Below are positions 1 to 46,723 of a stretch of DNA of 46,723 nucleotides, in pieces. How positions within the stretch are numbered: the stretch's first letter is position 1; every line of letters begins with the position of its first letter. A program made the translations under genes and the position numbers. A model generated the notes under the pieces. The model did no database searches. It was given only the letters and a program-made list of their open reading frames with translations, and was not told the DNA's origin. Source of the DNA: Octopus bimaculoides (lineage: Eukaryota); contig NC_068982.1 in the NCBI RefSeq assembly GCF_001194135.2, positions 3,494,010 to 3,540,732 of the forward strand. The letters run 5' to 3'.

Positions 1-140
1 ACTGGGTACTGCACACATTCTACTCAAAACACTTTCAATACAGTAAACATAAGAGCACCACAGCAAACCACAGCACATACCCAAGGCGCACAGAGCTGCG
101 CTCGGTAGTGAAGTGAAAGCACGTTATAAAAATAAAACTA

Positions 141-145
<5 letters not shown>
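1..145 (+). mobile_element. R4/Dong-like RLE non-LTR retrotransposon, extreme 3' end
   Basis: Frame from nt 2 reads LGTAHILLKTLSIQ*, matching the LQKxxLLGTAxILRKVL terminus of R4/Dong ORFs. A short 3' UTR runs into (AAT)n(AAC)n at 146-237. Confidence 0.65.
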
Positions 146-178
<33 letters not shown>

Positions 179-233
179 CAATAACAACAACAACAACAAT
201 AACAACAACAACAACAACAAGAACAACAACAAC

Positions 234-418
234 AACATCGAAAAATACCTTAGGAATGAGAATCCAGGTTCGAAATTTCCCCAAGACACCTGAAGAAGGC
301 TGGAGGGTATATCAGCCGAAACGTTGTGTTAATAACAAACAAGATGAGGACAAATATCCGTCAAATGTAAATAATGTAAATAATGTACATAATTCCTCAT
401 CTCTTAAATATAGAACTG
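234..418 (+). mobile_element. Family A tail (hammerhead-bearing non-autonomous retroelement); head absent
   Basis: AACATCGAAAAATACCTTAGGAATGAG...CTGAAGAAGGCTGG...GAAACGTT...AAATATAGAACTG; the same sequence recurs 7 more times in the window. Confidence 0.85.
285..330 (+). ncRNA. Minimal type I hammerhead ribozyme (Penelope-like)
   Basis: Stem I GACAC(285-289)/GTGTT(326-330); CUGAAGA 290-296; extra A; stem II GGCTG(298-302)/CAGCC(313-317); GAAA 318-321; palindromic ACGT in place of stem III; predicted GUU cleavage after 325. Confidence 0.75.
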
Positions 419-1352
419 AATTGTTTATCTCTGATAAAACTCAAAGAAAAGGAAAGGGGGCAAAGGAAGAATGCCACCAAGAACAATGCTTCTTATCTCG
501 ACGAATTTAGCGTAGAAAATACAAGAAAGAAGGTGACACTCCTTTGCTTTTCAAAACGTTATTCTCAATCATTTGAAGAAGATCCTAGAGCTGTACCTCA
601 TTCAGGAGGTTGAGAGATCAGTCGGATTATTGATGCAGAGTAGAGGATCCATTTACTACAAGGTGAACAAATTCGAGAGCGAAAGGGAAAAGAAACTAAG
701 TCAAAAAATGTGTGGGCCGGGGCCAAATAGCCGAAAAGGTAGGAGCAACAGCAAACTTAGACATGCATATTATGGTTGCTTGTACAACAGTTATCCAGAG
801 TATCAACTGTTACAACTACAAAAATACCCGAAACGGAAACAAGTAAAAATTTCTTCACTAACAATGAGATCAGATGGTCCCTAATAGATAGGTGCGTCTC
901 TAAGGTGTGCCTGAAATGTACGGTAATCGAAAGGAAACACAAGAGCCTTCAGGAATCACTGAAAAAGAAAAAGGGTCAGAAGAAATTGTATATTAGACGG
1001 GAAACATGGGATTAATATCGGGATTCCCATAATTGTAGACTGTCGCTTGAAATTCACACCAAAACTTTGAGTTACTTAAACACTCCTTAGAAGATGAGAG
1101 AAATGTCGAAGTTCAACCGAATAAATGATTGAATACTTTCAAGACAGCGGCTACCCAGCCCTATGTATGTGGGTTGCCTTTATTTCTATACATTTTTATT
1201 TGCGGGCAACCAATTTTTAGCTTGTATTAATATATATATTTTCCCTATCTTCGAACGTTCATCTCCTAACACTTTTAAAGCGTTTTGTACGACGTGTTTT
1301 ATATTGTATGCGTGAGTCCTTGTAATCAATAAAAAAGAGGATTTTATTATTA

Positions 1353-1405
<53 letters not shown>

Positions 1406-2857
1406 GCATGGTTCTGAGTTTGGGTCATTTCAACGGGGTCATTTCTAAAGATTTAGTGACAAGCCCCGTACACAGTGAAGACTCTTGAAAGAATAGATGA
1501 TGACAGCATTTTCTGACTCCGTTTTCTGCATCTCCATTCTAATATCACTCACTCTCTTCAGAAGTTGTTTTCAAATTGATCGCAGCAGCTTTATCAAAAC
1601 AAGAATAGGATACCTGCATAAAGATACTCAAACCAAACCCGGTAACTTTATACGTTTTTCCTCTTTCTTTTGATTATTCTCTGCTGTTATTTACTACAAC
1701 ATTTATTGTGTCACATAGTTTTCTGTTTTTCTCTATTATGATCATATCTTGCTCTCCATGTTTCTGTGAAAGAGTTTGTTTTCACAGACAACATCCCATA
1801 TGAATTATAATAATAGTTTCTGTCATGTGATTTTTCATCTACTTTGAATCCAAATTTCTTACAGTGTATTTTCCTTTACAAAATATCGTCGTTTTTTCCA
1901 TGCTATTTTGTGCTCTTTTGATACGTTGAATTATATGAATTCATACATTCATTCATGCGCTATATTGACGATAGGAGCCCACGAGAAAACATCTACCTTA
2001 TCGAATGACTTACAAGAAAATTCCCTTTACATCGCATCATGCAGTCTCAGAAAAATATACACGGATAATGTTGTCCTGACTGATTCTAGAACAACGAAAT
2101 ATCTACGGTCGAAACGCCTTTTGTTATAGATCGACTCGATGGAGACTGACCTGTAGCTAAGCAATAACACCGGCGATAGTTTTATCAACGTTTCCGCATC
2201 ACAATCACCATCTTACGTTTTGTTAATTTTTACTTCCATAAACTTTCTTCCAATCACTTGTTCTCGCTCTGATTATACCGCTTCATTTATACCGCTTTAA
2301 GTGAGCAATAAACCCTTTACTTTCGGGTTTTCCCTATTTTCCTGTTGGTGACAGAGACGAAAGAAAATTTCCTGGAAATCACGATACACAGATAATGTTT
2401 TGAGCTGAGTGGGGGTGCAAGATTCCCTTATTCAAAAATATAAAGACACAGACCATGTCATATAGCCAGCTGGAGACGATGCCTCATGGGGCTAAATTAC
2501 AGCAACATTCGTCTTAAACCAGGACTGCCATGTTATGTTGGCAAATAATCTTTACTCCAAAGTGACAAAAGAATTATCTGTAACGCAGTGAATAAATATC
2601 TCAACGGGACTTCGTTTGAAAAGGACCTGTTTTGAGGATTCTTGCTAATATTTGCATACATCGATAATATACATCAAGGGAAATACATTATGTGTTTCTT
2701 GTGGTTTCTGGTGGGAAGGATTTGACCTTCTGCTACAATTAAAAATCCTTCAGTCTCTGCTTTGAGTTCTGATATTCTCAGCCATTCTTGGGATTTTGCT
2801 TTGTTTATTTCTTTGCTGGAGTTTTTATTTCTTTTGTCGACATTACGCTTTATCTTT

Positions 2858-2957
2858 TCAGGGACGATAAAATAAATACCAGATGAGTACTGGGGTCGAT
2901 GTTATCGACTTATTCGCCCCCCACCAAGTTACTAGCCTTATGCCAAAATTTGAAACC
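2858..2957 (+). mobile_element. tRNA-derived SINE family B, 3' fragment
   Basis: GATAAAATAAATACCAG...TACTGGGGTCGATGTTATCGACT motif shared with the other family B copies. Confidence 0.7.
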
Positions 2958-2992
2958 CTTCTTCTTCTTCTTATTATTATTATTATTATTAT

Positions 2993-3027
<35 letters not shown>

Positions 3028-3038
3028 TTATTATTTAT

Positions 3039-3570
3039 TGTCTTTGCACAGCTTCTATCGCTGGAGATGTACTGCGGTGTCAGCTGTTCACCCCTTATTT
3101 TTCGAGCGGTTCCAAGCAGTGCTGTTTTCTGCAAGTGCTCCACCCTTATTGCAGCCCCTATTTGTTCCACCTACTTCTCGAAATTTTTACTCACTGTTCC
3201 CAGGGCTCCGACAATTATTGGTATTACTACCATCTTTTACAGCGACCACAACTGCTTAACCTCCCAAGCTAACCTGTCATATCTCTCGACTTTTCTTTCT
3301 TCCTTATCGCATACCTTGTTGTCAGCTGAGCATGCTATATCTGTGATCCAGCATCGATTGCTTTGTTTCTCAATTACCACTATGTCTGGTTTCCTATTCT
3401 CTATCTTATGGTTGCACTGAATCATAAAATCCCATAGGATTTTTGCATTATCATTTTCGATGATGCCGTCGGGTTTATGTTTGTACCACTTTTTTGCTCT
3501 GTCAAGTCCACACTTGTTGCACATTGTCCAGTGGACAATATTTGCTACACTTGATGCATAATGTCCAAAT
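3039..3570 (-). mobile_element. R4/Dong-like LINE, 5'-truncated, RLE domain
   Basis: VANIVHWTMCNKCGL..WYKHKPDG..KILWDFMIQ..RKPDIVV..DIAC..KEERKVERY..LW; IVGALG; LQKTALLGTARKIR. Flanked on both sides by (TTA)n/(CTA)n. Confidence 0.85.
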
Positions 3571-3573
3571 TAC

Positions 3574-3640
<67 letters not shown>

Positions 3641-4235
3641 TCTTTTTATTACAGGATTTTTTTAGCGCTCCTGGAGTGTTGCATGTGTAGCAGGTTTACT
3701 ACCTGCAGCCTACGTTTCCATGTTATTCGTTCTTTTCAGCTATCTAAAACTTTCCTGATTATTCTGGCCGTACCAAGGAGGCAAACCTTTTGTAACAGTT
3801 CTACTGGGCACTCTATTCCAATTTCCTTTATATTCCACTTGATGCCTTCTCATACTGTTCCCAAGGACCCAACAATCGGGTTATTTCGTACTTAAAAGGG
3901 TTGTATTTATCTATCTTTTCGCCTTCCTTTTTATCTATTTATGGGTCAAAGTGGCACGCAACATCAACCATATAGCATATGTGGTGCATCTTGTCCACCA
4001 CCACTAGGTCCGGTCTGTTATGTTCTAGCACCTGATTTATTTTGGATTGGGAAATGCCAGAGGATTTTGCTAGTCTCCGACTCCGCCACTCTCTGCGGTT
4101 TGTGCTCATACCACATCTTGCCTCTCTCTAGCCCCCACTTTTCGCACAGTTTCCAATGAAGCACTTTCGCTACCTGATCGAATCACCACAACTTGTAGTG
4201 CTTTTGAGCGAGTCTAGGGCATTCGTTCCTTATAT
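3641..4235 (-). mobile_element. Second R4/Dong-like LINE, 5'-truncated, degenerate RLE domain
   Basis: Minus strand, with stops and frameshifts: HIRNECPRLAQKHYK..DQVAKVLHWKLCEKWGL..WYEHKP..KILW..HNRPDLVVVDK..VDVACHFD..IVGSLG..LLQKVCLLGTARIIRKVLDS*. The 3' end abuts (TTA)n at 3573-3640. Confidence 0.85.
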
Positions 4236-4236
4236 G

Positions 4237-4395
4237 GGCAAGAAATCTTACATACAAACAAAAATACCCTGTTGTTGATGTTGAAATTCCAATGAAGGAG
4301 CCTTGAATGTAGGTTAGAAACCGGATCTTTCTCTATTCGCAAGAAATCTTAAAATAAAACTAAACAATAACATACATACATACATACATACATAC
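4237..4395 (+). mobile_element. Family D short repeat associated with (TACA)n
   Basis: CCCTGTTGTTGATGTTGAAATTCCAATGAAGGAGCC...GGTTAGAAACCGG...CAAGAAATCTT..AATAAAACT. Other copies at 11853 (+) and 16789 (-). Confidence 0.75.
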
Positions 4396-5578
4396 TTATA
4401 CGTAAAACAGGTTTGTGCTCAGTTTTTGCAGCTCAAATTCCATTCACAAGATATTGATCAAGCTGAGGTTGATGTAGAAGACACATGATGCACAAGATAC
4501 TGCAAAATGGGATCGAAAATTGAATCCCAATGTTACCAAATAAATTTCATAACAACGCAACCAAAAACCTTGCCAAAAGGGGTCAGGGTTTGACTTTTCG
4601 TCTTTAGTCTTCCATTGTGTTGCTTTATTGCTATGTTTTATGTTTAACCCCCATTCTCTTTCTTTATAATCATTCTCTTTTGTTCCTTCTCTTCATTCGC
4701 AACTGATATTCCGGCACCTTTTTCCTCACTTTCTCTATTATACTTATTTTGTCCTACAATTTCCAAGTATATCTTGCTTGATTCATTGCGAAACATTCTG
4801 CTGCGTTCCACCTGGTCTAAAAGTATTGCAGTGTACATATAACATACCGCGTATTAGCATGTTTCTTTCTGGTACGGTTACCATTTTTATATCATTCAAT
4901 TTTCAGCCTTTTATGAGAAGACACCAAAATATTAAAAGTATTGGTAATCTTCATATATTTCTCTTTTTAATGATATTCCTTCCATTCTAGTTTTTGAGAT
5001 GTATTTATGATTCACAACTTTAAATTTCATTTCCATTTATTGCACCCTATAATACTGCAATGCGTGCAAATATTTGAATATTTTCCCCCTTGAGGTATTC
5101 TTAATACATTCTTACTTAGCAATGGTGATTCCTTCCCAATGTCTTTGTTATATTCTCTTTATTACAAACATGACACACTTAACAAGTTTGAAACCATTTA
5201 TAAACATTACATGTTGGATTCCTTTATGTTTAAGCTGGGGTGGATAAGTTTGTTTGCTCGAAACATGTACAAGTGAGCGAATGAAACAGAAACGAAGAGA
5301 AATAGCGATAATTAATCTTCTTGTGTATTAATTCTTCTCATCTTAATGTGTCCTCACAAACTCTGACATGTCATACACCTAGCCAAGAACCCATTCTTGC
5401 CTCAATGAAGTTTTTCTTTTCCTATCATGAATGGCAAATATATTGAAGCGTTCTAGAATCTAAGGACAGTCTATCAAGTCATATTTTTGATGGTGGATTA
5501 ATCCCGCTCATATGGACTTCTCCGAACTGAGGCATCATCTTTTCTGTTTAGTATACTGTAGGTTTCTTCCGTATATAT

Positions 5579-5900
5579 GTTCTGAGTTCAAATCCCACCC
5601 AGGTCGACTTTGCTTTTCATTCTTTCGGGATCGATAAATTAAGTACCAGTTGCGTACTGGGGTCAATCTAATCGACTGGCCCTATCCCCAAAAGATTTGG
5701 GGCCTTGTACATAGAGTAGAAAAATATATACTGTAGGTCTCTTCCGTATTTACGTTCTGAGTTCAAATCCCCCCGAGGTCGACTTTTCTTTTCATCCTGT
5801 CGGGGTCGATAAGATTAAGTACGAGTTGATTCTTGGGGTCGATGTAATTGACTCACCCCCTCCCCTGAAATTATTAGCTTTGTGCCAAAAATAGTGACCA
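5579..5900 (+). mobile_element. Two tandem 5'-truncated family B SINEs
   Basis: GTTCTGAGTTCAAATCCC..GGTCGACTTT..TTTCAT..TCGGG.TCGATAA.TTAAGTAC occurs twice, 175 nt apart. Confidence 0.85.
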
Positions 5901-7291
5901 ATACACTGTAGGCCCCTGTTTTTCATGATACATTTTGGAATGCTTTCTATCCCTTCGAAGGTGTTTGTTATCCTATTTACATAAAGAAGTATATATATCA
6001 TCAACTATCAAACATAAAAAAGTGTTTTCTCTATCTGTGGCTCATAAAGGTGGTGTCTATAGTTGAAACTCTCTAATTCTTTCTATTTTATCTTTCTGTA
6101 AAGGAGACTAGTCTCGTTCGTCCCCTCTAAACAATATACCACCATGAGATATCTCTCACGTAATAGTAGTATATCACAATAAGATATTTCTAAACATGAG
6201 TACAGAGACGTGAATTACTTCAGCCTAAAACATTGAAATCCATCTTAGTCTATGGATTATCAATTCGTTCTTTTCTCGAGTCTTATCGTATTTTTTTTTC
6301 TTTTCCTTTTATTAAATATATGTTGTTTTACGTCGCTATGTCTTGAAATTCTATTCCCAGTAGACTCTTCTCTTGTCAGAAGAATGTTTAATATTCCAGT
6401 ATCGTTTTATTTACTCACATCTGGCACTTTATTTTCTTATTGTTCTTCAACACAATTCAGTTGTTGTTAGAGTTTTCTTTTGTTCCTAATCATCGCTTTA
6501 TTTACACTGTTTTATCTGCTGAATATATGTAATTATTTCCCCCGTCTTTGTCTTCAATTTTTCTTTTATTTCTGCTTTAACAGTATATACACCACTTTTG
6601 GTCTTAACAGTTTCAATGTAACACTTCATGAATCTTTTTTTTTATGTATTCTTTTTGAAAATTGGGTAAAGCTCTCATAGATCTTCTTTCAAATCTTTTA
6701 CTTGCTTTTCCTGTCTCGCTTTGCACCATAAACACTGATATGTTAATATTTTATTTTAAATTCAATCCCTAATGTTTCTGACAAGTGTACACTTCCATAA
6801 AACTGCGGAGCGTTAAGTGTCTGGGTCTATTTATTTATTACGCTTTTCATATTAAATTTTCTTCCAAAATTACAATTATCGTTTTCCAATGGTCCTATTT
6901 TATTCTATGCACTCAATGAAGTTTCGCAATGTGGAATGATTCTTTTAGTTTAGTATTTTCTGTTATATTCTGAATACTCTGCGAAATAAGTGTTCTTTCC
7001 TCCACGTTGTACAGAATTCTAAGTTCTCAGGTTTTACGTAAGTATTTGTCCGCATGATTTTTCAATGATTCCAAATGAACATTTTTATAGGACTATTTCT
7101 ATTATGAATACCCACATTCTGGTTATCTGGAGACAGTCTTCAAAGAAGAATTGGAAAAATGGAGAAATTCCATTATGTGTATATATATATGTATGTATAA
7201 TATAAATAATATATATATATATATGCATATGTACATACGTATACGTACACACTTACATCTATACGTATATATATATATATATGCATATGTG

Positions 7292-7500
7292 GGCACAGGA
7301 CATCACGAAACGTGTACAACAAACNNNNNNNNNNCACAGGACATCACGAAACGTGTACAACAAACTATACGAAGTACGAGTACATGGAATATGAACTATT
7401 TTTTCGAACAACGAAAGACACAAATGGAAATCAAAACAAACAACTTAAAGAACGAACCTTCATCAGTTGTTGGCTGTTTTTCTACTCTCGTATTTCTAGC

Positions 7501-7505
<5 letters not shown>
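7292..7505. repeat. Dispersed repeat fragment between (TA)n tracts; 31 nt duplicated across a 10-N gap
   Basis: CACAGGACATCACGAAACGTGTACAACAAAC lies on both sides of N 7325-7334. A weakly similar reverse sequence occurs near 1280-1325. Confidence 0.4.
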
Positions 7506-7534
<29 letters not shown>

Positions 7535-8295
7535 GTATGTATGTATGTATTATGCATGCATGTATGTATGTATACTTATTAGAAATACACTTCAGGTTAA
7601 ACTTCACTCTATGCTGGTCCTCCACAGCAACATCCCGTCAAACAACTCCAATTTCTTTGTCCGTATGTACTGGCATATACCAACAAATGGTCGGTCGCTT
7701 TACCATTCTCTGATGCCTTTTATGGTGTATGTATAGATGATATTTCACAAGGCCTGTGTAACTTCCCGTGTATAAAAACCAGAGACAAAGTAATTGCTGT
7801 TTCCAATTTCCCTTTTATTCCACACCTACTTAACTAATTCTCCTTTCTTACATGATTTCGTTGGTTTCTAGATGGAAGGATTTCATCCTGTGTCGCAATC
7901 ATAAATCATCCTTTTATTTCGGTTCTCAGTCCCGCATTTCTCAGCCTGTGTTGCAATTTGTCCTTATTTATTTCCAATCTGTTCAGTTTTCTTGGGTATT
8001 TTCGTACGTAACGGGTTTTCTTGTCATCGTCTTAACAAGACATTCTGCAATCACATTTTTACTTTTAGCTTTTTGTCATATCTTTCTCTTCGCCGCTTTC
8101 TGTCACTTCAGCTTCTGTTCACAATTTGTTGGTTTCTTTGAAGACAGGGTTAGGGCGCGTGTGCGCGCCTGTATGTGTGTGTGTGTGTGTGTGTGTGTTT
8201 GTCTGTCTGTCTGTCTGTTTGTATCATTGGTCTCTACTAGTTTTACAGTCTTGCACTGAATATTTTATAATAGTTTTCTGTTTGTACAAAGTCTC

Positions 8296-8493
8296 GAACT
8301 GCAAGGACCGTTGGAGCGTCGAAAGAATACTTTGCAGCGTCCTCTTTAGATTCTGAGTTCAAATCCAGCCCGAGTTCAACTTAAACTTCCATCCTCCCAA
8401 GGGTAATAAAATAAAGTACCACATAAGTACTGGAATCGACGAAATCGATTGACCCCTTCCTTCAAAATTACTGGCTTGCTACCTAAATTAGAA
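8296..8493 (+). mobile_element. Degenerate family B SINE
   Basis: TTCTGAGTTCAAATCC..TTCCATCC..GTAATAAAATAAAGTACC..TACTGGAATCGAC. Confidence 0.7.
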
Positions 8494-8705
8494 ANNNNNN
8501 NNNNNNNNNNNNNNNNNNNNNNNNNNNNNNNNNNNNNNNNNNNNNNNNNNNNNNNNNNNNNNNNNNNNNNNNNNNNNNNNNNNNNNNNNNNNNNNNNNNN
8601 NNNNNNNNNNNNNNNNNNNNNNNNNNNNNNNNNNNNNNNNNNNNNNNNNNNNNNNNNNNNNNNNNNNNNNNNNNNNNNNNNNNNNNNNNNNNNNNNNNNN
8701 NNNNN

Positions 8706-8733
8706 TGGTGGTGGTGGTGGTGGTGGTGGTGGG

Positions 8734-8806
<73 letters not shown>
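8706..8806 (+). repeat. Compound microsatellite (GGT)n(CGT)n(AGT)n
   Basis: Directly visible after the gap. Confidence 0.95.
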
Positions 8807-11567
8807 ACGTCAGCAGCAACGTCCCCATAATTATTTATCATTCGCGTGCCAAACTCATCAAAATCTCCGTGGTTACCTAGAATGGTAATTTCCTTGAAAT
8901 TTTCGAAGATTTCATTAAAGTCTTACGTAGAAAAACAGATCTGAGTAATCAATGATGTTGGAGGTTGACATTTAAGATTAAAGTCACCATCTTGCAGAAC
9001 AATTATCGATATGGTGCTACAATGAATTTGTATTTATTCAAGAATGTTTAACAGACAGAAAATCGGATATAGCTGTTGTTTATTCCTATTTACAGCGGAT
9101 AGGTGAAGCCACTGAAAATTAAAGGGATTTCAAATTTTAATATTGCAACACTTCTAGCGACACATGAATCGCTACTCTCCAATTCAGATTAGCAAATGGA
9201 TTGGTGCCAGAGGTCTCCGTACTACATCTCTCTAATTCTCAATAGTTCCATCAATCGCACAGTAAATAGGAATACCTGAATAATATCTATTTCGGAATCC
9301 TTAGAAAATTTCTGTCTCTGTTTATCTTTCTCATTCCCTCTGCTTTTCTCCCACTTTTGGCTATGGTTAAATCTTGAGAGAAATGGGTTCTGAAAGTTTC
9401 AAATATGCCGAAGACAAGCTATATATTATGATGGCCCCCATCTGACTCTAACAAGAGTTGGAGGCCCAGAGCAAAGTAAGAAACTATTAGCTCTTCTATA
9501 AATGGTTTGACTTCTTAGACTCTCAGCCAACCTCTGCTTCTATATGTATGTATCTTTGGAAGCATTTATAAGAAATAGAGTGAGATGTATATGTGTATGA
9601 GTTTCACATTAGTTTCTCGAGATGTTGGAAGCGTCTAGATAGATTCAAAGTTACTGAATACATATATAAGAATGGATCGCATACATGAATTTTCCTGATA
9701 AGTAAATCGCATCGGGGCTGCAAGTAGTATGGCACAAAATAATCGTTATCTGTGATAGAATTCCTAGCGATGTGCAAAACAGCAGCCGACATACAATAAA
9801 TGAGAAGATTTTATAGAGCTTTAAATCTGCCTATGAGGCTAGACTGGATTATATGGCTTCTATGTCGAGAACAGGCGACAAATAATTATTGGGTTAATAA
9901 TGAGTGAAATAGAGAGTAGACTTCTGACGATTCCGAAATTTTGACCAGCTACATGACAGACCAATCATTGAACAACAGCAGAAGTTCAATGTTGGAAGTT
10001 ACATCAATATTAATAAACGCGAAATTCTGTCCGTCCGTCTTCGACCCCTGTATCTCAATTTACATTTGCTCTACATAGACATATTGTACTTTTTTGGAAC
10101 CAGGATGATCCTGGGATTGAAAATTTTCCCTTCATTTGGTTCTTGAATGTCCAACATTGGGATCTGATTTTAAAACATTTGGGTTGCTATTTCTAGCAGA
10201 TAAAGCGACCGTGAGAAGTTTTAAACTGAATTTAAAGTAATACCATATTGGCAGGGTACCAATAAAGGCTTTATCATTATTGGTATCTTTAGTTTTGGCC
10301 CGCAGACTCAATTATATCTCCACAGGGGCTAGCGTGAAAGTCCGCACGGAGTGCGGCTTTAGTCTAAGTTAACGTTAATCAGGCTGCTCTTTGATCAAGA
10401 GATGATAGCTGTGACAATCTCGTTTTTTAATCTATAAGACTACGTGTGCCCTTTTTTCTAAAACCAAAAATGATGAGTGTGTCAGTCGGGAGAGATTTGG
10501 CCGTACTTTGTAGCCTGGTAAATGTTTTCAGATAAAATGATGATTAACTGACAATTCAACTCACACATGAATAAGCTATGTTTTTCAGCAGTTTTCAGAC
10601 ACCCCTCAATTGTACAGCTACAGCAAATAATAAAGAGATCGGATTGCAGTAACCATAGAACTATAGCTGCATTCATCACTTTCCTATATGGTAAGATCTT
10701 AGCAAGGTCAGACTTAACTGAAACAATATTAAACTGTCTGGATATGGTGAATGTGTGCTGTTCGGTTGGAGTGAGATATGACTTTAAATGTGTGTCAAAG
10801 CCATAAAGTCAGAGGAATTTTTCCAAATCACGCCCAAGTGGTGTTTGTTTATCAGAAGAATGTTCTGGCTTCTCATAAAAGAATTGTCCAACCAACAGAG
10901 TACTCCAAGCTTTGATTCCGAATAATATAAAGTAATCTAGTTTCAGTCATACTTTCCTGGCGTACGATATATTCTCAGATGCACTGTACAAAATTGTTGA
11001 TCTGTGGCTGAGTTCTTCAGACAACTCTTCAACTCGGTTATGCTAAATTCTAGAATTTATAACATAAAATATCTTGAACAATCACTTCTGTTTTATTGGC
11101 GGTTTCATTAATTCACAAAACCATAGAACAAAATATAAAAAAGAAATAGAATATAAAAGACAGTTTTCCTATGTGCTTATAGCATTGGTAAACTCCCAGT
11201 ACAAGACTAATCCCGTTGCTTATGTTGTTAACTTCCCTGTTAAAGTTCCCTTTTTTTAATTATGCTTTATTGCCAAATACAAAGTGTGACAATTATGGGT
11301 TCTGAGGCATCCTTGTGTGTTGTTTGCATTCAATTTATAGCGAATTACAAATCAGGATTACTAACAATTACTTCCTGGTCGAGCGAAATATAAACTGAAT
11401 CTAAAACTTCCTAATCTAAACACAAGGATTTGTAGAGCGAATATTTTTTGATCATGTTACTGGAAACTGGATTACGTAGCAAAATCATTGTCGTTACAAA
11501 AAGAAAACAGATATAGATGAGCATTTCCTGAACTGCAGCAAGACTGGAAAATAATAATAATAATAAT

Positions 11568-11750
11568 TTGTACTGTTTGTCAAGTCACAACAAGGACCTC
11601 AAACAGAGAGTACTTTACGCAATATGCATGCAGTTCCAAGTAAGGCAATACATTTAGATTGTAGGATATTTCTAAAGTTTCCAGATGTTTCTTCAGCTTG
11701 GGTTGTATTGAACCCAATGCTCCGATGACAATAGGGATATATATGAGCAT
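11568..11750 (-). mobile_element. R4/Dong-like LINE 3' end
   Basis: PIVIGALGSIQPKLKKHLETLEI..(frameshift)..LLGTACILRKVLSV*. The sense-strand tail is (ATT)n, opposite to the other copies. Confidence 0.8.
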
Positions 11751-11852
11751 GTCTAGATATGCAACTATATGCATGAGAATACATACATAAAACAAAACGT
11801 ACAAATCTGCACATATACATACATACATACATTCATACATACATACATACAT

Positions 11853-11948
11853 ACCCTGTTGTTGATGTTGAAATGAAGGAGCCTTCGATCTAGGTTAGAA
11901 ACCGGTTCTTTCTCTATTGGAAAGGAATCTTGAAATAAACTGAATAAT
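11853..11948 (+). mobile_element. Family D copy between (TACA)n tracts
   Basis: Matches 4267-4370, with a small deletion at TTCCA. Confidence 0.75.
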
Positions 11949-12797
11949 TACATACATACATAATTACAACATACATGTATATGTGTGCGTGTGTGTGTGT
12001 ATCTGTGGCTACACTTATTTATGTCTATATATTGATATATGTGTTAATGTATGTATATATGTGTGTATATATGTATGTATGCATGTATGTATCTGCGTGT
12101 GTGCCTCTGCGTGCATATCTACAAACACACACCCGTAATGCACCACTAATACACCCTATCATCACCTGTTTTATTACTTTCCTTTTTTTTATTTCGTGTA
12201 CCTTACTGGAATCTTCACAGTTCTGCTGTAAAACCAATAAAAATTTGATCGATAATCTTATTTAGCTGTATTCATGCTGTTTTAATGGCAAGTCATTGAA
12301 ATGTCTTATATATGGTGCTATATGGAGGATATTCCTTCGATAGATGTTTGCTGATATTTGGTTCGGTTATGTGTGAGTATATCAAAGGAATAATATAAAA
12401 CCATTTTGGAGACATTGGCTCTTTAATAGAAAGAAATGATGCACTTACATCTTTCTATAGGAATCACGAAAACCTACACTGATATAGAAAATATTTGAAA
12501 ATTCTTGTTTTCATTGTGTCACCTTACGTAAGTGGTAAGTGCAAACTTTAAATAAGCAAATGAGAGACTATTAATAAATTATTTTCAAGAAGCTAAATTG
12601 TTCAATATTAAAATGCTTTTAAATCATTAAAATACTATTTGTTTTGAGTTAATATGTCGTTTGATTGAGTTGAACATTAACGCTGCCAATATGCTTAAAC
12701 CGTATTTAGCAGCATTTCATTGTATTAATATAGTTCTGAACTATTAATTAAATGGGAACATATTATGCAGAATAAACCTAGGGGTTGATTTGGGTTG

Positions 12798-12860
12798 TCT
12801 CCATTGCTGACGAATCTCCTAAAGAGATTGATATTCCGAAATTTCGGACTCTAACGGAGA
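12798..12860 (+). ncRNA. Eroded type I hammerhead-like structure
   Basis: Stem I 12798-12806/12852-12860 (8 of 9 pairs); CUGACGA 12807-12813; stem II ATCTC/GAGAT; GATA instead of GAAA; stem III TCCGAA/TTCGGA; CUC triplet 12849-12851. Confidence 0.4.
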
Positions 12861-13399
12861 AACACTGAACGCCCAGCTATGTTCCTTCTCCTCGTCTATG
12901 CTAGGAAAATAATATATTTATGATGATTCAAAAATGATATACAATACGATGATAACTGTGACTGAAAACTACAGACAGAGACGTAAAGATGAGGGCTCTT
13001 AAGTCGTTCTCTGATTTCAGAACGTTGAAGAGAGGAAGTTGTTTAAGACTCAAACTTGATTTGTGCTTTGGGGGAAATAAAAACACAAAACGAAAAACAA
13101 AACAGTGCTTTGGTATATTGTTTTCAAATCCATGCAGCAACCAGTCTGTTTGGGGATCACTGTGAGCTGGATTGATGTATTTACACCAATTTGTCTACAG
13201 TGATAAATGTTCTCCATGACAAAATACAATGAATCGCTTTCTTGCGGGTTCAAATATGCCTGATAAAACGTTTGTTTTTTTACACGTCACTCCTTAGCGC
13301 TTTTGTGCTGTATTTTATTTACGGCGAACCGGCGACTTGCGAAACCAGTCATTGTACGATGACAGGAATATTATAAGAAGGACTTGTCTCTCTTGTCAG

Positions 13400-13607
13400 T
13401 TGGCAGCGTCTGCCGTTCCAGTTTCTGGTGTTGAAGAGGAGATAACCACTCCGAAATGTATGCATCCAGCAGTCCGGTTATGGAGAGCTACGAACTGCCA
13501 CTGTGTATTTACCCCTTATTTGACTACAGCAAGAAATTTTCTCCAAGACAACATACAGAGAATGCATTTTATACGGCCTCGAATATGACTCAGACATATT
13601 TGAACTG
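13400..13607 (+). other. Candidate host exon (unrecognised)
   Basis: Acceptor-like TCTCTCTTGTCAG ends at 13399. ATG 13456 is open for 50 codons (MYASSSPVMESYELPLC...) to a weak donor TG|GTAACA. Repeat-free and CpG-richer context. No homology recognised. Confidence 0.2.
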
Positions 13608-13838
13608 GTAACAAGTTTGTGTTGTTTTCGTAGTTTTCAAACACAAAAATATTTCACTCCGTATATCACTTCGGGCTTCTTCGATGCAATATCTTATTTT
13701 TCTTCGATAGTCTTATGTACGCATGTGTATATCTCGATATGCATACACGCGTATGTGTACACATTCAGTATTACAGACATTCTCACATATACAGTATACA
13801 TATATAAGTGTGTACGCATGAATGCATCTGTGTATGTG

Positions 13839-13872
<34 letters not shown>

Positions 13873-14063
13873 NNNNNNNNNNNNNNNNNNNNNNNNNNNN
13901 NNNNNNNNNNNNNNNNNNNNNNNNNNNNNNNNNNNNNNNNNNNNNNNNNNNNNNNNNNNNNNNNNNNNNNNNNNNNNNNNNNNNNNNNNNNNNNNNNNNN
14001 NNNNNNNNNNNNNNNNNNNNNNNNNNNNNNNNNNNNNNNNNNNNNNNNNNNNNNNNNNNNNNN

Positions 14064-14101
<38 letters not shown>

Positions 14102-14993
14102 AATCTATGTATGGCTATAAATATATACTATTATATACACACAGACACGTACATTTGTGTATATATGTACTTATATTATACATACACTGATAAACGCGCA
14201 CACATCACATATACCCAAGTGCACAAATAAAGCCACCTACACACAAACACACACGCGCGGATGCAGAAGAGGCTAATTCTTCAGATAGATATTTGATTAT
14301 TGCGCTACATTATTCCAGAAATCGATAACATTACACGAAATGTTAGCGTAAGAAGCAGGAAGAAAATATTTCAACTTTCCATGTCCTTACAAACCAATAT
14401 AAAACTCATGTATCGCTCTTATCAATATTCGGAATCACACTGACGCATGACAACTGCATTTCTAACTCCTTTACCTGAAGTATACACTCGCAGAACCATT
14501 CCACTCTTCCTTGTATACTAATAGGTCATGGGATGTCACACTTATGCGTTTACGTATGTATATGTGTGTGTATATACGTAACTATTTGCACTCCATTATA
14601 TACATATATATGTATGTATGCATGCACATATGAGTGTATGTATTTATGTGTGTGTTTGTGCGCATGTACATTAACGTGTCTTGGATATGTGCTGCTTATG
14701 TACCAGTACATTTTCTTCGTGCTGACAAAATGATATTAACTAACTATTAAGTACCTATTTAAATTTCCCTATGAACTGTTTCATTAGCAAAAAAATCTTA
14801 TCTTCAGTTATACATACATATATATATGCAAATAATATATATATATATATATTTACATATATATATACATATACGTATGCATGTATGTATTAGTTGAAGT
14901 GTGTGTGTCTATGCATGTGCGTACGAGTTTTTGCGTGAGCGTGTGTTAAAATGTATGTATGAATCTAAGCATGTATTTTATGTATGCGTACAA

Positions 14994-15043
<50 letters not shown>

Positions 15044-15398
15044 CTAAGCATGTTTTTGTGTATGCGAGCATATATATATATGNNNNNNNNNNNNNNNNNN
15101 NNNNNNNNNNNNNNNNNNNNNNNNNNNNNNNNNNNNNNNNNNNNNNNNNNNNNNNNNNNNNNNNNNNNNNNNNNNNNNNNNNNNNNNNNNNNNNNNNNNN
15201 NNNNNNNNNNNNNNNNNNNNNNNNNNNNNNNNNNNNNNNNNNNNNNNNNNNNNNNNNNNNNNNNNNNNNNNNNNNNNNNNNNNNNNNNNNNNNNNNNNNN
15301 NNNNNNNNNNNNNNNNNNNNNNNNNNNNNNNNNNNNNNNNNNNNNNNNNNNNNNNNNNNNNNNNNNNNNNNNNNNNNNNNNNNNNNNNNNNNNNNNNN

Positions 15399-15462
<64 letters not shown>

Positions 15463-16530
15463 TGTGTCTGCAGGTACAGTATGTATATAACGAGGAAAAG
15501 AGATTTATATCCTATTTTGTAGAATTAACCATCCATATCTTTCTGAAGACAGTGCTTTATAGGGACACGCTCGTTCAAACAGCACCATTATCCGTACACA
15601 AACACAAGTACCAACACACCAAGGCCAAATACTTTAAAAGATATTCGTTTCTTTTCTCTGTCTATTATCTTTGTAATTGTTTATTTCTTTCCTATATTAC
15701 CTTTTTATTTCCATTGAAAAATTGTGTGAATCGTTCGTGTATTTAGAAAATTCTATGATTTATCGGAGAAGTAATACATCCATGAAAAGAATATTTGTTT
15801 TGTTTTGTCTTGTCGTTGTTGCTGTGTTTTTGTTTGTTTTTGTTTTTTTCGTGGTTGTTGCTCTGCTATTTTTTTCTGCTAAATTTTGTGACATTTTTTT
15901 TTTCTCATTTATTGTCTCCACAACTTTGCTAAAGATTTAACAGTTGTGAGAGAAAGTTAGTGGCGAGTGCTCTAGTGAGACGAAACTGTAATCGATTTGG
16001 TAAAAGTTCACTTCTCTGCGTTTAATGATCCTGAGAAAAGTATGAGCGTCACAACATTACATTTTCTTTTCCTATTAAACAATAAAGGTTTAATGATTTG
16101 TCGAATATAAAATCTAAAAATTTAAAGAAAAACTCTAAGAGATTATTGTTTATTCTTAATATATGTATATAGAATTTGTTGCTTAAGGATCTAGCTGATC
16201 TTGTGAACTGTTGGCACCTGCCTAAAGTATCATTTCTTTTAGACTAGGAATATTAGCCATGGAACATTCTCGCTGTCATCTACTCTATACGAGAGAAAAT
16301 AAGAACTGAAAGCTTGTTGCAAGCTCACATCAAAACTAAATCGAATTTGAATGATTGTCAGACATCTATGAGTCTTTACAATTAACGCACACGCGCGCAC
16401 ACATGCACACACACATATATGTGTTTAAACTAATACACCTTCTTGTTGCTTGTACACCTGTCTTCGTCTTTTGTTTTTCTATAAGTTTCAACTATACATG
16501 TATATATATAAATATTTTATAATTATATTC

Positions 16531-16658
16531 ATAATTATAACAAGGACTTGAATAGTGCCTCACCATGCACTGGAAAATAGACGTCTGGTAATAGTGTCTA
16601 TTTGAGGTCTATTTTTCAGTGCGTGGTGAGGCGCAAGCCAAGTCCTTGTTATAATTAT
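16531..16658. mobile_element. Palindromic MITE-like element
   Basis: 52-nt imperfect inverted arms, 16531-16582 and 16607-16658, starting ATAATTATAACAAGGACTTG. Confidence 0.75.
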
Positions 16659-16788
16659 TTATATAATTATGAAATATTTATAAAATTTACCTATGACGTT
16701 TTATTTCCGCGCTAACCACCTGGTAAAGATCATTAATGATTTTTACCCTTTATTATTATTATTATGTATATATATATATACATATATA

Positions 16789-16905
16789 TTATTCAGTTTT
16801 AGTTCAAGATTTCTTGCCAATAGAGAAAAAGCTGGTTTCTAACCTAGATCCAAGGCCCTTCATAGGAATTTCAGCAACAGCAAACAGTGTATTTTTGCAT
16901 GTATG
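16789..16905 (-). mobile_element. Family D copy
   Basis: Reverse-complement match to 4250-4370. Confidence 0.7.
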
Positions 16906-17246
16906 TGTGTATATGTGCAGCATTTGGAATGTGTGCATGTGCAGATATCTATATTTTGCTTGACGTATGTATTCTCATGCATGTCTACACCTGCATATGT
17001 ATATTTAAATGTTAAACTTCTGAAACGTGTTATACATTTTTACAATTCCAGTGCAGTAATGGCTTGAATCTGTAGTCTTCGAATCAGCTTTCTCTTTTCT
17101 GGTTTTGAAAAGCCTAATATTTCAAGATTGGTGCTTAGTTAATTTGATACATATTCCAGTGCCCCGATAATTACAGGTACTAACCTGAACTTGTAATCCG
17201 GGTAGAGTAGCTGTAAATTTCTCAATAACTCGCTGATCGTTAGCTT

Positions 17247-17540
17247 TCTGTTATGTATTTATGTATATATGTATGTATGTATGTATGTGTGTATGTATGT
17301 ATGCTTGTATGTATGTACGCATGTATGCGTGTATGCATTGTGTATGTATGTATGTATGCATGAATGAATGATTGTATGTATGTATGTATACATATATTTG
17401 TATGTGTGTGTGTATGTATGTTTGTATGTATGCGTAGATATGCGTAGATATGCGTAGATATATGTATGTATGTATGCATGTATGGATGTATGTATGCATA
17501 GATATATATATATGTATGCGTAGACATGCGTAGATCTATG

Positions 17541-17573
<33 letters not shown>
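17247..17573. repeat. Degenerate (TATG)n microsatellite
   Basis: Directly visible. Confidence 0.9.
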
Positions 17574-17575
<2 letters not shown>

Positions 17576-17879
17576 TCTCAATCTGCCGGCATATACTGAC
17601 GTTCCTGTTGGTTAACTTCGAGACTTGTGAGGCTTGACGGAAAGAACTTGACGTGAGAAACCCTATCACCAAGTTAAACGCCTTTAAACTCCTGACGTCT
17701 TTTAACTATCATTTATTTTTAACTTACTGAGAATTACGGTTAAAAACTAAATCGTTATGTATGAAGAAATTATTCTATTTACGTTGCAATGATTAAAAGA
17801 GTCTGCACATAAATGGGTGTTGAATGCTTTCATGTCTTTGTACAAAAGAAAAGAAACAAAATAATGTCTATCTGCGCTG

Positions 17880-18170
17880 AGTTTATTGATTAAATTGACA
17901 GTGCCGATTTAATCAACAAAATTTTGTTTAGTGGAAAGGTTAATCAGGATTTGGGGAAGCGAGAAGACACCTGAATTTCTTGAATGGAAACAAGATACAC
18001 CGAAAGTGAATGTTTCGCTTGGTATGAGTAAGTCAAAGGTGTATGAAACTTTGTTTCTTTCTTCGCGGAGACTACAGTCACGGGAACTGTGTATCTTGGT
18101 ATGCTTGAACAATTCTTTAAACCTTTTAATTTTGACTCTATATCTTCAGGAGGAGTTACCTCAGTCCTTT
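17880..18170 (+). pseudogene. Tc1/mariner-superfamily transposase relic
   Basis: KILFS/GKVN/RIWGSEK.PEFLEWKQDTPKVNV...(frameshift)FAETTVTGTVYLGMLEQF resembles the RIWG..P..SPKVNVW..FF.E.TVTG..YL.ML segment of Tc3-like DDD/E domains. Confidence 0.7.
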
Positions 18171-18274
18171 CTATATTAACCAAAATGAAGTAGATTGACA
18201 AATTTATTTTTTGAACCAGTTGAAGACACAAGATGTCGAAATATCGTTCACTAGATAACAATGGCACTCTTCTT

Positions 18275-18342
<68 letters not shown>

Positions 18343-18346
<4 letters not shown>

Positions 18347-18490
18347 TCAAAAAATACCTTAGGAATGAGAACCCAGGTTCGAAATTTCCCCAAGATACCT
18401 GATGAAGGCTGGAGGGTATATCAGCCGAAACGTTGTGTTAACAACAAACAAGATGAGGACAAATATCCGTCAAATGTACATAATGTAAAT
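18343..18490 (+). mobile_element. Family A tail after (AAT)n 18276-18342; head absent; 3'-truncated
   Basis: Near-identical to 234-385. Confidence 0.85.
18394..18439 (+). ncRNA. Minimal hammerhead ribozyme with canonical CUGAUGA core
   Basis: GATAC-CTGATGA(18399-18405)-A-GGCTG..CAGCC-GAAA(18427-18430)-CGTT-GTGTT. Confidence 0.75.
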
Positions 18491-18568
18491 AAATATATGT
18501 CTATATATATATATGTGTGTGTGTGTGTATATACATGCATACATATATATATATTTATATACTACCTA

Positions 18569-18676
<108 letters not shown>

Positions 18677-19080
18677 TGTGTGTGCCTAATCAGTAGCATA
18701 TCTTGTCTGTTTCGATTAACTGAAACTGTTCATGTTTTATTTTCAGTATTCGCCACTGTGGCATAAGAAGATAAATGAATCTATTTTATGAATGTCAAGT
18801 AGGGATATAACATAATATCAACAATGATGTAGGCTTTCTATGGTAATTCCAAGCCTTTGTTAGCGATACACAAGGAAAGTTCAGTGAACAGAACAGAGAA
18901 TGCAAGATACAAATGCTTCGGATTCTTCCAACCTTAATACAACCAAGCTAGTTGTTAATATAAGCTAGGATAAATTTTATATATGTATATATATTATTGA
19001 TAGAAATGGCAAGACAACAAAAGGATGAAAAAAACCTCGCTATTATGTAAATAGAGGAATTTATCTGTAAATATATTATG

Positions 19081-19152
19081 TGACAATTATTCGGTAGCCA
19101 TGATAAAACTCCGAGTTTTGGATGTTTTATCATGGCTACTGAATAATTGTCA
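19081..19152. mobile_element. Palindromic element, 29-nt arms
   Basis: TGACAATTATTCGGTAGCCATGATAAAAC (19081-19109) versus 19124-19152, one mismatch. Confidence 0.7.
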
Positions 19153-19164
19153 TATATTATATTT

Positions 19165-19227
<63 letters not shown>

Positions 19228-19353
19228 TAAATTAAAAACGTAAAATTAAAACAGAACACCTCGGCCACTCTCTGGCATATACAGGTGCTTACAATTATCA
19301 AGTATTACCTCTAAAATTTGCTTTACCTACGTATATATATATATATATATATA

Positions 19354-19459
19354 TATAATTATAAATATATAGGGATTGACAGTAACCTGCTTCTCCAACA
19401 TACTGAGAATTCAGAAATAGCAGTCAATCCCTGTCAATCCCTATATATTTATAATTATA
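19354..19459. mobile_element. MITE-like element, 29-nt perfect terminal inverted repeats
   Basis: TATAATTATAAATATATAGGGATTGACAG (19354-19382) and its exact reverse complement at 19431-19459. Confidence 0.75.
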
Positions 19460-19499
19460 AATGTTTTTTACCGAAGAAGGTTTTTTCATNNNNNNNNNN

Positions 19500-19548
<49 letters not shown>

Positions 19549-19550
19549 TA

Positions 19551-19738
19551 CTGTTCTATATTTTAGAGATGAAGACTTCTGTAGATTATTTACATTATTT
19601 ACATTGACGATATGTTTACTCATGTCGTTTGTTGTTATCACAATGTTTCGGCTGATTTGCTCTCCAGCCTTCATCAGGTGTCCTGGTGGAATTTTGAACC
19701 CAACCCTGGGTTCTCATTCCTAAAGTATTTTTTGCTGA

Positions 19739-19772
<34 letters not shown>

Positions 19773-20059
19773 TTATGTTTGACTTTTGTTTTGCATTTGT
19801 ACAAGTTGGATCCAAGTCTCACCCAGAGACCTCAAGAGACAACAAGTTAGAAGTTCATGTAGGTGTTATGCCTAGGGTACCATATATTTGGATTTGTATA
19901 TTATTATTATTATTATTATTATTATCACTATTATTATTATTTATTTATTTATTCAAGGTACTGCCTGGAACTCAACTCGCAGTCTTGGGGTTAGTAGCCC
20001 GCGCTCTTAACCATTACGCTATATGCCCGTGGGCTACTAACCCCAAGATTGCAAGTTCA
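19551..20059 (-). mobile_element. Full family A element with a nested insertion in its linker and a short fold-back
   Basis: Tail 19551-19741 (CTGATGA at 19677-19671); (TTA)n; insert 19774-19898; (TTA)n; tRNA-like head 19953-20034; then a plus-strand head fragment 20031-20059. Confidence 0.85.
19774..19898 (-). mobile_element. Short 3' fragment of a probable R4/Dong-like LINE nested in (TTA)n
   Basis: Flanked on both sides by (TTA)n. Its TGAGGTC..GTGAGACTTG..TACAAA resembles the 3' UTR at 11568-11605. No clear protein motif. Confidence 0.45.
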
Positions 20060-20060
20060 G

Positions 20061-20181
20061 TGCCTTACCTAGTGTTGTTAGGTTCCGCACACATTTTACG
20101 CCGTGTACTCTCCATTAGATGAGGACCTGCTGTGACCTTAGGGTCAAGGGATGACCCCGGTTCAGCAGAAGACAACGGATC
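20061..20181 (+). mobile_element. R4/Dong-like LINE 3' end
   Basis: LVLLGSAHILRRVLSIR* (stop 20120-20122), followed by a TGAGGAC..TGTGACC 3' UTR. Confidence 0.7.
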
Positions 20182-20734
20182 ATTTATATATATATATATA
20201 CAGGGTTGGACCAAAGCCCCCTCGACAGTATATCGAAATTCCATAAATACTTTGTGTATTTCTCTGTTGACTCGAATGGAAAAATGTGTCGCTCAAGAAG
20301 GACTTCATTGTGAACGGTTTTCATGATGTTTCATATTTGGATGCTTTTATTCAATTCATTCAGTTGTTACACATAAATAAATCTTGGAATTAAATCGTTT
20401 TGGCTTACAATACCACCTTAAGCTGGCCGGCCCTTTGCTCAAAGGAAGAGCACAGCACTTAGCTCCTCCAACCAGTATAGGCTGCAGCTCTAATCGTAAC
20501 GACAGTCCCAACGAAGCACAACCAAATTTTAATCCAGTGCTACCAAATCTGATAGGTCCCAAGGAAAGGCTGTCGATGCTATAATGCTAGTCCTCTACTA
20601 ACCCGCGAAGGCACATTTCTAACAGCAGACGCAATAACGCTAAATAAGTGCTACCGCAGCCTCCAGACATAGTGACGACAGATGTCATTCACCATCCAGT
20701 CCGACCACATGGACCAGAGAGCATTTCCAGGACA

Positions 20735-20832
20735 TTGACATCACGTGACCTGCGTTGACTAATAGACATTTAACATCAAGCAGCCATCTTGAAGTCGTTT
20801 CATTTCCTGTTACTTGACCTCAAAACGTCAGA
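20735..20832. promoter_or_regulatory. Candidate housekeeping-type promoter motif cluster
   Basis: TCACGTGA E-box 20741-20748; YY1-like CAGCCATCTTG 20781-20791; ETS-like TTTCCTGT 20803-20810; CRE half-site ACGTCA 20825-20830; all in unique sequence. Confidence 0.35.
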
Positions 20833-20923
20833 TGTGTTATGTTTGTTTTACGAGCCTACGAAGCTATAAGTTGCATGGAGTTTAGACAAATTGTTACTAA
20901 ATGAAATAACATCTAATGTGTGT

Positions 20924-20958
<35 letters not shown>

Positions 20959-20989
20959 TTCACATACACACAGAGGTTTGATAATATTT

Positions 20990-21223
20990 CTTATTTCTTT
21001 ACTACCCACAAGGGGCTACACACAGAGGGGAAAAACAAGAACAGACAAACGAATTAAGTCGATTATATCGACCCCAGTGCGTAACTGGTACTTATTTAAT
21101 CGACCCCGAAAGGATGAAAGGCAAAGTCGACCTCGGCGGAATTTGAACTCAGAACGAAAAGACAGACGAAATACCGCTAAGAATTTCGCCCGGCGTGCTA
21201 ACGTTTCTGCCGACTCGCCGCTT
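20990..21223 (-). mobile_element. Full-length family B SINE
   Basis: Head GCGGCGAGTCGGCAGAAACGTTAGCACGCCGGGCG, B-box GAGTTCAAATTCC, central GCCTTTCATCCTTTCGGGGTCGAT domain. Confidence 0.9.
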
Positions 21224-21594
21224 TATGTTGCTAATATTTCTACTTTATGCTATGGTACGAGTTATTTTGCCGCTGTGTTGAATTGTCATTCTACATAGAC
21301 ATTGTCAATTGAGAAATAATGTTACAGTGACGTACCACATATTACGAGATCATAACCGATCGAAACGACCGTGATTTGGTCTCTAATATCAATGAAATAT
21401 AAAACTGCAAATTCGTGTCACTTATGAAGCATTAAATTTGCAACAGTTGTATTTAGGCTGGAACTGTCATCGAGAAAGACACAAAATGCAAGATGCATCT
21501 ACAGACATACATAAACACACATGCACATCCTCATACATACACATGTATATGTATGTATATATATATGTATGTATATATATATATATATATATAC

Positions 21595-21638
<44 letters not shown>

Positions 21639-21872
21639 GTATATGCATGTACAAGTATGTAAATATACGTGTACATATATATGCATACGGGTGTTTGTGC
21701 GTGTGTGTATATATATATATCTATATACATACATGAATACACACACACACACACAGATATATGTGTGTGTGTATGTATATATATACGCAGGGAACCAAAT
21801 CAAACTGTATTAGATGATATATATATATAAATTATTAAGTTTCGGTCCAGACACCTTCGTTAGGCAATCCGA

Positions 21873-21930
<58 letters not shown>

Positions 21931-22383
21931 NNNNNNNNNNNNNNNNNNNNNNNNNNNNNNNNNNNNNNNNNNNNNNNNNNNNNNNNNNNNNNNNNNNNNN
22001 NNNNNNNNNNNNNNNNNNNNNNNNNNNNNNNNNNNNNNNNNNNNNNNNNNNNNNNNNNNNNNNNNNNNNNNNNNNNNNNNNNNNNNNNNNNNNNNNNNNN
22101 NNNNNNNNNNNNNNNNNNNNNNNNNNNNNNNNNNNNNNNNNNNNNNNNNNNNNNNNNNNNNNNNNNNNNNNNNNNNNNNNNNNNNNNNNNNNNNNNNNNN
22201 NNNNNNNNNNNNNNNNNNNNNNNNNNNNNNNNNNNNNNNNNNNNNNNNNNNNNNNNNNNNNNNNNNNNNNNNNNNNNNNNNNNNNNNNNNNNNNNNNNNN
22301 NNNNNNNNNNNNNNNNNNNNNNNNNNNNNNNNNNNNNNNNNNNNNNNNNNNNNNNNNNNNNNNNNNNNNNNNNNNNNNNNNNN

Positions 22384-22424
<41 letters not shown>

Positions 22425-22445
22425 CGTGCGTGCGTGTGTGCGCGC
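21873..22445. repeat. (GT)n microsatellite interrupted by gap 21931-22383
   Basis: Directly visible. Confidence 0.95.
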
Positions 22446-22464
22446 ATGTGTTCCCGTTTGTGTA

Positions 22465-22960
22465 CAGTGATCACTCGCCATATTGCGGTTCACCTATCGT
22501 GGCCTCAGTACATCGCGGATTTTTCTGGTTAATATATGTAAATTTATATCGTGGACTCCTCAGTATAATGTAGGTTTCTGCAGCCAATAGATAGTTAAAT
22601 TTTTTTAGATTTTAATTATTTCTGTGGTTAAATAAGCATTTCCATGCCTAAAGATTAATAAATTAATAAATAAAGATACATTACAGTACTCCACTGCATA
22701 ACAAATTAATTAAAATATATTAAAAGAAAATGCGTAATGTACCGTAGATGAGTAAACAAAGAATCGCACATACTGTATGGGAAACGAAACGCGGGAGGTG
22801 AGTGTGGGGAGTTGTTTGGCATTTATAATAAAATAAATATATACAAATTATAAAAATAATAATAATAAATATACAATATATTACTGTTTCTATTTTGCGG
22901 ATTTTCACTTAGTGCAGTGGGTTTTGTAACGTAACACCCGCGATATTCGGGGATATACTT
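22465..22960. mobile_element. pogo/Tigger-like MITE
   Basis: Left end TA|CAGTGATCACTCGCCATATTGCGG; right end CCGCGATATTCGGGGATATACT is an imperfect inverted match; internal GCGGATTTT subrepeats. Confidence 0.55.
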
Positions 22961-23879
22961 AATGTACTGTGTAGTCTTTTTCCCCCCTTCCATCTTGCAC
23001 TTTCTGTTTCATATCTTGAGAGTGGGCGGATAAACTAACAAACAAGTCAGTTCATCTCCGCTGCGGAATTCTCACCTTTACAAACAGTATGAGTTCTGAC
23101 TTAGGAAGGAAGGATGAGGGCCGAAAAAGTTTTTCGACTACAAATAGACATATTGACACTCTTTGTCGGCCTTAGTATATAAGATAGCAATGTTCGTGGG
23201 TGTGGATACGAATTAATGCGAATTGCAACTTTTAATAAAAAGTCTTTTTATAAATAATCTCTGCCGACGTAAGCCACCACTAAGTTCCTCTAGCTCTGCT
23301 TTTATATGTGTGCGCACGCATGTATGCGCACGCGCGTGTGTGTGTGTGTGTGTGTGTGTGTGCTTAAGTCTTAAAGTCAACTTTGTATTTAATTCTTTCC
23401 TTCGTTGTATTCAATTTGACTTTAGTTATTTTTCTTCTCCTTTACTCTCTCTCTCCCTTTCTCCTCTCTCTCTCTCTATCTTTCTATGTATCCATCTATA
23501 TATCTCTATTTGTCTAATTTTAACTATCTCTGATTGTCTCATACTTTCTTTTCCTTACTTCTCAATTGTTTCTTTAGTATCTGATAGAATACCTTCGTAT
23601 CTTCTCTTCTACAATCACAATCCTGTTTCTCTTTTCTCTCTTCCTTCCTTTCACTGTTTCTTCCCCGTCTTCGTATCCTTTCTTTCTTACATACTGTCTC
23701 TCGCTCACTTTCTCCTCTAATCCCATATTCTCATTAGTAACGTTGTTCAGGTGCCACCAACTAGCTATAGTCGGACTAATAAGGCGCATGATAGATTTAT
23801 TCTCCAGGCTGATTAATTGAAGCAATTGTTAAATCAACTGCGAAGGAAACAACCCAAAGCAATGTCTGAGCTTATCACA

Positions 23880-23881
<2 letters not shown>

Positions 23882-23961
<80 letters not shown>

Positions 23962-23983
23962 TGTGTGTGTGTCTGTGTGTGTA

Positions 23984-24021
<38 letters not shown>

Positions 24022-24072
24022 TGTGTCTGTGTCTGTGTCTGTGTGTGTCTGTGTGTGCCTGTGTGTGTGTGT
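23882..24072. repeat. (GT)n/(GTCT)n microsatellite
   Basis: Directly visible. Confidence 0.95.
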
Positions 24073-26474
24073 AAAAACAAAAACAGACTTCCGAGAAAAG
24101 ACTCCAATAACGACCAGAGTGAACGGGTTAAAACGTAACTTATGTCCCGAATAATTTTCCTGAAACAAAAATTATCTCAAAACTTGCTAAGATTTGTCTT
24201 TATCTCACTATATGAAACCAATAATTCTTATATCGCATATTTTTGTTTATTATTTTTGCCATTTTGTTGCGTAGATTTGATTTTGGAGCTAAGTAATACT
24301 CGGTTCCGAGCTTTTAATAATTTTTAATGGAATGTTCAACGATAATATTTCAGTGCAAAGACTTAAAATGTAATTTCTGTCTACGGAAAAATAGACTTAA
24401 TGCAAAAGATAAAGGAAGAAAGTTTGGTCATGTCTCAGGAAATCGGTTGTAACTATCTCTGATAATGAGAGCTTAACGTCTGATCCCCGGTGATGATGCA
24501 GTAACAATGTAAAGCGGATTTTAATACAAAACTCGTCATTATATATAATTTGTGGCGCTTGTAGATCCGTCGGTCTGGATTTTGTCTGCACTAAATAAAA
24601 CAAAGATCGATGTTAATCAGAATGGTTTGCTTGACATTTATCTTTGAATACGCACAGAGGTAAATAATTTGTACTTCATTTGTAAATAACATATTTGCAA
24701 TACTTTAACTGCAACAACAGGGACAGTGGATGGTTAGAAAAGGAAGAATTCTGGATTCTAATCTCACCTGTACTGACTTTACCTTACTCCATTGATTCAA
24801 ATGAAATCGGTTATAACTTTATCCTAGTGTGGAGATTGCTGGTTTTGTTCGATTACGTAAAAAACAATATAATTTGCATGAATATATAGTTTTGATGTCT
24901 ATTTGTCATTCACTTCCCTGTTGATGCGAAGCTTTAACAAGATGTCTACATGTTCTAAAGGGTCATACGATTCAGATGTGAACACCAACACTTGATAAGC
25001 CTCAATTAAAAAGGTACAAAAGATAACTGAACTATCATAAATTTGCTTTCATACTGGTAAATTTTCGAGTATAATAATGCTCATAGAATCTATCTTGTAT
25101 ACATGAACTCATCTTCGGTGGCCTCTCTGAAGCACATGTTATAATTCAGAGATGCCATCCACATGAAAAAAGAACAATCAGTTTGGTAAATTACAAATGA
25201 GTTGCTAAATTTCTAAGGAATTATACTTTTCTAATCTAACAAGTCTTATGCATTTACTTAAGTGTTCTACGATTTTATCTCCCCTTGATGCCATGAAAAG
25301 AAATTTAATATTAGTCAATGACGCAGATAAATTTCTAGTTAAATTTTTAATGTTCACTACATTAGATTCATTAAACTACTTCATTTAATATTTAAATTCC
25401 TTAATACTTTTAGAGTCGCATGCACCACAGTTATTAGAATAATAAAATATATTATGATCCTTTAAATCTTCCATAGAAGCATTTTCGAGGCAAACTTTAG
25501 TAGATCGTGTGTTTCTAAATAATCTCTCCATAAAAGTGAAATAGTATGCAAAGTCACTGGGAGACGGAAATATTGCTAACTATGGAAGTTAGTCGAATTC
25601 TGTTGCCATATTTTGTTGGTGATATTAATGGAAATTTTTGTTGTCCATTCTGAAAATGTGTCCGAATGACATATCGCTGATGCCAACGACTAATCGACAA
25701 TGTCTACATACACTTGCCTGCAGACAGAACACTTATAAAGTTGCGTGTCACTAAATTTGTTTGATTATTGAACGATGGAGTGAGAATATAGATATTTGTT
25801 GTGGAAAATTCTTTGCTTTTTATCTTACTCATCACCTAGTTACCTGCATTATAGGACAACACGGTTCGTATAGATAAATGTATTGTAGAGACACATATGT
25901 AGCCTTTCTTCGGCAAGTTAACACAGAGACTAGACTGATTTATATTAAGCTGTCGCCAGCAATTTCCTCAGTCTTATATCTTCAACGTTGCGAAGAAAAG
26001 ATCTCAGTTTTTTTATTATTATTCTCACTTGTCAAGTATTTCATTTTGATGATTGTAAAGTCTCTCTGATAAAGAAGAACTATTTTTCGTGCAATGAAGT
26101 CTGTCCCATGATCTGTCAGATAACCCTGCACATAGAATTCACATTCTCAAGAGTATCTGGTTTCTGGTGCTAACGACTTCATAACACAAGTTTTAACCTC
26201 TACTTTTCCTAATTCCGAAGCAGCACAACACACACCAGTCGGCTTTCGTAAATGCATAAACAAAAGCGGTCATAAATAATTAACAGACATTTTTTTTTAT
26301 TATTCTTAAACATTTACAGGAAAAATTTCAGAATACTGTTAAAGATAAAATCGGTTATGCTCCTTCCCCAAACAATAAAAGCAATATTATAAAACATTAT
26401 TCAAGTGGTATATTAGAAAAATCATGAAAAATGCTTTGCGAAAGATATTCTGGATTTTTTTTTTCTTAGTTCAA

Positions 26475-26590
26475 ATACCGCCAATATCGATTTTCTTTTC
26501 CACCCTCTGGGGTCGATCAAGTACAATACTTGTTAAATATTGGGTTCGATATAATCGATTGCTCTCCTTAAATTTTGTGCCAGTGTAAGA
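26475..26590 (+). mobile_element. Degenerate family B SINE fragment
   Basis: TTCAAATACCGCC..TCTGGGGTCGATCAAGTAC..GGGTTCGATATAATCGATT. Confidence 0.6.
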
Positions 26591-26605
26591 AATTATTCTT
26601 ATTAT

Positions 26606-26980
26606 TGTTGACTTGACTCAGGTTCGTACTTATTCCTGATAGAATTTATGTGGGGAGCGGGTTACTACCTCTAACGTTTGATAGCCACAAACTTCTAATA
26701 TTCTTTCAAGTATTTCAGACCCGCCGGATAACCTTTCCGGTAGCTAAAAGGCTAACTTTCTGTAGGAGCTCTACAGGATATTCTATTCTAATCTCCTTCG
26801 ACCATTTCTCTATATCTTTGCTTACAGTTCCCAATGCGCCAATTTATTAAAGGCACAACCTTTACACTTTTCATATTCCAAATTCTTGCAATTCCAAATT
26901 TTAAGAGATTTTTTTTATTTTTCGTCTTTCTTTACAATTCTGTAGTCAAACGGACATGATGGATCGATTAATAGGCAACT
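26606..26980 (-). mobile_element. R4/Dong-like LINE 3' end
   Basis: CLLIDPSCPFDYRIVKKDEK...IGALGTVSKDIEKWSKEIRIEYPVELLQKVSLLATGKVIRRV. AAT-type repeats on both sides. Confidence 0.85.
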
Positions 26981-26985
26981 ATTAC

Positions 26986-27055
<70 letters not shown>

Positions 27056-27076
27056 ATTAATATTATTATTATTATT

Positions 27077-27599
27077 GAGTGAGAGAGTAGTACATGCCAT
27101 CAAAGTGACACAGGGGTAAAATATTCGAAGCCCAGTATACCCACCATGACTACTAGTCTGATAAGGGTACATCAGGCACATGCATCACAACCATATGTGC
27201 GCGACATGGTGATCTCATATCGAGATAAACCGCACATGACCTTACAGGTGGGGCCCAGTTAGAATTTTGTCAGGTCGAGTAGCCCATCCCGCTCAAAAGG
27301 TCCGTGAATAAGGATTGTTTAAGAATGTTGAACAAAACGCCCATGTTTCCAGAGGTGAATTATCCAAACCCTAAAGAATTTCTCTCAACACATGGCTATG
27401 ATGCTCCCCCACTACTTCTGCTCGTGATCAGAGATGCACATATCGCCAGCCACCAAAGGACATAGTCAACTGGTTAAGGTCAAACAAGTGACAAGCAAAT
27501 CTGTGGTATTGAGCAGAATATTTGCTGTAGTCCATCTTTTATTCCAAGACAAAACAATGTACATGATAACACTTCCAATCAGTTAAGATTAAAAGCCAT
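27077..27599 (-). mobile_element. Family H: ~520-nt non-coding retroposon-like element with (AAT)n tail
   Basis: Ends ...GATGGCATGTACTACTCTCTCACTC(AAT)n on the minus strand. Its 3' 100 nt recur at 36395-36496. Confidence 0.7.
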
Positions 27600-27626
27600 A
27601 TTGTTGTTGTTGCTGCTGTTGTTGTT

Positions 27627-28218
27627 GTTCAAATTCTGCTGAAGTGGACTCTGCCTTTCATCCTTTGGGGGTCAATAAAATAAGTACCAGTTAAACACTG
27701 GGGTCGATGTCATCGACTCATCACCGCACCCCAAATTGCTGCCCTTGTGGCAAAATTTTAGGCCATTATTATTATTATTGTTGTTATTATTATTATTATT
27801 AGTATTAGTATTATTATTATTATTATTATCATTGTTATTATTATCATTATTGTTATTGTTGTTGTTGGTGGTGGTGGTGGTGTTGTTGTTGCTGTTATTA
27901 TTGTTCAAATTCCGCCGAGATCGACTTTGCCTTTCATCCTTTCGGGATTCTATAAAATAAGTACCAGTTAAACACTGGGGTCGATGTAATCAACTCATCC
28001 CCCCAACCCACCCCCAAGCTGCCCTTGTGACAAAAATTTGAAATAATTATTATTAAGGCGGTGAGTTAGCAGAATCGTTAGCACACCGGACAAAATGCTT
28101 GACGGCATTCCGTCCGTTTTCACGTTCTGAGTTCAAATTTCTCGAGATCGAACTTTGACTTTCTTTCCTTCGGAGTCGACAATATAAGTATCGGCTAGCC
28201 CCCTCCACTGAAATTGTG
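27627..28218 (+). mobile_element. Three tandem family B SINE pieces separated by TTA/TTG microsatellite
   Basis: Copies at 27627-27764, 27903-28043 and 28055-28218 (the last retains the head AAGGCGGTGAGTTAGCAGAATCGTTAGC). Confidence 0.85.
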
Positions 28219-29092
28219 NNNNNNNNNNGTGGTGGTGGTGGTGGTGGTGGTGGTGGTGGTGGTGGTGGTGTTGTGGGTGGTTCCAGTTATTATTATTTGA
28301 GAACGTTGGCGTTGTGTAAGGGATCCATAATTCTTTATGAAACAGCATAGAAATAATGGGTTCCAAGAGAAATTCTTCCAGTTCCTGTTGTTCCCTGAGA
28401 TAAAAGGCACCAGGAAATAATGAGCTGTAGAGTGGAAAAGTATATTGAGGGAGATAATCTTCTATTCTGAACATCAGCGTTGTGATCAGTAACCGGTGAA
28501 CGAACGATAATGGAATCCAGCCTTGCAGTGAAGAAGCCGGATATCGACAAATGTTACAACCACAAGTTCATATTGGCGTTGAGTGAATTTCCTTCATCTT
28601 TGCATTAAAGGTATTGTAAACGACAAAATAATGTATGCAGAGAATGTTCTACTCAACTAAAACAAAAACCGAGAAGGGCAGTTTGTCATTGAAGAAATAT
28701 TACACTTCCGATGTTTTCATATCAGAGTTAGAAGCCATTATTGTCTTTCATTTTTGTCCTTGTTGTTGTTGTTGTTTAATTCCAACTTAGTTCTGATCGA
28801 GCAACATTATTTTGAAAGCCATTTAATCTGTAATAGAACTGTCTCTTTTAAACATAGTGTTACTTGGACATTATCGAATGTATCCTTCGCATTATAAGAC
28901 GGTTAGAGCTTGATTTGATGGAGATTTTGGTTGATATTTCTAGCAAATTGAACGTTGGTTGGTGATCTCAGAAGCAACTGTGAGATCCATTCACTCAAAA
29001 AACGTCTTTCCAACTTTAATCGTCTTTTCGTGTTATTTAGATCAATTTTCGAAGCTCTATGCTCATTGTAAATGTCAACGTTCTCCACTTGT

Positions 29093-29094
<2 letters not shown>

Positions 29095-29133
<39 letters not shown>

Positions 29134-29259
29134 TTACTACTACTACTACTACTACTACCACTACTACCACTATTACTACAACTACTACTACTACTACCAC
29201 TACTACTACTACTACCACTACTACCACTATTACTACAACTACTACTACTATGACTACTA
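29095..29259. repeat. (CTA)n/(CCA)n microsatellite
   Basis: Directly visible. Confidence 0.95.
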
Positions 29260-29683
29260 GTTTTTCAATTGTTTAGAATATCGTTAGTAGGCCAGAAATT
29301 TCGGTGCAGGAGCACCATTGTGTTTAGCGGTGCAAAAAAGTTTAAAGACACATACGGACCCCGGAAGGATTTCTGTCATAAGCACAAGAATAGATATTTG
29401 GAGGATGGTGGGGGTGGCAGTTGTTTATATCGACTGTTTATACATTTTCTCGGTTCCTGAACGATCAAACGCAAAATTGAGTACAGCGAGACTTTTACCC
29501 AGAAAACAAACAAACATGAATGGACACGACAAGACATTTTGTCAGCCACTCTAACAATTCTGTGAATGAAGCGTCTTCAAATACAATAATAATAGGATGA
29601 CCTGACATAAATAAAAGCTATTTTACAAAGATCTATATTAGATTTAATCGACTTCAGTGCCTGATGCGTGTTAAAAACGAAAA

Positions 29684-29890
29684 TTACAAAAATTTGGGAC
29701 AGCAGCTTTCTTTGTTTTTTCGCCTGATTTCGAGTCTTAAAACCAGGCACAAGATTTCATGCACAATGCGCCAGTGAATAAGGTATATTTGCTTCCACAA
29801 ATCAGCTTCGGCTTCCTTTACCTCAACCATTATTTGGCCTATGCACCCCTTTGATTCTATTTTACTTGGATGGACCCCTCTCGTCATTCG
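29684..29890 (-). pseudogene. Possible hAT (Charlie/Buster-like) transposase relic
   Basis: MTRGVHPSKIESKGCIGQ...IHWRIVHEILC resembles TTDGAPSMxGxxxG...HCIIHQExLC. Confidence 0.4.
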
Positions 29891-29994
29891 ATGTTTTAAA
29901 AAATCCCATTATATTTTTAGATTTAAATATCATTAAAAATGTAATTAAAAAATTGTTAAAATCTTTTGTGTATTGCAGAAATATAACTAATTTA

Positions 29995-30188
29995 TTCTTT
30001 TATTCTTTTGTTTCAGTCATTTGACTGCGGCCATGCTGGAGCACCGCCTTTAGTCGAACAAATCAACCCCAGGACTTATTCTTTGTAAGCCTAGTACTTA
30101 TTCTATCGGTCTTTTTGCCGAACCGCTAAGTTACGGGGACGTAAACACACCACCATCGGTTGTCAAGCAATGGTGGAGGGACAAACAG

Positions 30189-30219
<31 letters not shown>

Positions 30220-30391
30220 CGTATATACGACGGGCTTCTTTCAGTTTCCGTCTACCAAATCCATTCACAAGGCTTTGATCGGCCCGAGGCTATAGTAGAA
30301 GACATTTGCCCAAGGTGCCACGCAGTGAGACTGAACCCGGAACCATGTGGTTGATAAGTAAGCCACTTACCATACACCCACTCCTGCGCCT
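29995..30391 (-). mobile_element. tRNA-derived SINE family C with internal (TA)/(TG) tract
   Basis: Head AGGCGCAGGAGTGG.TGT.TGGTAAG; body CTACTATAGCCTCGGGCC; 3' GGCGGTGCTCCAGCATGGCCGCAGTC. Confidence 0.9.
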
Positions 30392-30529
30392 TGCAGATAT
30401 ATTTTAACAANNNNNNNNNNNNNNNNNNNNNNNNNNNNNNNNNNNNNNNNNNNNNNNNNNNNNNNNNNNNNNNNNNNNNNNNNNNNNNNNNNNNNNNNNN
30501 NNNNNNNNNNNNNNNNNNNNNNNNNNNNN

Positions 30530-30730
30530 TAATTTATTCTTTTATTCTTTTGTTTCAGTCATTTGACTGCGGCCATGCTGGAGCACCGCCTTTAGTCGAA
30601 CAAATCAACCCCAGGACTTATTCTTTGTAAGCCTAGTACTTATTCTATCGGTCTTTTTGCCGAACCGCTAAGTTACGGGGACGTAAACACACCACCATCG
30701 GTTGTCAAGCAATGGTGGAGGGACAAACAG

Positions 30731-30761
<31 letters not shown>

Positions 30762-30952
30762 CGTATATACGACGGGCTTCTTTCAGTTTCCGTCTACCAA
30801 ATCCATTCACAAGGCTTTGATCGGCCCGAGGCTATAGTAGAAGACATTTGCCCAAGGTGCCACGCAGTGAGACTGAACCCGGAACCATGTGGTTGATAAG
30901 TAAGCCACTTACCATACACCCACTCCTGCGCCTTGCAGATATATTTTAACAA
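30530..30952 (-). repeat. Exact duplicate of 29988-30410 across gap 30411-30529 (probable assembly overlap)
   Basis: Offset 542. ORFs 30160 and 30702 are identical. Confidence 0.85.
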
Positions 30953-31520
30953 CAAAATCTTACATGGACCACCCCCAAGGGTCATACAGACTCCCAAGGG
31001 CCATATGAACCCTGGTTGGAAACAGCTACTCTAACTGCTCTTTCGAAGACTTGTCGAAGCCCATCCTTTGTCCGTTTCTTGATAAATTCGTCAGGAATAG
31101 CGGCACTGCATTCTGTGACTCACCGCTTCCGTTCCTTATTTTCTAAGAAATGGCTGGTAACGATCATCTCCTTGTGACTATGAGTCGCTGTTAATGGAGT
31201 TGTCGTCATTTAAATTCGTCTTTCGCTTTTCGAGACGCTCAGTGTTTATAATTGTGTCTTTTCAATTCTTATCATTCTTTCTCTTTACTTTTATTTAATC
31301 CAGAGTTCATAGAATCTGATGCGGCGTATTCGTTGCTACCACCTTTTTATCGGTGTCCCTTTCACTGCTCCACACCTAGCTATATTGAAGCAGTAAAAGT
31401 AAAGTTCATTCTCGGGTCATATAGGAATCATAAGGGCCGGTTTCGCGCTTCCCATGGTGTATATATTCCCCGCCTGGACGGGATGCCCGTCCGTCTCTTT
31501 ATTACGCATTTTTGCCACTA

Positions 31521-31738
31521 CAGTTCTATATTTAAGAGATGAGGAATTATGTACATTATTTACATTATTTACATTTGACGGATATTTGTCCTCATCTTGT
31601 TTGTTGTTAACACAACGTTTCGGCTGATATACCCTCCAGCCTTCGTCAAATGTCTTGGGGAAATTCCAAACCTCGGTCCTCATTCCTAAGGTATTTCCCG
31701 ATGTTGTTGTTGTTATTATTATTATTATTATTATTATC

Positions 31739-31769
<31 letters not shown>

Positions 31770-31846
31770 TCACTGACTGGAATCGAACTCGGAATCTTAG
31801 GGTTAGTAGCCCGCACTCTTACCCACTACGCCATATGCCCGAGGGC
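31521..31846 (-). mobile_element. Full family A element
   Basis: Tail 31521-31700 with core TTGACGA (31649-31643), (TTA)n/(TTG)n linker, head 31765-31846. Confidence 0.9.
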
Positions 31847-31890
31847 AAATATGGGGTGTATTTATAAGCACTAAAATTCACTCCATAATT

Positions 31891-32111
31891 GCCCACGGGC
31901 ATATGGCGTAGTGGGTAAGAGTGCGGGCTACTAACCCTAAGATTCCGAGTTCAATTCCAGTCAGTGACCATAATAATAATAATAAGGAATGAGAACCCAG
32001 GTTCGAAATTTCCCCCAAGATACCTGATGAAGGCTGGAGGGTATATCAGCCAAAACAATGTGTTAACAACAAACAAGATGAAGACAAATATCCGTCAAAT
32101 GTAAATAATGT
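31891..32111 (+). mobile_element. Family A element, inverted partner of 31521-31846
   Basis: Head 31891-31969, short (AAT)n, tail with CTGATGA at 32024-32030 but AAAA for GAAA; 3'-truncated. Confidence 0.9.
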
Positions 32112-32114
32112 CAT

Positions 32115-32255
32115 TTTTACCAGTTTGATGGACTGGTGCATCGTGAAATGAAGTGTTTGCTCAAGATTTCAACGCATCACCCGGTCCAAGGATCGAAACT
32201 GCACATCTTACGATCATGTGTCCAGTACCCTAACCCCTAAGCCACCCTCCTCCAC
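32115..32255 (-). mobile_element. Degenerate tRNA/CORE-type SINE (family G) 5' part
   Basis: Reverse match to the head of 33207-33330. Confidence 0.55.
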
Positions 32256-32283
32256 AGTTGAAGCAGTAGCAAATAAATAAATA

Positions 32284-32490
32284 TTATAGGCACAAGGCCT
32301 GAAATTTCGGGGAGGAGAGTAGTCGATTACATCGACCCCAATGTTTTACTGGTACTTAATTTATTGACCCTGAAAGGATGAAAGACAAAGTCAACCTCGG
32401 CGGGATTTGAACTCAGAACGTAGCGGCAGAGGAAATACCGTTAGACATTTCATCCGATGTACTTAACGATTCTGCCAGATCGCCGCCTTA
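32284..32490 (-). mobile_element. Full-length family B SINE
   Basis: Head, B-box and central domain as at 20990-21223. Confidence 0.9.
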
Positions 32491-32529
32491 ATAAAATGCA
32501 TATTAACTAAAAAAAATATGTGTATAAGT

Positions 32530-32690
32530 TCTGGATGGAAGGCCTCCACTTGGAACGCCTCCACGACGATGTTAAGTAATTTTGGGTCAAGATAGAAAAG
32601 AATGGCGCAATCAAGAAAGAACTGGAAGTGCATAGTGGCCAGCGGTGTAATACAGCACCTGATGTTCTGGTCGATACCGTGATAGTGTGC
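32530..32690 (+). mobile_element. Possible RTE-like LINE C-terminal relic
   Basis: GGAAGGCCTCCA...CACGACGATGTTAAG and a following W residue resemble GRPxxRWxDDVK...W. Confidence 0.35.
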
Positions 32691-33206
32691 TCTCTGTGTA
32701 TAGTATATACGTTTCCGAAGAAACCTAATGTCCAAGGTCAGGAGAATAAGAAGGGGCTTTCAAATATTTCGAAGACCATCGTTCATATGAATCCCTGAAA
32801 AACCTTTATTTCCCCATTGCATAATCCTGGAAGGCGATATTCTTTAAGTGGAGCACTGTGGAATGAGACCATTCACAGCTACCAACAACAACAATAATAA
32901 AACATTTTAACAACGGAACCCCAGGTAGATCAAGCGATAAGTAATAGGGTGTAAAAAATTGGTTTTAAAATTTCTTTGGATGGAAAAAGTCGAAGGATCC
33001 CCGTGGGGTTCATGATGTAAGCAGCAACAATAATGTTTCCTTTTATGGGCCACAAGAGACCAAGATTTTGGGCAAAGCAGAAAAAGGAAATATTAAGGCA
33101 AACAGCAAATAAAAATTTGTTGGAGATTAATATGGAGTAAAAACATTATCCCTAAAATGTTGTTGTTGTTGTTGTAGTTATTGTTGTTGTTCGCGGTGGT
33201 GTTGTG

Positions 33207-33498
33207 AAGGCGCATTGCTAGTGGCTCGGGTATTCGGCTGACGATCGTAAGGTCGTGAGTTCAATTCCCAGCGACGCGTTGTGTCCTTGAGCAAGACATT
33301 TTATTTCACGTTGCTCCAGTCCACTCAGCCGTTAAACATGAGTTGTACCTGTATTTCAAAGAACCAGCCTTGTCACACTCTGTGTCACGCTGAATCTCCC
33401 TGAGGACTTCATTAACGGTACACGTGTCTATGGAGTGCTCAGGCCATTCCGTTGATAGGATCAACTGGAACCCACATCGTCGTAACCGACGGAGGACC
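33207..33498 (+). mobile_element. tRNA-derived CORE-type SINE (family G)
   Basis: B-box GAGTTCAATTCC followed by CORE-like GTTGTGTCCTTGAGCAAGACA..TTGCTCCAGTCCACTCAG. Confidence 0.75.
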
Positions 33499-33594
33499 AG
33501 TGGTGGTGTTGGTGGTAGCGCTACCAGTTTATTCGACTTTTCGCTGATCTTCTCCAAGCTGATTTAGTTTTCTATTCCAACTTCCATTGCATTC

Positions 33595-33693
33595 CAGTTC
33601 TATATTTAAGAGATGAGGAATTATGTACATATGCCCACGGGCATATGGCGTAGTGGTTAAGAGTGCAGGTTACTAACCCCAAGATTCCGAGTT
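33595..33693. mobile_element. Family A junction fragment: inverted 3' terminus fused to the tRNA-like head
   Basis: 33595-33630 is the reverse complement of the last 36 nt. 33631-33693 is the plus-strand head, truncated at GAGTT. Confidence 0.85.
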
Positions 33694-34769
33694 ACAAAAT
33701 TTAAATAAATCTTAATAAATAGGAATAACCGTATAGAACAACAAATTATGGATGAGAAAATGCTTCCCCAAATACAAAGCAGGCAGTTTGTAACAGCGTA
33801 AAGAAGCCCGAAATAGTTTAACACGCCAAAGGCCAAGTACTTTTCTTTACAAATTTTGCTTCTTGCGCAAAAGCCACATATTTGGTTAAACTCGTTTAGT
33901 CTCTCTTAACCAGTTTTTATAAAATTTACTCAAGGATAATGCCTCTTTCTCTGTCCTTACCTTCCTCTTCAGTGGTATTAGACGTTGGTGAGGCTTGGCT
34001 GGATGATAAAGCTCTGTCTTTTAAAGCTTTCAGCTACATCCACCTAAAAATTCTTTCGCCAGATCCACAAAACAGAAAATGGCAAGTCACTCTTCCTTGT
34101 CAAAGAAAGGTAGCGACTCGATGTTCACGATAGGCTATATTCCGTATATTCGACATGAATCAACAAATCAACAATATATGGACGAGTGAGTGTTGAATGG
34201 TGCATAACAGACAAACCAGTGTAGTATGTATAAAGGTTTAAAAAGACATTTAACCACATATGTGCTTTATACAAGCACTGGTATTTCTTCAAAACAAACA
34301 TGCTCGTAGCCAGCCATCTGAGAATGAGGGTAGGTTTAATGCAACATGTCAAACAACGGCAGCTGCATGATTACTACAGAGTGAAGACTGCGATGCGCAA
34401 TTCTAATGTAACATGTACATCGTACTCTGGCAGGGAAAATAGGTCAATGCGAAGCGGAGTAAGATTAGCATCCTTTCGCAATGTTAAGTCTTGCCAAAGA
34501 GACCTACTTCATAATACTACCACCCACATTCTTGCAGAATTAAATACTTTAAGAAATGTTAAATGTAAGCGATTATGTCTGTAAAGAATATGCTAAGCGA
34601 TTCTAGGGAGAGAGTAACAAAAGAAATCATACAGTGTAAGATAAATCAACGAGAATAATAATTCCAAGAATATTGAGAGAGAGCATATAGATCCAACATG
34701 ATGTTCAATATATAAGAAATGTCAGAAGGAAAACAAAAAAAAACTGACACCAGAAACATAATCGAGCTT

Positions 34770-35300
34770 AACTAGCCAGGTAATTGTCACTGCAATCAAT
34801 ACGGATTGCACCTGTAAGGCGCTTGGAAATGATAAGATACCCGATTTCTCTTTAAATTATAAAAGATGTGTATAACAACAGCTTTGAGTTATCACAAGGA
34901 ACAGAAACAAAATCAACAGCCGACAGGTTACTGAAGGGAAACAATAACAATTCCCAAAACAACAACATCAGGCCGATAACTGTAATATATAAGCGATCAT
35001 AGATATACTTTCCAGCAGAAACATAACAACATCTTACAAGAAAAGCAGAAACGAAGTCGGGAAAATATACGAAGATCTAATGATAAACGAAACAGTTGCC
35101 GAAGTCAATGGAACAGCAAAGCGTCTAAGCATGGCTTTCATTGATTATCGCAAAGCCTTTCACATTCCTGTATATGAGAGACACTCTATACAAATAAAAA
35201 GCCCCTAATTCTAAGGAAACTCATTAAACTACACTATTTCAAAAAGGAAAGCAAAATAAGAATTTTTGCAGGGACGCCCAACTCTCGTCACTCTTCTATC
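34770..35300 (+). pseudogene. R4/Dong-like reverse transcriptase relic
   Basis: KALGNDKIPDF (34816), NIRPIT (34964), NILQEKQKR, AKRLSMAFIDYRKAF (to 35160), and a degenerate QGD-like segment. Confidence 0.7.
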
Positions 35301-35324
35301 TAACCCTAACCCTAACCCTAACCC
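35300..35324 (+). repeat. Interstitial telomere-like (TAACCC)4
   Basis: Four exact units, 35301-35324. Confidence 0.85.
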
Positions 35325-35399
35325 CCACCCGATTCACAAATCTGTCGAAACAAACCAAAATCTTGGAACAATTTACATGTAAATTTATCATCATGGTGT

Positions 35400-35670
35400 T
35401 GGCAAACTAACCCCATACATATCTTGGTTAGAACAATATTATTTGGTCCGGATTCTGCTTTCAGCATCACAACCACAAGGCTTGACTTGAATATTAACAT
35501 CCAGAAAACCAAAGTCGTCTATCAACCAAGCGTTGACGCGACCAATATACGAAGGCCAAAAGCTGCTAGATGTCAGTTGTTTTATCTGTCTGAGAAGCAC
35601 TATCAGTAGAGATTTAGAGTTCAGTTCTTCGGGAAGAGAGCGTTGGATGAACAAAGCCAGTTGGCGTTCG

Positions 35671-35730
<60 letters not shown>

Positions 35731-36110
35731 ACTGTGGAACAAACAGGCTTGGTACAGACCAAGTGAAATGAAAAGTATACCGAGCAATAGTATTATCCAC
35801 TTGAACGTAAGGACCAAAGACAGACATTATATGGCAAACACATGAAAAAAGAAACTTGCATGGTTATACGCCCGAGATAAATCATGAAGATCTGATAGAA
35901 AAAGGTCATCGGAGAGAAAGCTGCGATTTTTAACAAGAAATATTGGTAGAGTAAGACATCCACTGGCTTAAAAATACCCACACAATGGATGGAGCTTGAT
36001 ATTAAGACGAATACTAAATTCACAGTCAGCTGACGGTATAAAGAGTCAAAGGAGACTTCCGCCTCAAACAGGAAAAGGGATGGGAACACAACGAGAGAAG
36101 ACTGTACTTC
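35400..36110 (+). pseudogene. RTE-clade LINE RT/thumb relic interrupted by (AG)n 35664-35728
   Basis: LNINIQKTKVVYQP..YEGQKLLDVSCFICLRSTIS..MNKAS..TK..KVYRAIVLSTL, with frameshifts. Confidence 0.7.
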
Positions 36111-36245
36111 GATACAAATAGCTGGATCAGAACAATTCAGGAGAGGAACGTGTGTATATATGTATATATATATATTGCGGTTATATACCTGCATAGCAAG
36201 TGACTTGATCTGAGATCGTGTGCTGAAACAAAAACAATTGCTGCG

Positions 36246-36329
36246 TGGAAGATGTTTGTAAACCATTTAAGAACACACAAAAAGCGAACGGTTTTTGTGT
36301 GTTCTTAAATGGCTTACAAACATCTTCCA
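36246..36329. repeat. Near-perfect 38-bp inverted repeat, 8-nt loop
   Basis: 36246-36283 versus 36292-36329, 37 of 38 complementary. Confidence 0.9.
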
Positions 36330-36338
36330 AGCTTTAAC

Positions 36339-36375
<37 letters not shown>

Positions 36376-36394
36376 TATTATTATTATTATTATT

Positions 36395-36496
36395 GAGTGA
36401 GAGAGCAGTGCATGCCATCAAAGTGACACTGTGGTAAGATATACGAAGCCCATTATACCCATCATAACTAACCGTCTGATAAGGGTACACCAGGCA
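36395..36496 (-). mobile_element. Family H 3' fragment inserted in (TTA)n
   Basis: Matches 27077-27178; (TTA)n on both sides. Confidence 0.8.
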
Positions 36497-36682
36497 TTAT
36501 TATTACTATTATTATTATTAATACTATTATATTTATCCTACATGATATCGGCATAACTTTATGCAACCCCGAAATAATACTGGCTCACTAGTCATTAGAC
36601 GGTGGCCAGCATAATGGAATAAGAGATTTATTTGCATGTTCAAAACGTTGCCATCAGCAAATTAAAATATGTGTGTGCGCGC

Positions 36683-36751
<69 letters not shown>

Positions 36752-37724
36752 TACCAAAACAATGCGAACTAAATGCAAGGTAAATCACAAGGAAATTCAT
36801 GAATTAATGTAGACTTCTTTTACAGGGCTTAGAAAGAGTGAGAAACAATCATCAATTTCTTGAAAATGCGTCATAAGCCCGAAGTATTCAATACAAGGTA
36901 AGTCTACATTAATTCACATATTTGTTTGGCCTTACCCACGATCTTTTATACAATATATTCTACCCAATGCTTCATAGTAATTATTCCACATATATATATG
37001 TGTATGTGTGAGTGCGTGTGTGTATATATATAAATATATATATATGTGTGTGTGTGCATGTATATATATATATGTATATATATATATATGTGTGTATGCA
37101 TATGTATGTATGTATGTATGTATGTATACACACACTCACACAGGGAGAAACAGAAAGACTTTCATAAATACACATATACGGAATGTAGAGTTATATACAC
37201 ATAACGTGTGTGTATGTGTGAGTGCTTAGATAGAAATATATGTGTGCGTATGCACGCTCATGTGCCTGGTTATGTGTGAGCTTATGAGTGTATCTTGTAT
37301 AAATATACTTGTAGAGAATGTGTAAGTGCGCACACGCATGTGTGTGAGTATATCTGTGTGTGTGTGCGTTTGTAAGTGCGTGTTTCTGGAGGTAATCATC
37401 CATCTTTGTTGTCTTGACAATTTTTGTCGTACACTTGTCAAAGCAAAACACCGGTTGATTAATTCTGGATATCTGTGTAGACTATAAGCAGTTTGAAGAG
37501 CATCCTGTCGCCCTGGATACATCGTTGCTAAATGCGACAGAGCTAGACAGAAATCGCTCTACCTTGATTATCAATACTCCCTCTAGAGGATTTCATCCAC
37601 AATTACTTGAAATGAAGTTAGATGAAGTAGGTAAGAAGGAATATATGTGTCAATGTATGTATATTCAGAGATACTGGTATATATAATTGATATATATATA
37701 CATATAAATCTGTACGCATATATA

Positions 37725-38058
37725 TTTTATTTGTTTCAGTCATTTGACTGTGACCATGCTGGAGCACCACATTTAGTCGAATATATTATTCTTTGTAAGC
37801 CTAGTACTTATTCTATCGGCCCTTTTGCCGAACCGCTAGATTCGGGGACGTAAACACACCAGCATTGGTTGTCAAGCAATGTTGGGGGCACAAATACAGA
37901 CACACAAACATATACATATGTATACGACGGGCTTCTTTCGGTTTCCATCTACCAAATCCACTCACAAGGCTTTGGTTGACCCGAGGCTATAGTAGAAGAC
38001 ACTTGCCCATGGTGTCACGCAGTGGGACTGAACCCAGAACTATGTGGTTGGTAAGCAA
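37725..38058 (-). mobile_element. Family C SINE
   Basis: Same body as 29995-30391. Confidence 0.9.
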
Positions 38059-38084
38059 AATTTGAAATTATTTTTATTATTATT

Positions 38085-38256
38085 TCTCTTTATCACAGGT
38101 TTTGTTGGAGCTTCTGGAGTCTTGGATGCGTAGCATGCTGGCTACCTGCCCCCTAACCATTCTTTTAAGCTACCTAATACTTTCTTGATTAGTTTTTTTG
38201 TTTTGTTTTTTGCTTCTGTATACCTACTGAAGGAGTTACCTCAATCCTATAAAATC
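38085..38256 (-). mobile_element. R4/Dong-like 3' end, same family as 3641
   Basis: LIKKVLGS plus a 3' UTR (GCAGGTAG..TGCTAC.CAT.CAA.ACTCCAG.AGC..CCTGT.ATAAA) shared with 3641-3745. (TTA)n on both sides. Confidence 0.75.
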
Positions 38257-40793
38257 TTATTATTATTATTATTATTATCATTATTATTATGAATATCATC
38301 AAATAACAATATGTTAAAATTGTATCTGTACATTTGTTGCTCTTAAGTTAGCTGATATGCTCACACGTATATGTACATACAATGTGTGAGTGTGTCTGTG
38401 CTTGTGTGTGTGTCTACTGAATCCAATAATAACTCTGATTTTTATAACCCACAAGGGGACAACATAGAAGGGACAATACAAAACATGTGGGGACAAAAGA
38501 CGGAATGACAAAAAGATGAGATGGAAATGAATAATAAAATGAAGCTTTTCGGCCCCCACCTCCGAGTGACTTAATTTATACCTTAATTCGATCCCTTACT
38601 GTCTTTCTGTAAAATGTCGATCTTGTGATTTATTATGATATCCATATAGTCTATGTGTTTTGGTAGTACACTTATTTTTCTCTCGGTATTTTTTTCTCTT
38701 CGTCGATATTAAGGTAAATGAATATAGGTGTTGCCTTCTGGCCGGATTGGTAAAGTGTTGCAATGCTCTGATACAAGAAGGAAGGTAGAACTGGCTCAAT
38801 ACAGCAGGTGTAAGGAGTCTGCCCGAAAACGATTATTGTGTGCTGATGGACCTGGAGAACCTGTGGAAGGTGCATAGGTATATAGGAAACTGTGACTGTG
38901 AGTGGTGGTCCAGAAAGATAGACACCAGCCTACAATGCCGAAAAGAATAAGGTAGATGGACATTTAAAAAAAGATATAATATAGATATTTTGGAAAAAAG
39001 ATGTGGATTAACTATTGTGTAAATAATTGTGTTCAAATGGTGTGTCAAATTGGCTGTTGCAAAGGATAATGCAAATGGTGTTGCTACAGGTTCAATTAAG
39101 CCGCTTGGAGGTGGGTGCCGAGCGACTTCATCTTTAATTATATAATTTTATTCATTTCATTCGGTTTTTTTTTTTTTGTCCCCACCATGTGCTGTCCCCT
39201 CTGTGTAAGGCCCTTGTAGCCATAAAATAAAATAAAATAACATAAAGGTAGAATTTGGCTCAGACAATCCGTATTTTTCTGGAACAATATTATATATTTG
39301 TATTTGGTTTTGTCTGTGACCGTTGAAACAATCAAACTAGCTAAAGAATTGCTTGTTGGTCTTATAAAATTGGTCATTTATTTGATAGAAATACTTTGAA
39401 AGAGAATCAGTCGTGGCCAATGATTGAATGCCTGCCAGTATTTAGTTAGCAGTTACGACATTCTGAGTTTAACTCTCACGCGACTCATCTTCCTCTTTCA
39501 ATTTTGCACTCTCGCCAGAGTAGTACAGAGCAAAAGGATCTGTCTTGGCTTCAGCGTAGAGATATCAGCTGTTTGATTATTTGAACTGTTTGCTTCTCAT
39601 TAAGTTAGTATGAAAGTGGCTGAGTACTCCACAAACACTGGTAGATAGATTTGAGTGGATGAAGGGGTTTGGATTTTTATTGGATGGATTTGGTTTTTTG
39701 ATGTTTTGTCTGGTAAAAATAGCATGGCAGAGTATGTGACAAAGACGACCTTTCAATTACAGATATAATCGATACAGCTTCCATTTACCCTGTTTCACTA
39801 ATAAGGTATGGATTGACTCAATATTAAGCCAAGGTTGTAGAAAATAATATTTGCTAGAGATGCCACGCATTGAGATCGAACCGTGGATAGGAAGACGATT
39901 TAGTTTATCGATTTTGGTTAAGATAAAAAAGAATGCTACAATCAAGACAGAACTGAAAGCGGATTGTGACCGGCGGTGTATAACAGCATCTAATGGTCTG
40001 ATCATTACTGTGNNNNNNNNNNNNNNNNNNNNNNNNNNNNNNNNNNNNNNNNNNNNNNNNNNNNNNNNNNNNNNNNNNNNNNNNNNNNNNNNNNNNNNNN
40101 NNNNNNNNNNNNNNNNNNNNNNNNNNNNNNNNNNNNNNNNNNNNNNNNNNNNNNNNNNNNNNNNNNNNNNNNNNNNNNNNNNNNNNNNNNNNNNNNNNNN
40201 NNNNNNNNNNNNNNNNNNNNNNNNNNNNNNNNNNNNNNNNNNNNNNNNNNNNNNNNNNNNNNNNNNNNNNNNNNNNNNNNNNNNNNNNNNNNNNNNNNNN
40301 NNNNNNNNNNNNNNNNNNNNNNNNNNNNNNNNNNNNNNNNNNNNNNNNNNNNNNNNNNNNNNNNNNNNNNNNNNNNNNNNNNNNNNNNNNNNNNNNNNNN
40401 NNNNNNNNNNNNNNNNNNNNNNNNNNNNNNNNNNNNNNNNNNNNNNNNNNNNNNNNNNNNNNNNNNNNNNNNNNNNNNNNNNNNNNNNNNNNNNNNNNNN
40501 NNNNNNNNNNNNNNNNNNNNNNNNNNNNNNNNNNNNNNNNNNNNNNNNNNNNNNNNNNNNNNNNNNNNNNNNNNNNNNNNNNNNNNNNNNNNNNNNNNNN
40601 NNNNNNNNNNNNNNNNNNNNNNNNNNNNNNNNNNNNNNNNNNNNNNNNNNNNNNNNNNNNNNNNNNNNNNNNNNNNNNNNNNNATATATATATATATATA
40701 TATATAAGAAGGTTTGGAGGTGATGTACAGGTATTATATATTAGAAAAAATTATTATTATTTTTTCTAACATATATATATATATATATATGTG

Positions 40794-41162
40794 TGTGTGG
40801 TAAGAAGTTTGCCTTCCAACCACACAGTTCCGGGTTCAGTCTCACTGCGTGGCACTTTGGCTCGGGCTGACCAAAGCCTGATGAGTGGATTTGGTAGACG
40901 GAAACTGAAAGAAGCCCGTCGCATATGTGCGTGAGTGTGTGTGTGTGTGTACGTATTTGTATCTATGTTTGTCCCACCATCACCACTCAACAACCGGTGT
41001 TGATGTATTTACATCTCCGTAACTTAGCGGTTCTTCTAACGGGGCCGATAGAATAAGTACCAGGCTTTAAAAGATAAGTCCTGGGGTCGATTCATTCGAC
41101 TAAAAATTCCTGAGGGCGGTGCCCCAGCATGGCCACAGTTAAAAGACTGAAACAAGTAAAAG
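40794..41162 (+). mobile_element. Family C SINE
   Basis: Same body, with an internal deletion. Confidence 0.9.
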
Positions 41163-41195
41163 TCTGTGTGTCTGTGTGTGTGTGCATGTCTGCGT

Positions 41196-41227
<32 letters not shown>

Positions 41228-41738
41228 TCTCTCACAGTATAGAACGTATGTGACCTTTAAATGGTATCCCAGCAAGTGTTTGAGCTATAAATACAATCGA
41301 TCCCCTTTTTCTCAAGAATCGATTACCTTGATACGTATCCATCCGATCGGCTGAACCAGTTTTCTCTTCTTTTCTTGTAAACATCACTCAACCAAATTTC
41401 ACTCACAAGCTTTCGATCGATTCTTGGTTGTAATCGAAGGCATTTGGCCAAGGTCGTGCACGGTAGACTCAAACTGGAATGTATGTTGCCGAGAAATGAA
41501 CTTGTAAACCACAGACACGTGCTTGCCTCGCTTGCTGCCTCTTTATCGCTGTTCTGTTTCTGTACCAACGATACTTTACTCACAAAGTAACAAAGGTTAT
41601 ATACCTATAAATGGGTACCAAAAACAAAAGTAGGGGGCCTATATTGCGAATGTAGGGGTGGGGCACGAAATCCGTGTTTGGTGTACTTGAAACATTGGGC
41701 GCAATTTCAGTACCATTATCTCCTTTCTGAGGTGGGGG

Positions 41739-41953
41739 GTGGCGAGCTGGCAGAATCGTTAGCACGCCGGACGAAATGTTTGGCGGTATTTCGACTGCCG
41801 CTACGTTCTGAATTCAAATTCCGTCTTTCCAAAGGATGACTTTGCCTTTCATCCTTTCGAGGTCGATAAATTAAGTACCAGTTGAGTACTGAGGTCGATG
41901 TAACCGATTTAACCCCCCCCCCCTAGAATTTCACGCTTATAGTAGAAAGGATT
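41739..41953 (+). mobile_element. Family B SINE
   Basis: Head, B-box, central domain, AGTAGAAAGGATT end. Confidence 0.9.
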
Positions 41954-42139
41954 TTCTGGAATTAAAGCTACAATCATAATCTTTCAGTTGCATTAATTTA
42001 AGCTAGAGTAAGATGAAATCCAATGAATACCAGTCATATGCTGGGGTTAATTTAGTGAAATATTCTCAATTCCAAAGTTTCTTGAGTCAATATTAGATAT
42101 TCTTACTTAAAAAAGAATTGAATTGCTTGTTTAATCGTT

Positions 42140-42353
42140 GGTTTCAAATATTTGCACAAGGCCAGCAATTTCGAGGCAGGGATTAAGTCGATTATATCGA
42201 CCCCAGTGTTCAACTGGTACTTATTATATCGACCCCCGAAGTATGAAAGGTAAAGTCGACCTCGGTGGAATTTGAACTCAGAACGTGAAGACGGACGAAA
42301 TGCCGCTCAGCCTGTTGCTCGGCGTGCTAACGATTCTGCCAGTCCACCATCTT
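42140..42353 (-). mobile_element. Family B SINE
   Basis: Full-length, convergent with 41739-41953. Confidence 0.9.
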
Positions 42354-43149
42354 AACTAACATGTTTAATTTTTGCCCGCCACGTCGTGCTTTCTTATATT
42401 CTTATAATACAAGAGAAGCAGTAAAACATAACAGCGTATGTCTGCATGTGTGTATACATGAGTGGTTTCGTGACGGTATAAACATTGTTTTACACGCGAC
42501 TGCTCCGTTTATTTTCCTATCAATCGTTTAAACGAAGAACAAGGACTTCGTTCTTGCTCGAATAGGTCACGTAACATAACATTCTTTATATTACAACGTC
42601 ATAATATTACTCATTGCAAATATCACCTCACTTCACCTCACTAAACGCCATGCTTCAATTTATTAACTACAGCTTGTCTTCAATTGAAATAATGATATTT
42701 TCTTAGTTCAAAACTATTTATGTAACTGGTGGGAGATTTCGTCGATTGAGTATAATATCCCTCCAGACCATCACTGCTATTTCTATTGAGAATTTCTTTT
42801 TAAAAAAACCAATATGATTGCGTTAAATAACAAGCTTCTTCAAAACATATTGCCATTAAAAGAAAGTAGAGAGATGTCTGAAAATTATTGGAGGATTATA
42901 ATTTAAAAGATAATAACATTGTGATATTTTGTTGAGGCTGAGGTGCATGGAATGCCATTGTCTCTTCTCGCAGTCACCATTTTAATCGCAGACGATGTGG
43001 TGAAAGCGAAAACTGGTCAAAAACAAAAGAAAGGAAGAAGGAATATAATCGAAGAAGCAGAGTGGAAGGAGACAGAATTTATTGAACGAAATGAATTATT
43101 ATTATTATTATTATTTTGTATTGAATGATGGGAAAATAAAAGAAATGCA

Positions 43150-43360
43150 GAAATGAATGTGAACGTGAGAAAGAGAGAGAAAGAAATAGAGAAATGAATG
43201 TGAAAGTGAGAAAGAGAGAGAAAGAAATAGAGAAATGAGTGAGAAAGAAATAGAGAAATGAATGTGAAAGTGAGAAAGAGAGAGAAAGAAATAGAGAAAT
43301 GAATGTGAAAGTGAGAAAGAGAGAGAAAGAAATAGAGAAATGAATGTGAAGGTGAGAAAG
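43150..43360 (+). repeat. 41-bp purine-rich minisatellite, about 5 units
   Basis: Unit GAAATGAATGTGAAAGTGAGAAAGAGAGAGAAAGAAATAGA; one unit internally deleted. Confidence 0.9.
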
Positions 43361-43921
43361 GAAGAGAAGAAAAAAAACAGATAAAAATTGATTGAAACTT
43401 TTGTTGAAGTAATCGAAGGATATTTTTAAAATATATTTTTTAAATTAATTTAATATATATTTTTTCTTGGTGAAATACGAAAGAAAACATGTTCAAATTA
43501 TGACATGTATCTTAAATAAGTATGGAAATAGTTGAGAGAAATGTAACGCTAACATAACTGTCACACTTCTTTGTCGCCTTTCCTTCCTTTTTTTCAATAT
43601 ATGGACTTCGTAATTTGAAATGTTCAACGCAAGGCAAATCGAGTCAGCGATACAGTTTCAATCTACAGTTGGAAATAAGTGCATCTTCTTTAAATTGATT
43701 CATTTAAATTCTCTTGAAAAATTCATAAACGTCACTTCCACCAAACATAAGAAGTTTTTAAGTAAAAACTCATTAATAGTTATAATGATTGCAGTTTTAG
43801 GTATTAGTTTATGGCACCGATCAGCCTGGATCAAGTAGGCCTATGATCAAATAACGCTCAAGCCGAGAAAATACTGTCCCTTTTTTTAGGACGATATTAT
43901 TTCATTAGCCAACATATATCC

Positions 43922-44160
43922 TTGACGGATATTTGTCCTCATCCTGTTTGTTTTTAACACAACGTTTCGGCTGATATATCCTCCAGCCTTCATCAGCTGT
44001 CTTCAGGAAATTTCGAACCTAGGTTCTCATTCCTAAGGTATTTTTCGATGTTATTATTATTATTGTTGTTATTATTATTCAGATCACTGCCTAGAATCGA
44101 ACTCGGAATCTTGGGGTTAGTAGCCCGCACTCTTAACCACTACGCCATGTGCCCGTGGGC
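43922..44160 (-). mobile_element. Family A element (head + linker + tail, 3'-truncated)
   Basis: CTGATGA at 43996-43990, linker 44051-44078, head 44079-44160. Confidence 0.9.
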
Positions 44161-44310
44161 ATAATAATAATCGAAAAATACCTGAGGAATGAAAACCCAG
44201 GTTCGAAATTCCCCCAAGACACCTGAAGAAGGCTGGAGGGTATATCAGCCGAAACGTTGTCTTAACAGCAAACAAGATGAGGACAAATATCCGTCAAATG
44301 TAAATAATGT
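44161..44310 (+). mobile_element. Family A linker + tail, directly fused in inverted orientation to the previous copy
   Basis: ATAATAATAATCGAAAAATACC..CTGAAGA (44223-44229)..GAAACGTT..AATAATGT. Confidence 0.9.
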
Positions 44311-44745
44311 TGATCGTTCACACACACACACACACACACACTGTATATATATATAGAGAGAGAGAGATAGAGAGAGAGAGAGAGGGAGAGAGAGAGAGAC
44401 GAGTAAAGAAGAACAAGAGTTAAGCGACAAGCGGTTCTTGTCTAATAAAACCAGCTTAAAAACCACTTTTAATGCAATTTCATCTGAATCGGCGGATTCC
44501 ATTCACACCAAATTTATGATTTTTTTTCATCATGATTTCCTTTCAAATAGACACCGCATCTTTATTTTGCAAGGGAAGAGGTAATAATTTCAATAGAAAT
44601 GAAGTAGAGTTTCACTGTTCTGTTCTTGTCTCCGAGAAAAACAAAAGCTATTGCAGAAGGGTTTGAACGTAGAAAGACCGCATTCAGTATATCCAGACTA
44701 ATGTTGGATATCCTATTATTATTGAGTTATCTATCAACTGTCCTC

Positions 44746-44894
44746 ACGTTCTGAGATCAAATTCCGCTGAGGTCGACTCTGCCTTTCATCCTTTCGGGGT
44801 CGATAAATTAAGTACCAGTTACGCACTGGGTCGATGTAATAGACTCATTCCCTTCCCCCAAATTTCAGTCCTTGTACCTATAGTAGAAAGGATT
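44746..44894 (+). mobile_element. 5'-truncated family B SINE
   Basis: GTTCTGAGATCAAATTCCG..GCCTTTCATCCTTTCGGGGTCGATAAATTAAGTACCAG. Confidence 0.9.
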
Positions 44895-45110
44895 TTTGGG
44901 TTATCTAATCAAGTTAGTTATTTTCTTTAAAGACACTCCACTTTCGGGTAAGTATGGCCATGTGATTATGAAGTTACACGTTATATTTCTCATGTTGCGA
45001 GAACGTTCAAATAAGTGTCCAGCGTAGTATTACACTGGATACGACTTAAAGGTAATGCTCCAACATGGCCACAGTTAAATGACTATAATCATAGAAATAT
45101 ATGAATATAT

Positions 45111-45492
45111 AGGCGCAGGAGTGGCTGTGTGGTAAGAAGCTTGCTTCCTAACACATGGTTCCGGATTCAGTCCTACTGTGTGCAAGTGGCTTCTACTATA
45201 GCCTCGGGCTGACCAAAGCCTTGTAGGTGGATTTGGTAGACGGAAACTGAAAGAAGCCTGTCGTATATATTATATATATGTGTGTGTGTGTGTCTGTGTT
45301 TGTGACCCTAAAATCGCTTGACAACCGATGCTGATGTGTTTACATCCCCGTAACTTAGCGGTTCGGCAAAAATAGATTGATAGAATAAGTACTAGGCTTA
45401 CAAAGAATAAGTCCTGGGGTCGATTTGCTCGACTAAAAGGCGGTGCTCCAGCATGGCCGCAGTCAAAAATGACTGAAACAAATAAAAGAATA
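45111..45492 (+). mobile_element. Family C SINE, near full-length
   Basis: Starts AGGCGCAGGAGTGGCTGTGTGGTAAG, ends GACTGAAACAAATAAAAGAATA. Confidence 0.9.
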
Positions 45493-46566
45493 TGATGGAT
45501 TTCCGTCTACCAAACTTATAAAATGTCACTCAAGCCAAAGATCCACAGTACCCTTGCTAGGATCGAACTCATAATCGATTCGTTGTAAAGTAACCCTCTT
45601 AATAAAGCAGCCATGCTTTGCGCCCAATAACGATTGTATTTTAGTGGTTTCTTGTTAAAGTGAGTTCTTGTTTATGACAAAAAAAAAAAAAAAGAAACGA
45701 ACTTTTTTATTTTTTATTGTATTTTCTTATTAATTCTCCTTGCAACTGTTTTTCTCCGATGTTTGTTGTAGAGGTTTTTGTGTTGCCAGACTTATGTGCT
45801 ACTTACGATTTGCATCCAGTTAGTTTTATTCAACAAAACAAACATTGTTGAAGTTTTACTGCATTTATCAACTACTTTGGCTTTGAGCGTTGTAGCAAAT
45901 ACTCATTCTTGACTTTTTGATTTTATTCTGTTAACATCATCATCATCATCAGCATCATATCATCGTATCATCAGCATCATTATCATCAGTAGTAGTAATT
46001 TCTTGTTCTTTATTTATTGCAAGGGTATTGTATTTAATTTTAACTTGCTCTCTAGGAGTTTTTCAGTCACTTCAAATCTCTCTCTTGCTTTCTCTGTCTC
46101 TCTTTCTCTCTCTCTCTATATATATATATATCTTTCTCTCTGCTGTATATATAGCTATATATATATATATATATATATATATTTACACACACACACATAT
46201 ATATAAATGTGTGTGTGTATATACACAACTGAGAGAGAAATGAAAGATGTACGCAAGCATGTAAATGTGTCTGTTTCTATTCATTTTTTTTTCTTTCTTT
46301 CATACTTTATACTTACACATTTTTCCTATTTCTTTTCGCATTTCTGATGACATTGCTAATTCAATAGAAATATTCTCTGTCTGAGAACCAGCTATTTATA
46401 TATAAATATTTGTTCTCTAAATCTTCCCAGATTCGCATGAAGCTCACTCGTGAAATTTTCTGTATCAATATATTATTATACCTTTTTATAAACACTTCGA
46501 GAGATATAACTCTCTGCATAGTTTCCCCCCTAGTTTACGTAAATACACACACACATATGTATTTAG

Positions 46567-46634
<68 letters not shown>

Positions 46635-46723
46635 ATACAAGCATATGTATGTATATAAATATATACGTATGTACATTTTTGTGCGTATATGTGTATATAA
46701 ATATATGTGTGTGTGTGTATATA

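What the first reader, a model, noticed from the sequence alone, without database searches (positions are those of the whole stretch)
31521..32111. tRNA-headed, hammerhead-tailed non-autonomous retroelement (family A): a candidate Penelope-mobilised 'ribozyme SINE'
Seen: eight pieces (234, 18343, 19551, 31521, 31891, 33595, 43922, 44161) reconstruct one ~300-330 nt unit. It has a tRNA-like head (A-box TGGCGTAGTGG, anticodon-like arm GGG-CTACTAA-CCC, B-box GTTCGATTC), an (AAT)n linker, and a ~185 nt tail containing a hammerhead core. Four copies end at the same point (...AAATATAGAAC(T/A)G at 418, 19551, 31521, 33595) with different flanks and no poly(A) or simple-repeat tail. The sense strand has no TTTT, so Pol III could read the whole unit. 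Established: minimal hammerheads with a palindromic tetramer replacing helix III mark Penelope-like elements (PLEs); Schistosoma Sm-alpha combines a tRNA-like promoter with a hammerhead; typical SINEs instead borrow LINE 3' ends. Inference: a Pol III SINE that has captured a PLE terminal repeat and is copied by a PLE reverse transcriptase. I do not know whether this family has already been described.
Basis: partly seen in the sequence, partly recalled or inferred. Interest (0 to 1): 0.9.

Follow-up and report, generated by a model that had tools for sequence, protein, structure and literature searches.

The report
Octopus SINE with Penelope-type ribozyme tail
A short, many-copy octopus repeat joins a tRNA-style RNA polymerase III promoter to a tail carrying the minimal hammerhead ribozyme typical of Penelope-like retrotransposons, and it inserts in the way those elements do, so it is probably a SINE copied by a Penelope enzyme rather than a LINE enzyme.

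Summary
All eight pieces are one repeat family: a 79-nt head, an (AAT)n linker and a ~185-nt tail. Four copies share the 3' end ...ATAGAAC(T/A)G and none has a poly(A).

- **Head:** canonical Pol III A and B boxes at tRNA spacing (0 expected by chance), but no cloverleaf. ARAGORN finds nothing and the Rfam tRNA model gives 11.5 bits against a 29-bit cut-off.
- **Hammerhead:** real and of the Penelope class. I built a covariance model only from minimal hammerheads next to seven genuine Penelope ORFs from other animals. It hits all seven tails (17.8-38.3 bits, E down to 5.5e-9).
- **Geometry:** the ribozyme lies 52 or 93 nt from the 3' end, against 49-86 nt in the Penelope controls.
- **Insertion scars:** all four independent head-bearing insertions carry an inverted family segment abutting a near-palindromic 5' end (0 of 5 for a control SINE). 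An optional ~36-41-nt 3' extension sits on one arm only. The dimer at 31521-32111 is flanked by an 11-14-bp target duplication.

Not shown: the autonomous Penelope partner, Pol III transcription, or cleavage. The "no TTTT" point is true but weak (p≈0.17). The host is Octopus bimaculoides or a close relative. I rate it a new variant of a known kind (Sm-alpha, retrozymes).

The parts
31521..31846 (-). Full-length family-A copy, long form. Approximate parts: tail 31521-31703, (AAT)n linker 31704-31767, head 31768-31846. It is the left arm of the inverted dimer U1.
   Evidence: blastn self-search; sequence; alignments
31891..32111 (+). Family-A copy, short form. Approximate parts: head 31891-31969, short linker 31970-31985, tail 31986-32111 ending ...AAATAATGT. 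It is the right arm of the inverted dimer U1.
   Evidence: It shares diagnostic variants with the left arm (GTGGGTAAG, CCCTAAG, CCAGTCAG).
31847..31890 (.). Junction between the two heads. The inverted repeat continues about 17 nt beyond each head and leaves a 10-nt loop (31864-31873).
   Evidence: the repeat finder I9: arms 31752-31863 and 31874-31985, 94% complementary, 10 nt apart
31507..31517 (+). Left copy of the putative target-site duplication, CATTTTTGCCA (followed by CTA).
   Evidence: Local alignment of the flanks, score 8.5, p about 0.01 against random flank pairs
32112..32122 (+). Right copy of the putative target-site duplication, CATTTTTACCA (followed by GTT). It directly abuts the short-form 3' end.
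31904..31958 (+). Pol III A box (31904-31914, TGGCGTAGTGG) and B box (31948-31958) of the right arm.
   Evidence: Pattern search: 2 hits against 0 expected
31779..31833 (-). Pol III A box (31823-31833) and B box (31779-31789, AGTTCGATTCC) of the left arm.
31607..31655 (-). Minimal hammerhead of the left arm. Its core carries a C3-to-U change.
   Evidence: PLE-trained covariance model, 27.0 bits, E=1.2e-5
32018..32066 (+). Minimal hammerhead of the right arm, decayed (G12-to-A; ACGU changed to ACAA).
   Evidence: 17.8 bits, E=0.0068; alignment
174..418 (+). Headless copy, long form, with linker running from about 144. It has an intact hammerhead at 284-332.
   Evidence: 38.3 bits, E=5.5e-9
18276..18492 (+). 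Headless copy with linker plus a tail that ends early. It has an intact hammerhead at 18393-18441.
   Evidence: 34.8 bits
19553..20033 (-). Full-length copy, long form, with about 130 extra nt in the linker. Hammerhead at 19635-19683. Its 3' end abuts a (TA)n run.
   Evidence: 25.8 bits
20031..20064 (+). Inverted 34-nt duplicate of head nt about 29-62, abutting the 5' end of copy 19553-20033. The junction shows GGGC microhomology.
43922..44159 (-). Head plus linker plus tail; the most diverged copy. Hammerhead at 43954-44002.
   Evidence: 29.2 bits
44170..44310 (+). Inverted, 5'-truncated (headless) short-form copy abutting the 5' end of copy 43922-44159. Hammerhead at 44217-44265.
   Evidence: (I8); 31.9 bits
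33595..33630 (-). Isolated inverted copy of the last 36 nt of the long-form tail (the '3' extension'), sitting directly 5' of a head.
   Evidence: 100% match over 36 nt
33634..33693 (+). Head fragment, cut off inside the B box.

Best explanation
Family A is a non-autonomous retroelement of Octopus bimaculoides or a close relative, built from two modules.

**Module 1, the head.** A 79-nt 5' head keeps the internal Pol III promoter of a decayed tRNA-type gene: an A box at +14 and a B box at +58. The head opens with the near-palindrome GCCCACGGGC.

**Module 2, the tail.** After an (AAT)n linker comes a ~185-nt tail that mimics the 3' end (pseudo-LTR end) of a canonical endonuclease-encoding Penelope-like element (PLE). 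It holds a minimal, helix-III-less type I hammerhead on the sense strand, followed by 52 nt (short form) or 93 nt (long form) to a defined terminus with no poly(A).

**Proposed mechanism.**
1. Pol III transcribes the unit from the head into the flank (inferred).
2. The reverse transcriptase / GIY-YIG endonuclease (RT/EN) of an octopus PLE recognises the hammerhead-bearing 3' module in trans and copies the RNA by target-primed reverse transcription (inferred).
3. Frequent self-priming or template switching at the palindromic 5' end then produces head-to-head inverted, variably 5'-truncated partner copies, and an optional ~36-41-nt extension on one arm. These products are shown in the sequence. 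The process that makes them is inferred from what is described for PLEs.

As in PLEs, the hammerhead would need to pair with a second copy through its ACGU palindrome to cleave. Its role here is more likely as part of the recognition module than as an efficient processing site (inferred).
For: 1. **One family.** All pieces belong together, and head and tail are linked in 4 of 5 head-bearing copies.
2. **Promoter boxes.** A and B boxes lie at tRNA spacing, with 2 hits against 0 expected. The Rfam tRNA model aligns the head in register with the D, anticodon and T arms, though below threshold.
[quoted passage not shown] A descriptor built from these traits gave 0 hits in 300 simulated windows.
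4. **Independent model.** I fetched seven loci encoding genuine PLE proteins. Each has such a hammerhead 10-310 nt downstream of the ORF stop. A covariance model built only from those seven finds all seven family-A tails at 17.8-38.3 bits. Apart from one 17.5-bit hit at 18211-18252, the background is 11 bits or less.
5. **Geometry.** In four PLE loci the 3' terminus lies 49-86 nt after the cleavage site. In family A the distance is 52 or 93 nt.
6. **Insertion architecture.** It matches the published description of EN+ PLEs: an inverted 5'-truncated copy at the 5' end, palindromes at the inverted junction, an optional ~31-bp tail on one of the inverted repeats, and short TSDs (PMC3846280; PMC8557442). 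In family A, all 4 independent head-bearing insertions have an inverted family-A segment abutting the 5' end, against 0 of 5 head-bearing copies of another SINE in the same window.
7. **The dimer U1.** It is a near-perfect hairpin with a 10-nt loop. It carries the extension on the left arm only, and it is flanked by an 11-14-bp TSD. Four of the seven control PLE loci also show head-to-head pairs.
8. **Partner availability.** Octopus genomes hold many recently active Penelope families (PMC13282606).
Against: - No autonomous PLE sharing the tail was found. The window holds no PLE ORF, and octopus PLEs could not be singled out among 5762 database hits.
- The head fails every cloverleaf test, so calling it tRNA-derived rests on the promoter boxes and a sub-threshold alignment.
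- The absence of TTTT is not significant (p about 0.17).
- Only one convincing TSD was found among about six insertion units.
- The 3' ends are heterogeneous (four long, three short or early). They lie in a 9-nt tandem motif (GTAAATAAT)n, which could instead be read as a LINE-style repeat tail.
- The hammerhead fold is not the minimum-free-energy structure of the tail, and the tail folds no better than shuffles (z = -1.7).
- Hammerhead core positions are no better conserved than the rest of the tail (4 of 98 changes against about 6%), as expected for decaying copies.
- The sample is only eight pieces from one 47-kb window.
Confidence: 0.6

Rival explanations
1. It is a non-autonomous PLE derivative (a solo pseudo-LTR end, retrozyme-like) in which the tRNA-like head is a captured passenger rather than a working promoter. 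Transcription would come from read-through or from PLE-type promoters, and mobilisation would still be by a PLE.
For: - The PLE-type hammerhead and insertion scars.
- PLE pseudo-LTRs alone suffice to move unrelated captured sequence in trans (PMC3846280).
- Three of seven tails are headless.
- The head has lost its cloverleaf.
- The lack of TTTT is not significant.
- Non-LTR retrozymes have been proposed as non-autonomous PLE derivatives (bioRxiv 10.64898/2026.07.22.740005).
Against: - The A and B boxes are kept exactly at promoter spacing in the younger copies.
- The head always lies at the 5' end, on the same strand as the hammerhead.
- Headless copies all start inside the linker, as expected for 5' truncation of a head-first transcript.
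Confidence: 0.2
2. It is an ordinary LINE-mobilised tRNA SINE. Its tail comes from a LINE 3' UTR ending in a short tandem repeat (GTAAATAAT)n, and the hammerhead-like motif is incidental or a captured fossil.
For: - The short-form 3' ends fall within a 9-nt tandem motif.
- LINE reverse-transcriptase fragments are present in the window (for example 34993-35606).
- Most known SINEs use LINE tails (PMC4824008).
Against: - Hammerhead scores from a model trained on PLEs only reach 38 bits, E=5.5e-9.
- The ribozyme-to-terminus distance matches that of PLEs.
- All 4 head-bearing insertions carry abutting inverted segments that duplicate the same regions. This is unlike L1 twin priming and was absent from 5 control SINE copies.
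- There is no poly(A).
- No other sequence in the window shares the tail.
Confidence: 0.12
3. Head and tail are two separate elements that lie together through nested insertion: a short PLE-derived element landing in the (AAT)n tail of a minimal tRNA SINE. On this reading there is no single transposing unit.
For: - PLEs prefer microsatellite targets (PMC8557442).
- The two modules are joined by a length-variable (AAT)n.
- Tails exist without heads.
Against: - Four separate loci show the same head-linker-tail order and strand.
- No tail has (AAT)n on its 3' side.
- No head with (AAT)n but without a tail is seen.
- Both arms of U1 carry head plus tail, share diagnostic variants, and are enclosed by one TSD.
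Confidence: 0.05
4. The inverted structures are mis-assemblies of a draft, N-gapped scaffold rather than real insertions.
For: - The window has nine N runs.
- PLE tandem and inverted structures are known to disturb short-read assemblies (PMC8557442).
Against: - None of the four junctions touches an N run.
- The arms have diverged by 6-10%.
- U1 has a flanking TSD.
- The junctions differ from one another in structure.
Confidence: 0.03

Closest known systems
Sm-alpha / Sj-alpha SINE-like elements of Schistosoma
   Same: Short, non-coding, multi-copy retroposons that combine a Pol III-type promoter with a sense-strand hammerhead ribozyme (summarised in PMC6765202).
   Different: - As summarised, they often occur in tandem arrays, with cleavage releasing monomers. 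Family A is dispersed or inverted, and TRF finds no tandem array.
- From my own knowledge (not tested here), Sm-alpha carries a canonical type I hammerhead. Family A has the minimal, helix-III-less PLE type with a palindromic ACGU, which Rfam hammerhead models do not see.
- Sequence relatedness was not tested because no Sm-alpha sequence was available.
Minimal hammerheads in the pseudo-LTRs of canonical Penelope-like elements (Cervera & de la Pena 2014)
   Same: - The ribozyme architecture is identical: CUGANGA, one unpaired nucleotide, a G10.1-C11.1 pair, a long helix II, GAA, the palindrome ACGU, then H and a short helix I.
- The position is the same, 50-90 nt from a 3' end that lacks poly(A).
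- The insertion scars are the same: head-to-head inversion and an optional 3' extension.
   Different: - There is no RT/GIY-YIG ORF.
- The unit is about 280-330 nt long and begins with Pol III A and B boxes rather than a pseudo-LTR promoter.
Metazoan non-LTR retrozymes
   Same: Non-coding hammerhead-bearing repeats of about 170-400 nt, proposed to be non-autonomous dependants or derivatives of PLEs (PMC7229834, PMC7761336, bioRxiv 10.64898/2026.07.22.740005).
   Different: - Retrozymes are defined by tandem repeats, each with a (mostly canonical) type I hammerhead, that yield circular RNAs.
- No tRNA-type promoter is described for them (no occurrence of 'tRNA', 'Pol III' or 'promoter').
- Family A is not tandem and has a Pol III head.
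Classical tRNA-derived SINEs with LINE-derived tails (for example octopus OR1/OR2/OK, MetaSINEs, CORE-SINEs)
   Same: A/B-box head, short length, 5'-truncated copies, high copy density, and residence in the same genome.
   Different: - The tail is PLE-like rather than LINE-like.
- There is no poly(A) and no clear simple-repeat tail.
- Inverted 5' junctions are the rule.

Membership tests
tRNA-derived SINE (SINE2) | Internal Pol III A and B boxes at tRNA-like spacing near the 5' end | tested here: met
   TGGCNNAGTGG-N(25-45)-GTTCRANNCC gives 2 hits against 0.00 expected. The boxes lie at +14 and +58 of the head. Older copies carry 1-2 substitutions.
tRNA-derived SINE (SINE2) | Head recognisably homologous to a tRNA (cloverleaf or model score) | tested here: inconclusive
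   ARAGORN finds nothing at default, 90% or 80% thresholds. Rfam tRNA finds nothing on head 31888-31972. It gives 11.5 bits, E=6 (cut-off 29), on head 44090-44147, aligned in register with the D, anticodon and T arms.
tRNA-derived SINE (SINE2) | Short, non-coding, dispersed, multi-copy, with 5'-truncated copies | tested here: met
   Eight pieces in 46.7 kb, units of about 220-480 nt, and three headless copies that begin in the linker.
tRNA-derived SINE (SINE2) | 3' tail shared with an autonomous partner retroelement | not testable with these tools
   No octopus genome or repeat library is searchable here. The window has no matching longer element.
PLE-type minimal hammerhead | Conserved core CUGANGA ... 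GAAA, with a helix II closed by G10.1-C11.1 | tested here: met
   The consensus is CUGAUGA-A-GGCUGG-loop-UCAGCC-GAAA. The helix II stems are invariant in all 7 copies.
PLE-type minimal hammerhead | [quoted passage not shown] | tested here: met
   There is a bulged A, the tetramer ACGU followed by U17, and a 5-bp helix I (GACAC/GUGUU). Traits are as listed in PMC4209133.
PLE-type minimal hammerhead | Scores significantly against a model built from hammerheads of genuine PLEs | tested here: met
   Model R1, built from 7 PLE loci only, gives 38.3, 34.8, 31.9, 29.2, 27.0, 25.8 and 17.8 bits on the seven tails (E 5.5e-9 to 6.8e-3).
PLE-type minimal hammerhead | Self-cleavage (as dimers) | not testable with these tools
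   This needs an in vitro transcription and cleavage assay. The minimum-free-energy fold of a monomer forms helix II but not helix I.
Rfam hammerhead families (types I, II, III, HH9, HH10) | Match to a curated covariance model | tested here: not met
   No hit at gathering score across the window, and none at E<=10 in 31400-32300. This is expected for a motif that lacks helix III.
Element mobilised by EN+ Penelope-like elements | Head-to-head inverted, 5'-truncated copy at the 5' end, with a palindrome at the junction | tested here: met
   Seen in 4 of 4 independent head-bearing insertions and 0 of 5 for a control SINE. The 5' end is the near-palindrome GCCCACGGGC. The feature is described in PMC3846280 and PMC8557442.
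Element mobilised by EN+ Penelope-like elements | [quoted passage not shown] | tested here: met
   A ~36-41-nt terminal segment is present on four copies and absent from three. In dimer U1 it is on the left arm only. It occurs alone and inverted at 33595-33630, 5' of a head. That this is the same thing as the published PLE 'tail' is my inference.
Element mobilised by EN+ Penelope-like elements | Short target-site duplication around the whole unit; no poly(A) | tested here: inconclusive
   U1 has CATTTTTGCCA / CATTTTTACCA abutting both ends (p about 0.01). The other units show nothing convincing. No poly(A) is present in any copy.
Element mobilised by EN+ Penelope-like elements | An autonomous RT plus GIY-YIG element in the same genome sharing the 3' module | not testable with these tools
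   tblastn with a PLE query finds nothing in the window. Database PLE hits carry no octopus label. Octopus genomes do hold active Penelope families (PMC13282606).
Non-LTR retrozyme | Tandem repeats, each unit carrying a type I hammerhead | tested here: not met
   TRF reports no family-A array. The copies are single or inverted.

The most novel reading that the evidence does not exclude
This would be a bona fide Pol III-transcribed, tRNA-promoter SINE whose retrotransposition partner is a Penelope-like element rather than a LINE. The minimal hammerhead-bearing pseudo-LTR end would serve as the trans-recognition module. That would make it a third route of SINE mobilisation and a natural, abundant substrate for working out how PLE RT/GIY-YIG enzymes choose and copy templates.
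Probability: 0.5. Interest if true: 0.7.

Novelty: new variant of a known kind. Interest (0 to 1): 0.6.

Why it matters
SINEs are textbook parasites of LINEs. How Penelope-like elements recognise their RNA, why they carry hammerheads and how they build inverted or tandem insertions all remain unclear.

A short, abundant, Pol III-driven element that carries only the PLE 3' module and reproduces PLE insertion scars would give a minimal cis-element set for PLE retrotransposition. It would link three things that are currently treated separately: schistosome Sm-alpha, animal retrozymes and PLE minimal hammerheads.

It would also reassign part of the large 'unclassified SINE' fraction of octopus genomes. 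One copy is already exonised into a predicted dystrobrevin-beta isoform, so these tails reach mRNAs.

Tried and rejected
- **Rfam.** No family matched at gathering score across the window. At E<=10 around the finding, the only hits were microRNA-like matches produced by the inverted repeat itself. I reject these as artefacts of the hairpin.
- **tRNA detection.** ARAGORN at default and relaxed thresholds found no credible tRNA. The single 'tRNA-Ala' call at a 70% threshold is out of register and I reject it.
- **Public collection scans.** Scans for the hammerhead pattern (metagenome and viral contigs) and for the head pattern (metagenome contigs) found nothing.
- **Protein-space trick.** Searching the open frame of the tail returned only two Octopus bimaculoides proteins. 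That identifies the host but gives no extra DNA. One gene range was too long and the other protein was not on record.
- **Window transposon ORF (3240-3569).** It returned one TARA metagenome contig with no family-A copy.
- **Partner search.** A motif-based PLE query recovered 5762 PLE proteins, but none is identifiable as octopus. No PLE fragment lies in the window.
- **'No TTTT' as evidence for Pol III.** It is not significant.
- **Thermodynamic support for the tail fold.** z = -1.7, not significant.
- **L1-style twin priming as the cause of the inversions.** Rejected, because the inverted arms duplicate the same regions instead of partitioning one RNA.
- **Literature.** No accessible paper describes this octopus family or a tRNA-headed SINE with a PLE tail. 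Lunse et al. 2017 and Ferbeyre et al. 1998 were not held.
Full report
**Setting**

The window is AT-rich (34.5% GC), rich in microsatellites and interrupted by nine N runs. Translating the open frame of the repeat's tail and searching protein space returned only two proteins, both from Octopus bimaculoides. One is an uncharacterised 51-aa protein. The other is a predicted dystrobrevin-beta isoform whose N-terminus is an exonised tail, from assembly GCA_001194135.2. The host is therefore O. bimaculoides or a close relative.

**Check of the observation**

The unit has three parts:
- a 79-nt head that begins GCCCACGGGCATATGGCGTAGTGG;
- an (AAT)n/(AAC)n linker of about 5 to more than 30 units;
- a ~185-nt tail.

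Head and tail are joined, in the same order and on the same strand, at four loci: 31521-31846(-), 31891-32111(+), 19553-20033(-) and 43922-44159(-). Three tails are headless and start inside the linker: 174-418, 18276-18492 and 44170-44310. One head fragment (33634-33693) stands without a tail.

Four copies end at ...CTCATCTCT(T/A)AAATATAGAAC(T/A)G with unrelated flanks. Three end about 36-41 nt earlier, near ...AAATAATGT. None has a poly(A). Copies differ from their consensus by 1.6-13.8%.

**The head**

The A box (TGGCGTAGTGG) and B box (AGTTCGATTCC) match the Pol III type-2 consensus at tRNA spacing. The combined pattern occurs twice in the window, against 0.00 expected in 100 shuffles.

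The head is not a foldable tRNA:
- ARAGORN finds nothing at default, 90% or 80% thresholds.
- Rfam finds nothing on one head.
- On the head at 44090-44147, Rfam gives 11.5 bits (E=6, cut-off 29). That alignment is in register with the D, anticodon and T arms.

'tRNA-like' is therefore justified for the promoter only. A resemblance to tRNA-Arg(UCU) that I recall from memory is a lead, not a result.

No copy has TTTT on the sense strand. However, 17% of random 281-nt stretches of this window also lack it, so that point is merely compatible with Pol III read-through.

**The hammerhead**

Rfam's hammerhead models see nothing, as expected for a motif without helix III. The consensus reads:

GACAC-CUGAUGA-A-GGCUGG-AGGGUAUA-UCAGCC-GAA-ACGU-U | GUGUU

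This has every trait that Cervera and de la Pena listed as emerging, beyond their search descriptor, in metazoan PLE minimal hammerheads (PMC4209133):
- a G10.1-C11.1 pair;
- a long helix II;
- a 4-5-bp helix I;
- palindromic positions 15.1-16.1.

A descriptor encoding these traits finds the two intact copies and nothing in 300 simulated windows.

To avoid circularity I built an independent test. A PLE query written from conserved motifs retrieved 5762 PLE proteins. I fetched seven of their loci from beetle, ladybird and unnamed ENA assemblies. Every locus has a minimal hammerhead 10-310 nt downstream of the RT/GIY-YIG ORF. A covariance model built from those seven alone hits all seven family-A tails at 38.3, 34.8, 31.9, 29.2, 27.0, 25.8 and 17.8 bits (E from 5.5e-9 to 6.8e-3). 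Apart from one 17.5-bit hit at 18211-18252, the rest of the window scores 11 bits or less. The motif is therefore real and belongs to the PLE class.

Decayed copies show ordinary mutations: C3 to U, G12 to A, and loss of the CpG in ACGU. The core is no better conserved than the rest of the tail.

**Geometry**

In the four PLE loci whose ends can be defined from inverted pairs, the element terminates 49, 53, 55 and 86 nt after the cleavage site, without poly(A). Family A terminates 52 nt (short form) or 93 nt (long form) after it.

**Insertion architecture**

Published descriptions of endonuclease-encoding PLEs (PMC3846280; PMC8557442) list:
- strong 5' truncation;
- an inverted 5'-truncated copy abutting the 5' end;
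- palindromes at the inverted junction, read as self-priming;
- an optional ~31-bp (30-40-bp) 'tail' on one end only;
- short TSDs (8-10 bp) or none;
- a liking for microsatellites.

They also show that pseudo-LTRs alone can mobilise foreign sequence in trans.

Family A reproduces this list. Its 5' end is the near-palindrome GCCCACGGGC. Each of the four independent head-bearing insertions has an inverted family-A segment directly at that end:
- a full copy (31846 | 31891);
- a headless copy (44159 | 44170);
- a 34-nt piece of the head, joined through GGGC microhomology (20033 | 20031-20064);
- the isolated last 36 nt of the tail (33634 | 33595-33630).

Five head-bearing copies of another SINE that is abundant in the same window show no such segment.

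The dimer at 31521-32111 has several further features:
- It is a hairpin whose arms run to within 10 nt of each other.
- The arms share variants not seen in other copies.
- Only the left arm has the 36-41-nt extension.
- The whole unit is flanked by CATTTTTGCCA(CTA) and CATTTTTACCA(GTT), which abut both ends (p about 0.01).

That argues for one insertion event. Because both arms duplicate the same regions, L1-style twin priming does not explain it. Four of the seven control PLE loci show the same head-to-head arrangement.

**Interpretation**

The best-supported reading is a two-module non-autonomous retroelement. A Pol III promoter head would drive transcription. A PLE 3'-end mimic (minimal hammerhead plus 50-90 terminal nucleotides) would be recognised in trans by the RT/GIY-YIG protein of an octopus PLE. 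Self-priming or template switching at the palindromic 5' end would generate the inverted partners.

- **Shown:** the sequence modules, the class of the ribozyme motif, the geometry and the insertion scars.
- **Inferred:** Pol III transcription, PLE dependence, and any cleavage.

The autonomous partner could not be sought. The window has no PLE ORF, and no octopus genome is searchable with these tools, although octopus genomes hold about 30 recently active Penelope families (PMC13282606).

**Rivals**
- The head is a passenger on a pseudo-LTR-type non-autonomous PLE (0.2).
- It is a LINE-mobilised SINE whose 9-nt tandem motif (GTAAATAAT)n is the real tail (0.12).
- Head and tail are separate elements brought together by nested insertion (0.05).
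- The inverted structures are mis-assemblies (0.03).

**Comparison with what is known, and novelty**

The architecture 'Pol III promoter plus hammerhead' is that of schistosome Sm-alpha and Sj-alpha (PMC6765202). The idea that hammerhead-bearing non-coding repeats depend on or derive from PLEs is that of animal retrozymes (PMC7229834, PMC7761336, bioRxiv 10.64898/2026.07.22.740005).

Family A differs from both in four ways:
- the ribozyme is the minimal PLE type;
- the copies are dispersed or inverted rather than tandem;
- a tRNA-type A/B-box head is present, which the retrozyme papers do not mention;
- PLE insertion scars are visible on a SINE-sized element.

No accessible paper describes it. 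Repbase and Dfam could not be consulted, so the family may already carry a name there without this interpretation. I rate it a new variant of a known kind, with moderate-to-high interest.

Noticed in passing
window 18211-18252 (+): The PLE-hammerhead model gives a weak extra hit (17.5 bits, E=0.009) in unique-looking sequence just 5' of the headless copy at 18276-18492. It could be a decayed hammerhead from an older PLE-type insertion (PLEs tend to insert next to one another) or a chance match.
   Followed up: partly
protein P0002 (Octopus bimaculoides dystrobrevin beta isoform X1, GCA_001194135.2): The N-terminus of this predicted isoform (…GEGWRVYQPKCCVNNKQDEDKYPS…) is a translation of a family-A tail, including the hammerhead region. 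At least one copy is therefore exonised as an alternative first exon in a gene model.
   Followed up: partly
window 32112-32260 (-) and 32262-32500: Two other SINE-like repeats lie directly 3' of the dimer. One is a different tRNA-like head with a GTTTCGATCC B box. The other belongs to an abundant family with 13 copies in the window, which I used as the control SINE. That family includes a direct tandem pair at 5555-5912 and a tail-to-tail pair at 41738-42363.
   Followed up: partly
window 19776-19900 (inside the linker of copy 19553-20033): About 130 nt of unrelated sequence sits inside the (AAT)n linker of this copy only. It could be a secondary insertion or a template-switch capture. It has no other match in the window.
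   Followed up: no
window 3240-3569 (-) and 3942-4127 (-): Two related open frames (…KILWDF…RKPDIVV…DIA…) look like the C-terminal part of a retrotransposon protein. The only database relative (58% identity) lies on a TARA Oceans metagenome scaffold (L008).
   Followed up: partly
window 34993-35606 (+): These are fragments with LINE reverse-transcriptase motifs (…AFIDYRKAF…, …NIQKTKV…). They were not classified, and their 3' end was not compared beyond the negative self-BLAST of the family-A tail.
   Followed up: no
window 30054-30351 and 30596-30893: Identical open frames, and therefore an identical ~300-bp DNA segment, lie on either side of the N run at 30411-30529. This is likely a duplication artefact of scaffolding or a recent tandem duplication.
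   Followed up: no
window 16507-16682: A compact inverted repeat has 79-nt arms, 87% complementary and 18 nt apart, with AT-rich termini. It looks like a MITE-type DNA-transposon relic unrelated to family A.
   Followed up: no
family-A tail, e.g. window 18370-18385: The first part of the tail contains a second B-box-like string (CCCAGGTTCGAAATTTCC). This hints that the tail's 5' portion may itself descend from another tRNA-like sequence.
   Followed up: no
loci L001, L002, L003, L007 (control PLEs from other animals): Four of seven randomly chosen PLE loci are head-to-head inverted pairs, with arms 99% identical over 2.1 kb in L001. All seven have the hammerhead core followed by GAAAC (GAAACGUC in six, GAAACUUGUU in L004). 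The Tenebrio copy has CCGAAGA in place of CUGANGA.
   Followed up: partly
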